NCBI GenBank assembly: GCA_965372715.1
Contig: CBDVDH010000001.1
Location: forward strand, 62,001-126,000
Direction: 5' to 3'
DNA: 64,000 bases
Source of the DNA: an uncultured bacterium
GTDB taxonomy: Bacteria; B130-G9
This document shows, piece by piece, positions 1 to 64,000 of the stretch; the first letter of the stretch is position 1, and every line of letters begins with the position of its first letter. The notes below the pieces were generated by a model. That model searched no databases and was not told the origin of the DNA. It saw only the letters and a list, made by a program, of their open reading frames with translations. A program made the translations under genes and the position numbers.

Positions 1-107
1 AGGTTACGGCTCGTGAGGCGCCCTTGCAAGGTGTTCTTCGCCGGGGCACTATTCTTGCATCTGCACGTGCCAGGAACCATGACGCAAAGGGGCTTTTAGT
101 GGCGAAG

Positions 108-1316
108 ATGCGTGGGTCGATGTTTATGCTCGTCTTGCTTGCAGCTGCGTTCGCGGCCACGCTGGTCGTTCTTTATCCGGAGTGGCAGAAGCTGGCGGAT
201 ACAGCGTCCGGGCATCGGGGGGCCTCACCGGTGGTGGTTGGGTCGGACAGACAAGCCAGTCAGACCGCGCGGTCGGCAGGGCAAAGGCCCCATGGGCACC
301 TCGAGAATGCCTGGTCGTTCCAGACGCAGCACAAGTGGCAGTATCGGGACCCATTCCTGAAGAGGGCGGTTGACCAGCTCGGCGGGATGATCTGCTCGGA
401 CATCGTGGTCGGCCAGAATAGGGTCTATTTTGGCAGCGAGGGCGGCTTCGTCTATTGCCTGTCGCTCGATGGAGAGCCGATTTGGAGCTTCGAGACGTTG
501 GGCGCCAGGGTTGCCGCGCCCGTGGTGACTAGGGACAGACTGTTCTGCGGCTCCGAGGACAACTACCTCTATGCGCTCGAGCCTGCGACTGGGCGGCAGG
601 TCTATCGCTACAACGCCGAGTCCGAGGTCTTGACAACGCCCCTTGTGGTCGGCGACCGGCTGATATTTACCGCGCGAATGGGCCGCGTCTTCGCGCTAAG
701 GCCCGACTTTGGCGGGGAGCTTTGGACCTATCAGCACGATCACCTAATAAGGTCTTCCCCGGCGAGTGATGGGGAGTTCGTATTCGTCGGGCTCGATTCA
801 GGGGAGATTCTGGCGCTCCAGCTCGCATCCGGCGAGCTCAAGTGGTCGCTTGATGCAAAGAGTGCAGTCCGTTCGACGCCCATCGTATGGAACGGCAGGC
901 TGCTCGTCGCATGCTGGGATGGCAGACTGCTCTCGATCTCGATCGCCACTCGTCAATTGCTGTTCGAGGCGCAGCTCAAGGGCTTTGTCAGATCGACGCC
1001 GCAGCTCGTCGGCGACCGCATCTTCATATCGACCCTCGATGGGTTCGTGTTTGCCGTCTCGGCCACGGATGGAAGCGTCATCTGGTCGCGGAAGTGCGGC
1101 GATACGATCGAGGCCTCGTCTCTGGTCTCGCCGGACGGGAAGAGGCTTTATGTGGGCACGTGGAGCGGATTGTTCTGCACTCTTGACGTCGGGACAGGCG
1201 AGATTGTGGCGACGAGGGACCTCGGCTCGATGATCGCAAGGCAAGCCGCATTCACGCCGGACGGGAAGATACTGGTCGGAACCAAGGATGGCCGCCTCTA
1301 TTGCCTGTGGCGATAG
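108..1316 (+). CDS. Membrane-anchored PQQ-like beta-propeller repeat protein (BamB-like repeats)
   Basis: N-terminal hydrophobic helix, then repeated 'S.P.V.G.R.F.G..DG..YAL...G...W' blades. Start moved to ATG 108. Confidence 0.85.
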   Translation: MRGSMFMLVLLAAAFAATLVVLYPEWQKLADTASGHRGASPVVVGSDRQASQTARSAGQRPHGHLENAWSFQTQHKWQYRDPFLKRAVDQLGGMICSDIVVGQNRVYFGSEGGFVYCLSLDGEPIWSFETLGARVAAPVVTRDRLFCGSEDNYLYALEPATGRQVYRYNAESEVLTTPLVVGDRLIFTARMGRVFALRPDFGGELWTYQHDHLIRSSPASDGEFVFVGLDSGEILALQLASGELKWSLDAKSAVRSTPIVWNGRLLVACWDGRLLSISIATRQLLFEAQLKGFVRSTPQLVGDRIFISTLDGFVFAVSATDGSVIWSRKCGDTIEASSLVSPDGKRLYVGTWSGLFCTLDVGTGEIVATRDLGSMIARQAAFTPDGKILVGTKDGRLYCLWR

Positions 1317-1376
1317 GCGAGCTGGGATGATCTTCTGTCCAACAGCTTCCCCAAAGCAGGGCCGTCAATCGCCTCC

Positions 1377-1410
1377 ATCTGATTATTGGGGTCCCCCCCA
1401 ATAATCAGAT
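1377..1410. terminator. Perfect 15-bp hairpin downstream of the propeller gene; probable terminator
   Basis: ATCTGATTATTGGGG-TCCC-CCCCAATAATCAGAT; no clear U-tract. Confidence 0.5.
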
Positions 1411-1433
1411 TGATACGGACAGGAGGCGAAGAT

Positions 1434-1610
1434 TTGGAGTGCGGCGGCCCGACGCCGCTTTCATTGGTGGTGGCTTGACACCACCCTCAGACAGATTGCT
1501 CTTTCGACCTTTCAGACAGCGGTCTGGAGGCCTGGACGCCAATCGACGTAGGGCCCGATGCCGCGTCAGGCCGCGGCGAGCCAAAGCGGTGCCGGGACAC
1601 CGCACTCCAA
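1434..1610. repeat. Inverted pair of palindromic REP-like elements (TTGGAGTGCGG...CCGCTTT / AAAGCGG...CCGCACTCCAA)
   Basis: Facing copies at 1434-1461 and 1583-1610; another single copy near 35121-35149. Confidence 0.65.
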
Positions 1611-1807
1611 AATCACCCAATGGGTGCGACTCACACCCCGACCCCCGTCCCACTCATCACCTTTGGGCAGCCGCAAAACGTCTTAGCCCCACCATCTTTC
1701 TTGCCGTCAATGTGATTATTCGCGTCCCAGATTGGGGTTGAAACTTCGTTGGTGGCTGGCGTATTATTACTTTGTCTTCTGCCTGGCCGCAAAATGGAGG
1801 CATCTTC

Positions 1808-3562
1808 ATGCTCAGATATGCGCTGATTCTTCTCACCCTGGTTCTATCAACGTTCGGGCTGGTGTGGGCCGGCAACTATTATGTCGATGTCAATGGGGGC
1901 AGCGATTCCAATTCCGGTAGCTCCGCCCAGGATGCTTGGAAAACGATTACGCACGCACTCGATAGTGTTCAGGACTTGGCCTCGGCCTCGAATCCGGTCA
2001 CGATCTGCATCGCCCAGGGCACGTATTCTCCGGCTGCTGGTGAATCGTTCGGCCTCGGGATGCGGGACTACGTCTCGCTTAAGGGGGCTGGCGGTGATTT
2101 CAAGACGATCCTTGATGCGCAAGGCATTGATAGAGTCATTTATTGTATCATCGCCCGGCAAGTTACGATCTCTGACGTTGTGATCATGAACGGTAAGACC
2201 GAGGGGGACGGCGCTGGCATAATGGCCATCTGCTCCTCGCCGATCATCGAGCGCTGCACCTTTGTCACAAATCGTGTTGTCAGGGCAGGCGGAAGCGGTG
2301 CCGGGCTATCCGGTCTATCGGAGGACTGCCATCCGGTAGTCATGAACTGCAACTTCATCGCGAACAATTCAAAGGCCTACGGCGGCGCGATCGCATGTGT
2401 TGATGTAACCGTAATCAACTGCGTTTTCGATTCTAATGAGGCGGGCGAAGACGGAGGTGCGATTGAGGTCTTCATGGGCGAGGGCCTCATCGAGGGGTGC
2501 ACCTTCACTAATAACCAGGCAAGCTTGGGCGGCGCGGTGCACTCCTACTGCGCGGAGTCGATGGTCATTAGACGGTGCGAGATGACGGGCAACGTTGCCT
2601 ACGACGGAGGCGGCCTCTATCTCAGCTACATCGAGAACGCGCTCGTTGAGGACTGCCTAGTGCTCCGGAACACGGCGCAGCACGATGGCGGCGGAATACT
2701 ACTTTATGAGAGCTCACCCGTTGTCAACAACTGCCTTATAGCGGGGAATCAGACCGCCCACTTTGGCGGTGGGATACAGCTATCATGTGCGCTGCCCGAG
2801 ATTCTATGCACAACCGTTGCAGACAACCGGGCGGGCGTCGAGGGTGACGGCATCTGCTGCGCATTTGGTGTGAATGCCACTATAGTAGATTGCATATTGT
2901 GGGGCAACCGCGATAACGAGCTGGTTCTGGCCACCGTCTCGTACTCGAACGTTCAGGACCAGCTGAAGGAAGGCCCGGGCAACATCTCTGAGGACCCGCT
3001 CTTCGTCGAGGGTGAGGATTGTGACTACTTGCTTACCCAGACCGCCGCTGGACAGTCGTCCGACAGTCCCTGTCTGGACGCCGGCAGCGCCGAAGCGCAG
3101 AAGCTGGGAATGCACCTTTATTCGACGCGGACCGACAACAGCGCGGACGTAGGGACTGTCGATATGGGCTATCACGTTCCGGTGGCCATGCCTCGCATCT
3201 ACGCCTGGCCTGCCAGCGACATCTATGTGCGCGGAGAGCTTTTCGGAGCCATCGTCGCGGCCAGCAACGAGGGCCCAGACACGTTTGCTGACGTCTATGC
3301 AGGGTTCATCAAACCGGGCGGCGAAGTCGTTTGTTTCACTTCTCAGGGCCTCTGTGGCGAGCTCTCGGCGTGGGTTTCTAACCTCACGTTGGAGCATGAC
3401 TTTTCCTTTGAGCCACAGGTGCTGATAAGATATGAGATCTCTGACGATTGGGCCGCGGGTGAGTATGTGTTCTTCATCGCCTTCTGCCGGCCTCAACTCA
3501 CTGAACCGATCGGGAATCCTGCTTTTTCCAGCTTTGCCGTGGTAGAGGAGCTCTGGCCTTAA
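1808..3562 (+). CDS. Secreted DUF1565-like / right-handed parallel beta-helix protein with C-terminal accessory domain
   Basis: GGAGG RBS, signal peptide, 'YVD...GSDSNSG.S...AWKTITHAL' motif, 'N.A..GGAI' repeats, 'DSPCLDAG...DMGYH' cap. Confidence 0.85.
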   Translation: MLRYALILLTLVLSTFGLVWAGNYYVDVNGGSDSNSGSSAQDAWKTITHALDSVQDLASASNPVTICIAQGTYSPAAGESFGLGMRDYVSLKGAGGDFKTILDAQGIDRVIYCIIARQVTISDVVIMNGKTEGDGAGIMAICSSPIIERCTFVTNRVVRAGGSGAGLSGLSEDCHPVVMNCNFIANNSKAYGGAIACVDVTVINCVFDSNEAGEDGGAIEVFMGEGLIEGCTFTNNQASLGGAVHSYCAESMVIRRCEMTGNVAYDGGGLYLSYIENALVEDCLVLRNTAQHDGGGILLYESSPVVNNCLIAGNQTAHFGGGIQLSCALPEILCTTVADNRAGVEGDGICCAFGVNATIVDCILWGNRDNELVLATVSYSNVQDQLKEGPGNISEDPLFVEGEDCDYLLTQTAAGQSSDSPCLDAGSAEAQKLGMHLYSTRTDNSADVGTVDMGYHVPVAMPRIYAWPASDIYVRGELFGAIVAASNEGPDTFADVYAGFIKPGGEVVCFTSQGLCGELSAWVSNLTLEHDFSFEPQVLIRYEISDDWAAGEYVFFIAFCRPQLTEPIGNPAFSSFAVVEELWP

Positions 3563-3716
3563 AGAGTGCCGTTAGACCTAGCGGTTGATCGACGCCATTC
3601 CCTGTTTCTGTGCTGCGGAAACCCCTTGGCGGCCAGCGCTTTGCGTTTCGCAACTCGCCTGCTATTCTCGCATCCGATTGATTCCAAACCGTTGATACAC
3701 GCAAGGAGAGTCGTAG

Positions 3717-5033
3717 ATGTCCAGATCGATGGGTCTTGTCAGATACACCACCGCCGAGGTCCTTGAGTATCATCGAAATAACTTCGGCGGGGCCGGTAAG
3801 TTCGAGATAATGAGCAAGGTCCCCGTTCGCGACGCCAAGGACCTGACGCTTGCATACACGCCGGGCGTTGCGGATGTCTGCCGGGCAATCGAACGCGATC
3901 CCGAGAAGGTCCATGAGTACACGGCCAAGGACAACACGATAGTAGTTCTGACGGACGGGACAGCGGTCTTGGGCCTGGGCGACATCGGCCCCGCGGCCGG
4001 CTTGCCCGTGATGGAAGGCAAATCGGTCCTCTTCAAGATGCTGGCGGGAGTTGACGCTTTTCCGCTCTGCATCGCCACAAAGGACGCTGACAAGATCGTC
4101 GAGTTTGCCCAGATGCTCGAGCCTTGCGTCGGCGGCATCAACCTGGAGGACATTTCCGCGCCTCGTTGCTTCGACATTCTTAAGAGGCTGCGCGAGGAGC
4201 TTTCAATACCCGTGTTCCACGACGACCAACACGGCACCGCTGTCGTCGTCCTGAGTGGCCTGATCAACGCTCTCAAGATCGTCTCAAAGCGGCTTGAGGA
4301 CGTTAAGATCACCGTCAATGGCGCTGGGGCGAGCGGCATCGCCGTAACTGAGCTCTTGATGCGCGCTGGCGCGAAGCACGTCATCCTGTGTGACACGAAA
4401 GGCGCGATTTACAAAGGCCGTTCGGTCGGGATGAACCCTTACAAAGAGACGATTGCCGAGCGCACCAATCTCGAAATGGTGAAGGGCACGCTTGCCGATG
4501 CAATGAGAGGCGCCGATGTCTTTCTGGGATTGTCAGTTGCCAAACAGGTCAGCGGCCAGATGGTGCGCTCGATGGGGAAGGATGCGATCGTCTTTGCGAT
4601 GGCCAATCCGGAGCCGGAGATAATGCCCGAAGAGGCGAAGGAGGCAGGCGCGAGGATCATCGCGACGGGCCGCTCGGACTATCCGAACCAGATCAACAAC
4701 GTCTTGGGCTTCCCCGGTCTTTTCCGAGGCGCGCTTTCGGCCAGAGCGAGCGACATGAACGAGGCGATGTTCATCGCGGCCGCCGACGCGCTAGCATCCC
4801 TCGTGATCGACTCGGAGCTTCGCGAGGATTACATCATAACCAGCCCTATTGACCCCCGCGCGATGCCGAGTGAGGCGCGCGCCGTCGCGCAGGCGGCGAT
4901 TGATTCCGGCGTCGCCCGGATCGACGTCGATCCCGACCGGGTATATCGCTACACGGCCTATCTGCGTGATGTTCTCGAGAAGCGCTACGCCTTCTTCGAG
5001 CGATACGTGAAGGAGCACCCGTTTAAGGGCTAA
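3717..5033 (+). CDS. NAD(P)-dependent malic enzyme (short type, no PTA domain)
   Basis: AYTPGVA, DGTAVLGLGDIG, PVMEGK, INLEDI, FHDDQHGT, GAGASG, ATGRSDYPNQINNVLGFPG. Confidence 0.95.
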   Translation: MSRSMGLVRYTTAEVLEYHRNNFGGAGKFEIMSKVPVRDAKDLTLAYTPGVADVCRAIERDPEKVHEYTAKDNTIVVLTDGTAVLGLGDIGPAAGLPVMEGKSVLFKMLAGVDAFPLCIATKDADKIVEFAQMLEPCVGGINLEDISAPRCFDILKRLREELSIPVFHDDQHGTAVVVLSGLINALKIVSKRLEDVKITVNGAGASGIAVTELLMRAGAKHVILCDTKGAIYKGRSVGMNPYKETIAERTNLEMVKGTLADAMRGADVFLGLSVAKQVSGQMVRSMGKDAIVFAMANPEPEIMPEEAKEAGARIIATGRSDYPNQINNVLGFPGLFRGALSARASDMNEAMFIAAADALASLVIDSELREDYIITSPIDPRAMPSEARAVAQAAIDSGVARIDVDPDRVYRYTAYLRDVLEKRYAFFERYVKEHPFKG

Positions 5034-5303
5034 GGATGACTTTTGCAGCCTGCAGCGATTCTTGTTGGCTTACTCTGGGTTCAGCTGTTGGCGTAGGTCA
5101 TTTGCTGCCTTTGGCAGCAAGCGACCTGCCATCAGATTGCCGTGCAACGGACCGAATCGCCGGTCATATAGCTCCGGTTGTCGTGCCGACGCGACGCGCA
5201 CGCGGCGCCTCGGCCCATGTCTTGGGAGCGGCGGCTCGCCGTCGGCGGAGGGGTCTGGGGACACGTTCGCCGTACGGCGAATCCCCAGCTATGATTAATC
5301 GCT

Positions 5304-6446
5304 TCACACCAGCCAGACGATCACCTCGTCCGTGACGAGCACGCCCTCGTCCGTCAGCCGCAGCCAGCCGTCCTGGACCTCGATGAGGCGGGCGTTCAGT
5401 AGCCTCTCGATTTGCCCGGCTCGTGCGGACGCGAGGTCGTAGCCCTCCCGCTCGGCGAGCCCGTCGAGACAAATGCCCTTTCGCATCCGCAGACCCAGCA
5501 TTATCGCCTCGTCGATTCGTTGCTTCCGGGTCAAGGTTTCCTGCTCGCTGACGGGGCTTTTTCCGTTTTGCAGCCGCCTCACGTACTCGTCGTGGTCGTC
5601 AGTGTTCTTGCGCCGGACGCCATCGACGAACGAGCTGGCCGCACAGCCCAGGCCGAGGTACTCGCCGCCTCGCCAGTAGTTCAGGTTGTGCCTGGACTGA
5701 AAGCCCGGCCGCGCCCAGCTCGAAACCTCGTATTGAACGTAGCCTGCCTCCGCAAGCTTGTCCCTGACAGCCTCATACATCGTGCGCTGCTGGTCCTCGG
5801 GAATCGGTCTGAATTTCCGACCTCGCAAGTCATCGTGGAGCCGCGTGCCCTCGGGAATTGAGAGCCCATAGACGGAGATGTGCTCGGGACCAAGCGAGAT
5901 TGCGGTCTCAACTGAGTACATCAGCTCATCGAGCGTTTCTCCAGGGGTCCCGTAGATGAGGTCTAGATTGGTGTTGCGACAGCCCATCGCGCGAACAACC
6001 TCGAAGCAGCTCTGCGCCTCGTCTGGCGAGTGGATGCGGCCGAGAACCTTCAGCGTGTGCTCGTTGAGGCTCTGGACGCCGATGCTCAGGCGCGTCGCCC
6101 CGAAAGCGAGCAGCTCGCCGACGCAATGCGAATGGACTGTGCCCGGATTCATCTCGACCGCAACCTCGACATCATCTGAAACGGGCAGTTCCTTGAGGCA
6201 ATCGCTCAGCAGGTCGGCCAAGTAGGCTGCCCCGACAGATGTGGGCGTTCCGCCACCGATATAGATCGTCTCGACCTGTCTGCCTGCAGTTCCTAGCCAT
6301 GTGCCGGCATCTGGGATTTCGATCCCAATAAGCGCGTCGAAATACGCCTGAACGTGCCCTTTTGCCAGCGGATAGGACACGAAATCACAATACGCGCACT
6401 TCTTGACGCAGAACGGGATATGAATGTAAACGCCGATGGGCTTCAT
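5304..6446 (-). CDS. hemW: Radical SAM heme chaperone HemW (HemN-like)
   Basis: YIHIPFC..KCAYCDF (CxxxCxxC), GGGTPT, YEVSSW, HNLNYW. Confidence 0.88.
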   Translation of the reverse strand: MKPIGVYIHIPFCVKKCAYCDFVSYPLAKGHVQAYFDALIGIEIPDAGTWLGTAGRQVETIYIGGGTPTSVGAAYLADLLSDCLKELPVSDDVEVAVEMNPGTVHSHCVGELLAFGATRLSIGVQSLNEHTLKVLGRIHSPDEAQSCFEVVRAMGCRNTNLDLIYGTPGETLDELMYSVETAISLGPEHISVYGLSIPEGTRLHDDLRGRKFRPIPEDQQRTMYEAVRDKLAEAGYVQYEVSSWARPGFQSRHNLNYWRGGEYLGLGCAASSFVDGVRRKNTDDHDEYVRRLQNGKSPVSEQETLTRKQRIDEAIMLGLRMRKGICLDGLAEREGYDLASARAGQIERLLNARLIEVQDGWLRLTDEGVLVTDEVIVWLV

Positions 6447-6508
6447 GAAGCTCAGCCTACACACTAAGGCGATAGTGGTGCAATCCTGAATGAAGAGCGA
6501 TCACTCTA

Positions 6509-6537
6509 TTGCCAATTCCGCAACTCCTGTGTATAAA
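6509..6537 (+). promoter_or_regulatory. Putative sigma70 promoter for the ATPase-DUF3226-que operon
   Basis: TTGCCA-17 bp-TATAAA upstream of an AAGGAG RBS and ATG 6575. Confidence 0.55.
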
Positions 6538-6574
6538 TGCTCTATGTAGGCAACGCACATTAAGGAGACTGCCC

Positions 6575-7663
6575 ATGTATAAGTCATTCGAGATCAAGAA
6601 CTTCAAGTGCTTCGAGCACCTGAAGCTGGACAACCTCGCCCGTGTCAACTTGATAGCTGGCAAGAACAGCGTCGGCAAGTCGGCGCTGCTGGAGGCGATA
6701 TACCAACACTGCGATGGTCGTAATCCTTGGTTGCTCTCGCGAGTGAGAGCACTACGCCGCGTAGAGCTCGGAGGTTCAAGTCGCGCGCAGAGTATGACTC
6801 ATCTTTTTGGCGAGTTCGTCCGAGACTTCGACGCAGAAAGCCGCATCGAGACAATCTCCGATGCAGGTTCGCAGAGCGCTCGCATGATGCGACTCAGACT
6901 AGTGCCGGCAGGGGACACCAATGGCGAGGATGCTGGACTCACTTCTGACTCCGAAGCGACCCACAACGACCTTTGGCTTGGAATGCCGGCAGCAATAGAA
7001 GCAGAATCTGTGAATGGTGATAACAAGGAGGTTCGGCGGGCCTATATTCTGAATGGCAAGCAAGTGCTGAAACCGCCCTTGGATCCCAATCAACCTCCTC
7101 ACTTTGTTCTGCCGTATTCAAGGGGGGCTAGATATCCGATTGATCATCAAGAGGATGCCCGTCTCCTCAGTGCGTTGGTCAAAAGCGGCCTGGCGAGTGC
7201 GGTTCGCCATGTCTTGACGAGCTTGGAGCCGCGGCTGACATGGTTAGAGGTTCTTCACGAGGGTGACATCGCAATGATTCATGGCCGCATCGATCTTAGT
7301 CAACCTGTTCCGCTCGTCGCTATGGGGGACGGAATGGTCCGTCTCGCGAGCCTTATCCTCGTTTTCAGCAAGACTGGGAATGGTGTCGTTTTGCTGGATG
7401 AGATCGAGAATGGTCTTCACTACTCGATCCTCGACAAGGTTTGGGAAGCAATAGGCATGGCTGCGAGGCAATTCAAGGTTCAAGTCTTCGCCACGACTCA
7501 CAGTTTCGAATGCATCGAGGCGGCTCACAGAGCCTTTCGTGGCGAACATGCGGACGAATTGGGCTTCTACAGGCTTGTTGAGATCGATGGCAAGATCGAG
7601 AATACGAGATACAGCAGCGAGACGCTTGCAGATGCCATTGAGACCGGCTGGGAGGTGCGCTGA
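6575..7663 (+). CDS. ABC-class AAA_15/AAA_21-type ATPase
   Basis: IKNFKCF, Walker A GKNSVGKS, MGDG signature, Walker B LLDEIENGLH, H-loop TTHS. Confidence 0.9.
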   Translation: MYKSFEIKNFKCFEHLKLDNLARVNLIAGKNSVGKSALLEAIYQHCDGRNPWLLSRVRALRRVELGGSSRAQSMTHLFGEFVRDFDAESRIETISDAGSQSARMMRLRLVPAGDTNGEDAGLTSDSEATHNDLWLGMPAAIEAESVNGDNKEVRRAYILNGKQVLKPPLDPNQPPHFVLPYSRGARYPIDHQEDARLLSALVKSGLASAVRHVLTSLEPRLTWLEVLHEGDIAMIHGRIDLSQPVPLVAMGDGMVRLASLILVFSKTGNGVVLLDEIENGLHYSILDKVWEAIGMAARQFKVQVFATTHSFECIEAAHRAFRGEHADELGFYRLVEIDGKIENTRYSSETLADAIETGWEVR

Positions 7664-8331
7664 TGCCAAAGAGTAAGAGATGGATGCGACCGCAGTTTCG
7701 CAATACGATGGTGACTCAGCCTAACGTATTACTCGTTGAAGGCAAGAATGATGCGATCCTATTTCATGAATTGGTCGGCCATCTCCAGCTTGGTCAAATC
7801 CAGATCGTCGAATCGGTGGGGAAAGATAACTTCTCCAAAACGCTTAGTCGAATCGCTAAGAACACAAATGACTTCCGGCTGCAGAGAGTAAAGTCAATCG
7901 GTGTAATCGGAGATGCGGATGAAGACGCGAGAATCGCTCGCCGGGATATATGCCAGGCCCTATATTCGGTTGGCCTTTCCGGCGACGCAGAAGAACTATA
8001 TGTTGTTCCGGGAAAGCCCGAAGCACGCATCCTCATCCTGCCGGGCAACGACGACCCGGGCGCTCTGGAGTCCGTCTGCCTTGAGTCAGTCCAAGATGAT
8101 ATCCAAATGCCCTGTGTAGAAGAATTCTCCGCCTGCGTGGAAAGCAAATGGGAGACCTCATCGGTGTCGAAGTTCGACAAGATGAAAGCGCACGCCTTCT
8201 TGGCTACTAGATACGATAATCCCGAACTTCGGCTTGGCGAAGCCGCAGAAGAGCGGATTTGGCCGTTCGACCACGAGGCTTTTGAGGAGGTTAGGGATTT
8301 TCTTCAGAGGCTTGTGGAGCTTCCTAAATGA
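7663..8331 (+). CDS. DUF3226-like TOPRIM-fold protein, partner of the ATPase
   Basis: LLVEGKND, GDAD (DxD), 'LPG...GALESVCL', 'K.KAHAFLA', 'WPFDH'; overlaps the ATPase stop. Confidence 0.75.
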   Translation: MPKSKRWMRPQFRNTMVTQPNVLLVEGKNDAILFHELVGHLQLGQIQIVESVGKDNFSKTLSRIAKNTNDFRLQRVKSIGVIGDADEDARIARRDICQALYSVGLSGDAEELYVVPGKPEARILILPGNDDPGALESVCLESVQDDIQMPCVEEFSACVESKWETSSVSKFDKMKAHAFLATRYDNPELRLGEAAEERIWPFDHEAFEEVRDFLQRLVELPK

Positions 8332-9050
8332 CAGCTAGGCAAAAAGCAGTCGTCCTACTTTCCGGGGGGCTGGACTCGACGGTTGCGCTGGCTTGGGCGG
8401 TGCGGCAATACGATGTCAAGCGGGGGATTTTCGTTGGCTACGGGCACAAGGCGTTCAAGATGGAGGCGACCGCGGTCACGGGTATCGCTTGGCACTACAA
8501 GGTTGAGGTTACGAACGTCACGCTGCCATTCTACACCGAGGTGCGCCAGAGCTTCGCCGCTTTGAACAGGGATAGAGCCTCCGAAGGCTCTCCAGAGGGT
8601 CGGGGGAAGACCGATGAGGTGCGCCGGGTCTGGGCGCCAAACCGGAATATGGTGTTCGTGTCGATTGCGGCCGCGTTCGCCGAGGCGCTGGGCTGCGAGG
8701 CTGTGGTGGCCGGTTTCAACGCAGAGGAGGCGGAGCAGTTCCCGGACAACAGCGCCGAGTTCGTAAAGAGAATGAATCGGGCGCTTGAGCTCTCGACGCT
8801 TTCTCGTGTCAGGCTGGCGTGTCCTTTGATTGAACTCAGAAAGGCCGAGATACTCAGAATGGGCGTTGAGTTGGACGCGCCGCTTGAGCTCATCTACTCC
8901 TGCTACGAGGGCGATGAGATGATGTGCGGCGAGTGCATGTCTTGCGTTCGTCTGAAGGATGCCGTGTCCGAGCTTTCGGAAAAAGAAGGACTCAGCGCCG
9001 AGGTCGGGGCCAAGTTTCATGAAGCTATAAATGGCAGATTCATCAAATGA
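8328..9050 (+). CDS. queC: 7-cyano-7-deazaguanine synthase
   Basis: LLSGGLDS, PNRN, FPDNS, zinc site SCY...CGECMSC. Confidence 0.92.
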   Translation: MTARQKAVVLLSGGLDSTVALAWAVRQYDVKRGIFVGYGHKAFKMEATAVTGIAWHYKVEVTNVTLPFYTEVRQSFAALNRDRASEGSPEGRGKTDEVRRVWAPNRNMVFVSIAAAFAEALGCEAVVAGFNAEEAEQFPDNSAEFVKRMNRALELSTLSRVRLACPLIELRKAEILRMGVELDAPLELIYSCYEGDEMMCGECMSCVRLKDAVSELSEKEGLSAEVGAKFHEAINGRFIK

Positions 9051-9643
9051 AGTGGGCGTTCATTCCAGAGAGAATCGACTACGATGGCAGCCAGCTGGCG
9101 GCGCATTTCGCATACAAGAGCGCCTCGCTTGTCGGCGACTCGATCGTCGCCTTCGTAGGGGCCTGCAACGTTCGACCTGAGTGTATGGTCGATGTGGCGG
9201 ACCTGGCAAGCGGCAGCAGGATTGCCAGCCGGCAGATGCTGCATTTTATCGTCGAGCATTTCGATGCTGACATGGAGAGGGCGGTGCTTCGACAGCGATT
9301 GCTGGTTTGCATCTTGCAGCAGGCAGTGAATACGCGGCTCCGTGAGAACAAGAGCGACAGATTCGTCGAAAGGGATGGCGACGACCTGTTCGTGGGCGAT
9401 AGAAAGCTGACCGTGAGCGTCGCCACCGCGAGTCCCGTCTCGTGCATCATTCACCTCGGCGTCAACATTGATGCGAGGGGCGCTCCGAATGATGCGATTG
9501 GGCTGTCAGAGTTGCTCCCCAGAAAAGGTCTCGAGACGCTGACTACGGATGTGATGGTCCGATACGTTGCGGAGCACGAGAGTGTTCGCGAAGCGCGGTC
9601 GCTTGTTCGAGGCGTGACCGAGTTCGGCGGCAAGGGCAATTGA
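9047..9643 (+). CDS. DUF366 family protein (lipoyl/biotin ligase-like fold)
   Basis: YDGSQL, GDSIVAF.G.C.V, MLHFIVEHFD, RQRLLV, R.GDDL, KLTVSVAT, IHLGVN. Confidence 0.85.
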   Translation: MKWAFIPERIDYDGSQLAAHFAYKSASLVGDSIVAFVGACNVRPECMVDVADLASGSRIASRQMLHFIVEHFDADMERAVLRQRLLVCILQQAVNTRLRENKSDRFVERDGDDLFVGDRKLTVSVATASPVSCIIHLGVNIDARGAPNDAIGLSELLPRKGLETLTTDVMVRYVAEHESVREARSLVRGVTEFGGKGN

Positions 9644-10413
9644 TGCGCCGGGGGCCAAGAGTTGAGCCTGTTGTGGGCTACGTGGCCGAGTTGTTCGACG
9701 GCATTCAGGGCGAGGGCGTATTTGCGGGCTATCATCACGCCTTCATAAGACTGGCTGGCTGCAGCCTTGGATGCAAGTATTGCGATACGGAATACGCCCA
9801 GCGGCAGGATGGTCCATTTCGCGTCTTTCGCGGTGCGGGGACGGTCGTCAAAGAGCTCGACAACCCCGTGGACGTCGGCGTAGTCGTCAAAGAGCTCAAG
9901 TCCTTGCTCGAGACCTCTGCCTCGATCTCCACAGTTTGCGTCACCGGCGGCGAGCCGCTTGAGCAGCCGCGCTTCTTGAGGCATTTGCTCAAGGCGACTG
10001 AGGCGCTTGAGGTTCCGATTCTGCTGGAGACGAACGGCGTCGAGCACGAGAACCTGGACCACGTCTTGGACATGGTTGACCAGATCTCTGTTGACATCAA
10101 GCTTCCGAGCGCATCTGGAAGAGATGACCTTTGGGACCGGCACACTGCGTTTCTTCAGATGGCTCGACACAAGTATGTGTTCGTCAAGATGGCGATAGAT
10201 GAGTCGACAGAGCTTGGAGAGGTCGAGCGGGCGGCGGTAATCGTCCATGAGACCGCTCCGGAGGCGCCGGTTTTTTTGCAGCCAGTCTCAGATGCCGCTG
10301 GGGCGCCGTCCATTTCCTATAGGCACATCCTGGAGCTATATGAAGTATGCGCCAAACAGGCGAAGGATGTCCGCGTAATGCCGCAGATTCACAAGATCAT
10401 CGGTTCACTATGA
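9640..10413 (+). CDS. queE: 7-carboxy-7-deazaguanine synthase (radical SAM)
   Basis: ELFDGIQGEG, RLAGCSLGCKYCDT, TGGEPL, ETNG, PQIHK. Confidence 0.92.
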   Translation: MMRRGPRVEPVVGYVAELFDGIQGEGVFAGYHHAFIRLAGCSLGCKYCDTEYAQRQDGPFRVFRGAGTVVKELDNPVDVGVVVKELKSLLETSASISTVCVTGGEPLEQPRFLRHLLKATEALEVPILLETNGVEHENLDHVLDMVDQISVDIKLPSASGRDDLWDRHTAFLQMARHKYVFVKMAIDESTELGEVERAAVIVHETAPEAPVFLQPVSDAAGAPSISYRHILELYEVCAKQAKDVRVMPQIHKIIGSL

Positions 10414-10470
10414 TGTCGAACTGCCAACTGTCAATTCGCCGTTCGGCGAACCTTCGGCTGAGGCTTGAGG

Positions 10471-10869
10471 ATGTTCGCCGCTGAAGTAATTGGGACTGTC
10501 GTTGCGACTCAAAAGCACGAGAAGCTCGTTGGTCGGAAGCTTCTGATCGTGAGTAGGCTCGATCGGGAAGGTAGGATCACGGGCGATGAGCTGGTAGCGG
10601 TCGATACCGTCGGCGCGGGCGTCGGCGAGCGCGTCTTGGTCGTGAAGGAGGGCGGCTCCGCCTCGATGGCAATGGGCGTCGAGAAGCCCCCGGCGAACGT
10701 CGTCATCGTCGGCATTATCGATGAGATCCACTTGTGCGATAACGATTTCACTGAAGAGGAATGGCTCAAGGCGGCTGCTTCAAACCCAGTTTTCGATTTC
10801 CTGAAGCATTCGGAGGAGGACATTTACCTGCTCGATGATGCAAAGCCTTTCGACGGGCAAAGACGATAG
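10471..10869 (+). CDS. EutN/CcmL (BMC-P) microcompartment vertex protein with an unusual C-terminal extension
   Basis: VIGTVVATQK, VAVDTVGAGVGERVLV..GGSA, IVGIIDEI; ~40 extra C-terminal residues. Confidence 0.88.
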   Translation: MFAAEVIGTVVATQKHEKLVGRKLLIVSRLDREGRITGDELVAVDTVGAGVGERVLVVKEGGSASMAMGVEKPPANVVIVGIIDEIHLCDNDFTEEEWLKAAASNPVFDFLKHSEEDIYLLDDAKPFDGQRR

Positions 10870-10881
10870 GAGGTAGGGATA

Positions 10882-11625
10882 ATGCAAACCGTAAAGCGAC
10901 ATGACTTCATAGAGTTTTCAGAGTGTGAGCACGCGACCGCACAGCAAACAGCACTACAACATCCAGACGAAGTGGATCTCGCCACTAAAGTCACGTCCCT
11001 GGTTATGGAGTTCGCGGAAACTGCCCCAGCTGCCTGTTCATGGTTCACTCCCTATTACAACGAATTCTTGAATCACGCACGGCTGAGCATAATGTCTTCG
11101 TTGCGGCTTCATTTTGGTCAGGCGGGGTGGTGCATGAGGACTTCTCTAGAAGGAGCTGCAAAAGCAGCTTATTGCATTTCCCACCAGGTCATAGACACTG
11201 ACGTAGTTAAACATGATTCCCAAGGCCGAGCTTCCGAGAAGAAAACGTTCAAGAACGATTGCATTAGTTGGGTGAAGGGTCATTACACGAAGGAGAGCGC
11301 TTATCTTGACAAGGTGAATAGTACCGTCAACCGACTTCATGCTCATTCGAACATCTTTTCAGCTATGGGTAGTATCAAAGATGCAGGTTCTAATAAAATA
11401 TTGCGTGCCTTCGACCGAAATGAACCACTGCTAATTCGATCGACGGTCGTACAAGTATCGAGGATTGCCCTTACGATGCTGGAGATAATGCAAAAAGAGG
11501 TGGAGAAGATTCAGCCTGGATGTCTGTCTGCTGCATTCGGTCAGCGTCTTAAGGATTGCCAGGAAGAGGCTCTGCAACTTGGCCCGCAGATAAGGGAGGA
11601 TCCTTCAGCCGCTAGGTTCCTGTGA
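10882..11625 (+). CDS. Hypothetical alpha-helical protein, visibly more AT-rich than its neighbours
   Basis: AGGAGG RBS, 247-aa ORF; no family recognised with confidence. Confidence 0.65.
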   Translation: MQTVKRHDFIEFSECEHATAQQTALQHPDEVDLATKVTSLVMEFAETAPAACSWFTPYYNEFLNHARLSIMSSLRLHFGQAGWCMRTSLEGAAKAAYCISHQVIDTDVVKHDSQGRASEKKTFKNDCISWVKGHYTKESAYLDKVNSTVNRLHAHSNIFSAMGSIKDAGSNKILRAFDRNEPLLIRSTVVQVSRIALTMLEIMQKEVEKIQPGCLSAAFGQRLKDCQEEALQLGPQIREDPSAARFL

Positions 11626-11725
11626 TAAAGGAGTCTTGCTCGTTTGAGCGATGTCTCAAAACGCACCGGTTAACCTAAGAGTGGGAACTGGGCGTCGATA
11701 GCGCCAGGGTGACCTTAGTCGTGTC

Positions 11726-13246
11726 ATGTGTTCGCAAGTTGACGCTTTTCTAGAGAGATGGCCCCTTGACTATTTGCCTGTCACATTCTTGAGCAAACAC
11801 GCCTCGCGCATCGCCCTCGCGCTCATCCTCGTTCTAGCCGCATACCTGCGGCTCGAGGAACTGGGCGAGAGCTCGTTCTGGCTGGACGAATGCTACACTG
11901 CCTCCTTCTCGCAATACGGTCTTTTGGACGTCGTAACGGCGTGCTTGATCGACGTTCATCCGCCGCTCTTCTTCTTCATAACCAATGTCGTGATGAGGTT
12001 GGCCGGCAAATCGGAGTTTTTCCTGAGACTGCCCTCCGCTCTGTTCGGCATCGCGACCTGCCTAGCCGTGTTCCTGTTGTCAAGAATGGTCGCCGGCAGA
12101 AGATTCGCTCTTTTGGCGACGTTGCTGATGGCGGTCTGCCCGCTGGCAATAGACCACAGTCGGGAAGCAAGATCGTATCCGCTCGTAACGTTCATCGGGA
12201 TTATGCTCACTATCGCGATACTACGGCTCCGCGAGAGGCCGACGAGGCGCCGAATGATAATGGTCGTTCTATACGGCACACTGCTTGCTTACACGCATTA
12301 TGTTGGCCTTGTCTATCTCTTTTCACTCGTTTGTGCCGTCCTTTTGCTTTCTGGATTCCCCTCGGCGGCCAAGAAGTTCGTGGCGAAGGCGGCCCTTTTG
12401 ATCCTTGTCCTGTTCTCGCCCTGGTTACCCACCCTTGTTGCACAGTTGGGGACTGAACAGCCGCATATTGGACGGTTTGACCTGCTGTCGCTGCGAGACA
12501 TGTTCTGGACTCACGGGCCATTCTCAGCAATTCAGAACGAGGGATTGGCTGGCCTAGCAGGTGCGCTATTTCTCCTTTTTGTGGCTTTTTCGGTTATCGG
12601 GCTAATCCTCCCCCGTAGTTTGTCAAGTCCGTTTCGAGACGAGCATTCCCACAAAATACGATGCCTGGCGGGTGCGTTCCTTCTTTTCGTCGCCATCTAT
12701 TATGCGTTCGGCTCCTGGCGACCATCCTTCCGGCCAAAGACCGCCCTTGCTGTATATCCTGTGCTGATGTCGCTTTTCGCGGTGGGCGCAGCCAATCTCG
12801 TCAAGATGGGAAGTAGACGCGGCTATCGTCGGGGAGCTTCCGCTGTCGTACTGCTTGCCTGCATGGCTCTGGCGCTCGCCAACGCTGCCCAATACGAACC
12901 TCCGGTCTATCCAGACATTCGCAGTTTATTCGCATTCCTGCAAGAGGGACCCGCCTCGAAGCCGCTCCTATTCTGTAGAGATGATGCGGCTCCTATGGCC
13001 GACTTCTATCTTCCCAATGCGAGGGAGATGTTCTATTCCGGCAGGATGTTCTTTCTTCCTGATGGTGAAGCTATCTCGGCAAACCTCGGGGCGTTGAAGA
13101 GAAGCGAGCAGCTGTGGGTCGTAACTACCAGGCCGGGTAGGACTCCGCTAGAAGACCTTGCTGAGCGTCATCTGAAGAAACTGAAGGCAGCGGAGTTCGA
13201 TAGGTGTCGTGCAATTCTCTATGCCTGGCCTGACGCGAAGGAGTAG
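11726..13246 (+). CDS. GT-C fold membrane glycosyltransferase (GT39/PMT_2-like)
   Basis: SFWLDE, DVHPPLFF, LRLPSALFG, HSREARSY; many TM helices. Start uncertain. Confidence 0.85.
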   Translation: MCSQVDAFLERWPLDYLPVTFLSKHASRIALALILVLAAYLRLEELGESSFWLDECYTASFSQYGLLDVVTACLIDVHPPLFFFITNVVMRLAGKSEFFLRLPSALFGIATCLAVFLLSRMVAGRRFALLATLLMAVCPLAIDHSREARSYPLVTFIGIMLTIAILRLRERPTRRRMIMVVLYGTLLAYTHYVGLVYLFSLVCAVLLLSGFPSAAKKFVAKAALLILVLFSPWLPTLVAQLGTEQPHIGRFDLLSLRDMFWTHGPFSAIQNEGLAGLAGALFLLFVAFSVIGLILPRSLSSPFRDEHSHKIRCLAGAFLLFVAIYYAFGSWRPSFRPKTALAVYPVLMSLFAVGAANLVKMGSRRGYRRGASAVVLLACMALALANAAQYEPPVYPDIRSLFAFLQEGPASKPLLFCRDDAAPMADFYLPNAREMFYSGRMFFLPDGEAISANLGALKRSEQLWVVTTRPGRTPLEDLAERHLKKLKAAEFDRCRAILYAWPDAKE

Positions 13247-13317
13247 AGCAGTAGCGTCTCTTCCCTAACGTCCCTTGTCTCTAGTATTCTGGCACAAACT
13301 GATTTCTGCGAGGCGAG

Positions 13318-14466
13318 GTGAAGATGTCATACTGCATTTTGGGGCCAGTTGTTCCGCTGAGAGGTGGGATAGCACACTACACAACGCTGCTCGCGAAGGA
13401 GCTGGAGGAGAGAGCCGAGGTGGACGTCATCTCCTTCTCGCGGCTGTACCCCAATTTCCTATTCCCCGGGAAGTCGCAGGTGGAGCAGAACGGCGCGCTG
13501 GAGCCGCCGGCAAACGTCCAGTTCTGCCTCGACACGATGAACCCGCTCACATGGCGGAGAACGGCCAAGAAAATCATTGCGATGAGGCCCGACATGCTGA
13601 TCGTCCCGTTTTGGGTCACATACCTTGTGCCGGTGCTGCTCCCGGTTGTGTCATTTGTTAAGCGTCATTCAGACATAAAGGTGCTCTTCATCTGCCACAA
13701 CGTCATCCCGCACGACGTCTCAAGAATGCACCTCTTGCTCGTCAAGGCGCTGCTCAAGAAGGGTGATTTCGTGATCGTCCACTCCGAGCAGGAGAGGCGC
13801 CTCGTCCAAGAGGCTGCGCCGAGCATCGAGGTCGTCAAGCACGTTCATCCGATATACGATTTCTTCGCCACCAGTAGTGCCAAATCCGATCATGAACTAT
13901 CACTTCAGGATGCAAGGGCTAAGCTGCGGATTTCTAGGGATAAACTTGTCCTACTGTTCTTCGGATTCGTCCGGCCATACAAGGGACTCGACCTGCTCAT
14001 CGAGGCGATGCCCAAGATCCGCCAGCGCCTCGACGCGTATCTTCTCGTTGTCGGCGAGTTCTGGGAGAGTCGGACACGGTTTGACGAGATGATCAAAGGG
14101 CTTTCTCTGGTAGATAATGTAACAATTATCGATAGATATGTCCCAGATAATGAAGTTGCACTTTACTTTTCGGCCGCGGATATTGTGGTTTTGCCATATC
14201 GAGAGGCAACTCAGAGCGGCATCATTCAGATAGCCTACGGCTTCCGGAAGCCCATCATAACAACCGACGTTGGCGGCCTGGCGGAGGTTGTCGAGGACGG
14301 CAAGACAGGCTATGTCGTCCTCAAAGATAGCCCCGAGGCAATCGCCGGCGCGGTGTTGCGCTTCGCGCGTGAAAGAGAATCCACAGATTTCACGGCAAAC
14401 ATCGAAATGGTCATCGACCGCTTTTCCTGGGCACGCTTAGTTGATACTATTGAGCGGTTTCGATAA
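13318..14466 (+). CDS. Glycosyltransferase family 4
   Basis: RGGIAHY, FFGFVRPYKG, LPYREATQSG, TDVGGLAEVV. Confidence 0.92.
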   Translation: MKMSYCILGPVVPLRGGIAHYTTLLAKELEERAEVDVISFSRLYPNFLFPGKSQVEQNGALEPPANVQFCLDTMNPLTWRRTAKKIIAMRPDMLIVPFWVTYLVPVLLPVVSFVKRHSDIKVLFICHNVIPHDVSRMHLLLVKALLKKGDFVIVHSEQERRLVQEAAPSIEVVKHVHPIYDFFATSSAKSDHELSLQDARAKLRISRDKLVLLFFGFVRPYKGLDLLIEAMPKIRQRLDAYLLVVGEFWESRTRFDEMIKGLSLVDNVTIIDRYVPDNEVALYFSAADIVVLPYREATQSGIIQIAYGFRKPIITTDVGGLAEVVEDGKTGYVVLKDSPEAIAGAVLRFARERESTDFTANIEMVIDRFSWARLVDTIERFR

Positions 14467-14498
14467 TAAAAGCCGCCAATTAGGGAGGAAGCGACATT

Positions 14499-15857
14499 AT
14501 GGTCGGCATTAATGCAAGCAAATTCATCGTCGTCATGATCGCCGTTTGCCTTGTCGTGCTACTCCTGGCAATGGCGCCCCTCGGCTGCAATAGATCCGAG
14601 CAGGCGGGATGCCCCATCCGAGCGGTCTGGGCACACGCGATTAGAGGTGAGTATGACGCGATCAAGGACCTGTATCTTGATGGATCAACAGACGGGGATG
14701 GAGAAGCGAGAGTTATCAGAGAAGCATGCATAGACGCGCTCGCGGCGATGGATGACGACGGCGCAATGCTGGCGTTGGCTGGGATACTGAGGGCGCAGAC
14801 GATTCCCGATCTCACTATCGCTCAAAGAATAGTTGCATCAAGCGATTCACCCGCGATGGAGACCATATACGAGCTTGCAGAAAGCGAGCATCTCGAAATC
14901 AGGCACAAGATAGCACTGGCGTTCAACTGCTGCGACTTCACGAAGTGCGGCTCGCGAGCTGTGGATTTACTCTGCAAGATGCTCAGGGATGAAGAAAGGG
15001 GTGTCTCAACGATGGCCACGCACGCTCTGGGCAAGGTCCCGGCCTCGATGCCAGAGCAGTACGGCAAGGCCAAGCGCAGTCTTATCGAGTACTACCAGCG
15101 GCCTGAGAGTCTTCCCGATGACAATATCATGCTGGATCTTTGCGGAGCATTCGAGAGCTTGGAGGGGCACGACGTGCAGGAGTTCATCCGCTGGTTACTT
15201 GCCCGTGCCAAGAATCCACCTCGTGATCACGTTTTTGCCCTGCTCCATAAGCTCCCTGAGAGGGAGGCTATTGGGTATGTAGAGAAATACTCTCGGTCGA
15301 ATGATGAAATAGACAGAGCCTGGGCTGCAGGCACTGCCTGCGATATGTCCTCCCCGAGAGCCATACCAGTGATACGGATGCTTTCCGGCGATAGCTGCGA
15401 TCGTGTCAGGGCCGGTATAGCTGGGAGCCTGAGAAAGCCGTTTGAGGGCCGTGAGGAGATTGTCCTCGGGATGGCAAACGACGCCTCCCAGAAGGTGCGC
15501 AGGGCATCGGCGTGGTCGCTGGCCACCTTGAGCTCGCCGGCTGCTCAGCGTGCTCTGATGAGCCTGATCCGTAGCAAGGACAGGGACGTCTCGCTCTGGG
15601 CTATTCTGGGTCTGTCGCAATCGCCTCAAGTCTTCACATTTGATTACTTGAGACCCGAAATCACCGAATTGGCCCAAAGCCGAACAGCCGAACATCGAAG
15701 ACTTGCCGTCGCCCTTATCAGGGCATACTCCATTGACGGCATGGATGATGTGCTTCTCCGGCTAACCGAGGACAGATCGCTGATGGTGCGACGGGCGGCG
15801 TATCAGGGCATTTATAAGGTGAATCCGGACAGATTGAGGGAGATTGTCCAGCAGTAG
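14499..15857 (+). CDS. HEAT-repeat putative lipoprotein
   Basis: Hydrophobic leader ending 'APLGC'; repeated 'D....VR..AA..L' units. Confidence 0.75.
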   Translation: MVGINASKFIVVMIAVCLVVLLLAMAPLGCNRSEQAGCPIRAVWAHAIRGEYDAIKDLYLDGSTDGDGEARVIREACIDALAAMDDDGAMLALAGILRAQTIPDLTIAQRIVASSDSPAMETIYELAESEHLEIRHKIALAFNCCDFTKCGSRAVDLLCKMLRDEERGVSTMATHALGKVPASMPEQYGKAKRSLIEYYQRPESLPDDNIMLDLCGAFESLEGHDVQEFIRWLLARAKNPPRDHVFALLHKLPEREAIGYVEKYSRSNDEIDRAWAAGTACDMSSPRAIPVIRMLSGDSCDRVRAGIAGSLRKPFEGREEIVLGMANDASQKVRRASAWSLATLSSPAAQRALMSLIRSKDRDVSLWAILGLSQSPQVFTFDYLRPEITELAQSRTAEHRRLAVALIRAYSIDGMDDVLLRLTEDRSLMVRRAAYQGIYKVNPDRLREIVQQ

Positions 15858-15880
15858 GTCAAATCTCAACCCTCGGCCAT

Positions 15881-16993
15881 TTAGCCCTGTCTCTCGCCGA
15901 TCTTTCTGGCGACGAGGCGCGATGTGGTGAGGGCGATGAAGTTCAGGAAGACGGAGATGAGGACGACGGAGCGGCCGAAGTCGAAGCCCTTGAACATGAA
16001 CGACGTGGCGGCCACGATCAACGAGGCAAGGATCGTTACCTTCAGGATTGAGACGAACTCGCCAAAGCGTGTTGTCTCGGTTGGACGGCGATAGAGGCCG
16101 AAGAAAAGGCAGGTCATGATCCAAAGGAAGACCATCAGCGGCAGTGCGATGATATAGCCGTCGATGGGGTTGATCGGCACACCGAACACATTCGCTAGTG
16201 CCGCTCTTATGAAATAGGCGCCTAACCACGATAGCGAGAAGGCGAGAATGTCGGTGATGACGAGAAGGAATACGCGCAGAGCGAACCTCACGTTGCCGAG
16301 TAGATATCGCCGCCAGAGCCGCGCCGGTTCGAGTATTAGCCTATAGGACCACTCGAGTCCGCAGTTGCACATCCACCTTGGGGCCCGGCTCGCGGCGCCT
16401 GAGACGTATTCCAAAAGCGCACCAACGCCCCAGCAGAGCGGAACCTTCAGCCTGTCGATGTGGCGCTTGATCCAAAGCTCCTGCTTCGGCACGCTCATCC
16501 CGACGATGAGGATGTCCGGCTCAGCTGCCCTGATCCGCTCTACAAGGGCTTCCTCTTCACTGTCCTGGAAGAAGCCACTCTCTGCGCCCGCAATTTGGAG
16601 CTCTGGGAACTGCTGGCGCAGCTTTCTGCTGGCGAGCTCGGCAACGCCGGGCTCCGAGCCCAGAAGGAACATCGAGAGCCCTTTGCGTTCGCAGAGCTCG
16701 CAGACCTTGCCAAAGAAATCGGCGGCCGTCAGCCTCTCCGGCAGAGGGACGCCGAATAGCTTCGAGGCCCAGACGACGCCCATCCCGTCCGCATAGACCA
16801 GGTCCGCACCGTCGATGATCTCCTTGTAGGCCGAGTTTCGATAGTATTGGTTGACGCAATCGACGTTTACGTAGGCGATCTGACGACTCGCGTCCTTTGA
16901 TGAGGCGAATCGCTCGATTGCCTCAAGCAGCGCCTCAAGCGTCAGAACATCAATCGAAATCCCAAGAACTGTGGCAGTATTTCGCATCCGCAT
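15881..16993 (-). CDS. WecB/TagA/CpsF glycosyltransferase fused to a 4-TM domain
   Basis: ADGMGVVW, ERLTAAD, GMSVPKQE, RAPRW..GLEWSYRL..EPARLWRRY; C-terminal TM bundle. Confidence 0.88.
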   Translation of the reverse strand: MRMRNTATVLGISIDVLTLEALLEAIERFASSKDASRQIAYVNVDCVNQYYRNSAYKEIIDGADLVYADGMGVVWASKLFGVPLPERLTAADFFGKVCELCERKGLSMFLLGSEPGVAELASRKLRQQFPELQIAGAESGFFQDSEEEALVERIRAAEPDILIVGMSVPKQELWIKRHIDRLKVPLCWGVGALLEYVSGAASRAPRWMCNCGLEWSYRLILEPARLWRRYLLGNVRFALRVFLLVITDILAFSLSWLGAYFIRAALANVFGVPINPIDGYIIALPLMVFLWIMTCLFFGLYRRPTETTRFGEFVSILKVTILASLIVAATSFMFKGFDFGRSVVLISVFLNFIALTTSRLVARKIGERQG

Positions 16994-17054
16994 GTTGCCT
17001 TTGTTATGCTGTTGAAAGGTTACGATAGCGGGGTTAGATGTCAACCTTTGGAGG

Positions 17055-17083
17055 TTGACCAATCTTGGCGTTGCACCTATAGT
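17055..17083 (+). promoter_or_regulatory. sigma70 promoter of ftsH
   Basis: TTGACC-17 bp-TATAGT; the -35 lies in the inverted repeat GTCAACCT-TTGG-AGGTTGAC. Confidence 0.65.
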
Positions 17084-17136
17084 GGGTTTTGGATACGCTG
17101 TTGCATTGTTGCACTAGGAATAGGAGGGATGACGGT

Positions 17137-19005
17137 TTGAGCCCGCGGCTTAAGACGCTCGCACTTTGGGCCTCGATCATCGTGATTGCGGCTTTGTTGG
17201 CGAAATTCGTCGATACTAAGGCGCCAACTGAGACCAAATGGACGTACAGCCAGTTCAGAGAGGAGCTCAAGGCGGGTGCGATTGAGCGCGTGCAGATTCG
17301 GGAGTCTCGGCTCGATGGCCTGACCAGGGGTGGCCAGCGGTTCTATACCTATATTCTGGACGATCCAGAGCTTTATCGGGAACTTGAGAAAGCGGGCGCA
17401 ATCGTCGAGGTTATGCCCCAAGAGGAGCAATCTTGGCTCCTTTCCGCGCTCTTGACCTGGCTTCTCCCCATGGGCATTTTCCTCGTTATATGGGTTTTCC
17501 TTCTCAGGCAGATGCAGGGCGGCGGCTCCAAGGCGCTTTCGTTCGGGAAATCCAGGGCCAAACTGACGTCCGACAAAGCGAAACGAGTCACGTTTGAGGA
17601 CGTCGCCGGCGTTGACGAGGCGAAGGAGGAACTCGACGAGATCATTGACTTCTTGACCGACCCTCAGAAATATCAGCGACTGGGTGGCAAGCTTCCCAAA
17701 GGCGTGCTGCTGGTGGGCGCGCCGGGCACCGGGAAGACGCTCTTGGCGAGGGCTATCGCAGGAGAGGCACAGGTTCCGTTTTTTAACATCAGCGGGTCCG
17801 ATTTCGTCGAGATGTTCGTCGGCGTTGGCGCGTCGCGGGTTCGGGACCTCTTCGAGCAGGGCAAGAAGCACGCTCCTTGTATCATATTCATCGACGAGAT
17901 CGACGCCGTTGGTCGCTATCGAGGCGCGGGTCTTGGCGGTGGGCACGACGAGCGTGAGCAGACTCTCAATCAACTTTTGGTCGAAATGGATGGATTTGAG
18001 TCGAGCGACGGTGTGATTCTGATCGCGGCGACGAATCGCCCAGATGTTCTTGATCCCGCTCTACAACGTGCGGGTCGATTTGACCGGCTGATCGTTGTCA
18101 ATCGTCCGGACCAGAAGGGCCGTGCGGCGATACTTAGGGTTCATACAAAAGATGTCACGCTTGCGGATGAGGTTGACCTCGCTGTTGTTGCTCGGGGCAC
18201 GCCCGGGTTTACCGGCGCTGACCTAGCCAATCTGGTCAACGAGGCGGCTTTGCTCGCTGCGCGGCGCGGTCAAGATGATGTCACTCCTATCGATATGGAA
18301 GACGCCAAGGACAAGGTTCTGATGGGCGTCGAGCGGCGTTCGCTGATAATCACAGATGAGGAGAAGAGGAACACGGCCTATCACGAGGCTGGTCACGCTT
18401 TGGTCGCGGAGCTGCTGGAGTATCCGGACCCTGTCCATAAGGTTACTATCATCCCCAGGGGGCGGGCGCTGGGTTTGACTCAGCAGCTGCCAATTGACGA
18501 TAGGCACAACTACGACACGGATTATCTCAACGACCAATTGGCGTACATGCTTGGGGGACGGGTGGCCGAAGAGCTCTTTCTGAAGAGCATAACAACTGGT
18601 GCTGGAAATGACCTCGAGATCGCGACGAATCTGGCAAGAAAGATGGTCTGCGAATGGGGCATGAGCGATAAGATCGGTCCGCTGACGTTCGGCAAGAAAG
18701 AGGAGCACATTTTTCTCGGGAAGGAATTCGCTCAGCCAAAGGATTTCAGCGAGGCGACTGCAGTCAAGATCGACCAGGAGATCGAGCGGCTCGTCACGGA
18801 GAACTACGTGCGGGCGAAGGAGGTGCTGCGGGACAAATCGGCTTTGGTTCACGAGCTTGCGGCAGCCCTTTTGGATAAAGAGGTTCTTGACGGGTCGGAA
18901 GTCCGGCGGATGGTTGAGGATTACCTGCACCCGAAAAAGCAGATAGAGCAAGAGCAAGGGAAGAAAGACCGGCAGAGTGGCATTGAATCCTCGGAAGAGG
19001 GGTAG
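17137..19005 (+). CDS. ftsH: ATP-dependent zinc metalloprotease FtsH
   Basis: Two TM helices, [31 protein letters not shown] start after GGAGG. Confidence 0.97.
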
Positions 19006-19158
19006 TTTCCTAGTGTCGGGTTCCCCAATCTGCCTTGGGAGGTCGCCCGCAGAAGAACAGACCTGTGTGGCGCAGGTTCTCCAACCAGCCAAGGTTGCAG
19101 CGTTTCAGGAACGCGACGCTGGTGCAGCACTTGGACGCAATCTAAGAACTCAGAGTAG

Positions 19159-20382
19159 TTGACTGTAGCTCCTAAATCGCCAAGCAAACCTCCTTTCATC
19201 ATTCAGCCTCTTAGGCGTAATGAGCTCGCTAAGGAAATGGCCGCAATAGGCGTTTCCGAGACCGGCGTTCGTATTATGGGTCCAAAGGCGAATACCTTTG
19301 CAATCAAGGTCCCGGACCTCAAGGCGCCGCAAGCGTCGATTCTGAAGCAGCAGATGCTGTCTTTGGGGGGCGATGCGGCTCAATCCAAGGATGTGCTTAC
19401 CGATTCGACTGTTAGAACTGACGTTCTGTTGCTGGGCAGCGAGGCGCATTTTCGGCGGCTGGTTGCGGCGCTTGGGCGGCAGCAGTTCAGATTGTCATCT
19501 CTCGCGTCGCAGATCGAGGACCTGCTCACCAATTGGTGTTTTGAACCGTCGCTCTTTGTCGCAAGAGAAAAGCGCCTAAATCTCGCTGGGCGAACCGCGA
19601 TTATGGGTATCCTGAACGTCACCCCGAATTCGTTTTCCGATGGCGGGAAATTCCTTGACCCCAAGTGCGCTGTTGACCGCGCGCTTCAGATGCAGGAGCG
19701 AGGCGCGGACATAATCGACATTGGCGCGGAGTCAACGAGGCCCGGCGCTGCCTCGGTAACAGTGGACGAGGAGCTCAATAGACTGCTGCCCGTCATACGA
19801 GCCGTTGCGGATGACCTGAGGGCGATTGTGTCCGTAGATACCTACAAGTCCGAAGTAGCCCAAGCTGCTCTAGACTCCGGCGCGGACATGATAAATGACG
19901 TCAGCGCGCTTCGATTTGACGAGAACATGGCTCAAGTCGTGGCCAAGTATCGCGCTGGGCTGGTCTTAATGCACATTCAAGGCACGCCGCGAAACATGCA
20001 GACAGCGCCTCATTACGACGATCTTCTTGGTGAGATATACTGCTCGCTTGCCCGGTCCTGCTCTGTCGCGCTCGACGCCGGTATCGGTCGGCAAAGCATT
20101 GCGGTTGACCCTGGCATCGGTTTCGGCAAAACTCTTGAACATAACCTGAGACTAATCAACTATCTCGACACTTTCAGGGGCCTTGGGATGCCGATCCTTC
20201 TGGGGACTTCCCGCAAATCGTTTATCGGCAAGATACTCGACAAATCGGTGGAACAAAGGCTGCACGGGACTGCCGCGTCGGTCGCGCTCGGTGTTGCGCG
20301 AGGCGCGAATATCGTCCGAGTTCACGACGTTTTGCAGATGCGTGAAGTGTGCGATGTGACAGACGCGATAGTAAGCTCATAA
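19159..20382 (+). CDS. folP: Dihydropteroate synthase with N-terminal extension
   Basis: MGILNVTPNSFSDGG, GAESTRPG, DPGIGFGK, SRKSFIG, RVHDV. Confidence 0.95.
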   Translation: MTVAPKSPSKPPFIIQPLRRNELAKEMAAIGVSETGVRIMGPKANTFAIKVPDLKAPQASILKQQMLSLGGDAAQSKDVLTDSTVRTDVLLLGSEAHFRRLVAALGRQQFRLSSLASQIEDLLTNWCFEPSLFVAREKRLNLAGRTAIMGILNVTPNSFSDGGKFLDPKCAVDRALQMQERGADIIDIGAESTRPGAASVTVDEELNRLLPVIRAVADDLRAIVSVDTYKSEVAQAALDSGADMINDVSALRFDENMAQVVAKYRAGLVLMHIQGTPRNMQTAPHYDDLLGEIYCSLARSCSVALDAGIGRQSIAVDPGIGFGKTLEHNLRLINYLDTFRGLGMPILLGTSRKSFIGKILDKSVEQRLHGTAASVALGVARGANIVRVHDVLQMREVCDVTDAIVSS

Positions 20383-20470
20383 GAAAGATGTTATGGTGAA
20401 GCAGTTTTTGGTGTTCTGAAGACGAGGTGGTTTGATGCAGCACGGGCGCTTGGGGTAGGACGACACGCCA

Positions 20471-21310
20471 ATGCAGGTTGATATCTTCACATTGCTGTCG
20501 GATTTCTTCAAGACGACTGGGTACCTGCGCCCCAGCTGGACCGACGCTCTTGACATCCTTGTCGTGGCGTTCGTCATCTATTTCCTGCTGAAGCTGATCA
20601 AGGGCACTTTCGCGGTCCAGATGATCGTTGGGCTTGTGTTCATGGTCGCTGCCTCGGTGATTGGCAGGTGGGCGGAGCTTCGTACAGTCAATATGATTCT
20701 GTCCAATTTCTGGAGCTTCGGCCTGCTGGTATTCTTGGTGATCTTCCAACCTGAAATAAGACGAACGCTCGCGCAGGTAGGAAGGTATGGCCTGATAAGG
20801 CATTGGAAAGTGCAGCAGACTGAGCTGGTCGAGGAGATCGTCAACGCGGCCTCAGCAATGTCCCAGAGGGAGACCGGCGCACTAATAGTGATAGAGAGAA
20901 GCACAGGGCTTCGGTCGCATATCGAGATGGGGGTCCCGATCGGGGCCGCCGTGACCTCGCCGCTTTTAAGAGCGATATTCCAGAAAACCTCGCCTCTGCA
21001 CGATGGGGCGGTGATAATAAGCGACGGCGCCATTGCCTGCGCTGTCAGCTTCCTGCCGTTGATCAGGTCCCGGGACCTCGATATGTCATACGGCTCGAGG
21101 CACAGGGCCGCTATGGGCGTTACAGAGGACACAGACGCCGTTGCGGTTCTGGTCTCGGAGGAGACTGGCGAGATACGCCTCGCCGTCAACGGCAAGCTGA
21201 CCAAAGAGATGGCGCCGGACCAGCTTCGGAACTCGCTCAGAAGTCTGATGCTGAACACCGTCGCCCGTGGTCGGCGGTCGCTAATAAGAAGGAACTCTCA
21301 AATAAGTTAG
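20471..21310 (+). CDS. cdaA: Diadenylate cyclase CdaA/DacA
   Basis: Three TM helices, FQPEIRR, PLHDGAV, GSRHRAA, VSEETG. Confidence 0.93.
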   Translation: MQVDIFTLLSDFFKTTGYLRPSWTDALDILVVAFVIYFLLKLIKGTFAVQMIVGLVFMVAASVIGRWAELRTVNMILSNFWSFGLLVFLVIFQPEIRRTLAQVGRYGLIRHWKVQQTELVEEIVNAASAMSQRETGALIVIERSTGLRSHIEMGVPIGAAVTSPLLRAIFQKTSPLHDGAVIISDGAIACAVSFLPLIRSRDLDMSYGSRHRAAMGVTEDTDAVAVLVSEETGEIRLAVNGKLTKEMAPDQLRNSLRSLMLNTVARGRRSLIRRNSQIS

Positions 21311-21329
21311 GGTACGTCGGAGTGAAACC

Positions 21330-22391
21330 ATGAGTTCGAGAAACGAGAGACTAGCCCCGGTCTTGAGCCTTGCCTTGGTTGCGTTCGCGGCCTTTGGTCA
21401 ACAGGGTTGCGAGGAGAAGGTAACGCCGGTCAGAGCATTCTCTGCGGAACCTGTCAACGTCGCCGCGACTCAGCTGAAGGCGAAGTGTGTCGAGATCCTT
21501 CGACAAGGGGTGCATTCGGACAATTTGAATACCAGATTGAAGGTAGCGCTAGCATTAACGTCGGCACGAGATTCCGCTGGGCTTGAGGATGCCCGTGCAA
21601 TCATGGCGGGCCGTAGCAGGGAGGCCGGACTCAAGGCGGGGCACTATTTCGCGAGAAATGGGTTGACACCGACCACGTCTGCACTAGTTGACGCCGAAGC
21701 GATAGTGAGAAAAGCAAGAGGCAGCCTCAGATACTTGGCCACAACCGTTCTGGGTCATTCTCCGAAGCAAGGAGTGGTGAGTCTGATAAGGTCGATGCTC
21801 GACGACGTCAACCATCCCGATCTTCAGGTGTGCGCAGCGTCCGCCCTGGCGAGAAGGGGCGACCGCCAGGGGATTGAATGGCTGCAAATGAACGTTTCGA
21901 CGTGGCTCAGATTTCACGGGTTCGACCCTTTTCTGTTCGGCAGAGTCGCTGACGAAAGAACAATGCTGAGGCTCATGGACGCCTTAAGGGTTGGGGTGGA
22001 CTACAACATCCGAAATGCTATGTTGGCCGCCGAGACGACGAGAGATGACAGAGCTCTCTCGTATCTGCCTATTCTGCTGGCAAGGAAGCACGGCGTGAGG
22101 AAGACCATGGCCGCGGCTGTTCTCGCTGAGCTGGGCGGAGGGGAGGGGAGCACTGTGCTCAAGAATGTCCTCGGACACCCGATGCCGGCCTTTCCTGAAG
22201 CCGCCTGGGCCGCGATGGGCCTCGGAAGCCTGGGCGATCCCTCCGGGATGTGGGCGCTCGTGAAGTTCCTTGAACGCGAAGGAGCGAACGCAAGGGGCAC
22301 CGACGCCGCAAGCCTGATCCTGCCGGCGCTCCAGTCCCCAGGATACGCGGTTTCGGCCTCGTTCCAGCTGTGGATCTCCGTGAATATATAG
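21330..22391 (+). CDS. HEAT-repeat putative lipoprotein
   Basis: Signal-like leader ending 'QQGC'; 'AA.AL..LGD..G' repeats. Confidence 0.65.
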   Translation: MSSRNERLAPVLSLALVAFAAFGQQGCEEKVTPVRAFSAEPVNVAATQLKAKCVEILRQGVHSDNLNTRLKVALALTSARDSAGLEDARAIMAGRSREAGLKAGHYFARNGLTPTTSALVDAEAIVRKARGSLRYLATTVLGHSPKQGVVSLIRSMLDDVNHPDLQVCAASALARRGDRQGIEWLQMNVSTWLRFHGFDPFLFGRVADERTMLRLMDALRVGVDYNIRNAMLAAETTRDDRALSYLPILLARKHGVRKTMAAAVLAELGGGEGSTVLKNVLGHPMPAFPEAAWAAMGLGSLGDPSGMWALVKFLEREGANARGTDAASLILPALQSPGYAVSASFQLWISVNI

Positions 22392-22453
22392 ACGGTTTGA
22401 ATCATTCGCTTGGCCAGGCGGGCGGTGCTTTCTTGGCCAAGAAGGGGACGACG

Positions 22454-24742
22454 ATGATGAACGGATTCCGAGTCTTAGTGGCAGCATTTGTGCTGCTTTG
22501 CAGCGTTCCGGCGTTCGCTGACGAGGCGAAGATCACCACCTGGCATTCGCAGAATGTAGTGTGGGATGTTGACTACGCTGCCGGAACGCTGGCGATTGGC
22601 ACGCGGACCGGTCTTCTCGTGCTGCGAGATGGCGCACTGAGGCATTTTACCCAAGGGGATGGGCTTCCTTATGATGAAGTCCTGTCCGTAACAGTACGTG
22701 ATGCCGACACGTTGTATATTGGGCCGTTTGGTCCTCTCGATGGCCCGCAAAGGCTCTATGAGGCGCGAATCAGGGAGGATGACATGAGCCTTATTGACAT
22801 CACGCCGGCTCCGCCTTTTCAGGGGATGGTCAACATTATCGACATTGCACCGGACGGAACGCTTTGGGTGGTTGATCAGCTCGGATTCAGAAGATTCGAT
22901 GGTGGTTCCTGGGAGCTTGTTGAGTTTGAGGAACCGACATCCTTCGTGATGGACGGATCGATTGCATTCGGCGCCGATGGCATCGTATGGGCAACCAACC
23001 AACGCCAAACCACGAATCTGGCTTTCTGTGATGGCTCCAACGTGAGCGGGGAAATGGCCGCGAGTGTAGTCGGCTCGGACCAAGACGGCACGGTTTTCTG
23101 CGCAACGTTTCAGGGACTTCATCAATTGGTGACGCCTGGTCAGTGGGATTTGCTGTCGGATGACGAGATATGGACAGTGCTGTGGTGGGAGAAGTTCGTC
23201 TTCGATGCGAATGGAGAGCTTTGGGCCATAGGGCCCACTTCTCTGGCTCATTTCAATGGCAGCAGCACCCAAGTGTTCGACGAGATCGATGACGTCTGGT
23301 TAGGCGCCCGGACCACCCGTTATATCCCCTTCCACCGTTTCCTCTCGTCTGGCGTGTTCATCTGTCCGGACACTATGATGCTAGGGACATTCGGTTACGG
23401 TCTAATGCAGCTCAAGCAGGGCAGACTTACTTTGACAAATATCGAGGATTCTCTTTCTGGAGACTGGGTCATCGATCTGCTTGAGGACGAAACGGGTGGT
23501 GTCTGGGCGAGAAACACACATACGTCGATTCTGGGCGTCTTCGACAACGAGAGATGGCGACAAATCGATGCGCCCTGGCTACCAATGTTCGAAAGGAGAT
23601 TGCGCGGTCATGCAATGGGAACCGGCCTGGATGGATCGGTATGGGCGCCAACCAAATCAGGCGTAGTGCAATTTACGAACGACGAAACGCATTTCCACGA
23701 CCAATCCAGCTCGATGATGGATGGACCTGCTCAGGCCAGCGCGATTGACGCCAATGGTGTAGCGTGGTTCACGGTATCGACAACGGAGGCAGGCGCCGCG
23801 GTTTCATTTGACGGCGAAACATGGCGCAGGTTTTCCTCGACTGACTATTTTAAGTCCGACATACCGATCGAAGTGAAGATCGGTCCGAACGACACAAAGT
23901 GGTTCAGCAGAGCCGAGGATGGCTACACGGTGAATGGGTACACAGTGTTCGATGGTCGGGAATGGACGCACCTCGACGCTGGGGCAGAGCTCCCTGACGC
24001 AGGCGCTGTTTACTTTGACTTTAGCGGGAATGCCTACATATCCGGCGCAAGGCTGTACAAGGGCTCTGTGGGGGGCAATTGGGACAGCATTTATGAGAAA
24101 GAGACGCGAGACCTGGTCTGTGATACTGATGGGATTCTCTGGTGCGCATCTGAAGAAGGCATCCTCAAGTATGACAATGGCGAATGGAGTATTGAGCCGT
24201 GGAGCGCTGCGGTATGTGAAGCTAGGGACTACCTATATCCCCCCTCCTACGCAAATGGGTCTTGTTATCGGCTCCTTATCGATTACAATGGTGCTAAATG
24301 GGCAGGGACCGATGACGGTCTGAGTCGGATTGAGGACGGCGGGGCGGCGCAACAGAGGATCGAACTGAGTTCTCGTGAGGAGGGCGATGATGTTGTCCTC
24401 TCCGCGATCTTCGTCAACGCAGGTAACCCGATCGCGCTGGACGCTTTCTTAGCCGTGGAGATTGACGGTCATCTATTCTATTACCCTGGCTGGTCGGCCC
24501 AACCGACGCCGATCCGTGTTGTCCTTCCGGCATACTCGACCAACACCTACGACCCATTGCGCCTCGACCGCGCCTCCCTCGGTGACGCATCCTACACGTT
24601 CTATGCCTGCCTCAGCTTGATCGGGAACAGTTCCCTAATGGTCGGCGCCCGCGATAGGAAGATCGCCTGTGCGACGATGCCGAGTGGGGAGGGGAGGGGA
24701 GGGGTCACAAGAGGCCTTTCTCTGTGGCCAGTGAGGCGATAG
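22454..24742 (+). CDS. Secreted beta-propeller protein (two-component regulator propeller-like repeats) with C-terminal accessory domain
   Basis: Signal peptide, 'I....DG.LW' and 'FDG..W' repeats, 'HFT..DGLP'. Confidence 0.8.
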   Translation: MMNGFRVLVAAFVLLCSVPAFADEAKITTWHSQNVVWDVDYAAGTLAIGTRTGLLVLRDGALRHFTQGDGLPYDEVLSVTVRDADTLYIGPFGPLDGPQRLYEARIREDDMSLIDITPAPPFQGMVNIIDIAPDGTLWVVDQLGFRRFDGGSWELVEFEEPTSFVMDGSIAFGADGIVWATNQRQTTNLAFCDGSNVSGEMAASVVGSDQDGTVFCATFQGLHQLVTPGQWDLLSDDEIWTVLWWEKFVFDANGELWAIGPTSLAHFNGSSTQVFDEIDDVWLGARTTRYIPFHRFLSSGVFICPDTMMLGTFGYGLMQLKQGRLTLTNIEDSLSGDWVIDLLEDETGGVWARNTHTSILGVFDNERWRQIDAPWLPMFERRLRGHAMGTGLDGSVWAPTKSGVVQFTNDETHFHDQSSSMMDGPAQASAIDANGVAWFTVSTTEAGAAVSFDGETWRRFSSTDYFKSDIPIEVKIGPNDTKWFSRAEDGYTVNGYTVFDGREWTHLDAGAELPDAGAVYFDFSGNAYISGARLYKGSVGGNWDSIYEKETRDLVCDTDGILWCASEEGILKYDNGEWSIEPWSAAVCEARDYLYPPSYANGSCYRLLIDYNGAKWAGTDDGLSRIEDGGAAQQRIELSSREEGDDVVLSAIFVNAGNPIALDAFLAVEIDGHLFYYPGWSAQPTPIRVVLPAYSTNTYDPLRLDRASLGDASYTFYACLSLIGNSSLMVGARDRKIACATMPSGEGRGGVTRGLSLWPVRR

Positions 24743-24759
24743 GAGCGGAGGCTCTGCGC

Positions 24760-25833
24760 TTACTCGGCCTTGATGAGTTCGGCGGGGTCTTCCATCAAGT
24801 CGAATGCGGTCCCGAAATCGATCTCGCCCCTCTTGAAGAGCTGGATGAGGGCCTGGTCCTTCGTCTGCATCCCAGCGTTGCCGGCGTCCATAAGAGGATA
24901 GAGCATCGGGGTGTCGTTCCTGATCATCTGCTGCACGTCAGGGGTCGCAACGAGCAGTTCCATGGCTAGGGCCCGCCCGTGCCCGTCTTTTTTTAGCACA
25001 AGATACTGGCAGGTTGCGCCGACCAGATTCCGCGCGAGGGTATTCCGGGCCGTAGTCCTGCGGTCCTCAGGCACAAGATCGAGCAAAATGTCTATGCACG
25101 ACTGGCAGCTAGAGGCCTGGGCGCATCCGATTACCAGTATGCCGCTCTCTGCGAGCTGGAGGCTGCCCAAAAGCGACTCGTAGCAGTTGAGGTCAGAAAT
25201 GCCGACAACATCGGCATTGTGCTCGTGCGCCGCGGCGAGCGCGTGCCGGACAGACGGGACGTCCGATGCTATCTCGACCTGCGTCACCATGCTCTGCTTG
25301 TGTTGGAACAGAAACGATATCGGGTCCTCAATCGTCCTTATGTGCAAGCTCTGGCGTTCGTTGAGGAAATCGATGGCTGATGCCCAGACCGTCGATCTGC
25401 CTGAACCGGCAGGCCCCGTTATCAGAAGCAGACCAGACTTCCTATCGAGCAACTCGAAGAAAGTCGATGGCAGGTCCAGTTGCTGCGCGGGGACAATGTC
25501 CTTGATTATCTCCTTGAACGCGCCGCACACGCTGCCCTTCTGGTAGTAGAGGCTGGACCGGAACCTCGCCAGCCCTTTGACCCCGAAACTGATGTTGATT
25601 GACTTCTGCGTCTGAAGACGTTTCTTCTGATCTTCGTTCAGCAGTCCGAGGCACAGATTCTCGGTCTCTTCAGGGGTGAGAGCTTTCTTTGAGACCGGCT
25701 CGATCTTGCCGTCCTTTCGGAGTCTTGGTGGGGACCCCGGAACCAGATGCAGATCGGAAGCGGCACGCTTGAGCATGACCTTTAATAGGCCATCAAGCGA
25801 GACCGACTTCTCTTTTCTTGTCTTGGCAGACAC
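24760..25833 (-). CDS. PilT/PilU-like protein with degenerate ATPase motifs
   Basis: ASDLHL..G.PP, RFR, TIEDPI and GMQT.DQ retained; Walker A reads GPAGSGRST. Confidence 0.85.
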   Translation of the reverse strand: MSAKTRKEKSVSLDGLLKVMLKRAASDLHLVPGSPPRLRKDGKIEPVSKKALTPEETENLCLGLLNEDQKKRLQTQKSINISFGVKGLARFRSSLYYQKGSVCGAFKEIIKDIVPAQQLDLPSTFFELLDRKSGLLLITGPAGSGRSTVWASAIDFLNERQSLHIRTIEDPISFLFQHKQSMVTQVEIASDVPSVRHALAAAHEHNADVVGISDLNCYESLLGSLQLAESGILVIGCAQASSCQSCIDILLDLVPEDRRTTARNTLARNLVGATCQYLVLKKDGHGRALAMELLVATPDVQQMIRNDTPMLYPLMDAGNAGMQTKDQALIQLFKRGEIDFGTAFDLMEDPAELIKAE

Positions 25834-26003
25834 TTACGACTCCCTCAACTGAAAAGCAAAATCGACTTTCTAACAACCCATAATCCCTCGTTGTTTTCAG
25901 GATTGCAAGCAAAAACTTGAGGAGTTTCCATCGAACGGAAAGGAGAGAAAAGGAAAAAAGGAAAGGGGCGAATGCCGCTTATGAAGAGGGAACTACGAAC
26001 GGT

Positions 26004-26564
26004 TCAGGATTGTCGGCTGTATTGCCTCTTTCCGGACACGTATGCGTCGCCGCCGTAGATGTCGTTGACCACGATGACGGGGAGATCCTCGACCACGAGG
26101 CGCCTTATCGCCTCGGGGCCGAACTCCTCGCCGAAGATCACAGTTGCTGAGACGATCCGGCTGGCGAGATATGCGCCCAAGCCGCCGGGCGCGGCGAAAT
26201 AGACTGCTCGGTGTTTCACGATCGCATCTTGGACCTCGGCGGAACGCTGGCCTTTTCCGATCATCCCTTTCAGCCCTTTTTCTAGCAAAGCCGGAGTGAA
26301 GGGGTCCATCCTCGAGCTCGTGGTTGGGCCCGCGGCGCCAATTACCCGCCCTGGCCGTGCCGGCGTCGGACCAACGTAATAGATGACAGCGCCCGAAAGG
26401 TCGAACGGAAGTTCTTCTCCCGCTTGAATCATGTCAAACAACAGCTTATGGGCCTGGTCCCGAGCCCCGATCAACTCTCCGGAGATGAGGCACTCGTCGC
26501 CAGCTCTCAAGCCAGCGATAACCTCTTCTACAAGTGGTGTAGCGATTCTCTTCGGTTCGCTCAT
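26004..26564 (-). CDS. Fe-S hydro-lyase (fumarate/tartrate hydratase) beta subunit
   Basis: ARDQAH, YYVGP, AGPTTSSRMD, MIGKG, GPEAI. Confidence 0.92.
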   Translation of the reverse strand: MSEPKRIATPLVEEVIAGLRAGDECLISGELIGARDQAHKLLFDMIQAGEELPFDLSGAVIYYVGPTPARPGRVIGAAGPTTSSRMDPFTPALLEKGLKGMIGKGQRSAEVQDAIVKHRAVYFAAPGGLGAYLASRIVSATVIFGEEFGPEAIRRLVVEDLPVIVVNDIYGGDAYVSGKRQYSRQS

Positions 26565-26575
26565 TAGCCCTCCCA

Positions 26576-27418
26576 TCAAAGCACGATCTCGGCGCGCCTC
26601 GCCGCGTGGCACTGAAGATTGACGGCGACCGGGAGTGAGGCGATGTGGCACGGGGCGGCCTTGATGTGAACCGCGAACGCGGTCACGGTTCCGCCGAAAC
26701 CGAGCGGGCCGATGCCCAGGCTGTTGATGTCCTTGAGCAGTTGACGCTCCAGTTTGTCATAGAAGGGCTCTGGATGTTTGGAGCCGATGTCCCTGAATAG
26801 GGCCAGCTTCGCCAGTTCGGCGCACTTGTCGAACGTGCCGCCGATGCCGACCCCAACGATAATCGGCGGACAGGGCTTTGCGCCGGCTTTCTCAACGCAT
26901 TCAATGACGGTCTTCTTGACGCCCTCAAGGCCATCCGAAGGCGACAACATTTCAACTGAGCTCATATTCTCGCTCCCGGAGCCCTTTGGCATGAACAGGA
27001 TGCGTATCTTGTCGCCCTCGACGAGCCTCGTGTGGATAGAAGGCGGTGTGTTGTCGCCCGTGTTCTCTCGGCGCATGGGATCGCTCACAATGGAGTTTCT
27101 CAAGTAATGCTCGGCGTATCCCTTTCGGGTGCCCTCGGTCAGGGCCTGCTCGAGCGTCATGCCCTCAATGCGGACATCAGAGCCTAGCTCAACGAAGAAC
27201 GTCGCGACGCCGCAGTCCTGGCAGATCGGATACGAGCCTTCGGACGCGATTGACGCGTTTTGCAGTATTGATTTCAGGATGGTCCTGCCGAGCGGCGACT
27301 GCTCCCTTCTGGAGGCCCGCTCAAGCGCCTGGACCACATCGTCCGGCAGCTCGTAGTTGGCCTTGCGACAGAGCTCGGCCGTCGCGTGTATTACATCAAT
27401 TGCGGGGATATCCCTCAT
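26576..27418 (-). CDS. Fe-S hydro-lyase (fumarate/tartrate hydratase) alpha subunit
   Basis: PICQDCG, NTGDNTP, KGSGSEN, PCPP, GGTFD, CHIASLPVAVNLQCHA. Confidence 0.92.
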   Translation of the reverse strand: MRDIPAIDVIHATAELCRKANYELPDDVVQALERASRREQSPLGRTILKSILQNASIASEGSYPICQDCGVATFFVELGSDVRIEGMTLEQALTEGTRKGYAEHYLRNSIVSDPMRRENTGDNTPPSIHTRLVEGDKIRILFMPKGSGSENMSSVEMLSPSDGLEGVKKTVIECVEKAGAKPCPPIIVGVGIGGTFDKCAELAKLALFRDIGSKHPEPFYDKLERQLLKDINSLGIGPLGFGGTVTAFAVHIKAAPCHIASLPVAVNLQCHAARRAEIVL

Positions 27419-27557
27419 CTGTCCTCAGACGGTCGTCGCTTTCCCAATTGGCTGGCGCGACCTCGGCCGGCAATCTCGCCAGGCAGAGCTCAACGGTCAC
27501 AAGATCGCTCTCAGCTTTGCCGAGCCAGCCGCGCACCAGGTCATGCAGGTCTTTCAT
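27396..27557 (-). pseudogene. Internally deleted HEPN-domain gene
   Basis: Translates as MKDLHDLVRGWLGKAESDLVTVELCL-ARLPAEVAP...; HEPN N-terminus (W..KAE.DL) overlaps the MNT stop, core missing. Confidence 0.7.
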
Positions 27558-27891
27558 ACAATACCTTCCCCTCTCGGACAGCTGTTGTTACAAATGCCTG
27601 CCTAACCTCACTCCAATCGTACACTTCTTCAGGGGTATAGACCATGATGTCCATCGGGACCATTATGTTCCGAAGCGCGTAATAGATGCGCCCTGAACGG
27701 TCCCAACGCGGCACGTCGGAGTCCTTGATCACCAGAATGTCCAGGTCGCTCCGGCTGCCTGCTTCATCTCTCGCGTGGCTGCCGAACAGGATTATCTTGT
27801 CCGGGTCGGCAACCTCGACGATGCGTCTGACGACCTCGGCGATCAGCTCTTCGTCAATTCTCTGTGGCGGCGCATAGATTTGGTCAATCAC
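27541..27891 (-). CDS. Minimal nucleotidyltransferase (MNT antitoxin)
   Basis: LFGSHAR...SDLDILVI (GS-x10-DxD), EGKVLYE. Confidence 0.9.
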   Translation of the reverse strand: MIDQIYAPPQRIDEELIAEVVRRIVEVADPDKIILFGSHARDEAGSRSDLDILVIKDSDVPRWDRSGRIYYALRNIMVPMDIMVYTPEEVYDWSEVRQAFVTTAVREGKVLYERPA

Positions 27892-28003
27892 AATGATGTC
27901 CTATATTCCGCATTATCGGCGATGCAGCAATGTCATTGCAAGCAATTGCATGTTGCACGGCGCGAAGCGATGGGTTGTTTCCGGATACCCGAAGCCTCGC
28001 AAC

Positions 28004-28675
28004 CTAGTGCACCTTTTCGTCGGCGTCGCTCATCTCGTCGATGAGGCGCTGCGTTTTCACAAGTTCCTTGTCGGCGCCGGCCGATTTGAGCATCTCGGCG
28101 GCCGAGAAGAGGACCGACAGGGCTTGATGGCGTGAGCCGTGCTGACGCAAAACAACGGCGATGCAACGCATGTCAATCGCCTCCTGCCGCTTTGCGCCAA
28201 TCTCTCTGTGCATGAGCATCGCCTCCGTGAGCATATATAGTGCACGAGACCAATCGCCCTGCGATTCATAAATGCGACCGATGTTCAACATGACGTTGGC
28301 CTGTCCGCTACGGTCTCCAATCGTCTCGTAAATACTGAGCGAGGAGTTGAAATACTCAAGCGGCCTGCCGAGCTGACCACGCTCGTAAAGCATCGTTCCG
28401 AGGCGACTGAGCTGCTTCGCCTCGCCCTTTAGGTCACTTTGCGCCCTGAACTTACTGAGAGAAGACTTCGTTGACACGATTGCCTGCATCCGCTGACCCG
28501 TCTCCCAAAGAACCATGCCAATTTCGCCTAGAGCGTGCGCCTCCCCCAGTTCGTCCCCGGACACTTTGGCCTCGGAGAGCCTCTCGCGCAAGCTCCTAAG
28601 CGAGTCAAGCAGCTTTTCCGCCTCGCCGTTTGCAGAAGTCTCGGGAACATTGCCTTCCACGTTGTCCTCGCTCAT
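28004..28675 (-). CDS. Tetratricopeptide repeat protein
   Basis: ~40-aa 'GD..GEA..L..IG..Y...G....AL' repeats. Confidence 0.82.
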   Translation of the reverse strand: MSEDNVEGNVPETSANGEAEKLLDSLRSLRERLSEAKVSGDELGEAHALGEIGMVLWETGQRMQAIVSTKSSLSKFRAQSDLKGEAKQLSRLGTMLYERGQLGRPLEYFNSSLSIYETIGDRSGQANVMLNIGRIYESQGDWSRALYMLTEAMLMHREIGAKRQEAIDMRCIAVVLRQHGSRHQALSVLFSAAEMLKSAGADKELVKTQRLIDEMSDADEKVH

Positions 28676-28811
28676 CAGAGAACTCCTACAGACCCTCAAT
28701 ACGAAGCAGAGTCGGTTTGTGTTTCAACGCCGATAGATATAATAGCAAAACACACGCAAGATTGCCGTTTGTGCGGATTGGTTTCGAACTGCTGTCCCGA
28801 CTTCAAATCTG

Positions 28812-28840
28812 TTGACGTTCTTGTCAGTTAACCCTATATT
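28812..28840 (+). promoter_or_regulatory. Putative sigma70 promoter
   Basis: TTGACG-17 bp-TATATT upstream of an AAGGAGG RBS. Confidence 0.55.
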
Positions 28841-28901
28841 CTAGTTTAGTCAGTTATAGAGGCGTAGAAGTCAACATAATCCTGAGAAGGAGGAGCTTGT
28901 C

Positions 28902-31439
28902 GTGAGTGCTTCAACACGTTTGATTTGGGCTGTTTGTTTTGTTGCTATCTCAGTTGCCGCGGGTCCGGCTTTCTGCGGCTTCAAGACCGTCATGGCGACT
29001 ATTGACGACGACGTCGAGACCAGGTTTGGTATTTATAGGCCGCTTGCCGTTGATGTTGAACCATCCCTTGAGCCTGAATACGTCGCTGAGGACTTCAGCA
29101 ACGTCGCTGATTTCGCGGCCGTTGCCGGGCAACTGAGTGAGGATGCCAGGGCGCTTCTAGCGAAGAACGGTTTTGTGGTTACGCCAACGCATGATCCTAC
29201 GGTTATTACGATGCAGGGCCTGTATGAGGACCTTCAGCCATTGGGACGGCGCGTGTTTGTGACAACGGATTCCATGCTGACTACATACCACGTCCTCTTC
29301 GATTACAGCCTCAGGGTGGCCGAAATGCAGAGCTTCAACGACGCTGTGGTCGAGCTGACGCAAGGTATGGTTGAGAAAACATACGCGATGTATTTGGGTA
29401 GCGTGCCGCTGCCAAGCTCCTCAACCCTTGCTTCATCCGTGTATGTGAACGATCTGCTGGTCAAGAACCTCGCCTATTTCTCTGTGCCGGCGAAGCTGCT
29501 CGATCCTGACTACGAGGTGATCAGCGAGGTCGCCGACTTGGTCGCACAAGAGCTCGCCCTGATTGAGGCGCACGAAGGCAAGCGCTGTTCTCCGATCATG
29601 GGCTATTACGAGGACTACAGCCAATACGTTCCCCGAGGGCACTACACTCGCAACGAGACGTTGAGCCGCTATTTCAAGGCGATGATGTGGTATGGGCGGC
29701 TGATGTTTCGGCTTGAGCCCAACTCATCGATGAGTTGTATCGAGAAGGACCCGTTCGAGGAGACGCTTCAGGCGCTGCTGATAGTCCAGACGCTTGTGAA
29801 CCTTGAAATGGATGCTGGGACAGGCCTCGAGCTATACGACCGTATCTACACGCCAACGGTTTTCTACGTGGGTGAAGCGGACGACCTGACGATTGAGGAG
29901 TACTTCACGCTGGCGCTTCAGATATATGGAGAGGATTTCGCCTCTATTGCCCCTGAGGAGCTTATGGATGAGGAGAAGCTCTTCGCGTTCACCGAGGCGG
30001 CTAAGGAACTGCACGACCCGCTGATCAATTCCACGTTTGTTCAGGACTACGAGGACCATGAAACGGTCACCAAGGGCTTCCGGTTCATGGGTCAACGGTT
30101 CATCCCCGATTCGTATGTTTTTCAGCAGCTGGTGCACAATAAAGTCTGGGGCCGCTTTATGCCCAAGGGTTTGGACGTTATGGCCGCGCTTGGCTCATCC
30201 CGCGCTTATGGCATCCTTGATTTCGTGTATCAAGATACGCGCTATCCAGATTACGCTGAGCGAATGGAGCGACTTAGGACGTGGTTCGCGACCCTGCCAG
30301 ACGCATCGTGGGTGCAGAACCTTTACTGGGACTGGCTCTATTGTCTCATGCCCACGCTAGTTACGAAGGGCGAGGGCTTCCCGCTTTTCATGCAGAACAA
30401 CGCCTGGACCGACAAGGAGCTCGGGACAGCGCTTGGTTCCTGGACTGAGTTGAGGCACGACACGATTCTGTATGCCAAGCAGAGCTACAGCTATGAGACT
30501 GGCGTGCCCGACCCGACGATAGGTTACGTGGAGCCAAATCCGCTGGTCTATTCACGGCTCGCCTCGCTGTGCGACATGACGATTACTGGCCTCGAGGGTT
30601 ACGGGCTGCTTCTGCCCGACTATCGAACGCGGTTTGAGAGCTTGCGCGATACGCTGTTGGTTCTGAAGCAGATCAGCGAGAAGGAGCTGGTCGGCACGGC
30701 GCTCGATGAGGACGAACACCTGGCGATTTTCTACATCGGGAGCAGGTTGTCGGAGATACTGACATTTCCGGAGGATGACCCTGCGAGCGAGAACGAAGAG
30801 GACGGCAAGATGGCGCTGGTGGCCGATGTCCACACCGACGCCAATTCTTCTAGCGTTTTGGAGGAGGCGGTTGGCCATCCGCACTATATCTACGTCATCG
30901 CGCCGACGGACGACGGTCTGGCGACGTGCGTTGGCGGCGTCTATTCATACTACGAGTTCACCTGGCCGATGAGTGACCGCCTGACGGACGGCGCGTGGCA
31001 GCGGATGCTGGAGGAAGGCGCCAATCCGCCGCAGCCGGAATGGATGTCATCGTTCGTTGCGGAAGGGGTATCAGAGGGCCAAACGCCGCTCGCGGATATT
31101 GTTACAATCGCCGCGAACGATCTGATCGTTTCAGATGGCGACACGCTGACCATGTCCGTCTCGATCTCGACGCACAATGACCTGGAGAACTGCACGGCGC
31201 AGATCGCGGCGCTTGATCCCTCCGGCAATCTCCTCTTCTATCCTGATTTCTCACAGTCGCCTCAATCATTCGACTTCTCCATGCCCGCTGGGACGGTGAT
31301 AAGGGACCTTCCTATCTTCGAGCTTGAGGTCGTCCCGTGGGTCGGAAAGGGCTACTATATGTGGATGACCGCTATATACGATGAATCACTTACGCTCGTC
31401 GATTCTACGGTCAGCATCTCACCGCTTCTGATCAGATAG
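28902..31439 (+). CDS. Secreted DUF3160 protein with C-terminal accessory domain
   Basis: FVTTDS, DYSQYVPRGHYT, YFKAMMWYG, FRFMGQRF, SWTELRHDTILYAKQ, YVEP, ADVHT, SYYEF, RLTD..W. Confidence 0.88.
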   Translation: MSASTRLIWAVCFVAISVAAGPAFCGFKTVMATIDDDVETRFGIYRPLAVDVEPSLEPEYVAEDFSNVADFAAVAGQLSEDARALLAKNGFVVTPTHDPTVITMQGLYEDLQPLGRRVFVTTDSMLTTYHVLFDYSLRVAEMQSFNDAVVELTQGMVEKTYAMYLGSVPLPSSSTLASSVYVNDLLVKNLAYFSVPAKLLDPDYEVISEVADLVAQELALIEAHEGKRCSPIMGYYEDYSQYVPRGHYTRNETLSRYFKAMMWYGRLMFRLEPNSSMSCIEKDPFEETLQALLIVQTLVNLEMDAGTGLELYDRIYTPTVFYVGEADDLTIEEYFTLALQIYGEDFASIAPEELMDEEKLFAFTEAAKELHDPLINSTFVQDYEDHETVTKGFRFMGQRFIPDSYVFQQLVHNKVWGRFMPKGLDVMAALGSSRAYGILDFVYQDTRYPDYAERMERLRTWFATLPDASWVQNLYWDWLYCLMPTLVTKGEGFPLFMQNNAWTDKELGTALGSWTELRHDTILYAKQSYSYETGVPDPTIGYVEPNPLVYSRLASLCDMTITGLEGYGLLLPDYRTRFESLRDTLLVLKQISEKELVGTALDEDEHLAIFYIGSRLSEILTFPEDDPASENEEDGKMALVADVHTDANSSSVLEEAVGHPHYIYVIAPTDDGLATCVGGVYSYYEFTWPMSDRLTDGAWQRMLEEGANPPQPEWMSSFVAEGVSEGQTPLADIVTIAANDLIVSDGDTLTMSVSISTHNDLENCTAQIAALDPSGNLLFYPDFSQSPQSFDFSMPAGTVIRDLPIFELEVVPWVGKGYYMWMTAIYDESLTLVDSTVSISPLLIR

Positions 31440-31517
31440 ACCTTGCTTGCAGTTGAAATAGCTGCATACTAACAGTATCCCTGAATAAACTTGCTCGACG
31501 CCAAGAAAGGATACCCA

Positions 31518-32084
31518 ATGCCAGCGATTACCAAGAGGTCCATTGAGAAGCTTCGACAGATGATCGTTGGGCTTCAGGTTCGCGATAAGGATTTTGTATT
31601 GTCTTCTGGGGCAAGCGGCCGACATTACATCGACATCAAAGGCGTCTGCCTCGAACCGGAGTCGCTCTACACGATTGCTGGCACTTTCGTGAAGTGGATG
31701 AAGGAAATGGGTGTTTCGGTAGCTGGCGGTGGAGCCCTGGGCGCCGACCCGATCGTTGGAGCAATGGTGGCAATATCTCACCTCAGTCCTTTCAACCATC
31801 CCATCAAGGGATTTCTCGTCCGCAAGAGCCTCGGCGAGTTTGGGACGGATAAACTCGTTGAAGGCTGCACCGAACGAGGCGCCGCGGCTATCATAGTCGA
31901 TGACGTGCTTTCCACGGGGTCCTCGACACTGCGAACGGCGCAAATGGCCAGGAACTTCGGCATGACGGTCAAAGGCGTTTTTGCCGTTGTGGACAAAATG
32001 AGGGGAGGCGCGCAGAAGGTCGTCGAAGCAGGGTACGACTGTAGGTCGATCTTTACCTTGTCGTCGTTGAAGCTTCCCGACTAG
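31518..32084 (+). CDS. pyrE: Orotate phosphoribosyltransferase
   Basis: FVLSSG...HYID, GADPI, VRK, PRPP loop VDDVLSTGSS. Confidence 0.85.
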   Translation: MPAITKRSIEKLRQMIVGLQVRDKDFVLSSGASGRHYIDIKGVCLEPESLYTIAGTFVKWMKEMGVSVAGGGALGADPIVGAMVAISHLSPFNHPIKGFLVRKSLGEFGTDKLVEGCTERGAAAIIVDDVLSTGSSTLRTAQMARNFGMTVKGVFAVVDKMRGGAQKVVEAGYDCRSIFTLSSLKLPD

Positions 32085-32133
32085 GGCCGCTGGAAAGCAG
32101 CCCCGGGGAAGTACCAGAGGTCGCATCTCTCAA

Positions 32134-32832
32134 ATGATGGAAGACATTCGCAAGAACTTGGAGGACGTTAGAAAGAGGGTCGCCAACACCGCTGAGCGTG
32201 CTGGCCGGTCCCCGGCTGAGATAACGCTGGTCGGTATCTCCAAGGTTCAGCCGATAGAGAAGATACAGGCCGCCGTCGATGCTGGGCTCGTCCATTTGGG
32301 CGAGAATCAGGTTCAAGAGGCGGCAGGTAAAATCCCGCAGATTACGGGAAATGTCCACTGGCGCCTCGTCGGGCATTTGCAGCGCAACAAGGCCCAAAAG
32401 GCGGTCGAGCTATTCGACATGATTGAGTCGATCGACAGCGAGCGCCTCGCCCAGGAGGTCTCAAGACGATGTATTGAGGCGGGAAAGATCATGGACGTTC
32501 TGCTCGAGGTCAACGTCGGTGGGGAAGAGACGAAGACCGGCGTTGAGCCGTCGAAGCTCATAGACCTCGCACGATTCTGCGCGGGTCTTGAGGGCATCTC
32601 GGTCAAAGGCATCATGGTTATTCCGCCGTTCGACCCAGACCCTGAGAAGTCGAGGCCGTATTTTCAGCGGTCACGGAGGCTATTCGAGGAGCTGAGAGAC
32701 GCAGGGATCGAAGGTCTCGACATCCGGCGCCTCAGCATGGGCATGAGCAGCGATTTCGAGGTCGCAATCGACGAGGGCGCCACGATCGTCCGCGTCGGCA
32801 CCGCCATCTTCGGTCAGCGCAAATACGACTGA
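32134..32832 (+). CDS. yggS: YggS family PLP-binding protein
   Basis: ISK, GENQVQE, GHLQRNK, LSMGMSSDFEVAIDEGATIVRVGTAIFG. Confidence 0.95.
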   Translation: MMEDIRKNLEDVRKRVANTAERAGRSPAEITLVGISKVQPIEKIQAAVDAGLVHLGENQVQEAAGKIPQITGNVHWRLVGHLQRNKAQKAVELFDMIESIDSERLAQEVSRRCIEAGKIMDVLLEVNVGGEETKTGVEPSKLIDLARFCAGLEGISVKGIMVIPPFDPDPEKSRPYFQRSRRLFEELRDAGIEGLDIRRLSMGMSSDFEVAIDEGATIVRVGTAIFGQRKYD

Positions 32833-32983
32833 CTGTACTCCGCATTACCTCCCGACGGCTGCCGGCGCGTTCTGGATAACGACCTTCGGCGATGGGTTCT
32901 CGGGCGGTATAGGGAGAGCTTGCTGCCTCAAAAGGGCTACGTGCTCCAGCATTGCATATCTCGCCTGATAGATGCAGTCCTCC

Positions 32984-33152
32984 TTCTCTTCGTGGTTCTT
33001 AGTGTTCTTCGTGGATTCCCGGTTCTATTAGATGAGTGATCCACGAAGAGCACGAAGCCACACGAAGATGTTCTTAGCTTCTGCCGCTGTGCTCCAATTC
33101 GTGTTCATTGGTGTTCATTCGTGGTTCCCCCCTTCTTTGTGCCTTTGTGGTT
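32984..33152. repeat. Cluster of degenerate 9-mer repeats (TTCGTG(G/T)TT / CACGAAG) in inverted arrays
   Basis: ttcgtggttcttagtgttcttcgtgg; ccacgaagagcacgaagccacacgaag; ttcgtgttcattggtgttcattcgtgg. Confidence 0.65.
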
Positions 33153-33163
33153 ATCTGGTTCAA

Positions 33164-33248
33164 TGCCGAGGGCCGGACTTGAACCGGCACGAGCCATCGG
33201 CTCAGCGGATTTTAAGTCCACTGCGTCTACCTATTCCGCCACCCCGGC
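33164..33248 (-). tRNA. tRNA-Leu (anticodon TAA); CCA not encoded
   Basis: GCCGGGGTGGCGGAATAGGTAGACGCAGTGGACTTAAAATCCGC-long variable arm-GCCGGTTCAAGTCCGGCCCTCGGCA. Confidence 0.95.
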
Positions 33249-33761
33249 ATCTATGAAGCAAACAATCCTAGTCAACAATAGCCCAAATGCAAGCCGAATC
33301 AAAACGAGGTGTGACCCTGGTCCATACGTAATCGATCACATCAGTTCTCAATCCAAAGCAGCAACCACAAGTCGCCCGGCTTCAGCCGAGGCGACAAGAC
33401 GGCTATCATTGCATTAACTCCCGATTTTAATCGGGAGATTCCAGAGGCGGACGCCGTTCCCTCCATCCTCCTCAGATCGAGATTCCAGAGAGGAGGGAGG
33501 CGACCAGATTCTCGGGGCCACCCGACTCGAAGTCGGGTGTTAGGACAATCAGAGCCATCTATACGGCCGCGTTGAAACGCAGCCATCATAACCCAGATTC
33601 GTACGGCGATCTGTCCGAAGTGGAAGCAGCTCACGGATTCGCTTGCGCTGCATTGCAGGAACCTTGATCGAGTAATGTCCCTTGAAATAACGGGGTGCAT
33701 GAGGGATAATCCCGCTCGCAAAGACCAACCAAAATAACATGAGGAGCCGGAAGCGGAGCGG

Positions 33762-34856
33762 ATGATCGTGGACGAAGGATTCTGCGAAGTCTGTGAAAAA
33801 ACCACAGATGACCCAATAAAGCGGAAAGCGCCGCTTTATGGCTGGGGCGAAGAGGACTGCCCATCAAGAAGACCTCTCTGCTGGGAACACTGGGCACCCG
33901 ATGACAAGGAGAGAGTAGAATACAGAGAGTTCGTCGAGAAGCGCAAAGCGAAGCTCTGGCACGCCCATCTGGAAGGGGCCAAACTCTGCGGGGCCTATCT
34001 CGAAGCGGCAGACCTCAGGGCTGCCCATCTCGAAGGGATCGACCTCAGCTCCGGCCGTCTCGAAGGGGCCCACTTCTGCTCCGCCCATCTCAATGGGGCC
34101 AACCTCATGGGTGCCCATCTCGAAGGGGCCGACTTATCAGGCGCCCATCTGGAAGGGGCCAATCTCGGCAGCGCCCATCTCAATGGGGCCAACCTCATGG
34201 GTGCCCATCTCGAAGGGGCCGACTTATCGGGAGCCCATCTTGAAGGGGCCAAACTCTGGGCCGCTCGTCTCGAAGGGGCCAGCCTCAGTTATGCCCATCT
34301 CGAAAGAGCCGACTTGTCAGAAGCCACGATGGAGAACGCAGATCTGCAAGGGATCACACAGACGCGGTACACACTCTGGGTGATGTTCAGGGACGCATTT
34401 CGTGGAACGTGGAACAGAATCCGCATCACTCGTTGGGACTCCGTGAGCGGCATTGACACGACCAGGACGGATTCCATCACGAGGCATTACATTAGGGACG
34501 CGGCTTTCATTGAGGATTTAAGAAAGCAGCACCCGAACTGGGCGTTCCTCTGGCGGTGGTCGTGCTTCTATGGTCAGTCGTTTCTGCTATGGGCATTCTG
34601 GTGTGTTTTGATCGCATTCGGATTTGCATGTCTCTACGACTGGAGAGAATTCCTGACCGATGGCAAAGAGACAATTAGGGATTTCTGGGATTGCCTCTAC
34701 TTCAGTATAGTGGCATTCACCACGCTTGGTTTTGGGGATATCTATCCCAGCCCCGGCTGGGGACGATTCTTCGCGGCCCTTGAAGTCATCTTGGGTTACA
34801 TCGGCCTGGGCGGGCTGATCTCTATTCTGGCGAACAAGGTGGCGAGGAGGGCGTGA
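33762..34856 (+). CDS. Pentapeptide-repeat protein fused to a 2-TM potassium-channel-like (Ion_trans_2) domain
   Basis: AHLEGADL repeats; YFSIVAFTTLGFGDIYP pore motif. Confidence 0.9.
   Translation: MIVDEGFCEVCEKTTDDPIKRKAPLYGWGEEDCPSRRPLCWEHWAPDDKERVEYREFVEKRKAKLWHAHLEGAKLCGAYLEAADLRAAHLEGIDLSSGRLEGAHFCSAHLNGANLMGAHLEGADLSGAHLEGANLGSAHLNGANLMGAHLEGADLSGAHLEGAKLWAARLEGASLSYAHLERADLSEATMENADLQGITQTRYTLWVMFRDAFRGTWNRIRITRWDSVSGIDTTRTDSITRHYIRDAAFIEDLRKQHPNWAFLWRWSCFYGQSFLLWAFWCVLIAFGFACLYDWREFLTDGKETIRDFWDCLYFSIVAFTTLGFGDIYPSPGWGRFFAALEVILGYIGLGGLISILANKVARRA
33962..34325 (+). repeat. 30-nt coding tandem repeats, including a near-exact 90-nt duplication
   Basis: GCCCATCT(C/G)GAAGGGGCC units; the block from 34083 recurs at 34173. 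Confidence 0.85.
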
Positions 34857-35259
34857 GGCGGCAGTTCGGCGAATCAAAGCCGGGGGGCGATGCAATTCAT
34901 ACGAGTGTGCTGCCAGGTCAGCACGAGTGAAAGCGGCACCAGGTTGCCGCAGTCCAGAACGCTTCGGGTGTAGCAGGCTAGAAAGCCCGCCCCACACCCC
35001 TTCCGTTGCGTTGCACGCACGGCTACCCACGGTGCGCCCTTTCAGGGCGTGTTCCTTTTCGCCATTTCGCCTTTTCGCCCGTTCGCCCATAAGTATTGTG
35101 CTGCCGGGTCAGCACGAGCCAAAGCGGCGAGAGCTCACCGCACTCCAAATGCAGCCACACCCTTGACTTTGAGTCGCGGCAGGGGCTACATTGGCGGGAC
35201 TTTGGAGCCGCCTTCGCGGGATTAAGGGGCGGTTTTTCACGGATTATTTGAGGGCAGAT

Positions 35260-37659
35260 TTGGGAGAACATCAGGGGCGGCGGTCGCTGCTTTTTTTGGG
35301 TATATTCTTCACGACGCTCGCGCTTTTGATGCTCGAGGTCAACATCACGCGGCTGTTCTCGGTCGTGATGTTCTACCATTTTTCGTTCCTCGCGGTAACG
35401 ATGGCGCTTTTTGGCCTGAGCGCTGGCGGCGTCTTGGTCTATGTATTCGCAGACCGTATGGTCAAAGGCGATTCGCCGCCGAGGCTCTCCTTGTTTGGGG
35501 TCCTTTTCTCCGCATCGATTGTTGGGGCCTTCCTCATCTTCAAGTGGTTCCCGTTCGAGGCGAGGATGAGCCTCGGTTCTTTCCTGAGGCTGTTCTTGCT
35601 CTGCGTCTTATGGACGGCGCCGTTCCTCGTGGCGGGCATCTGCGTGGCGCTTGCACTGCGGACATACAGCAAGCTCGTAAGTAGGCTCTATTTCGCGGAC
35701 TTGGCGGGCGCGGCGTGCGGCTGCGTCGGCATCGTCGTTCTGATGGAGAAGTTCGGGTCCCCAACGGCCATCCCCATCATCGCAGTCTCCGCAGCGCTTG
35801 GGGCGGCCTTCTTCGCGGGATTCGAGCGACGTCGGGAGTGGATTGGCGTCGCGGTCGTTGGGATGTGCGCCCTCTTGAGCCTCGCGGCATTTGCACATCG
35901 TGACGACGTTCTGGAGATTCTTTCTAAGCGGGACTTTGCCCTAATGAAGGCGGGGAAGAGGCCGGACCTTCTGTTTGCGGAATGGAATGCGCTTTCCAGG
36001 GTGGATGTCTTCACCTGGCATTCTGTCCCGGGGTGGGGCGTGAGCGAGGCGTTCAAGGGGGAGCTTCCCACGATGCTGGCGGTGCAGATCGACGCGGCTG
36101 CCGCAACGCCGCTTATCCATTTCGACGGCGATTTTCGGAAGCTTGAGTTCCTGAAGTATGACGTAACGGAGGTCGTCCATTTTCTGAAGGGCGATGCAAG
36201 CGTCTTCGTGATAGGGCCAGGCGGGGGGCGGGACGTTCTATCGGCTTTGTTGTTTGGCGCGAAAGCCGTGTATGCAGCGGACATCAACTCGTTGATGATC
36301 GATATTGTGGGGAAGCATTTCGCGAGGTTCGCGGGCCACGTCTATGATCGACCTGACGTAACGGTCGTGGTCGATGACGCGAGGAGCCAGATTCGGCGTT
36401 CTGAGCAGAGATTCGACATCATCCAGTCGTCGATGACCGACACGTGGGCGGCGACGGCGGCCGGGGCGTTTTCGCTTTCTGAGAACAACCTCTACACGCG
36501 GGAGGCGTTCAACGAATACTGGGATAAGCTCGCTGATGATGGCCTTTTGTCCTTTTCGCGCTACGTATCGCCCATACCTGGCCAGACTCTGCGGGTAGTA
36601 TCCCTGTGCCTCGCCTGCCTGGAGGATCAGGGCGTCGCGGAGCCCTACAAGCACATCGCTGTCTTGGCGTGTTCGCCCGCCGGAACGACCCTTCTGAAGA
36701 AGTCGCCATTTACCGAGGCCGAGATCGATTTGCTCGAGAAAATCGCAGAGACGCTGGGGTATGAGATACTTTTTCTTCCGGGGTACGCTGGGGAGCCGAC
36801 GTTCACGAGATTGGCTCACAGCCAGGACCGGGGTGCGTTCTATCGGGATTACCCTCTGGACGTATCGCCTCCGACGGACGACAGGCCTTTCTTCTTCAAC
36901 CTTCTGAAGCCTTCCTCTATATTTCGCTCTCTGAAAGGCTTGAAGGGCTCGCTGGACCACAATCTGTACGCCCAGGTCGTCGTGGTCTTCCTGTTTTTTG
37001 TGTATCTGGTGCTGGGTTTTTTGCTCATATTGCTGCCGCTTCGTTTCAAGACGGGCAAGCTGGAGGGGCTTTCGATGAGAGTCTTTCCGCGGCTTTTCTA
37101 CTTTGGGGCAATTGGGCTGGGCTTCATGTTGGTTGAGATCTCAATAATGCAGAAGATGACACTGTTCTTGGGGCACCCAACCTATTCGCTGCTCGTCGTT
37201 CTTTTCTCACTGCTTCTGTTCACCGGCATCGGAAGCCTGCTCACGGACTTCGTGAGCGTTCGCCGGCTGCGGTTGCACACTGCTCTATCGGCGATTCTGG
37301 TCATCGCCGTCGTGGGTCTGTTTATTACATTCTCATCGGACATCTTCGTGCGATTTATGGCCGTTTCTTTGCCGTATCGATTTGCTGTGTGCGCGATGCT
37401 GTTGGTTCCGCTCGGACTGGCGATGGGTAGGCTTTTTCCGCTTGGGATCAAATCGCTTTTGGGCGGCGGGGAGTTCCTGGTTCCCTGGGCGTGGGCCGTG
37501 AATGGCCTCACGTCGGTTCTGGGCTCGATTCTGGCCATAATAATCGGGATGTGGGTCGGTTTTACAGGCTGCCTTGCGCTTGGGATGCTCGCTTACGTTG
37601 GCGCGGTCGCGGCCGTTTCCATTACCCGACCGAGAGCAGAACGGGCGCGCGTGGTGTGA
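35260..37659 (+). CDS. Multi-pass membrane protein with central spermidine-synthase-like SAM-binding domain
   Basis: LYFADLAGAACG, IGPGGGRDV, DDARS, FDIIQ, LSENNLYTREAF, TDDRPFF, WAWAVNG. Start placed at TTG 35260, downstream of a TTGACT..TACATT promoter. Confidence 0.82.
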   Translation: MGEHQGRRSLLFLGIFFTTLALLMLEVNITRLFSVVMFYHFSFLAVTMALFGLSAGGVLVYVFADRMVKGDSPPRLSLFGVLFSASIVGAFLIFKWFPFEARMSLGSFLRLFLLCVLWTAPFLVAGICVALALRTYSKLVSRLYFADLAGAACGCVGIVVLMEKFGSPTAIPIIAVSAALGAAFFAGFERRREWIGVAVVGMCALLSLAAFAHRDDVLEILSKRDFALMKAGKRPDLLFAEWNALSRVDVFTWHSVPGWGVSEAFKGELPTMLAVQIDAAAATPLIHFDGDFRKLEFLKYDVTEVVHFLKGDASVFVIGPGGGRDVLSALLFGAKAVYAADINSLMIDIVGKHFARFAGHVYDRPDVTVVVDDARSQIRRSEQRFDIIQSSMTDTWAATAAGAFSLSENNLYTREAFNEYWDKLADDGLLSFSRYVSPIPGQTLRVVSLCLACLEDQGVAEPYKHIAVLACSPAGTTLLKKSPFTEAEIDLLEKIAETLGYEILFLPGYAGEPTFTRLAHSQDRGAFYRDYPLDVSPPTDDRPFFFNLLKPSSIFRSLKGLKGSLDHNLYAQVVVVFLFFVYLVLGFLLILLPLRFKTGKLEGLSMRVFPRLFYFGAIGLGFMLVEISIMQKMTLFLGHPTYSLLVVLFSLLLFTGIGSLLTDFVSVRRLRLHTALSAILVIAVVGLFITFSSDIFVRFMAVSLPYRFAVCAMLLVPLGLAMGRLFPLGIKSLLGGGEFLVPWAWAVNGLTSVLGSILAIIIGMWVGFTGCLALGMLAYVGAVAAVSITRPRAERARVV

Positions 37660-37817
37660 ACTAATCGGCTACCGGTTTGCTCTACAGATGTAGGTGTGGG
37701 CGCAGGGAGTGGCGCTGAATCGTAGGTTCTTACAGAAGAATGATACCCGAAATCAGGGCGGTGTTCAAGATCAACAGCGGCGGTGTCCAATTGCGACCTG
37801 ATCGTCGGAATTGCCGT

Positions 37818-37991
37818 GTAGGGGCGGTGCTTGCCCCGCCCTTTTCTAATGTGATAAAAGGCATGAAGGGTGCGGCAAGCAGCACCCCTGACAGCATGAA
37901 GGGTGCGGCAAGCAGCACCCCTGACAGCATGAAGGGTGCGGCAAGCAGCACCCCTACATGGTCGCGGGCGGGTCTGAGACCGCGCCCCTAC
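37818..37991. repeat. GTAG-family REP cluster including a 3x 33-bp tandem array
   Basis: GTAGGGGCGGTGCTTGCCCCGCCC at 37818; GCATGAAGGGTGCGGCAAGCAGCACCCCT(G)AC at 37861, 37894, 37927; GGGCGGGTCTGAGACCGCGCCCCTAC at 37966. Confidence 0.85.
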
Positions 37992-38035
37992 ATACATGTT
38001 CCTTTTCTCCCGCTTTCTCCGAGGCGGAAACTCCA

Positions 38036-40492
38036 ATGAAGCGGCTTGACACATACATTTTTCGCCAGATGGCTGCCCCGTTTGGGTTGTGCATCGCGCT
38101 GATCACGATGGTTCTGATCATGCACAAGATGCTGAAGTTGATGGAGATGATCATTAACAAGGGCATTCCGGCGTCGGTCTTTTTGCTGTTCCTTCTGTTC
38201 CTTTTGCCTTCGCTCCTGGTGCTCTCGATTCCGATGGCCGTGCTGGTCGCGATCCTGATGACGTTCTCTCGGATGTCCGCCGACAATGAGATAGTCGCGC
38301 TAAAAGCGAACGGTGTCAGCCTTTTCAGGATGCTGCGCGCGCCGCTGATATTCGGGATAGTAGGATGGCTGCTTTCGTCGGGCATAACGCTTTACGTTCT
38401 GCCGTATGCCAATCGTCCAGCGAAGGAGAAGATATTCGAGATGGCGGCCAGGCACGTGGATGCAGAGATACAGCCCAGGGTCTTCTATGACAAGTTCAAG
38501 GACTTCATGATCTACGTGCAGGAGAAGCTCCCGGACGAGCCCGTCATGCACGGTGTTTTCGTCTCGCACACCCCTGACGACGGCAGCATGCGAGTCATGG
38601 TTGCAGCTAGAGGGCTTTTGATCCCCGATGAGAAGCGCGGGCAAACGTATCTGCGACTTGAGAACGGGAGTGTCCACGAGCTTCCCAGAACACGTGGCGA
38701 AAGATACACCGTATCGAGCTTTGAGATGCAGAACCTTCCCTTGCTGACCGAGCAGACGAAGAAGAAGCTTCGAGACAAGATCCCGTTGAGCCACCGAGAA
38801 ATGACTATTTCGGAGATCAGGAAAGTTATCGCTGGAAATCTCGAGCAATTGGAGGCTACGAAGATAGCTTATGAGGAGGCGCTTCAAAACCAGGCGGATG
38901 AGCAGGTGAGCGAGGAGACTCTCAATGGCCTGAGACGAACGCGCCGATATTGGCAGTGGGTCTATAACGCGAGTCGGGTTGAGCTTCACAAGAAGTTCTC
39001 TCTGCCGTTTGCTTGCATTATCTTTGCGCTGATTGGGGTTCCTCTTGGCATCTTCAACCGCCGCAGGAAGCAGGGCGGGAGCATCGGTGTCAGTCTGCTG
39101 CTTTTCTTGGGGTATTACGTGATCCTGTCGGCCGGGGAGAACCTCGGGGACAATGGCGATCTGCCTCCATTCCTCTCGATGTGGCTTCCGAACATAGCTC
39201 TTGGTGTTTTCGCGGCAGTTTTGCTGTATTACTCGGCGCTCGAGAAGAGACCCAGGTGTTGGGTGAAGTTATCAGACGCCGCCTACGCTCTTGCCCAGAA
39301 GTTAAGGTCGCTGTTCTCAAGGCTCGGGATGATAAGGCAGTTTGGGCCGAGAATGCCGGGCGGGCTCAAGTTCGCTGGATACTGGGCTGGGACGGGACAT
39401 GTCAGGTTTCCGAGGCTGCTCGACCGATACGTCATGTCCAAGTTCATGCGGATAATGGGTATCGTTACCAGCGGACTGGTCATGGTCTTCTGCGTTGTGC
39501 GATTCGTCGAGGTCGTTGATGATGTGATCGAGCACAAATCAGGGGTAATGCCGGCGATCAACTTCGTATTGTTCTCGATTCCACAACTGCTGTTTTGGGT
39601 AATTCCCATGGCGGTGCTTGTTACCGCGATGATGACCATCAATGTGATGGCCAGAGGCAACGAGCTGACGGTGCTGCTAGCCGGTGGCACAAGCTTACAG
39701 AGGATATCAGTCGGGATACTTTCGGTGGCGCTTGCCGCCAGTGCGCTATCGTTCACGCTCAATGAATACATTGTCCCTTACGCCAACAGGGAGGTCGAGC
39801 GCATTTGGCACGAGGACATCAATCAGAAGGGGAAGAAGAGCAAGTTCGCGAAGTATCGAATATGGTATAAGGGCGTCGGCAACCGGATCTACAACGTCGC
39901 CTACATAGATCAGAAGCCGCCACAGCCAATTATTAAGGGCATAACCATCTTTGAGTTCGACGACAACCAGCGGATCAAGCACATCCTTCAGGCCGAAAGC
40001 GCCTACTTTGTTGGGGGCAAATGGTGCTTTGAGAACGTGGATTTCAAGCGGATGACACCAGAGGGGCCCAGGTCGGAGATGATGGGGCGTCTGGTGCTGA
40101 CCCTTGACGAGACGCCTGACGACTTCATCAAATTGAGGCCCGAGCCGGACGAAATGAGTTACAGTGAACTGAGCGGGTATATCGAGGAGCTAAAGAACGC
40201 GGGCTACAGCTATCAGCAGTATCAGACCGACCTGGCGAACAAGATTGCGATGCCCACAATCGCGCTGATAATAGCCCTTATGGCGATACCGCTCGGCGCG
40301 ATGGGGGGAAAGAGCGGGAAACTGGTCGGCCTTGGGGCCGCGATTGGCATAGCGGGACTGTTCTTTGTCATCCACTCATCCTTCATCTCGTTCGGGCACA
40401 GCGGTCAGATACCGCACTTTCTGGCCGCCTGGGCGGCAAACATCCTCTTCGGCACGGGCGGCGTGTTCCTCTTCACGCACGCGAGGTCGTAG
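38036..40492 (+). CDS. Fused LptF-LptG LPS export permease
   Basis: Two YjgP/YjgQ halves, each starting 'LD.Y' with 'RM...NE..AL.A.G.SL' and 'P.LAAW..N' motifs. Confidence 0.9.
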   Translation: MKRLDTYIFRQMAAPFGLCIALITMVLIMHKMLKLMEMIINKGIPASVFLLFLLFLLPSLLVLSIPMAVLVAILMTFSRMSADNEIVALKANGVSLFRMLRAPLIFGIVGWLLSSGITLYVLPYANRPAKEKIFEMAARHVDAEIQPRVFYDKFKDFMIYVQEKLPDEPVMHGVFVSHTPDDGSMRVMVAARGLLIPDEKRGQTYLRLENGSVHELPRTRGERYTVSSFEMQNLPLLTEQTKKKLRDKIPLSHREMTISEIRKVIAGNLEQLEATKIAYEEALQNQADEQVSEETLNGLRRTRRYWQWVYNASRVELHKKFSLPFACIIFALIGVPLGIFNRRRKQGGSIGVSLLLFLGYYVILSAGENLGDNGDLPPFLSMWLPNIALGVFAAVLLYYSALEKRPRCWVKLSDAAYALAQKLRSLFSRLGMIRQFGPRMPGGLKFAGYWAGTGHVRFPRLLDRYVMSKFMRIMGIVTSGLVMVFCVVRFVEVVDDVIEHKSGVMPAINFVLFSIPQLLFWVIPMAVLVTAMMTINVMARGNELTVLLAGGTSLQRISVGILSVALAASALSFTLNEYIVPYANREVERIWHEDINQKGKKSKFAKYRIWYKGVGNRIYNVAYIDQKPPQPIIKGITIFEFDDNQRIKHILQAESAYFVGGKWCFENVDFKRMTPEGPRSEMMGRLVLTLDETPDDFIKLRPEPDEMSYSELSGYIEELKNAGYSYQQYQTDLANKIAMPTIALIIALMAIPLGAMGGKSGKLVGLGAAIGIAGLFFVIHSSFISFGHSGQIPHFLAAWAANILFGTGGVFLFTHARS

Positions 40493-40636
40493 CAGCGGCA
40501 CGCGGCCCCTCGAGCTGACTGATCTCTTGCTTTGGCCCCTCGCGTTCGCCATAGCCTCCGCCATCGCCAGGCTTTGCGGGGACAGGTCCGCGGGCGCGGA
40601 TTCACCCATTGACCTGTTGACCTATTGACTCAAACC

Positions 40637-43600
40637 TCACGGTATTGGGTAATGGTAGCCCATATCGACGGTTCCGGTGTCAGGGGCGTTGTTAGTCTGG
40701 GTCGTGCGGTCTGAGAGCCCGGCCGCGACGGCGGACATGCTGCCCATGTTAATGCAATCGCTATCAGACGCTTGCCCGGCCGCTATTGAGGAGAGGTAGT
40801 AATCGCCATAGAATCCGGTCTGGAACCAGGGATCGGTGTGGACGTTGCCCGTCCCAGCATCGAAATCCTCGATGCAGCAATATGTGGCTGAGCAGTTGAA
40901 AAGATCGTCACCATTGCCCCAGAGGATGCAGTTGATAACCGTCGGGAAACATGCATCTTCACAGTATATCCCGTCACCGCTCCCCGTTGCGTAGTTGCTA
41001 ACTATCGTGTTGTTTGAGATCGTGGGAGACGCATCCGCGTGAGTGCAGGCTATTCCCCCGCCATGGTCAAGTGCGAAGTTGAGGGCGATCAGGTTGTTTC
41101 TGATCGTTGGTGAGCTGTCAGATGCGCAGCAAATACCGCCGCCGTGGTCGTTTCCAGGGTCGCCCGTCGCGGAGTTGTGGACAATCACGTTGTGTTCGAT
41201 TGTGGCCAAGTCGCTCATACTGTGTATTCCGCCCCCGCGCCCCGCCGAGTTATCCATGAGACTGTTGCCTGAGATCGTCAGCCCGGGGCACTCCCAGAAC
41301 TCTATTCCTCCGCCCCTTAATGCCGCTGAATTGCCCGATATCGTATTGCGTTCGATAACGGGCGCACTATGAAAGCACACTATCCCGCCTCCGTCGTGGT
41401 CGCAGATGTTGAGGGTGATAGTGTTGCCCTCTACGATTGGCGAACTGAAGCTGTAGCAGGCTATCCCGCCGCCGCTCACCGCTTCGTTGGCCTGGATTAT
41501 GTTGTCCGTAATCGTGGGAGAACTGCCGTAGCAAAGTACCCCCCCGCCGAATTCCGCTTCGTTGGCCTGGATTACGTTGTCCGTAATCGTGGGAGAACTA
41601 CTGTGGAGGCAATGTATCCCCCCGCCATGCTCGACCGCCGAGTTGCTGACGATATCGTTGTTCAAGATCGTCGGCGAGCTTTGGGTGCAGGCTATGCCGC
41701 CGCCATGTTCCGTGGCTGCATTGGATGATATCGTGTTGTATTGGATCGTCTGAGCACCCTCTTCAGCGCAGTAGATTCCTGCACCGACGGTGGCTTCGTT
41801 CTCGGATATAGTGTTATACTCGATGGTCGGCAGACCAGCATAGCAGCCGATTCCACCCCCATATTCCGCCGCGTTGAGGGTTATGTCGTTGTCCGTTATC
41901 AAGGGTGACGCGTCTCCAGAGCAGAGCATCCCACCACCGCAATTCCCATAGTTGTTCGACACTGTGTTGTTTGTGATAGTCGGTGATCCAGTTGAGGCGC
42001 ACGCTATAGCGCCGCCCCATCCTGCTTCGTTACGAGAGAGCACGTTATTGTCGATTGTTGGCGAGCTATCACGGCAATATATGCCGCCGCCGGCGCCGAG
42101 GGCGTCGCCCGCGAGATTCTCGGTTATCGTGTTTGTGGAGATCGTCGGAGAGCAATTGTCACAGCAGATCCCGCCTCCAGAGCCGAATAATGTGTCTGCG
42201 GTGTTTTCCGTTATCAAGTTGGATAGGATTGTCGCGGAGCTCTTGAAGCAGTAAACTCCGCCTCCACGACCCTGGTCTCCGTCCGCGTCATTGCCTCTGA
42301 TAACGTTGTCGCGTATTTCCAGGGAGCTGTTGCTGCAGAATATCCCGGCGCCATGCGTATCAGGCTCGGTCGCACCTGCGGTGTTCCCTCCCATGATCGT
42401 GAAGCCCTCCACGCTTAGATTGGCTACAGAGTCGCAGTAGATCACATGATGTGCTTTGCCCTGCGCGTCGAGGATCGTAGTCTTCGAACTCTCTCCGATG
42501 ATAGAGACCCAGCTCTTCATAACGAGAGGGAACATCTCGCCGTTCGTGCTCCCAGCATAGGTCCCCGCCGCAACGAAGATTGTGATGGGACACTTGTCAG
42601 TGCCGCCTGCGACGTCCAGAGCGTGAGTGATAGTCCTGAACGGATGACCCTCGGAACCATCATTAGAGTCATCCCCTGTCGCGGCATCGACATAAAGGCG
42701 GCTGCCAGGCTCGATCGTGAGGGTCCTAGTGTCGGGCAGAGACCATGCGCCCTCGTTATCCTGAACCCTAAATGAGATGGCGTGGTCCCCCAGGCTGAGG
42801 TCCAATGCCTCAATCTGGAAGTCTATATTCGTGCTGAGAATCCCATCGAGGTCGGAGCTCCACTCGTATCCTACAATGGTGCCGTCCGAGTCCTCCCCGT
42901 GTCCAATGAACGTAACCTCATGTTCGCACTGCCAAGCAGGATTCGGGTAGATGTCATCAATGGTGGCAGTTGGGGGCTTGTTACCAGCCTCGATCACAAG
43001 GTTTGCCGTCTCAGATGCAGACCAGAGGCTGTCATTGTCCTGTACCCTATAGGAGATCAAGTGATTCCCAACAGAGAGGGCGCTTGCCTCTACGTTGAAG
43101 TCCTCGTCCGTGCTGAGGATGCCGTCAAGGTCGGAACTCCACTTGTATGCAACCACCGACCCGTCCGTGTCCTCGCCGTGGCCCATGAATTCGACATCGT
43201 CATAGCCCTGCGTCGCTGGATTCGGCGCGATAGAGTCGATATAGGCGGTCGGCGCCTCACCGGCAACGATTGGGTAGTGGTAACCCAGATCAACGGTTCC
43301 GGAATCAAATGTGCTATCGGCCTGCGTTGTTCGATCGTCGAGTGCCGCAGCAGTCGCTGACTGGCTCCCGGCGTCTATGCAGAGGCTTGTGGGGTCGAGG
43401 TAGTGGTTGCCAAATGGCCCCGGGACGAACAGAGGGTCGTCATGAGTGTTCCCAACACCCGCGTCGAGGTCTTCGATGCAGCAATACGTGGCAGAACAAC
43501 CGTATAGGTCGTCACTCCCATACTCGTCACCGTTGCCCCACAATATGCAATCTGTGGTTGTTGGGATACTATCCATGTCGCAGTATATGCCATCGCCGCC

Positions 43601-44752
43601 CATATCAACCTCGTTGCCCACGATAGTACTGTTCCGAATCGTAGGCGAACTGAGGATGCGGCAGTCTATGCCGCCGCCGCCCTCGAAGTCCCCGGTTAAC
43701 CAGTTGTCAAGGATCAAGTTGTTCACGATGACCGGTGAGCTGCTGTCCATGCAGCTTATCCCCCCACCGCCCTCGTACTTCGCCCAGTTGGCCCAGATTG
43801 TGTTGTGTTGGATAGTGGGTGAGCTCATGAAGAAGCAGCATATCCCGCCGCCGTAGCGATTGGCGACGTTGCCGGCTATGATGTTGTCCTGAATGATAGG
43901 AGAGCTGTCATTCAAGTATATCCCTCCGCCGCAGGCATCGGGGTCAAGAAGCCCGACTTCGCTGGCATACCCTCCTGTCATCGAGAAGCCCTCTATCGTC
44001 AGGTCGGAGACGGAATTGCAGTAGATAACGTGATGGGCAGCATATTCGGCGTCGAGGATGGTCGTATCTCGGTCCTCGCCCATCAGGGACACCCAGCTCT
44101 CCATACTCAGTGGGAATGTCTCGCCGTTGGTGCCAGCAGCGTAGGTGCAAGCCGCGACGTGAATGGTAACGGGGTTGCCCGGCGACCCCGAGGCAACGTC
44201 TAGAGCGTGTGTTATCGTCAGGAATGGGAAGGCCTCCGAGCCGTCGTTGCTGTCATTGCCTGCGGCGCCATCCACCCAAAGGTCCGATGCGCTCGAGATA
44301 GAAAACGGCGCGAAGCTCGGATCGCAAACCAAGTCGAATGTCCAGGGATGCGTCAGGACCGAGGCAAAGATGTATGGACCCGGATTGGCGATTGGAGGTG
44401 TCGGACATGGAATGTCAAACGTCCAAAAGACGGTTCGGGGCAGGCCCCATCCGCCAGGATGATATATACTGGAGATCCACGGCAGCACAGCGTTTGTCCA
44501 GCCCCCGGGTCCGAGTATATATAACACCCCGTCAGACGTTAGCAGGCCAATATACACAGCCACCGACATCCCCGACCCCGGGTTCTCAGTTGACAGGCTG
44601 ACCTCGATCGTATCGCCCGCAACGTAAGTGTCGCTGTCCGTGTAGATAGTAACTGTTGGGGCCGCGACCGCCATAATCGGCAAAACAACGATGAGTGAGA
44701 TAACAATCGACACTAGCGTGCTAGCCATTCGGCTACGAATCAGATGCTCCAT
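40637..44752 (-). CDS. Large secreted protein: accessory domain, DUF1565-like/beta-helix module, two PKD-like repeats, second beta-helix module
   Basis: Signal peptide; two 'VD...G.DSNDGSE..PF.TITHAL' modules; 'GHGED.DG.IV.Y.WSSDLDG' x2; GGGI.C..SSPTI repeats. Confidence 0.88.
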   Translation of the reverse strand: MEHLIRSRMASTLVSIVISLIVVLPIMAVAAPTVTIYTDSDTYVAGDTIEVSLSTENPGSGMSVAVYIGLLTSDGVLYILGPGGWTNAVLPWISSIYHPGGWGLPRTVFWTFDIPCPTPPIANPGPYIFASVLTHPWTFDLVCDPSFAPFSISSASDLWVDGAAGNDSNDGSEAFPFLTITHALDVASGSPGNPVTIHVAACTYAAGTNGETFPLSMESWVSLMGEDRDTTILDAEYAAHHVIYCNSVSDLTIEGFSMTGGYASEVGLLDPDACGGGIYLNDSSPIIQDNIIAGNVANRYGGGICCFFMSSPTIQHNTIWANWAKYEGGGGISCMDSSSPVIVNNLILDNWLTGDFEGGGGIDCRILSSPTIRNSTIVGNEVDMGGDGIYCDMDSIPTTTDCILWGNGDEYGSDDLYGCSATYCCIEDLDAGVGNTHDDPLFVPGPFGNHYLDPTSLCIDAGSQSATAAALDDRTTQADSTFDSGTVDLGYHYPIVAGEAPTAYIDSIAPNPATQGYDDVEFMGHGEDTDGSVVAYKWSSDLDGILSTDEDFNVEASALSVGNHLISYRVQDNDSLWSASETANLVIEAGNKPPTATIDDIYPNPAWQCEHEVTFIGHGEDSDGTIVGYEWSSDLDGILSTNIDFQIEALDLSLGDHAISFRVQDNEGAWSLPDTRTLTIEPGSRLYVDAATGDDSNDGSEGHPFRTITHALDVAGGTDKCPITIFVAAGTYAGSTNGEMFPLVMKSWVSIIGESSKTTILDAQGKAHHVIYCDSVANLSVEGFTIMGGNTAGATEPDTHGAGIFCSNSSLEIRDNVIRGNDADGDQGRGGGVYCFKSSATILSNLITENTADTLFGSGGGICCDNCSPTISTNTITENLAGDALGAGGGIYCRDSSPTIDNNVLSRNEAGWGGAIACASTGSPTITNNTVSNNYGNCGGGMLCSGDASPLITDNDITLNAAEYGGGIGCYAGLPTIEYNTISENEATVGAGIYCAEEGAQTIQYNTISSNAATEHGGGIACTQSSPTILNNDIVSNSAVEHGGGIHCLHSSSPTITDNVIQANEAEFGGGVLCYGSSPTITDNIIQANEAVSGGGIACYSFSSPIVEGNTITLNICDHDGGGIVCFHSAPVIERNTISGNSAALRGGGIEFWECPGLTISGNSLMDNSAGRGGGIHSMSDLATIEHNVIVHNSATGDPGNDHGGGICCASDSSPTIRNNLIALNFALDHGGGIACTHADASPTISNNTIVSNYATGSGDGIYCEDACFPTVINCILWGNGDDLFNCSATYCCIEDFDAGTGNVHTDPWFQTGFYGDYYLSSIAAGQASDSDCINMGSMSAVAAGLSDRTTQTNNAPDTGTVDMGYHYPIP

Positions 44753-45010
44753 TTTGCTTCCTTCTCTTGAGTTTGCACCGCTTGGCTCAAATCCAGAAAC
44801 GCGAAACTATGGGGGCAAAAGTATTCGTTTTGCGAGGCGACATCAAGCCAAAACAGCTCGAAAGGTCCTCATATCTCTGCTGGACTGCAACAAATGGCGG
44901 CAGGTTCTTCAGCCCTGCTGATTGACTGCCGGGTTGGTGCTGGGATATATTGTCGGAGTTGATTTCGTTGTCCGGGTGCTGGCGTTCCGTTGCGAGATGT
45001 GGAGTATAGT

Positions 45011-46681
45011 ATGGCTAAGTATGTTCAAGAAAATGCCTGGCACAAGCGGCTGAAGATCGCGATTGGCCAGGTGAATCCGACAATCGGGGATTTCCCTGGC
45101 AATACTGAGAAGATTCTCACTGCCGTTGACGAGGCGCTGCGCCTCAACTGTAACGTTGTGGTTTTCCCCGAGACGTCCCTGACAGGTGGACCGGCTCACG
45201 ATCTTTTACTGAGGTCTGATTTCGTCAAGAGCCAGATATCCGCCATGAGGGAACTTGCACGTCGCGTCGGCAAGATCGTTGCCGTTGTGGGATTTGTCGA
45301 TAGGAGAGTCCAGGGTCACGAGGCGAAGCTATATAACTCAGCGGCGCTCATTTTCGACGGCGGCCTCCGCAAGGTGGTGGATAGGACCGGGACACACACG
45401 CTTGATGGTCTCAACGAGGGGCGGTATTTCACACCTGGTGTGCCGTCCGCGCCGCTGAAAGTCAATGGGGTTCCACTTGGGATACTTGTCGGGGATGACG
45501 CCCGGCAGCCGGATGCGTGCAAGAGATTGGTCGATGCGGGGGCGTCATTGATCATCGCCCCAATGCTAATGCCGTTCCGCATGGGCGAGTTTAACGCGCG
45601 CCTCTCGGAAACTGCCGACGCTGCGAGAAGGGCGGACGTGGACATTCTCGTTGCCAATTCGGTTGGGGGACAGAGCGAGCTCATCTTTGACGGAGGCAGC
45701 TTCGCCGTTGACTCGTCAGGAGAGGTGCTTTGGCGGGCGCCTCAATTCAAGGAGGGCTTGTTCGTGGCCGAGGTCCCACAGGCCGGTCAGGAGAACCTTG
45801 AACTGACCAATGTCGAAGAGGTCAGACAAGGACTTTCCCTTGCCATCCGTGACTTCGTGCTCAAGAATGGCTTCTCGAAGGTGGTTATCGGTCTCTCGGG
45901 CGGGATAGATTCGGCGCTGGTGGCAGCGCTCGCGGCAGAATCGCTTGGGCCAGAACAAGTCCTGGGTCTGATCATGCCGAGCGAGGTGTCGCCGCCGGAG
46001 AGCGTCCAGGACGCCCAGAAGCTAGCATCGAATTTCGGGATCGAGACCAAGATCATCCCGATAGGGCCGGTTTATGACGCCTACAGCGCCGCGCTGGGCG
46101 AGCATTTCAGCGGCAAGGCGCCGGACGTTACGGAGGAGAACCTTCAGGCTCGGATTCGAGGTAACGTCCTGATGGGATTTGCGAATAAGTTCGGATACAT
46201 GGTACTATGCACGGGTAATCGGTCTGAATCGCTTGTGGGATATGCGACGCTGTATGGGGATATGGCGGGCGGCTTTGCGCCGATTTCGGACGTGCCCAAG
46301 ACGCTCGTTTATGAGCTTGCGGAGCACGTCAATGCCGAGGCGGGGCGGGAGCTGATACCGCGAAGTGTCATCGCGAAGGAGCCTTCGGCGGAGCTCAGAC
46401 CGGGTCAGACCGACGCCGAGGCGCTGGGGCCATACGGGTCGCTCGACCCGATACTTGGGGCGTATATTGACGATGGTGCGGCTTTCGAGGGGATGCTCGA
46501 GTTTGGCCACGACGAGGAGTCCGCTCGGAACGTTATCTCGCGGTTTCTGAAGAGTGAGTTCAAGCGCTATCAGGCGCCGCCGGGGCCGAGAATCGTCTCG
46601 CGGATGCAGGCCAGCGAGCGCAGGATGCCGCTGGTGAAGTCTATCGAGAGCTGGTATCATCGCAAGCTGTGGGAGACGTAG
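45011..46681 (+). CDS. nadE: NAD+ synthetase with N-terminal nitrilase-fold domain
   Basis: GLSGGIDS, ENLQARIRG, GYATLYGDMAGG, PSAELRPGQTD, EFKRYQ. Confidence 0.92.
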   Translation: MAKYVQENAWHKRLKIAIGQVNPTIGDFPGNTEKILTAVDEALRLNCNVVVFPETSLTGGPAHDLLLRSDFVKSQISAMRELARRVGKIVAVVGFVDRRVQGHEAKLYNSAALIFDGGLRKVVDRTGTHTLDGLNEGRYFTPGVPSAPLKVNGVPLGILVGDDARQPDACKRLVDAGASLIIAPMLMPFRMGEFNARLSETADAARRADVDILVANSVGGQSELIFDGGSFAVDSSGEVLWRAPQFKEGLFVAEVPQAGQENLELTNVEEVRQGLSLAIRDFVLKNGFSKVVIGLSGGIDSALVAALAAESLGPEQVLGLIMPSEVSPPESVQDAQKLASNFGIETKIIPIGPVYDAYSAALGEHFSGKAPDVTEENLQARIRGNVLMGFANKFGYMVLCTGNRSESLVGYATLYGDMAGGFAPISDVPKTLVYELAEHVNAEAGRELIPRSVIAKEPSAELRPGQTDAEALGPYGSLDPILGAYIDDGAAFEGMLEFGHDEESARNVISRFLKSEFKRYQAPPGPRIVSRMQASERRMPLVKSIESWYHRKLWET

Positions 46682-46736
46682 GTGGAGCGGGGAGACGACG
46701 TCTTTGGGCAACGATGCTGACGGGAAGGAGAGAGAC

Positions 46737-47267
46737 ATGCAAGAACTGCGTTTGAAGGACAAGGTCATCCGGCTGGTTGAGGGGGATATCACCGAGCAGG
46801 AGACTGATGCGATTGTCAACGCCGCTAACAGCCGTCTTTGGATGGGTGCTGGCGTTGCTGGCGCCATTAAGCGGCGAGGTGGGAAGGAGATCGAGGAGGA
46901 GGCGGTCGCAAAGGGGCCGATCCCCATTGGTGAGGCTGTGGCGACCGGCGCCGGGCGGCTTGCTGCCAAGCATGTCATTCACGCGGCCGGAATGGGTCCT
47001 GACCTTTTGACGGACGCCGCCAAGGTCCGAAGCAGCACCTGGAATTCGCTGCTTCGCGCCCACGAGCTGGGTCTTTCTAGCATTGCGTTTCCGTCGATTG
47101 GGACGGGTGTCGGCGGCTTTTCGATGCGCGAGTGCGCCGAGATAATGCTTGGCGAGGCTAAGAGGTTCTTCAGCGAGCGTGATACGTCGATCGAGGAGGT
47201 TCGCTTCGTTCTGTGGGGCAAGCCGGCGTTCGATACGTTCGTCGAAGTCCTTCAACGGCTCGAATAG
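46737..47267 (+). CDS. Macro domain protein (ADP-ribose binding/deacylase)
   Basis: GDIT, DAIVNAAN, GAGVAGAI, VIHA, AFPSIGTGVGG. Confidence 0.93.
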   Translation: MQELRLKDKVIRLVEGDITEQETDAIVNAANSRLWMGAGVAGAIKRRGGKEIEEEAVAKGPIPIGEAVATGAGRLAAKHVIHAAGMGPDLLTDAAKVRSSTWNSLLRAHELGLSSIAFPSIGTGVGGFSMRECAEIMLGEAKRFFSERDTSIEEVRFVLWGKPAFDTFVEVLQRLE

Positions 47268-47274
47268 GCTCGAC

Positions 47275-49368
47275 ATGCGCCTGCCTTGGGGCATCAACCT
47301 GCGCGCCAATCTGAGTCAATGGCCTGACGTGTTTACCAAAAACGGCTCAAGGAACGTTACTATCCTTTTCTGTGTGCTGGCGTTTGGGTGCCTCTTCTGG
47401 GCGATGGTTCCTGGGCCAACCGGCGTTCAGGTTGGGGTGTTCGGGCTGTTCGCTCTCCTGATTGCTCTTGCCTTTTTCAGCATTCCCGCCGCGCTGAGCC
47501 TCTTTGCGTTCTTGATTCCTCTGTTAGGTATTGTGTCCCGTGTTTGCGGTTCCCCCTGGATTTCGATGCTGGTTTTCGCTTTTCTGGGGCTTGTGTGCGG
47601 CGCTGTGCTGAGAGCGCGCGTATTGGGGCGGGAGCTGAGTGGGTCGCGCATGCCCATGAAGACCTCGCTGCTGGCCTTCGCCGGACTTGTGATCGCGTCC
47701 GGCCTGATAACGACGCTCAGATTTATGAACTTCTTCCCGTTCACAGGCGAGCCGTTTCATGATTGGACCGTCAATTCCACAGGAGTGCTTACAACGGAGG
47801 CGGTGAACAACGCTGTGACGGTGGGCGTGGCCTACGTTTCTGGCATAGCTCTGCTTCTGCTTGTGTACAGTTTGCTCAGCGGCTCATGTGGGAGCCGGCG
47901 ACTCAGGATTCAGAAGAACGTTGCCTGGGCGGTCGTGATTGCGGGCCTAGCGGCGAATCTATTTGCGCTGTGGCAAGTAGTCTCAGATAGGCTGCTCGTA
48001 ATAGGCTTTGTGACGGGAACATATACCGACTCCAACGCCCTGGGTGTGTGCAACGCACTCATACTCCCATACTCCATTGGGCTCATCTTGGTCTCCTCCG
48101 GTCGCTCGCGCGTGTTTCTCGTCGTCTGCTCGCTTCTGTCCGTCGCAGTGACGGTTTTGGCAAGGTCGAGGGCGGGAGTTGTGGGCGTTATCCTGTTCTT
48201 GATGGCTCTTGCGTTGTGGCTCAGACGTCTTGATCGTGAGAGCGGCCGCCAAAAGGCTGTCCCAAGACGCGCTTTGAGGGCGTTTGCGGCTTTGGGCGCG
48301 CTCCTTATCGTCATGCTCGTGCTGCAAGATGTATCGCATCTGAGCGAGGTCCCCGTGTTTGGCGATGTGCTGCTGATGATCGTAGGGCCGAGCGAAGCTC
48401 CCATCAAGCATCTTTTGCAGCATAGAGTACATCAATGGTCTGAGGCGCTGAGGATGTGCCGAGACTTCCCCTGGACGGGCGTTGGCCTTGGTGCATACAT
48501 CATCGAGCTGCCCAATTACTACTTTCGCAGTGAGGGGAAGCTGTTCATGATCGACACAGCCGGTAGTCTGCCTCTTCAGGTCGCGTCGGAGCTCGGTATT
48601 TTGGGCCTCATTCTTGCACTGATGCTTGCAGTTTTCGTGATGCGTTCAAGCTATCGCTTGCTTTCCACAAAGCCTGAGCCCAGGTTTCAAGCGGAATACA
48701 AGCTGTCTGGCTGCATATCGCTCGGAGTTCTCGCGTCTTTGTTCTCGTTGCTGTTTGGGGCGCACGTTCTTTTCTTTGAATACTGTTACCTTCTCGCCAT
48801 CTCAACGGGAATACTCCTGGCCTCGAGCGCAATTCTGCTTCCGCAATCGCAGGGGTTTGCCCGGGGGCGGCGCCGTTTGAAACCCGTCTGGCTTCTGGCA
48901 CCTGTCGTAACCCTAGTATCCGTGGTTTTCCTCATTGAGTCTCTCGGGGCGCTTTCAATCGAGCAGAGAAGGAGAGATCTGGGTTGGCAGTTCGAGTATG
49001 GGTTTTACAGAAAGGAGACTTGGGACGGGGAGTTCGCCTTCTGGTGGATGCAGAGGGACGCCAGAATGACCATAACTGCAAAGGGAGACGTTCTCGAGTT
49101 CGCGCTTTTCTGTGCGCATCCCGATGCCGACGAGAAGCCCGTCAAGGCCAGTATCTTCATCGACGGGAGCAGAATGACGACTGTCGAACTGACACGCGAT
49201 CGTTGGAGAGAAGTTCGTCTTGAGCTGAAGTCCCCAACCGACGGTGAGATCGCGCTAAGAATCTCAGTTGACAGGACCTTCAATCCGTGCGAGCTGGGTA
49301 TAGGCACTGATGGTCGCGACTTAGGTGTCGCTATCGCGAAGTTCCGGTGGTCGAATGCCTGCCAGTAG
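47275..49368 (+). CDS. O-antigen ligase (Wzy_C)-like membrane protein with periplasmic C-terminal domain
   Basis: GTYTDSNAL, SRAG, 'R...W..A..M..DFPWTGVGLGAY', ELGILG, 'DGRDLGVA'. Confidence 0.78.
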   Translation: MRLPWGINLRANLSQWPDVFTKNGSRNVTILFCVLAFGCLFWAMVPGPTGVQVGVFGLFALLIALAFFSIPAALSLFAFLIPLLGIVSRVCGSPWISMLVFAFLGLVCGAVLRARVLGRELSGSRMPMKTSLLAFAGLVIASGLITTLRFMNFFPFTGEPFHDWTVNSTGVLTTEAVNNAVTVGVAYVSGIALLLLVYSLLSGSCGSRRLRIQKNVAWAVVIAGLAANLFALWQVVSDRLLVIGFVTGTYTDSNALGVCNALILPYSIGLILVSSGRSRVFLVVCSLLSVAVTVLARSRAGVVGVILFLMALALWLRRLDRESGRQKAVPRRALRAFAALGALLIVMLVLQDVSHLSEVPVFGDVLLMIVGPSEAPIKHLLQHRVHQWSEALRMCRDFPWTGVGLGAYIIELPNYYFRSEGKLFMIDTAGSLPLQVASELGILGLILALMLAVFVMRSSYRLLSTKPEPRFQAEYKLSGCISLGVLASLFSLLFGAHVLFFEYCYLLAISTGILLASSAILLPQSQGFARGRRRLKPVWLLAPVVTLVSVVFLIESLGALSIEQRRRDLGWQFEYGFYRKETWDGEFAFWWMQRDARMTITAKGDVLEFALFCAHPDADEKPVKASIFIDGSRMTTVELTRDRWREVRLELKSPTDGEIALRISVDRTFNPCELGIGTDGRDLGVAIAKFRWSNACQ

Positions 49369-49455
49369 AACTGCCGACAGTCAGCTGCTAACGCAGATTA
49401 CCGACCCTGGTCGCATTTGACAGGCTCTGGAGCAGTTGCTAATATCGAGCGTCCG

Positions 49456-50511
49456 ATGAGCTATCTAAACTCCGTAAGATATACTCGCTTAGCCATCGCC
49501 GTGACTGGGGGTTCTCCGGCGAGGAGTGCGCTCGGAGGCATCCTCTTGGCATTCTTGGCCCTGGTGACCTCAATAGCCTGGGCAGACGTATCAGTCAGAG
49601 CCTCCGTGGACAGAGACCAGGTGGCGCTGGGCGAGCAGTTTGACCTGGTGGTCATCGTCCACCATTATGAGGGCTATACCGTCAGCGATCCGCAAGTCGG
49701 CAAAACGCTCGGCGATTTCGTCGTCGTGGCGAGCTCCAAGGAGGAGAAAGAGGACGAGGGAGTAACGCTGGAGTTTCGATATACTCTCGCGGGATTCAAA
49801 CTCGATAGGGCTACGATCGCGTCAATTGAAGTCGGATACATCGACTCGGCGGACCGCCCCGGCAAACTCGCGACTGACCCGATCAACATCACTATTGTAG
49901 GAACCGTGCCTCAGGCCGAGACGGAGATCAAAGGTATCCGGGGGATGGTTGAAATCGAGCCGCGGATGGCGCTGTGGCTCAAGATAGTCATCTGGCTCGG
50001 CGCGATTATCCTTGCCATAGCGATCGCGTGGTGGCAGCTAAGGAAGAGAAGAACGGTCGGCATCGAGGAGTTGGTGGAGACAACGCCTCCGCCGTCGGTC
50101 GTGGCGCTTGCTGCGCTTCAGAGACTGGCCAATAGCGACCTTCTGTTTCAGAGACGATACAAGGAGTTCTACTTTGCGTTGTCGGAGATCATCCGCAGAT
50201 TCCTGTCAGGAAGGTTGAGGTTCTCGGCCGAGGACATGACGACGACGGAGATCGAGTTCGCAATGAGGGATGACCCGATCTCGAGGGAGTTTACTGCCAC
50301 AACTCAAGAAGTACTGAGATTCTCGGACATGGTCAAGTTCGCCAAACTTATACCTTCCGACCCGAAAAACGATGAGATCATTGAGAAGGCCAGAAATGCG
50401 ATCGAATTGGGCCGGGAACCATTGTTTGAAACGGAGACGGAGCCAATTCCTCAGGTCGGGGATTCATCGAGGGACAGAGAGAAGGGCGGAGGCGTGAGCA
50501 TTGCCGAGTAA
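49456..50511 (+). CDS. BatD-like Ig domain plus single-TM protein (type usually found with MoxR/VWA genes)
   Basis: ASVDRDQVALGEQF, IKGIRG, TM helix, 'KEFYFALSEIIRRFL', 'TTTEI', 'DMVKFAK'. Start uncertain. Confidence 0.7.
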   Translation: MSYLNSVRYTRLAIAVTGGSPARSALGGILLAFLALVTSIAWADVSVRASVDRDQVALGEQFDLVVIVHHYEGYTVSDPQVGKTLGDFVVVASSKEEKEDEGVTLEFRYTLAGFKLDRATIASIEVGYIDSADRPGKLATDPINITIVGTVPQAETEIKGIRGMVEIEPRMALWLKIVIWLGAIILAIAIAWWQLRKRRTVGIEELVETTPPPSVVALAALQRLANSDLLFQRRYKEFYFALSEIIRRFLSGRLRFSAEDMTTTEIEFAMRDDPISREFTATTQEVLRFSDMVKFAKLIPSDPKNDEIIEKARNAIELGREPLFETETEPIPQVGDSSRDREKGGGVSIAE

Positions 50512-52714
50512 GAGACTTCGTGTCGCATTTCTGTGGCACTTTCATCAGCCGATCTACAAGGATTTCCTTACCGACGAATACGTTATGCCGTGGGTCAGGC
50601 TCCACGCTTTGAAAGATTACTACGACATGGGCGCGATTCTAGCGAGCGTTGATGGTGCAAAGGCTACGTTCAACTTCGTCGGCTCGCTTCTTTTGCAGCT
50701 GGACGATTACGCCAGCGGTCGCGCGAATGACCTCTTCCTGCGTCTGACCGCAAAGCCCGCTAGCGCGCTCGACCTCGACGAGCAACGGTTCCTTCTCAAT
50801 AACTTCTTCTTCGTTAACAGCAAGATAATCGCCAGCTATCCGCGATTCTCTGAGCTCCTGGCCAAGCGGCAGACAGCGCTCAGCGCGCGGTCACCCTCAT
50901 TAGTTTTCAAGAAACAGGACTTCTTGGACCTTCAAGTGCTGTTCAATCTCGCATGGTGCGGCAATACGCTTCGTCGCGAGGACGAGGTGGTCAGAGCGCT
51001 TCAGGCGAAGGGCCGAGGCTTCACAGAGGACGAGAAACTGGCCCTTCTAGATGCCCAACATGCGTTCCTTTCGCGGGTGACGTCTCTATACACGCGACTC
51101 GCCTCAGAGGGTTCGGTTGAGCTGACGACGACGCCGTTTTACCATCCGATCCTGCCGGTGCTGGCGAACGTTCAGAACGCGCGCGAGTGCTCGCCCGGCG
51201 TGCCGTTGCCGGCCAAGTGGAAGGGCGTGATGAAGGATGCCGTGAGGCAGGCGAGCGACGCGGTGAGACTGTTCGGCGCTCAATTTGATGTGCCGTTGCG
51301 AGGAATGTGGCCGGCCGAAGGCTCCGTAAGCCAAGACACGTGCGGCATATACACCGACCTCGGCATTAAGTGGATTGCCACCGACGAGGCGGTTCTCTCC
51401 AACTCGCTGGCGGCCTGTGGAATGCAGAATCTCCACGAGAATAGGTCGCAGCTCTATGCGCCTCATTTCGTCGAGGCAAACGGCAAGGAGCTTACGGTGT
51501 TCTTCAGAGACCACGAGCTCTCCGACGCGATTGGCTTCGTTTATGCCCCGTGGAACGCCGATGATGCCGTTAAGGACTTCATCACTAAGCTCCGCTGCAT
51601 ACGCGACCTGGTGAATCGCAGCAAAGACAGCAAGTTCGATCGGTTCCCACCGGTCGTCTCGGTCATCCTCGACGGCGAAAACGCCTGGCAGTACTACGCG
51701 GACAACGGCGAGCCCTTTCTCCACAACCTCTACACGCGCCTCGTCAAGACGGACTGGCTCGAGCTAGTCACTTTTGGTGATTATGTAGAGGAGTTCGGGG
51801 TTGGTCGGAGGCTGTGCAGGTTTGGGGCCGGCTCCTGGATACGAGGCGATTTCGATGTTTGGATTGGTCATTCCGAGGATAATCAGGCATGGGATTACGT
51901 CGCAGCGGCGCGCGAGGCATTGGTCAAGAACCCTCCTTTGGACCAAAAGGCGAAGAAGCTCGCCTGGCAATCGCTGCTTGCGGCCGAGGGAAGCGACTGG
52001 AACTGGTGGTATGGGGACGATCACACGTGCGACAACGTTGACCAGTTTGATCGGCTGTTCCGGAAGCACATCGCCAACGTTTTCACGCTCATTGGACGGG
52101 AGCCGCCGTTTGACTTGAGCGTCCCGATCAAGAAGGCCGCCCTGGTATTGTCTGTCCATCAGCCAAGACAACTGCTCCAGCCAGTGATCGACGGCAAGGA
52201 CACGACGTATTTTGAGTGGCTTGGAGCAGGTGTTTTTGACCAGCGATCGGCTGGCCGGGGCGCGATGCACCAGGTATCAACCTTGGCCAAGAAGCTCTAT
52301 TTCGGCTTCGACCTGGAGAATCTATTCATAAGGGTCGATTTTGCTCAAGATGCTGCCGATCTGCTCGGTCCTGGAGCCGACCGAGAGCTCTTCGTTCAGG
52401 TATCGCAGCCCTCGCAGTTTCGGATCGAGATCGTTATGAATCAGTCTCATCGGGACACTTCCGCCTCCTTGAATGTGCTATCGCAGAAGAATGGTGAATG
52501 GGAGTCAGTGACGTCACTTAACAGCGTCGCTTTAGGCCGGGTGCTCGAGATGGCCATCCCGTTTCAAATACTCGGCTGCAAACCTCACGATAGGATTAGA
52601 TTTGCAGTGAAGGTCTCCAAGAACGGCGACGTCATCGAGAGCATTCCAGAAGGGTCATCTATTGAGACTATTGTGCCGGGGCCGGACTTCGAGCAGGAAG
52701 AATGGTGCGTCTAG
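50501..52714 (+). CDS. Glycoside hydrolase family 57 (amylopullulanase-like)
   Basis: WHFHQP, PWVRLH, PFYHPILP, WPAEG, FRD..LSD, LDGENAW, AEGSDW.WW. Confidence 0.93.
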   Translation: MPSKRLRVAFLWHFHQPIYKDFLTDEYVMPWVRLHALKDYYDMGAILASVDGAKATFNFVGSLLLQLDDYASGRANDLFLRLTAKPASALDLDEQRFLLNNFFFVNSKIIASYPRFSELLAKRQTALSARSPSLVFKKQDFLDLQVLFNLAWCGNTLRREDEVVRALQAKGRGFTEDEKLALLDAQHAFLSRVTSLYTRLASEGSVELTTTPFYHPILPVLANVQNARECSPGVPLPAKWKGVMKDAVRQASDAVRLFGAQFDVPLRGMWPAEGSVSQDTCGIYTDLGIKWIATDEAVLSNSLAACGMQNLHENRSQLYAPHFVEANGKELTVFFRDHELSDAIGFVYAPWNADDAVKDFITKLRCIRDLVNRSKDSKFDRFPPVVSVILDGENAWQYYADNGEPFLHNLYTRLVKTDWLELVTFGDYVEEFGVGRRLCRFGAGSWIRGDFDVWIGHSEDNQAWDYVAAAREALVKNPPLDQKAKKLAWQSLLAAEGSDWNWWYGDDHTCDNVDQFDRLFRKHIANVFTLIGREPPFDLSVPIKKAALVLSVHQPRQLLQPVIDGKDTTYFEWLGAGVFDQRSAGRGAMHQVSTLAKKLYFGFDLENLFIRVDFAQDAADLLGPGADRELFVQVSQPSQFRIEIVMNQSHRDTSASLNVLSQKNGEWESVTSLNSVALGRVLEMAIPFQILGCKPHDRIRFAVKVSKNGDVIESIPEGSSIETIVPGPDFEQEEWCV

Positions 52715-52720
52715 CGGACT

Positions 52721-54178
52721 TTGCTGATGAGTGAGCGGATCGTCGAGAACTCCGCTCGAATGACTCTGTTACAGGTCTGCGGCATAGTCGCGAACTCTGT
52801 CCTTTACTTCATTCTGGCGAGGATGCTGGGCTCCTCAGACTATGGCGTTGCGAGCTGCACGGTATTCCCGGCGCTTGCGCTGTTGAGAACCGGCGTCTTT
52901 GGGGCCCTCATGTTCGGAACCGCAAAAGTCATAGCGGCCAATCCCGAGGCAATCCGGTCCTGCATCTCAGTCTCGCGAAAGGCATACGCCATCGTCGGGG
53001 GCATTCTTGTCGTAGTGTTCGTCGGGTTTGCCGGTCCGATAGCAGGTCTGCTGCGAGACCCTTCGCTCACGCATTATTTCCGCCTGATGGCACTAGCTGT
53101 CCCGCCGGTCGCGGCATTCGTTCTATTCCAGGGGACGCTCGTCGGCCTAGAGGACTTCCGCTCGGCTATGCGCCTCGGGATGCTATTCCAGGTTCTCAAG
53201 CTCGTCCTGACGGTCGCGCTGGTGCTCATCGGCGCGAAGGTTTACGGCCTCATCTTCGGGTTCGCGATCTCCTGCGTCATCTCATTGCTCGTCTTTCGCC
53301 GCAAGACCCAGCCGACCGCAAGAGATAAGGCGATTACACTGCCCTATTACCTATCAACCGTGGCGGGCATTTTCGTCACTTTTGCCATCGCAATCGCTCA
53401 AAGATACGTCAATCTATGGAACCTGAAGCGAATCGTTTTCGACAACCAGACCGTGGCCTACTACTCAGTCGCCAATCAACTCGCGTCCATGCCCGCTTTG
53501 ATCTTCACCGGGGTCATGGTCGCGCTATGGCCGGCGATCTCGGGACTGGCAAATGCCCCCGACCTCTCGCTCGCAAGGGAGCATCTCAGCAAATCGTTCA
53601 AATACACCATGATCGGTCTGCTCCCCATCTCTGCGCTTCTGGCTGCTTTGCCGAATTACGCCATACGCCTCGCATTCGGCGCCGAATACGCCGCGGCTGC
53701 GAGCGTTCTCCCCATCCTTGTCATAGGCCTCGTTCTCCTGGCTCTCCAATCAGTAATCATGTCGGCGATGCTGGCCCTCGGTAAGGTCAAGAGCACGACC
53801 AGCATTATCGGCGGCGCCACAGTCGCGGCGTTCCTTGTCGGCACGCTGCTCATTCCTAGATTTGGCATTATGGGCGCGGCCGCGACGGAGGTCATGGGCT
53901 TTCTAGTTAGCTCGGCGCTCGTCGCTGTCGTCTCGTGGCGCACGTTCGGTAAGTTCACCTCGCTCGCCGAGGCGGGGAAGATCACAGCCTGTGCCGCCGT
54001 CCTATTTCTGACTGTGCGTGCGTTTGCCTTCCTGGGCTATTGGGTCGCTCCCGTCATCGTCGTCGCGCTCTGCCTCTATCTTCTGACGCTGACGATACTC
54101 GGAGTCCTCCCGACCGATGGGATAAGGGCCACGCTCTCGCGCATTTGCATCCTCACCGCCCGAAGAGAGACCGAGTAA
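52721..54178 (+). CDS. Wzx/MOP-family oligosaccharide flippase
   Basis: About 14 TM helices, LARMLG..DYG, YYSVA, FGAEY, LIPRFGIMGAA. Confidence 0.85.
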   Translation: MLMSERIVENSARMTLLQVCGIVANSVLYFILARMLGSSDYGVASCTVFPALALLRTGVFGALMFGTAKVIAANPEAIRSCISVSRKAYAIVGGILVVVFVGFAGPIAGLLRDPSLTHYFRLMALAVPPVAAFVLFQGTLVGLEDFRSAMRLGMLFQVLKLVLTVALVLIGAKVYGLIFGFAISCVISLLVFRRKTQPTARDKAITLPYYLSTVAGIFVTFAIAIAQRYVNLWNLKRIVFDNQTVAYYSVANQLASMPALIFTGVMVALWPAISGLANAPDLSLAREHLSKSFKYTMIGLLPISALLAALPNYAIRLAFGAEYAAAASVLPILVIGLVLLALQSVIMSAMLALGKVKSTTSIIGGATVAAFLVGTLLIPRFGIMGAAATEVMGFLVSSALVAVVSWRTFGKFTSLAEAGKITACAAVLFLTVRAFAFLGYWVAPVIVVALCLYLLTLTILGVLPTDGIRATLSRICILTARRETE

Positions 54179-54233
54179 AGCTGAAGGCGGAAGGATGAAT
54201 CATTCATTAGAGCGCTCTTAGCGTCTTCGTGCT

Positions 54234-55430
54234 TCATTTCTCTCCATTGGCGCCATTCATGGCAAGCCTCGGCGACAGGAACGCCAGAATCAGCTCTTTG
54301 TGTGCCTGATAGCCCCGGGGGGTCTTCACAATTAAACCGGCGTCGCAAAGCGAATTGACATCTCTCGCGAGTGTTCTCGCAGTCTTATTGGCATACGCAC
54401 GAGCGAGCTTTGGACTGACATCCGGCAACGCAGAAAGCGGGACCGGGTCCCTCAAGGGAGAGAGATCGAGCGCCAAATGCCGCTGTCGTCTTGCCGTCTC
54501 AGATCGCTTGTCTCTGAAGAATTCGTGAACGTAATTCCGCCATGTGACATCCCACTGCTGCTCCCAGATGACCCCTAATTGCAGGCTCAGACCATCCAAG
54601 AATCCCCCAATCGCGTATCTCATGAACGGCACGACGTCGCCGCCTCTCTTGCTGGCGAGATCTAGCTGCCTGTAGTATTCCGTCCGCGTGAGATTGTAAT
54701 GATTACTTAAGAGGTGCGCAGACGCTGCAGGCACCCCGGACGAGATCAGAATCTGGAACTCGAGGAGGCGAGCGGTTCGTCCGTTGCCATCTCCAAAAGG
54801 GTGAATCCAGGCGATATACAGATGAGCAACAACGGCCTTAAGAATGGCAGTAGCTATCCCACCCAGGCCATCCCTGGGTGAGAAATCAGCGCTGTTGAGC
54901 CACTTGCAGACTCTATCAAGAAGGTGCTCACCGTCCTCCGCCGGTGCGCCTCGATAACGGCCCACCGTCACACCCTTGGTGCGCAGCTGACCAGGGCGGA
55001 GGTCGTCATCTAACTCAAGGCCGCGAAGCACCATCCTATTCATCTCACAGATCATTCCCGTCGTGATCTCCGAGGTTTGTCCGCTCCCGACAAGTTTGAA
55101 GATCTCGTTACCCGCGTGGATGATGTTGTCAATCTCTTGCCGTAGATACTCCCGCGACGGAGGGAGTTTCAGCTCTCCGGCCAGATGCTGTAGAACCTCC
55201 TCCTCACTGAGAGTATTTCCCTCGATTGCGGTCGTGGCTAAGACACCCTTCGCCAAATACATTCTGTAGAGCTCCTTGGCGGTATCTGGTCGAAGCGGCA
55301 CGCGGGCAATGTGCTCACATTTGGATTGGCACTCCCCAAGCATTATCCAGAACGTCGCGGGCGCAGACCTGAGATCGGCAGAGAACTTAAGCCAGGGATG
55401 TGTCGATAGATATGTCCTATTTTCTGTCAT
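54234..55430 (-). CDS. Fic family protein with C-terminal HTH-like region
   Basis: TTAIEGN, HPFGDGNGRTAR, 'RTLARDVNSLCDAGLI'. Confidence 0.93.
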   Translation of the reverse strand: MTENRTYLSTHPWLKFSADLRSAPATFWIMLGECQSKCEHIARVPLRPDTAKELYRMYLAKGVLATTAIEGNTLSEEEVLQHLAGELKLPPSREYLRQEIDNIIHAGNEIFKLVGSGQTSEITTGMICEMNRMVLRGLELDDDLRPGQLRTKGVTVGRYRGAPAEDGEHLLDRVCKWLNSADFSPRDGLGGIATAILKAVVAHLYIAWIHPFGDGNGRTARLLEFQILISSGVPAASAHLLSNHYNLTRTEYYRQLDLASKRGGDVVPFMRYAIGGFLDGLSLQLGVIWEQQWDVTWRNYVHEFFRDKRSETARRQRHLALDLSPLRDPVPLSALPDVSPKLARAYANKTARTLARDVNSLCDAGLIVKTPRGYQAHKELILAFLSPRLAMNGANGEK

Positions 55431-55489
55431 CTGACGAGCGCCCCTAAACGCTTTCTAATAGGCATGGTATGATTTTATATCACCTATTC

Positions 55490-55525
55490 TGTCATAAGAA
55501 TTGTCATACATAATGTCATAATGAC
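55490..55525. promoter_or_regulatory. Putative operator: TGTCATA x3 at 12-bp period upstream of fic
   Basis: Copies at 55490, 55502, 55514, plus inverted ATGAC at 55521. Confidence 0.55.
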
Positions 55526-55688
55526 CTGGCCAGATCATTATGTCAAGAAAGATGTGATGCGAGAAATGAATCCCTAGCTCAATTGGGCGTAGCTTCCGCC
55601 AGTCCGCCTCTGGAAAGATGAAGGATGAAATATGAAGGATGAATCGTCCATTAGAGCCGCAATCCGAAATCGATGATCGCTGACCCGC

Positions 55689-55901
55689 TCAGCGCGCCAA
55701 AGGAACCGTTTCGAACAGGAGTCTTCGGGCATCCGCGGCGGGCGCCCGCTTGGACAGATGTAACATCTCAATGCCAACGACGCGGCCGTCTGCTCCATAA
55801 TCCAGAATAACGCCGGGCGATACTTCCTCCGATTCCGCTGCCTGGGCATCCGACAAGGTCAGATACAGGGCGTCCGCCTCTTCATCGATCCTTAGTATCA
55901 T
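55689..55901 (-). CDS. DUF2283 putative antitoxin
   Basis: D.EADALY, ESEEV.PGVILDY...G.VVGIE. Confidence 0.88.
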   Translation of the reverse strand: MILRIDEEADALYLTLSDAQAAESEEVSPGVILDYGADGRVVGIEMLHLSKRAPAADARRLLFETVPLAR

Positions 55902-56148
55902 TTCAGTTTCTTCTTTCCTCGGTCGAAGTACGCTGTCACCACGCTCGGTTCAGCGCCCTTCATATTAACTACGACACGAAGGACTCTGCCGCCGAAATCC
56001 GCAACACGCAACAGACGATGCTCCAGGTCCGAATCAAGCCGGTCTGGCTCCTTGTCTTCGGGAGAAACAAGAGCCTCCTCCACCCATTCTAGCGCATTCC
56101 CCTTTTGACAATAGCCTCTCGAGCGTGCTCAGGCAGGACGTATTTCAC
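55898..56148 (-). pseudogene. Frameshifted DUF4258 putative toxin
   Basis: MKYVLPEHAREAIVKRG in one frame continues as LEWVEEAL..P...RVLRVV...VVTAYFDR in another; 1-nt loss near 56095. Confidence 0.75.
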
Positions 56149-56255
56149 TTATCCTTCATCCTTTCTGCAAGGCTAAATTATGAGGGCTGAAGAGTGAATC
56201 ATCAATCAGAGCGCCCTTCACTTTTGCGCAAAGCTCCGTCATTGCCGCACCTCGT

Positions 56256-56654
56256 TCAGCCCTGCCTAGCCTTTGCTTGGACTTGGCTTATCAGCTTGAG
56301 CGCCTTGTCCAAATCTGCCTTGATCTCCTCGTGCTCATATTCGGCAGGAGGCCCGGGCGGATAACGCCCATCAATGTAATAGCGAGACGCTTTCTCGCAA
56401 AGCTCTAGAAAATCGCCGAAGTCATCATCGAAGCTCGCGATGTGATTGAGAAGCGCGTCAAGTTCGTGCGTCTTTGGCGGCTTCCTGCCATGAAGAACGA
56501 GGTAGCCTTTCAGATACTTCTCGATCGCCTGCTGAATGTGATACACAATAGAATCTGTGTGACCGCGCTGCTCGTAGATTAACTGCGCCGTTTCTATGTC
56601 GTGCTGACCTCTTTCGAACCACTCCTCGGCTTGTCTCTCGAAGGCCTCATCCAT
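56256..56654 (-). CDS. HEPN domain protein
   Basis: W...G..D...A, YHIQQAIEKYLKG, KTHEL, RYP. Confidence 0.9.
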   Translation of the reverse strand: MDEAFERQAEEWFERGQHDIETAQLIYEQRGHTDSIVYHIQQAIEKYLKGYLVLHGRKPPKTHELDALLNHIASFDDDFGDFLELCEKASRYYIDGRYPPGPPAEYEHEEIKADLDKALKLISQVQAKARQG

Positions 56655-56976
56655 AGAGCAGCTCTCCCCTCTCAAGTATCTCTTCGACGAAGAAATCCCT
56701 CATCGCAATTCTGTTTTCGATCTCTTTCTCAGTGTAAACAAGGGGAGACACCGACAGCCGCCGGACGCGGTCCCGGACAAGCCTTTTCACCTCAAGCCAT
56801 CTCTCAATGGGCCTCTTCTCCGTGTCCTTGATGATCAGGAGGTCAACGTCGCTATCCTCGTTTGGCTCGCCGTAAGCATAGGAACCGAAAAGAATCACCT
56901 TCTTGGGCCCATATCCCTCGACTACCCTCTGAACGATCTCAAGGATTACCTCTCTCAGTCTTCCATCGACTATCAC
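56647..56976 (-). CDS. Minimal nucleotidyltransferase (MNT)
   Basis: LFGSYAYG....DSDVDLLII; overlaps the HEPN start. Confidence 0.92.
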   Translation of the reverse strand: MIVDGRLREVILEIVQRVVEGYGPKKVILFGSYAYGEPNEDSDVDLLIIKDTEKRPIERWLEVKRLVRDRVRRLSVSPLVYTEKEIENRIAMRDFFVEEILERGELLYG

Positions 56977-57030
56977 ACTGGTACCTCCAACAGCTTCGTC
57001 GTATCGTTCCCAGATATGTCAACCACCTTG
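56973..57030 (-). repeat. Diverged second copy of the methyltransferase 3' end (KVVDISGNDTTKLLEVPV*)
   Basis: Direct repeat of 58815-58872 (KVVDIFGNDTTKLWEVTV*). Confidence 0.85.
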
Positions 57031-58818
57031 TTCTGGAAGCCGGAGGAAGGCCTGCACAATGTCAAGCATCTCATGTCTTTCCGCCCCGTTGTCCATGTAT
57101 TTGTCCCGTTCAAGAAGCTGATCCGCGGTCATTAGGCCGATCGCGTTAATCACTTCCTTGTTGAACTTCTTGAGATCTGTGAAATCGCCGCAATCGGGGG
57201 AGGGATCTCGGCAGACTCGCTTCACGGCGTCCGGATGCAAGTAATTCTCGATCTCCCTTTTCTTTGTTATGAAGAAAACCCCACCCTCAGCTTTGCAGCT
57301 GGCCTCCCAGTTGCGTTTTTTCTGGTCAATGGGCTGGTCTGGGCTTTCTTTGTCGCTGTCGATTAAGACTCCGTACCGCACACTGAGGTTACGGAGTGCT
57401 TTACGCGCAACCCAATGCTGCAGAGAATCCTTTCCACCGAGCGGGATCAGGCCAATTCTTGCCTCATCCAATGTTCTATCTATTCGTCCGGCGTTCTTTA
57501 AGAGCTTGGAGGCCCGGGTAAGAAACTTAACGTCACCCTCGCCCTCGACGAACACGCACGCTCTATAGCCGATTATCCGGTCGCACGGCTCGACACCCAG
57601 CTCGCGAGCTAGCTCTACGAGATCAAGGGCGGTGCCCTGCAAGATTTCGCCGACTCCATCTTGTCTGCGTACCAAGACCAGGTTTTGCTGGTCCGTGGAG
57701 CCCGCAAATACCGGCGAGTGAGACGAGATGAGGACTTGGCCCTCGCGGGCGATTTCGGCAAAGGAACTCAGCAGCACGCGCTGGGCGCCTGGGTGTAGAT
57801 AAGTCTCTGGTTCCTCTACAGCGAAGATCCGGCCGTGGATTTCAAGGCCCTCGCTTCTTCGCTGAGCAAGATACTGAAAATACGCAACCATGAGGAGCCG
57901 TCGTAGTCCGGATCCCCTTTTGCCGAAAGCAATTGCCTGACCTTGTGCGTCGGTGCATTCAATGCGGAACTTCACGAGATCTTTCCAGCTAAATGAGGGG
58001 TCTGGCCTCATGGAGGCCACCTCATCCGTATGCTCCTTGAGAAGAGAGTGAATCTTCTGGACCTCGTTGTCTATCCGCTCGGTAAGGCCGCGCTCGATCA
58101 AGTCCCTCCCCTCAATGTCGTGCACAGCCGTTTCGACGACTTCTTTGAACTTGCTCTGGAATGTCGTCTCCTCCTCACTCAGCCGGTAATCAGCAGGGAA
58201 TAGTGTGAACTGCGGCAGGTAGGGGCCGATCCTGTTGAGAACTCTTTCCACCTTCTCAAGCTGCCTGCGGGATTTCTGAATTCCTCGTTTGTTTGCCACC
58301 TCGCGCAGGACCTCTCGTTTGTCCTTGTTGGTGATGGCTCTCCCAGACTTCTTGAAATCGAGATGGTATGTCTGGCCGCGCTTGTTCAACTCGGGCTCCT
58401 TCAGGGAGCAGAGGTTGGAGAATTGATCATCCTCGAAGTCCTGAGCGATGATGGACTCCGCCGGTTTCTTCGTCTTCTTGCTTAGGCTATCCGGGGTGAA
58501 GGTCTTCCTTATCGTGAGTAGTCCCTCTTCGTCTAGCAGGTTTTCTGAGGAGAGTGTCGTTGGCACCCCATCCTCGAGTTCCAGTGCCTCCGGAAGGTCA
58601 GAAAAAGACACCTCAATCGACAATGCACATCCTTGGCCGGCTCCCTTTGTTAGATCCTCCTGGTCCGGAGAGCCATTGAAGAAAATCTCCAGAGCATGAA
58701 GGATGCTGGACTTGCCCGAGTCGTTCTTGCCAACCAGTGTGGTAATATCCCCTACCCTTATCTCCGTTCTCTCTGCAAAGCACCTAAACCCCTCCAACGC
58801 GATCTTGGCGATTCTCAT
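57019..58818 (-). CDS. OLD-family ATP-dependent nuclease (ABC ATPase + TOPRIM)
   Basis: GKNDSGKS, RGSG, VEEPETYLHP, SSHSP, FVEGEGD, DSD, KREIENY. Confidence 0.88.
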   Translation of the reverse strand: MRIAKIALEGFRCFAERTEIRVGDITTLVGKNDSGKSSILHALEIFFNGSPDQEDLTKGAGQGCALSIEVSFSDLPEALELEDGVPTTLSSENLLDEEGLLTIRKTFTPDSLSKKTKKPAESIIAQDFEDDQFSNLCSLKEPELNKRGQTYHLDFKKSGRAITNKDKREVLREVANKRGIQKSRRQLEKVERVLNRIGPYLPQFTLFPADYRLSEEETTFQSKFKEVVETAVHDIEGRDLIERGLTERIDNEVQKIHSLLKEHTDEVASMRPDPSFSWKDLVKFRIECTDAQGQAIAFGKRGSGLRRLLMVAYFQYLAQRRSEGLEIHGRIFAVEEPETYLHPGAQRVLLSSFAEIAREGQVLISSHSPVFAGSTDQQNLVLVRRQDGVGEILQGTALDLVELARELGVEPCDRIIGYRACVFVEGEGDVKFLTRASKLLKNAGRIDRTLDEARIGLIPLGGKDSLQHWVARKALRNLSVRYGVLIDSDKESPDQPIDQKKRNWEASCKAEGGVFFITKKREIENYLHPDAVKRVCRDPSPDCGDFTDLKKFNKEVINAIGLMTADQLLERDKYMDNGAERHEMLDIVQAFLRLPEQGG

Positions 58819-59165
58819 ACTGTCACCTCCCAAAGCTTCGTCGTATCGTTGCCGAATATGTCAACCACCTTGACCAGAATCTTGTACCAGCCAGGCTCTT
58901 CGTAAGTATGCGACGCGCTTGTCTGAAGCTTCGGCTGTTTGCGCGTCCTGAAGGACTGCCAGCCGTTGCGGAAACGCCCTTGTTTTTTGTCGTCGCGGGC
59001 GCTGTGCGTGAAGAGCTCTCGCTGCGCCTTCTCGCGGTCGGCCTTCGATTCGTTGACGCTCTCGACGACCTGAAAGGGCAGTATCGTCCTGTCAACCTTC
59101 CTGAGCTCGCCGTTCTCGTCATACTTGCCCTTCCAGACAAGCTCCGTCCTCTCAACGCCTTTCAT
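58815..59165 (-). pseudogene. Internally deleted site-specific (type III Mod-like) DNA methyltransferase
   Basis: N-terminus TELVWKGKYD...LPFQVVESVN joined to C-terminus F.N.WQSFRTRK...G.YKILVKVVDIFGNDT; no DPPF/DPPY or F.G.G motifs. Confidence 0.78.
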
Positions 59166-59216
59166 TGCTCGCGATCCTCCAATCTCCAGTCTCCAGACCG
59201 TAGTCTTCAGCCTCCA

Positions 59217-59341
59217 GCAAGTGCAGAGCATTGGAACACAGGTTTGGCGATGGATCAAGGCTTGTCGGCGTCTCGGAGTGTGCCTGAGGGAAGGTCATTC
59301 GCCGTCCCTACAAGAGCAGACGCGGGGGTCTGCCCCTACAA
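59217..59341. repeat. Promoter plus double-REP segment, copy 1
   Basis: Imperfect direct repeat of 59954-60067 (GCATTGGAACACAG...ATCAAGGCTTGTCGGCGT...CCCTACAAG.GCAGAC.CGGGGGTCTGCCCCTACAA). Confidence 0.85.
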
Positions 59342-59435
59342 TATCACAGTTCGGCCTCCACAAGTGAGGGACATCTGCTAATGTGCATATCGTTAGTGTC
59401 AGGCCGGACCTTGGCTTTAGCCGTGGCATGTCCCC

Positions 59436-59666
59436 TCACAATAGATCGCGAAACTCTTCAGCATTCAGCCCCATATCCTCCAAGATGCCTGCCAAGGTCT
59501 TGCGCTTGATGGTCTTTCCTACAAGCATGGGCACCACTATCCTGGCCCGGTCTCTCTCCCGGTAGTAAACGGCGTGGCTTCCTTTCTGACGGTCAAAGAC
59601 GAATCCCACCTTTAAGGCTGCCCTGACCACTTCCCTGCCTGTCACGATAGGGAGCTTAGGACTCAA
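59436..59666 (-). CDS. hicA: HicA family toxin
   Basis: LP..TGREVV, GF..DRQKGSH, 'I...TL..IL...GL..EEF'. Confidence 0.9.
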   Translation of the reverse strand: MSPKLPIVTGREVVRAALKVGFVFDRQKGSHAVYYRERDRARIVVPMLVGKTIKRKTLAGILEDMGLNAEEFRDLL

Positions 59667-59890
59667 AGGGCGACCTCTACTGGCTTGATGAAGATGTCCT
59701 CCACTGGCAGGGACTCGCCACGTGCGCGAAGACTCTCCAGGTACGCCTCAATCGCCTCCCTGACATTGGCGAGGGCCTCGTCCAGTGTGTCGCCCTGCGT
59801 GTGGCAACCTTTCAGGGTAGGGCAGAACGCGTGGTAGCCGCCCTCCTGTTCCCGCTCCAAAATAACCGTAAAATGATGCGTCTCCATCAT
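59663..59890 (-). CDS. hicB: HicB family antitoxin (short form)
   Basis: GGYHAFCP.L.GCHTQGDT.DEAL.NVREAI. Confidence 0.9.
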   Translation of the reverse strand: MMETHHFTVILEREQEGGYHAFCPTLKGCHTQGDTLDEALANVREAIEAYLESLRARGESLPVEDIFIKPVEVAL

Positions 59891-59953
59891 CTCCCTATCT
59901 CCTTAATCCGCAATCGGTCATCCTTCATCCTTCATCTTTCCGCCTTCATCCTT

Positions 59954-60067
59954 GCAGGTGCGAGGCATTGGAACACAGATTTGCGGCTGAATCAAGGCTT
60001 GTCGGCGTGTGCAGGGCGGGGCAAGCGCCGCCCCTACAAGGGCAGACACGGGGGTCTGCCCCTACAA
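59954..60067. repeat. Promoter plus double-REP segment, copy 2
   Basis: See copy 1; the minus strand reads TTGATT-17 bp-TCCAAT upstream of hicB. Confidence 0.85.
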
Positions 60068-60196
60068 CTTCGTCTTTGGCCCGTAGGGGAATCTGGCGTT
60101 AAGCGTCAACTGCTTATGAAAGCGGGGACCCGGTGTGGCGGGTCCCGGCTTGTGTCGAGAAACAGAGCGATAACGCAAAACGGAATCGAGGGCGAG

Positions 60197-61609
60197 GTGA
60201 GTCAGGTGGCGCAATCAGAGCTTGGGGTGCTTCAGAATGGGGGCGAATCGGGCGGGCGAGGGTCGAGCGGGACGGTTGTTTCGGGGGCGAGGCTGTCCAA
60301 CTTGACGGAGGTCGCAAGCTTCAGGCGCTGGTATAACAACCGGGACGTTCGCATTCCGCTCTACGAGAGCATGACGGCGGCTCAGCTGTCGCTCAGGCTT
60401 CCTATCTCAATCGGTATTCCCAGGCAGATAATTGACAACTCAGCTGATGCGTTGTTCGGCGACGGTCGTTTCACAGGTGTTCGAATGGTTGGCCCCGACG
60501 ACGCGGAGAGCGCCCGGCTTCAGGCGCTGTGGGATAGGGTGTTCAGCGACAATTCCATGCGACAGCGGCTCCTGACCGACGCCATCGACACTAGCATCTG
60601 CGGCGGGATATTCTACTCCATCAGTTACTGCCCGGCAGGCCCAAGCGTGTTCAAGGTGCAGTCCATTAGCTACGATCAGCTGTGGGACGTCGAGTTGGAC
60701 GAGCTCGATACCGAGAAAGTGGTGGCCTACATCTTTCAGTGGGAGCAGCTCGAACGAGACTCGGGGGACGACCAGACGAGGCGCTGGTATCGCGTCGAGA
60801 TAGACGCGGATAGGATCGTGAGGATGCGCGCCGCTCGTCCACACACAGCAGGCAACGACGGCGAGGGGGTCGAGTTCGAGGTGACGAGCGTCTCGGAGCA
60901 CAATCTCGGAATAATCCCGGTCGCACACGTCGCCAACTCCATCCAGCGGATGCGGACGGTCGGCGATTCGGACATCGCTCCTCTCGTCCCAATGCTTGAC
61001 GCGCTCAATCAAATGATGTCGGACGCCTATTGGCAGTGCTACAACGACCAGTCGATACTCAAGGCGATCAACATCGCGGCGCCGGACACTGATGACCTGG
61101 AAGAATCGGCCATTCGCCTCGGGGGAGACCAAATCCATTTCCTGACCCAGAACGAGCAGCTGAACCAGGACATCGTGCGGATGAAGCCAGTCGGCATTCC
61201 CGAGAGCTTTTTCAGGACGATTGATCTCCTCGTGGGCCAGATTTACAGGACTGCGGGTGAGTCTCATCTTGACCCGCTCAAGTGGACGGGGACCAACATC
61301 TCAGGCGTCGCGCTTCGGTTGCTTTATGAGCCGCTGGCCAAGAAAACGTATCGAAAGCGTATTTACTGGGCGTCGGGACTCGAGCGGCTCGCCAAGATCA
61401 TATTCGCCTACGCTAACTCCAAATCGGTCGTGTTGTCGGAGTCTGGCGGCTTCGTGCTTGGTGGCCCCCAATACCAACTGGACGATATTGAAGTCCTCTG
61501 GGGTTCCCTGATGCCTGGCGATGAGGTCGAAGAGCAAAAGCTGGTTCTGGACGACCTTTCGGCCGGCCTGATCGGTGTGGATGAGGCCAGGCGCAACCGG
61601 GGACTATAG
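60197..61609 (+). CDS. Phage portal protein, SPP1 gp6-like
   Basis: IID....LFG, HNLG.IPV....N, GDSDI...DALN..MSD, N.SGVALR.LY.PL..K, I.V.W...MP.DE.E. Start GTG 60197 is an estimate. Confidence 0.88.
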   Translation: MSQVAQSELGVLQNGGESGGRGSSGTVVSGARLSNLTEVASFRRWYNNRDVRIPLYESMTAAQLSLRLPISIGIPRQIIDNSADALFGDGRFTGVRMVGPDDAESARLQALWDRVFSDNSMRQRLLTDAIDTSICGGIFYSISYCPAGPSVFKVQSISYDQLWDVELDELDTEKVVAYIFQWEQLERDSGDDQTRRWYRVEIDADRIVRMRAARPHTAGNDGEGVEFEVTSVSEHNLGIIPVAHVANSIQRMRTVGDSDIAPLVPMLDALNQMMSDAYWQCYNDQSILKAINIAAPDTDDLEESAIRLGGDQIHFLTQNEQLNQDIVRMKPVGIPESFFRTIDLLVGQIYRTAGESHLDPLKWTGTNISGVALRLLYEPLAKKTYRKRIYWASGLERLAKIIFAYANSKSVVLSESGGFVLGGPQYQLDDIEVLWGSLMPGDEVEEQKLVLDDLSAGLIGVDEARRNRGL

Positions 61610-61656
61610 AAGTCGTTCGAAGTTCAAGGTTGAAAGTTCAAGGTTGAGGGTCGGCT

Positions 61657-61680
61657 GTAGGGGCGATTCACGAATCGCCC
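61657..61680 (+). repeat. GTAG-family REP between portal and scaffold genes
   Basis: GTAGGGGCGATTCACGAATCGCCC, preceded by AAGTTCAAGGTTG 7/14-mer repeats. Confidence 0.8.
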
Positions 61681-61738
61681 TTAGATTGAAAGGGGCGGAT
61701 AGACGCCTGGAACGCATTGAAAAACAAGGGAGGTTTGG

Positions 61739-62236
61739 ATGGCAGATCAGGAAACAGTCGAGGAGAGAGTGGAAGCAGGCGCTGAGGTTGAGGCGGCTGC
61801 CGAGGAATCTGAGCTGAATAGGGAAGAGGTTGAGCCCGGCCCTTCCGACGATAGGGCGGAGCTTCTGCGGCGAGCGGTGTTCGCTGAGGAGGCGCTGGAG
61901 CTCTCGCGTTATATTGGGGACAGGAACCTCTTGCAGCGGCTTCGTAGTGTGATTGCTGGCCAGACGGAGGTTGAGCTCAAGCAGAAGCTTTCAGTCTTGA
62001 AGGATGTTCTGGCGCATATCAAGGAATCTCAGGGCGGCGACCGGCCCACCCAGGAGAGTTTCAAAGAGATGGTCGCAAGCGAGGTTCAGCGGAATCTCGA
62101 TCAACTCAATAATGCCGCGGAGACGGTCGATGCGGCGGTCGGCCAGATGCCAGGCGGCAGCAGCCTGGCCGTGAAGGATAGCGCCGCATCGCGGCTGAGG
62201 CGCCTGGCTAGGGTGAGAGGCATCCTCATCAAGTAG
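61739..62236 (+). CDS. Putative capsid scaffolding protein
   Basis: Acidic N-terminus, coiled-coil character, basic C-terminal helix; lies between portal and capsid; GGAGG RBS. Confidence 0.6.
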   Translation: MADQETVEERVEAGAEVEAAAEESELNREEVEPGPSDDRAELLRRAVFAEEALELSRYIGDRNLLQRLRSVIAGQTEVELKQKLSVLKDVLAHIKESQGGDRPTQESFKEMVASEVQRNLDQLNNAAETVDAAVGQMPGGSSLAVKDSAASRLRRLARVRGILIK

Positions 62237-62309
62237 TTCCAAGTTTCGAGTTTGAAGTTCCAAGTTTCAGGTTCAAGGCATGAAAGCAATATAGGAGGAG
62301 GAAGAGAAG

Positions 62310-62732
62310 ATGGCGTGGAAGAACAAGGACGCTCGGGGCAGCTGGGAGGCGGTAGCGAGCGTTGACGTTGAAGAGAATGAACTGATGCACATCACCACTG
62401 ACGGCAAGACTGTGCTTGCCGACGCCTCAAGCGCCGTTGCGCGGGAGGCGCACGGTTTCGCTGCGCTTCGTGGTTACGAGGCTAGCGAGCGCGCGACGCT
62501 CGTGCGCAGTGGGAAGATAGCGGGGATAACCGACGACGCTGGCGACCCGTTGACGACCGGGTCGATCTATTATCTGAGCGAGACGCCCGGCAAGATCACG
62601 GCCACCAAGCCGACCGCGGACGGCGACGTGATTCAGGTTGTAGGCGTTGCTGCGGGACCCAACGAGCTCAATATCTCGATTGGGCCGGCGTTTGTGGTCG
62701 CAAGTTCAGGAACCTTTCTACGGGCTCTCTAA
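62310..62732 (+). CDS. Putative capsid decoration/cement protein (DUF2190-like)
   Basis: 'ADAS......GFA', 'LTTG.IYYLS.TPG.IT.T.P', 'QVVGVA'; immediately before the capsid gene. Confidence 0.65.
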   Translation: MAWKNKDARGSWEAVASVDVEENELMHITTDGKTVLADASSAVAREAHGFAALRGYEASERATLVRSGKIAGITDDAGDPLTTGSIYYLSETPGKITATKPTADGDVIQVVGVAAGPNELNISIGPAFVVASSGTFLRAL

Positions 62733-62794
62733 TCGACGCCCGTAGTAACCCACTGAACGACACCAGGTAACACAAAGCATGGAAGGGGAATACA

Positions 62795-63856
62795 TTGGCT
62801 ACATTTGACAGCTATCAGTATCGTGGCGGCGTCTATGTGGGCGGCGTTTACGGGACTGACACGGATATTGACTGGCGGCAGGTCCTCAAGGACGTTCAGG
62901 GCCTTGCGAAGGCCTATAACGACCGAGATGTCTCGGGTCTTGCGGACCGCTTGACTCACAAGACGACGAGCGAGGCAGTCAAGCAAGAGATAAACCGCCT
63001 GGTCGCAAAGGAGGTCGCCGAGGGGCGCGAGCCGGATGTCGAGTCCACGAGCGTCTATGAGTTTGCCCTACCGATCAAGGAGTTTGAGGTAGGGTTCTCG
63101 ATGACGAGAACCGCCCAGAAGAGGATCGATCCGAGAAGGATAGAGAACCTCTTCGCCAGCGTGATTCAGGCGCATCTTCAGCAGCGGCTCAAGAACGCAC
63201 TGACGCCCGTTTTCTCCACCAACCCGGCGGGCAGTGAGTGGGGAGGGACGTGGCAGGTGAACACCGACTGCCCTGATTTCCAGGCGAACTCGTTCTTTGG
63301 CACGCCGCACACTCACATTTTTGCCAGGACCGCGACCAGCCTGACGTTCGATCATCTGCGGATGCTGGCCGAGGAGATACAGCATCATGGTTTCGGCGCA
63401 CCGGGCGTCTATGGTGAGAAGACCCTGCTGCTTCTGTTGAACGTAGCTCAGGCAAATGACTTAATCCAGCTCGCAGACTGGACAACATACTCAGGACTGC
63501 CTGACTCTGTCGTTGAACGACTCGCGCTCGACGGGATCAACGTCAATCAGGGCATAGGTGGGTTCATCGTCAACGTCAACAACATGATTCCGGAGAACTA
63601 CGCGGTTGCCATCGCTCTCGACACGCCGTATCCGGCGGTCACGACACGCGTTGAGCGGCAGCGTCAGTATCAGGGGCTCGTGATTGAGACGCCATTTGAG
63701 GGCTCGCAGTATCCGTTCCGCGATTCTGTGTTCACGTTTTCGGAGGGCTGCACATTGACGCAGCCGAGCGCGGTTGCGGTTCTCATGCTTGGCGCCGATG
63801 ACAACAGCACGGACGAGGACATCAGCGATTATGTAGTGCCCGAGTTCTACGCGTAG
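62795..63856 (+). CDS. Putative HK97-fold major capsid protein
   Basis: 353 aa; 'EVAEG.E........LPIKEFEVGFSMTR' E-loop-like segment, 'HHGFG....LLLLN', 'T.PSAVAVL'; position in head module. Confidence 0.72.
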   Translation: MATFDSYQYRGGVYVGGVYGTDTDIDWRQVLKDVQGLAKAYNDRDVSGLADRLTHKTTSEAVKQEINRLVAKEVAEGREPDVESTSVYEFALPIKEFEVGFSMTRTAQKRIDPRRIENLFASVIQAHLQQRLKNALTPVFSTNPAGSEWGGTWQVNTDCPDFQANSFFGTPHTHIFARTATSLTFDHLRMLAEEIQHHGFGAPGVYGEKTLLLLLNVAQANDLIQLADWTTYSGLPDSVVERLALDGINVNQGIGGFIVNVNNMIPENYAVAIALDTPYPAVTTRVERQRQYQGLVIETPFEGSQYPFRDSVFTFSEGCTLTQPSAVAVLMLGADDNSTDEDISDYVVPEFYA

Positions 63857-63870
63857 AAAGGGGAATTGAC

Positions 63871-64000
63871 GTGAACGCTTCAGACTTCGAGGTAAGGCTC
63901 CGGGCAGTGCTTTCGGACCTTTCGGAACAGCTTACGGACGGGCAATTCGAGCAGGCGATCGCTTCTGCGACCGATATAACAGGGATTTCACTGCCGACAA
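63871..64000 (+). CDS. Partial ORF, probable head-tail connector (runs off the window)
   Basis: GTG after AAAGGGG RBS; MNASDFEVRLRAVLSDLSEQLTDGQFEQAI resembles gp15/gp6-like N-termini. Confidence 0.5.
   Translation, partial: MNASDFEVRLRAVLSDLSEQLTDGQFEQAIASATDITGISLPT

Follow-up and report, generated by a model that had tools for sequence, protein, structure and literature searches.

A phage-derived portal and capsid operon with an unlinked terminase: a candidate gene transfer agent-like system kept across a sampled bacterial phylum

What are a portal gene and a capsid gene doing in a bacterial genome with no terminase next to them? The question is raised by the end of a 64,000-nucleotide stretch of an uncultured bacterium (the window: positions 62,001 to 126,000 of contig CBDVDH010000001.1, here C1, of assembly GCA_965372715.1). 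A first-pass annotation of the sequence had described there a stand-alone phage head operon with host repeats in its spacers, and had proposed a long-resident, host-maintained module, possibly a particle of the gene transfer agent (GTA) kind. We compared it across seven species genomes (a family that is, as sampled, the whole of a small uncultured phylum); all are metagenome-assembled genomes (MAGs), some titled Candidatus Coatesbacteria, and the genome carrying the window is called G000. The features are listed below, in window coordinates unless a contig is named.

60083..60205, + strand: conserved 5' leader, left boundary of the block, aligning in 7/7 genomes
60206..61609, + strand: portal protein, SPP1 Gp6 type, 467 aa from the conserved start (PF05133 and phrog_64 matches)
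61613..61685, no strand: heptamer/14-mer run and REP hairpin in the portal-scaffold spacer (from sequence, TRF and genome counts)
61739..62236, + strand: 165-aa acidic protein, scaffold-like (position and composition)
62236..62278, no strand: imperfect heptamer run, AGTTCCA/AGTTTCA class (spacer sequence)
62310..62732, + strand: 140-aa protein, directly before the capsid gene (phrog_4368)
62795..63856, + strand: major capsid protein, 353 aa (phrog_3990)
63871..64000, + strand: start of gene 5, an ORF of 127 aa that ends at C1:126254, outside the window
C1, beyond the window: genes 6 and 7, ORFs of 239 and 169 aa
C32:93-2209: genes 8, 9 and 10, ORFs of 286 aa, 110 aa and 224 aa, the last DpdA-like

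The open reading frames lie where they had been annotated, Shine-Dalgarno-like GGAGG/GAGG sequences are found upstream of the genes, and two labels are confirmed by family matches. The first product is a portal protein, with matches to SPP1_portal (PF05133; E 2.2e-16, 60.3 bits for a cut-off of 25.5) and to the portal family phrog_64 (2.8e-20); it is 22-23% identical to Bacillus phage portals and 71-94% identical to its orthologues in the phylum. Its start, placed at 60197 at first, is probably the (G/T)TG at 60206, the conserved position, 60197 being the alternative. The fourth product is a major capsid protein (phrog_3990, 'major head protein', 3.5e-23), 24-26% identical to those of the Mycobacterium phages Barnyard and DrLupo and of Microbacterium phages; at 85-99% identity among orthologues (dN/dS 0.03-0.07), it is more conserved than RpoB. 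The scaffold label stands only in position and composition, and putatively: the 165-aa protein, 57-94% identical among orthologues (dN/dS 0.13-0.31), has no match in Pfam, PHROG or NCBIfam. The decoration and connector labels found no supporting family match. The 140-aa protein (dN/dS 0.05-0.16) matches phrog_4368, a family of unknown function (2.5e-9), has a weak, sub-threshold match to Pfam XM1_gp53_minor_capsid (E 0.096) and does not resemble the minor capsid protein that DrLupo encodes at this place; it is possibly a minor capsid or decoration protein.

Only the first half of the operon, which we call locus B, falls within the window. The whole spans about 8 kb and ten collinear genes; the conserved leader motif opens it and a gene for a DpdA-like DNA transglycosylase closes it, the order being portal, scaffold-like, 140 aa, major capsid protein, 127 aa, 239 aa, 169 aa, 286 aa, 110 aa and DpdA-like. 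The genes first annotated are real, but they are not the complete set. After the portal, scaffold-like, 140-aa and capsid genes (60206-63856), the operon is interrupted by the window edge at 64000, then by the end of C1, 1716 bases further on and inside a genome-wide REP; it resumes on contig C32, a link made by tblastn with the contiguous locus of a same-genus genome. The right boundary is the DpdA-like stop codon, beyond which lie non-aligning sequence and cellular genes. On the left, sequence farther 5' than the leader does not align between genera. The leader consists of GTAGGG-N13-AAGCNNCAACTGCTTA, a variable hairpin, GAGGTG (Shine-Dalgarno-like) and the start codon, and its full motif has a single occurrence in the 3.56-Mb genome. 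It is a candidate promoter or operator; it has no Rfam family match at E<=1 and no match in a sigma-70 consensus scan, and RNAalifold (-7.8 kcal/mol, covariation term near 0) lends weak support to a hairpin structure.

Could the block be an ordinary or decaying prophage, its remaining genes on unassembled contigs? The assembly breaks inside the operon, through which neighbours first seemed missing, and one frame break near residue 190 of the G002 portal speak for it. The continuation on C32, closed by the DpdA-like stop codon and then cellular genes, speaks against it, as do the surroundings. As had been claimed for the sequence upstream of the portal, C1 is free of terminase Pfam families and of tyrosine integrases; the five tyrosine-integrase matches of G000 are on C2, C11, C12 and C18, all outside C1, C32 and C68. 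Integrase, replication and terminase Pfam domains are absent from the flanks of G000, G001, G003 and G004, and no att-like structure flanks the block in these four genomes. Its GC content (0.58-0.59) is similar to that of the remainder of the window. Presence is not patchy either: each of the seven genomes has one copy of locus B, and the capsid protein was found in 7/7 phylum genomes and 0/54 other sampled genomes. In G001, G003, G004 and G005, all ten genes keep the same order and have uninterrupted reading frames, and the G006 contig stops within gene 5. Together with the low dN/dS and the co-divergence with RpoB described below, these observations contradict the prophage hypothesis, which we consider very improbable.

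Between genera, dN/dS in locus B is 0.03-0.36, rough values since synonymous sites approach saturation (pS 0.5-0.79); between G000 and G001 it is based on few changes and reaches 0.58 (gene 5). For that pair, dS is 0.02-0.19 in locus B, 0.05-0.22 in the terminase locus described below (locus A), and 0.05 in rpoB. At the sequence level, both loci have diverged in step with host RpoB: identities to G000 are 96.5, 84, 83, 84, 82 and 78% for RpoB and, in the same genome order, 99, 86, 88, 88, 85 and 87% for the capsid protein and 97, 79, 80, 78, 77 and 70% for TerL. The block tree has 3 of 4 internal splits in common with the RpoB tree (built with incomplete RpoB sequences of G004, 404 aa, and G005, 972 aa), and one differs. 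Single-copy, syntenic orthologues had been suggested as a sign of host maintenance; copy number and collinearity bear this out, but the flanks, made of cellular or defence genes, differ between genera, and pure vertical descent without much rearrangement would not predict this.

The spacers do carry repeats of host classes, as first annotated. Between portal and scaffold-like genes lie a heptamer/14-mer run (about 61613-61649; TRF array at C1:123620-123647) and a GTAGGGGCG...CGCCC REP hairpin (61657-61681); for the run at 62236-62278, TRF called no array at the thresholds used. Genome-wide counts agree: GTAGGGGC has 505 occurrences for about 173 expected from base composition, and period 7 represents 205 of 949 TRF arrays, the commonest units including AACTTGG and AAACTTG, the unit classes of the locus B spacers. 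Host repeats have invaded the spacers of locus B, another point against a prophage. REP copies occupy different spacers in G000, G001 and G003; none was found in the locus B spacers of G002, G004 and G005. A long-resident, host-maintained module is well supported by all this, and we regard domestication as very probable.

An unlinked large terminase had been suggested as a target for a genome-wide search, and one exists, so that 'stand-alone' was only half right: locus B has a partner locus.

G000, C68:10253-13263: locus A, with a TerS-like 162-aa ORF, a divergent 647-aa TerL and a 137-aa region-4 protein

TerL sits, on a contig other than that of the capsid genes, between the TerS-like ORF and the 137-aa protein, which combines a Cys-rich N-terminus with a sigma-70 region 4 domain. 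It matches phrog_2 over residues 79-633 (2.7e-12) and no Pfam terminase model. The phrog_2 profile is promiscuous (matches in 13/14 control genomes), and the identification therefore rests on the full-length match, motifs and a fold search. G..SGK, IDEAS, HID.., D517, D591 and D594 are invariant in 11/11 TerL sequences and are putatively the Walker A motif, the Walker B motif and, for the last four, the nuclease acidic residues. The AlphaFold2 model has a mean pLDDT of 57.5; its PDB matches at ranks 1-35 are nearly all large terminases (HK97 best, at 4.8e-9, then Sf6, D6E and T4 gp17), non-terminase chains appearing from rank 42, and the G20c nuclease domain is matched with a target TM of 0.61-0.65 (rmsd 4.2-4.6 A). 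TerL is single copy, without internal stops, in 7/7 phylum genomes, with one 29%-identical match among 54 other genomes; locus A is collinear in 5/5 genomes examined (dN/dS 0.06-0.35). A 122-kb IMG/VR viral contig encodes a TerL 24% identical to this one (1e-23), with a weakly portal-like ORF about 1 kb downstream. Co-occurrence of the two loci, in only seven related genomes, suggests that they are functionally coupled; they have no upstream motif in common, so that their co-regulation is unsupported. A search of RNA runs for the sequence found it in none.

We therefore favor, with a probability of roughly 0.6, a phage-derived system for capsid formation and DNA packaging, encoded at two loci, that would be vertically inherited, kept functional phylum-wide and work as a GTA-like particle. 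In such a scheme, either the region-4 protein or some host signal would turn on loci A and B; portal, scaffold and capsid protein would assemble into a procapsid; TerS/TerL would cleave DNA and pump it into the procapsid, chromosomal DNA being the only packaging substrate since there is no replication module; the DpdA-like enzyme would replace guanine by a 7-deazaguanine base derived from host preQ0 and so protect the packaged DNA against restriction; and genes 5 to 9 would close the head and make a neck or short tail. What we infer in this scheme is that the two loci cooperate, that host DNA is packaged, that particles are released and deliver it, and what genes 2, 3 and 5 to 9 do. That the system makes DNA-filled capsids seems rather likely; that it is a true GTA transferring random host DNA is a tentative proposal, for which we would give somewhat less than even odds. 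In its architecture it may be called GTA-like, and 'candidate', the term first applied to this possibly new particle, is the right strength.

A different use of the same genes deserves consideration. A satellite-like or defensive capsid module would stay silent until a related tailed phage infects, then build its own capsids and steal the tails of that phage, or soak up phage parts; the phage would be blocked and host DNA perhaps spread, in the manner of capsid-forming PICIs (cf-PICIs). These and other phage satellites likewise have a compact head and packaging set without tail genes, among defence-type genes. Here, Pfam tape-measure (PF10145), sheath (PF04984) and baseplate J (PF04865) models matched in 0/5 genomes, and tail borrowing would explain such a head-only set. 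The G000 block adjoins a defence island (SoFic, 1.7e-54; an AriA/OLD/GajA-like ATPase, 4.8e-42; toxin-antitoxin pairs), genes of toxin-antitoxin or conflict type flank the block in G001 (HicB, SecB-like) and G003 (AAA_27, TCAD9, PD-(D/E)XK), and the same MAG contains a phage contig, C81. However, judged by the generally known gene content of cf-PICIs, the defining parts (integrase, replication module, excision) are absent; presence in 7/7 genomes and host-like divergence are unlike patchy mobile satellites; and since terminase and capsid genes are on different contigs, the set could not move as one unit. The TerL of C81 occurs in only 1/7 genomes, so that no conserved helper is in sight. We find this explanation unlikely.

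Alternatively, the capsids may be tail-less or stub-tailed and serve for biofilm-matrix DNA export, DNA storage or as a protein or nucleic-acid container, that is, packaging without directed gene delivery. No tail, receptor-binding or lysis genes have been recognized, yet purifying selection acts on all ten genes. Genes 5 to 9 have no match among Pfam, PHROG or NCBIfam families or PDB sequences, nor do they resemble the tail terminator and tail tube of the phage with the nearest capsid protein. Yet downstream of the capsid gene, the genes are laid out in parallel to the part of siphovirus genomes, such as that of DrLupo, that encodes neck, tail tube and chaperones; DrLupo has its 281-aa major tail protein at the place of gene 8 (286 aa). 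The gene 8 model is poor (pLDDT 45.9), and its best structural matches are tail-hub/tube-like proteins and a phage structural protein, the tail-hub-like ones at Z 4-5.4, under the level that the search tool calls meaningful. Gene 6 is the fastest evolving (50-59% identity, dN/dS 0.23-0.36), and rapid change is common in exposed receptor-binding proteins. We know of no system of the container kind, and hold this reading to be more doubtful still than the satellite-like one.

How does the GTA-like reading compare with known particles? GTAs are described as a core cluster plus scattered loci, without replication genes and resembling phage remnants (PMC11841831, in excerpt), and the RcGTA activator GafA as having a sigma-factor-like C-terminus (PMC6363796, in excerpt). 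GTAs of the RcGTA type (RcGTA of Rhodobacter capsulatus, CcGTA of Caulobacter) are also phage-derived head and packaging sets, kept clade-wide by the host under purifying selection; as with RcGTA, we find more than one locus, no replication or integration genes, and a small regulator with a sigma-factor-like domain nearby. The RcGTA g3-g10 order is paralleled here, with portal, capsid protein, small neck genes, a gene of about 280 aa and a small gene. TerS/TerL head the main cluster of RcGTA, whereas here they are on a contig apart from the portal. No sequence relationship to RcGTA is detectable. In contrast to it, the portal is of the SPP1 type, a scaffold-like gene takes the place of the protease, the capsid protein is nearest to actinophage proteins (24-26% identity), neither a tape measure gene nor genes for distal tail, hub or fibre are recognized, and the operon ends with a DpdA-like DNA-modifying enzyme. 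BaGTA (Bartonella), VSH-1 (Brachyspira), Dd1 (Desulfovibrio) and VTA (Methanococcus voltae) are multi-locus GTAs that arose repeatedly from different phages (PMC11841831, in excerpt); none is from this phylum, and they are set beside the present loci by description. In seven of the eight papers found to name Coatesbacteria, the title and the beginning of the abstract make no mention of GTAs or domesticated phages.

The tailed phages with the same portal and capsid families (Bacillus phages 268TH002 and phi18-2, Mycobacterium phages Barnyard and DrLupo; 22-26% identity) have the order terminase, portal, scaffold or minor capsid protein, capsid protein, neck, tail tube, chaperones. In them, the terminase lies directly before the portal, where we find the conserved leader, and a tape measure follows the chaperones, where we find the DpdA-like gene. 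This last gene matches phrog_887, queuine tRNA-ribosyltransferase (9.3e-40); within the literature searched, the one paper that mentions both gene transfer agents and DpdA concerns, by its title and the beginning of its abstract, an Alteromonas siphophage. QueC, which bears on the substrate for a DpdA-like enzyme, was found in 7/7 genomes.

The block begins with five open reading frames placed head to tail in the window, on a host contig of 127.7 kb (C1) that carries both the portal and the major capsid protein genes. Its GC content (0.58-0.59) is like that of the rest of the window.

60197/60206-61609, + strand, gene 1, portal
61739-62236, + strand, gene 2, 165-aa scaffold-like protein
62310-62732, + strand, gene 3, 140-aa protein
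62795-63856, + strand, gene 4, major capsid protein
from 63871, + strand, gene 5, of which a 43-aa fragment reaches the window edge

The first gene is predicted to encode an SPP1-type portal: residues 36-411 align on positions 12-350 of the 416-position Pfam model PF05133 (SPP1 Gp6-like; E = 2.2e-16, 60.3 bits against a gathering cut-off of 25.5), and the protein also matches phrog_64 (2.8e-20). The product of the fourth matches phrog_3990, a major capsid protein family (3.5e-23). For these two proteins, the nearest cultured-phage sequences are only 22-26% identical. The portal and capsid identities proposed by the first-pass annotation are thus borne out, whereas its 'scaffold', 'decoration' and 'connector' were positional guesses: neither the 165-aa protein, the 140-aa protein nor the 43-aa fragment matched a named family.

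The same annotation had described a stand-alone head operon with no terminase in the 60 kb upstream, and the 'stand-alone' part has to be revised, as the operon continues on a second contig (C32) and an unlinked large terminase (TerL) gene exists on a third (C68). The window corresponds to G000:C1:62001-126000. C1 terminates at 127,716, inside a copy of a host repeat (REP), after three more genes (127, 239 and 169 aa); the REP at this end is present on dozens of contigs, often at their extreme ends. The other species of the genus has a contiguous locus, whose following proteins align with the beginning of C32 at 95-97% identity, and the genes found there after the join encode proteins of 286 aa, 110 aa and 224 aa, the last being DpdA-like. 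On the left, alignment between genera sets in sharply some 120 nt upstream of the portal gene, with a leader (GTAGGG-N13-AAGCNNCAACTGCTTA) kept in all seven genomes of the phylum and occurring once in the G000 genome, from which the window comes. On the right, nothing aligns among genomes past the stop codon of the DpdA-like gene, and ordinary genes follow. Given these two edges, we define locus B as the leader plus ten genes, about 8 kb in all.

Among the terminase models, PF03354, PF04466, PF17289 and PF20441 from Pfam had no match in any of five genomes, phrog_38 gave one weak match only, and the ORFs behind weak PF03237 matches in G005 and G006 (E 0.005-0.009) were uninformative. The sole match of the Pfam terminase models in G000 is on a phage-like contig, C81 (L009, G000:C81:1-10982, GC 0.538), which encodes a 181-aa basic ORF and a 505-aa TerL (PF03237, 28.7 bits), followed by ORFs of 624, 336, 384 and 491 aa. 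We rejected it as the missing terminase, since its TerL is followed by ORFs of its own and is present in one of the seven genomes; C81 is a phage particular to this strain, a piece of a prophage or a passenger from binning.

PHROG numbers were then taken from the terminases of the nearest phages. The phrog_2 profile matched an ORF of about 650 aa in all five phylum genomes searched, and also rang in 13 of 14 control genomes, so that the candidate protein was tested directly. Together with its two neighbours, it forms locus A:

G000:C68:10253-13263, locus A, three genes (TerS-like ORF, TerL, region-4 protein)
G000:C68:10611-12554, TerL (phrog_2, 2.7e-12 over residues 79-633)

Our Pfam scan returned no family for this protein; PF27249 is the Pfam entry listed in the protein database for its homologues. 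In 11 of 11 homologues the motifs G..SGK, IDEAS and HID do not vary, nor do three more Asp residues. A distant homologue contains intein domains. In an AlphaFold2 model of mean pLDDT 57.5 (core blocks 70-86), the top Foldseek hits against the PDB (ranks 1-35) are nearly all large terminases, with nuclease domains at target TM 0.61-0.65. Sequence and model together identify the protein as a TerL. The gene is single-copy and stop-free in all seven genomes (70-97% identity). The search for an unlinked TerL suggested by the first-pass annotation was thus successful. In G000, the 122 kb before locus B and the 39.5 kb after it contain no TerL, and in G002 loci A and B lie on separate contigs of 74.5 and 22.8 kb.

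Upstream of TerL and overlapping it, a 162-aa ORF is present in five of five genomes; it matches no PHROG or Pfam family, and its position alone makes it a TerS-like candidate. Downstream, a 137-aa protein combines a Cys-rich N-terminus with a Sigma70_r4_2 domain (8.4e-12, 45 bits against 25.7). Gene order across the three is the same in five of five genomes, dN/dS is 0.06-0.35, and their neighbours, partly syntenic between genera, are cell-envelope genes (GT2, an ArnT-like membrane protein). Five of five genomes also share two invariant motifs, AAACCGCGTACA and AAAACGAGAATC, about 180 and 105 nt upstream of the start of the TerS-like ORF (G000:C68:10071-10160). Each is unique in the genome, and they are probably the promoter or operator of locus A. 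No regulatory motif common to loci A and B was found upstream of the two; before the portal we found no sigma-70-like promoter, and no Rfam family matched in window 59800-64000. As a practical warning, Pfam terminase models were blind to this TerL and the assembly was broken within the operon at a host repeat: either accident alone would have yielded the wrong reading of a terminase-less head operon.

How is this system distributed? Of 61 genomes searched, 7 encode the capsid protein: all seven of the family (four genera) and none of the 54 from other phyla. A phylum-wide search returned the same seven, which are the whole phylum in the collection; two of them are titled Candidatus Coatesbacteria at NCBI. 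Locus B is present in one copy per genome, so that the single-copy orthologues looked for in relatives are there in seven of seven. In G001, G003, G004 and G005 all ten genes keep their order and an uninterrupted frame, and the G006 contig stops within gene 5. The G002 portal gene falls into two frames close to residue 190 (locus L010, G002:C121, 3226-3241), a break that could be real or a sequencing error. An identical break, with the same identity values, occurs in a JGI metagenome contig (L028, 3212-3227), which is probably the same assembly as G002.

Identity to G000 (%) of RpoB, the major capsid protein and the portal
Genome; RpoB; capsid protein; portal
G001; 96.5; 98.6; 94
G002; 83.8; 86.1; 77-79
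G006; 83.0; 87.8; 77
G005; 83.6 (972 aa); 88.1; 77
G004; 81.7 (404 aa); 84.7; 72
G003; 77.6; 87.0; 71

The least conserved of the ten is gene 6 (50-59% identity between genera). Between genera, dN/dS against G000, a measure that the first-pass annotation had asked for, is 0.03-0.36 for locus B, with synonymous sites near saturation. For the close pair G000-G001, dS is 0.02-0.19 and dN/dS 0.07-0.58, the dS of rpoB being 0.05. Congruence with the host tree holds in part: the concatenated tree of the ten proteins and the RpoB tree have three of four internal splits in common, but disagree on the attachment of G003 and G004, RpoB being partial for G004.

In large protein collections, lookalikes are scarce. 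Only 32 were found for the capsid protein at E<=0.001 among 1.84 billion representatives, and only eight protein clusters for gene 8 among 5.8 billion. Metagenome proteins (P0009, P0008, P0053-P0056) belong to a more distant lineage with relatives of the capsid protein (59% identity), gene 8 (48%) and TerL (48-57%), which indicates that the system extends beyond the seven genomes; a single metagenome contig, 1.6 kb long, matched these distant relatives. The high lysine content of P0009 suggests an organism of lower GC. Among viral contigs, neither the capsid protein nor its 59% relative had a match, and TerL had one only, a protein 24% identical (1e-23) on a 122-kb contig, where an ORF that weakly resembles a portal lies 1 kb downstream of it.

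The flanks bear on whether the block is a mobile element. The first-pass annotation had held that integrase, replication and terminase genes with att sites downstream would mark an ordinary or decaying prophage. In the flanks of G000, G001, G003 and G004, Pfam detects no integrase, replication or terminase domain, several flanking ORFs being family-less. PF00589 has no match on C1, C32 or C68, the five tyrosine-integrase matches of G000 all being on other contigs. The block was accordingly not read as an integrated prophage: no integrase, att site or contiguous replication, tail or lysis module is recognisable with it, and it is bounded by the leader and the DpdA-like stop. No lysis gene is recognisable inside locus A or locus B. 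A phage satellite of the PICI or cf-PICI type was likewise set aside, for want of an integrase or replication domain in the flanks and because presence in seven of seven genomes with host-like divergence is not patchy.

Flanks are not of phage type and differ from genus to genus. In G000 they comprise a defence island upstream and, downstream, unknown ORFs and then metabolic genes. Those of G001, G003 and G004 include HicB, a SecB-like protein, 2'-5' RNA ligase, HEAT repeats, an AAA ATPase, an APH-type kinase, GT87, a PLP enzyme, an FGE-sulfatase, and large Ig-like and beta-helix proteins. The G000 island (window 54234-59890) adjoins the upstream side of the block; its three small toxin-antitoxin-like gene pairs were recognised by eye:

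54234-55430, SoFic-like Fic protein (1.7e-54)
55689-56083, small TA-like gene pair
56256-56976, small TA-like gene pair (HEPN/nucleotidyltransferase-like)
57019-58833, AriA/OLD/GajA-like ATPase (4.8e-42)
59436-59890, small TA-like gene pair (HicA/HicB-like)

In G001, three small genes follow the DpdA-like gene: one of 127 aa, one of 175 aa from the HicB family and one of 157 aa that is SecB-like (L012, 9444-10814). The same set lies 3' of the DpdA-like gene in a metagenome contig from another genus (L029, 5723-7090), and G000 is without it. These trios look like a toxin-antitoxin-chaperone module.

Taken together, the evidence fits a phage head-and-packaging apparatus that an ancestor shared by the sampled phylum took over and that has stayed functional ever since, its genes divided between at least two loci. 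We put the probability that the system is domesticated and host-maintained at roughly 0.85. By the evolutionary tests that tell a maintained system from a fossil remnant, the block counts as maintained, and its phylum has no cultured member.

Genes 5-9 have no match in Pfam, PHROG, NCBIfam or PDB profile searches, and hhalign and BLASTP comparisons with the tail tube, tail terminator and minor capsid proteins of phage DrLupo gave no similarity. Their order and sizes resemble those of the genes for neck, tail tube and chaperones in siphoviruses such as DrLupo, a 281-aa major tail protein occupying the place of gene 8 in DrLupo. For gene 8, ESM Atlas leads are viral hypothetical proteins (0.90) and tail-tube families (0.87-0.88); for gene 6, nothing exceeds 0.79. 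The gene 8 AlphaFold2 model is poor (pLDDT 45.9); its best matches, suggestive only, are a structural protein of a Salinibacter phage (Foldseek 3.7e-5, TM 0.36) and a run of tail-hub, gp27 and VgrG-type chains (Z 4-5.4). The models PF10145 (tape-measure), PF04984 (sheath) and PF04865 (baseplate J) have no match in five of five genomes.

Missing tail genes and the defence-island setting favour the main rival explanation, a defensive, satellite-like head module that takes its tails from infecting phages. The lack of any mobility genes and the strictly vertical pattern argue against it; we hold it improbable.

A domesticated, host-maintained system in turn raises the question of whether it is a gene transfer agent (GTA), as the first-pass annotation had proposed with its candidate GTA-like capsid system. 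That candidacy is strengthened by the head genes, the intact TerL, the split loci, the lack of replication, integration or lysogeny genes in the scanned flanks, and vertical descent in seven of seven genomes under purifying selection. Genes spread over several loci are one mark of a GTA; here C68 carries locus A, and C1 and C32 carry locus B. The coding sequence amounts to about 10 kb. Further marks of a GTA would be a small terminase without a specific DNA-binding domain, a DNA-delivering tail, lysis genes, and particles that bring recipients random pieces of host DNA too short to encode the whole system. Excerpts of a review (PMC11841831) depict GTAs as a core cluster with scattered loci, without replication genes and with the look of a phage remnant, a picture that the architecture of loci A and B matches; the same excerpts count the phage-remnant look, the split loci and the origin from different phages among the obstacles to genomic discovery. 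The activator GafA of RcGTA has a sigma-factor-like domain, according to excerpts of its description (PMC6363796), as the 137-aa protein of locus A has a region-4 domain. We consider it somewhat probable that the capsids get filled with DNA, and a true GTA possible but less likely than the opposite.

The last gene of locus B adds a further element. Its 224-aa product matches phrog_887, queuine tRNA-ribosyltransferase (9.3e-40, residues 1-197), which we take to be the DpdA kind of phage enzyme; Pfam, NCBIfam, PADLOC and PDB sequences gave no match. That selection has kept such a gene at the end of the operon is unusual. QueC, of the preQ0 pathway, is present in all seven phylum genomes, and in G000 it is full-length, 52 kb upstream of the block (window 8343-8972; G000:C1:70343-70972). 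The DpdA-like gene and the ubiquity of QueC suggest that packaged DNA may be modified. The fullest scenario would be a whole phylum with an independently evolved GTA, its motor (TerS/TerL with a region-4 sigma-like activator) and head at separate loci, with a minimal neck or stub and no measured tail, whose cargo of random host DNA would be marked with 7-deazaguanine by the DpdA-like transglycosylase and so survive the restriction of recipients. We regard this complete version as rather unlikely. If active, the system would be one of the principal ways in which these bacteria, which occur in salt-marsh and cold-seep sediments, exchange genes.

To our knowledge, only a handful of GTAs are known, almost all found experimentally in cultured bacteria. 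In a full-text search, none of the listed papers mentioning Coatesbacteria had a GTA topic as far as titles and abstract beginnings tell. No work combining GTA-like, MAG, capsid, terminase and selection was found, and searches on recent novel GTAs turned up known systems only. In the literature searched, 'gene transfer agent' and 'DpdA' occurred together only in work on an Alteromonas siphophage. As a kind, the domesticated phage particle is already known; what we rate as new here are the lineage, the separation of terminase from portal, the DNA-modifying enzyme within the operon and the tail's apparent want of a length measure. Among domesticated phage particles, a terminase parted from its portal would be new, as would a DpdA-like DNA-modifying gene kept in the operon.

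Finally, the host repeats reported in the spacers of locus B are indeed present, as a GTAGGGGCG hairpin at 61657 and heptamer runs. The 8-mer GTAGGGGC has 505 copies in the genome, against about 173 expected, and the REP family (GTAGGGGC-N6-20-GCCC) has 389 hairpin-form copies genome-wide. As it terminates many contigs, it is a main cause of the fragmentation into 112 contigs. Period-7 arrays make up 205 of 949 TRF tandem arrays genome-wide, with AATCCGC, AAGGATG, AACTTGG and AAACTTG as top units, and the commonest units include those of the locus B spacers. Such short heptamer arrays recall the heptamer STRR repeats of cyanobacteria. Examples of both classes are:

window 61657-61681, REP copy
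window 60016-60067, REP copy in opposite orientation
C1:127660-127716, REP copy
window 59918-59953, heptamer array (TCATCCT x5)
window 61620-61647, heptamer array

REP copies occupy different spacers in G000, G001 and G003, and no spacer in G002, G004 and G005, as expected if host repeats had moved in independently once the lineages had split.
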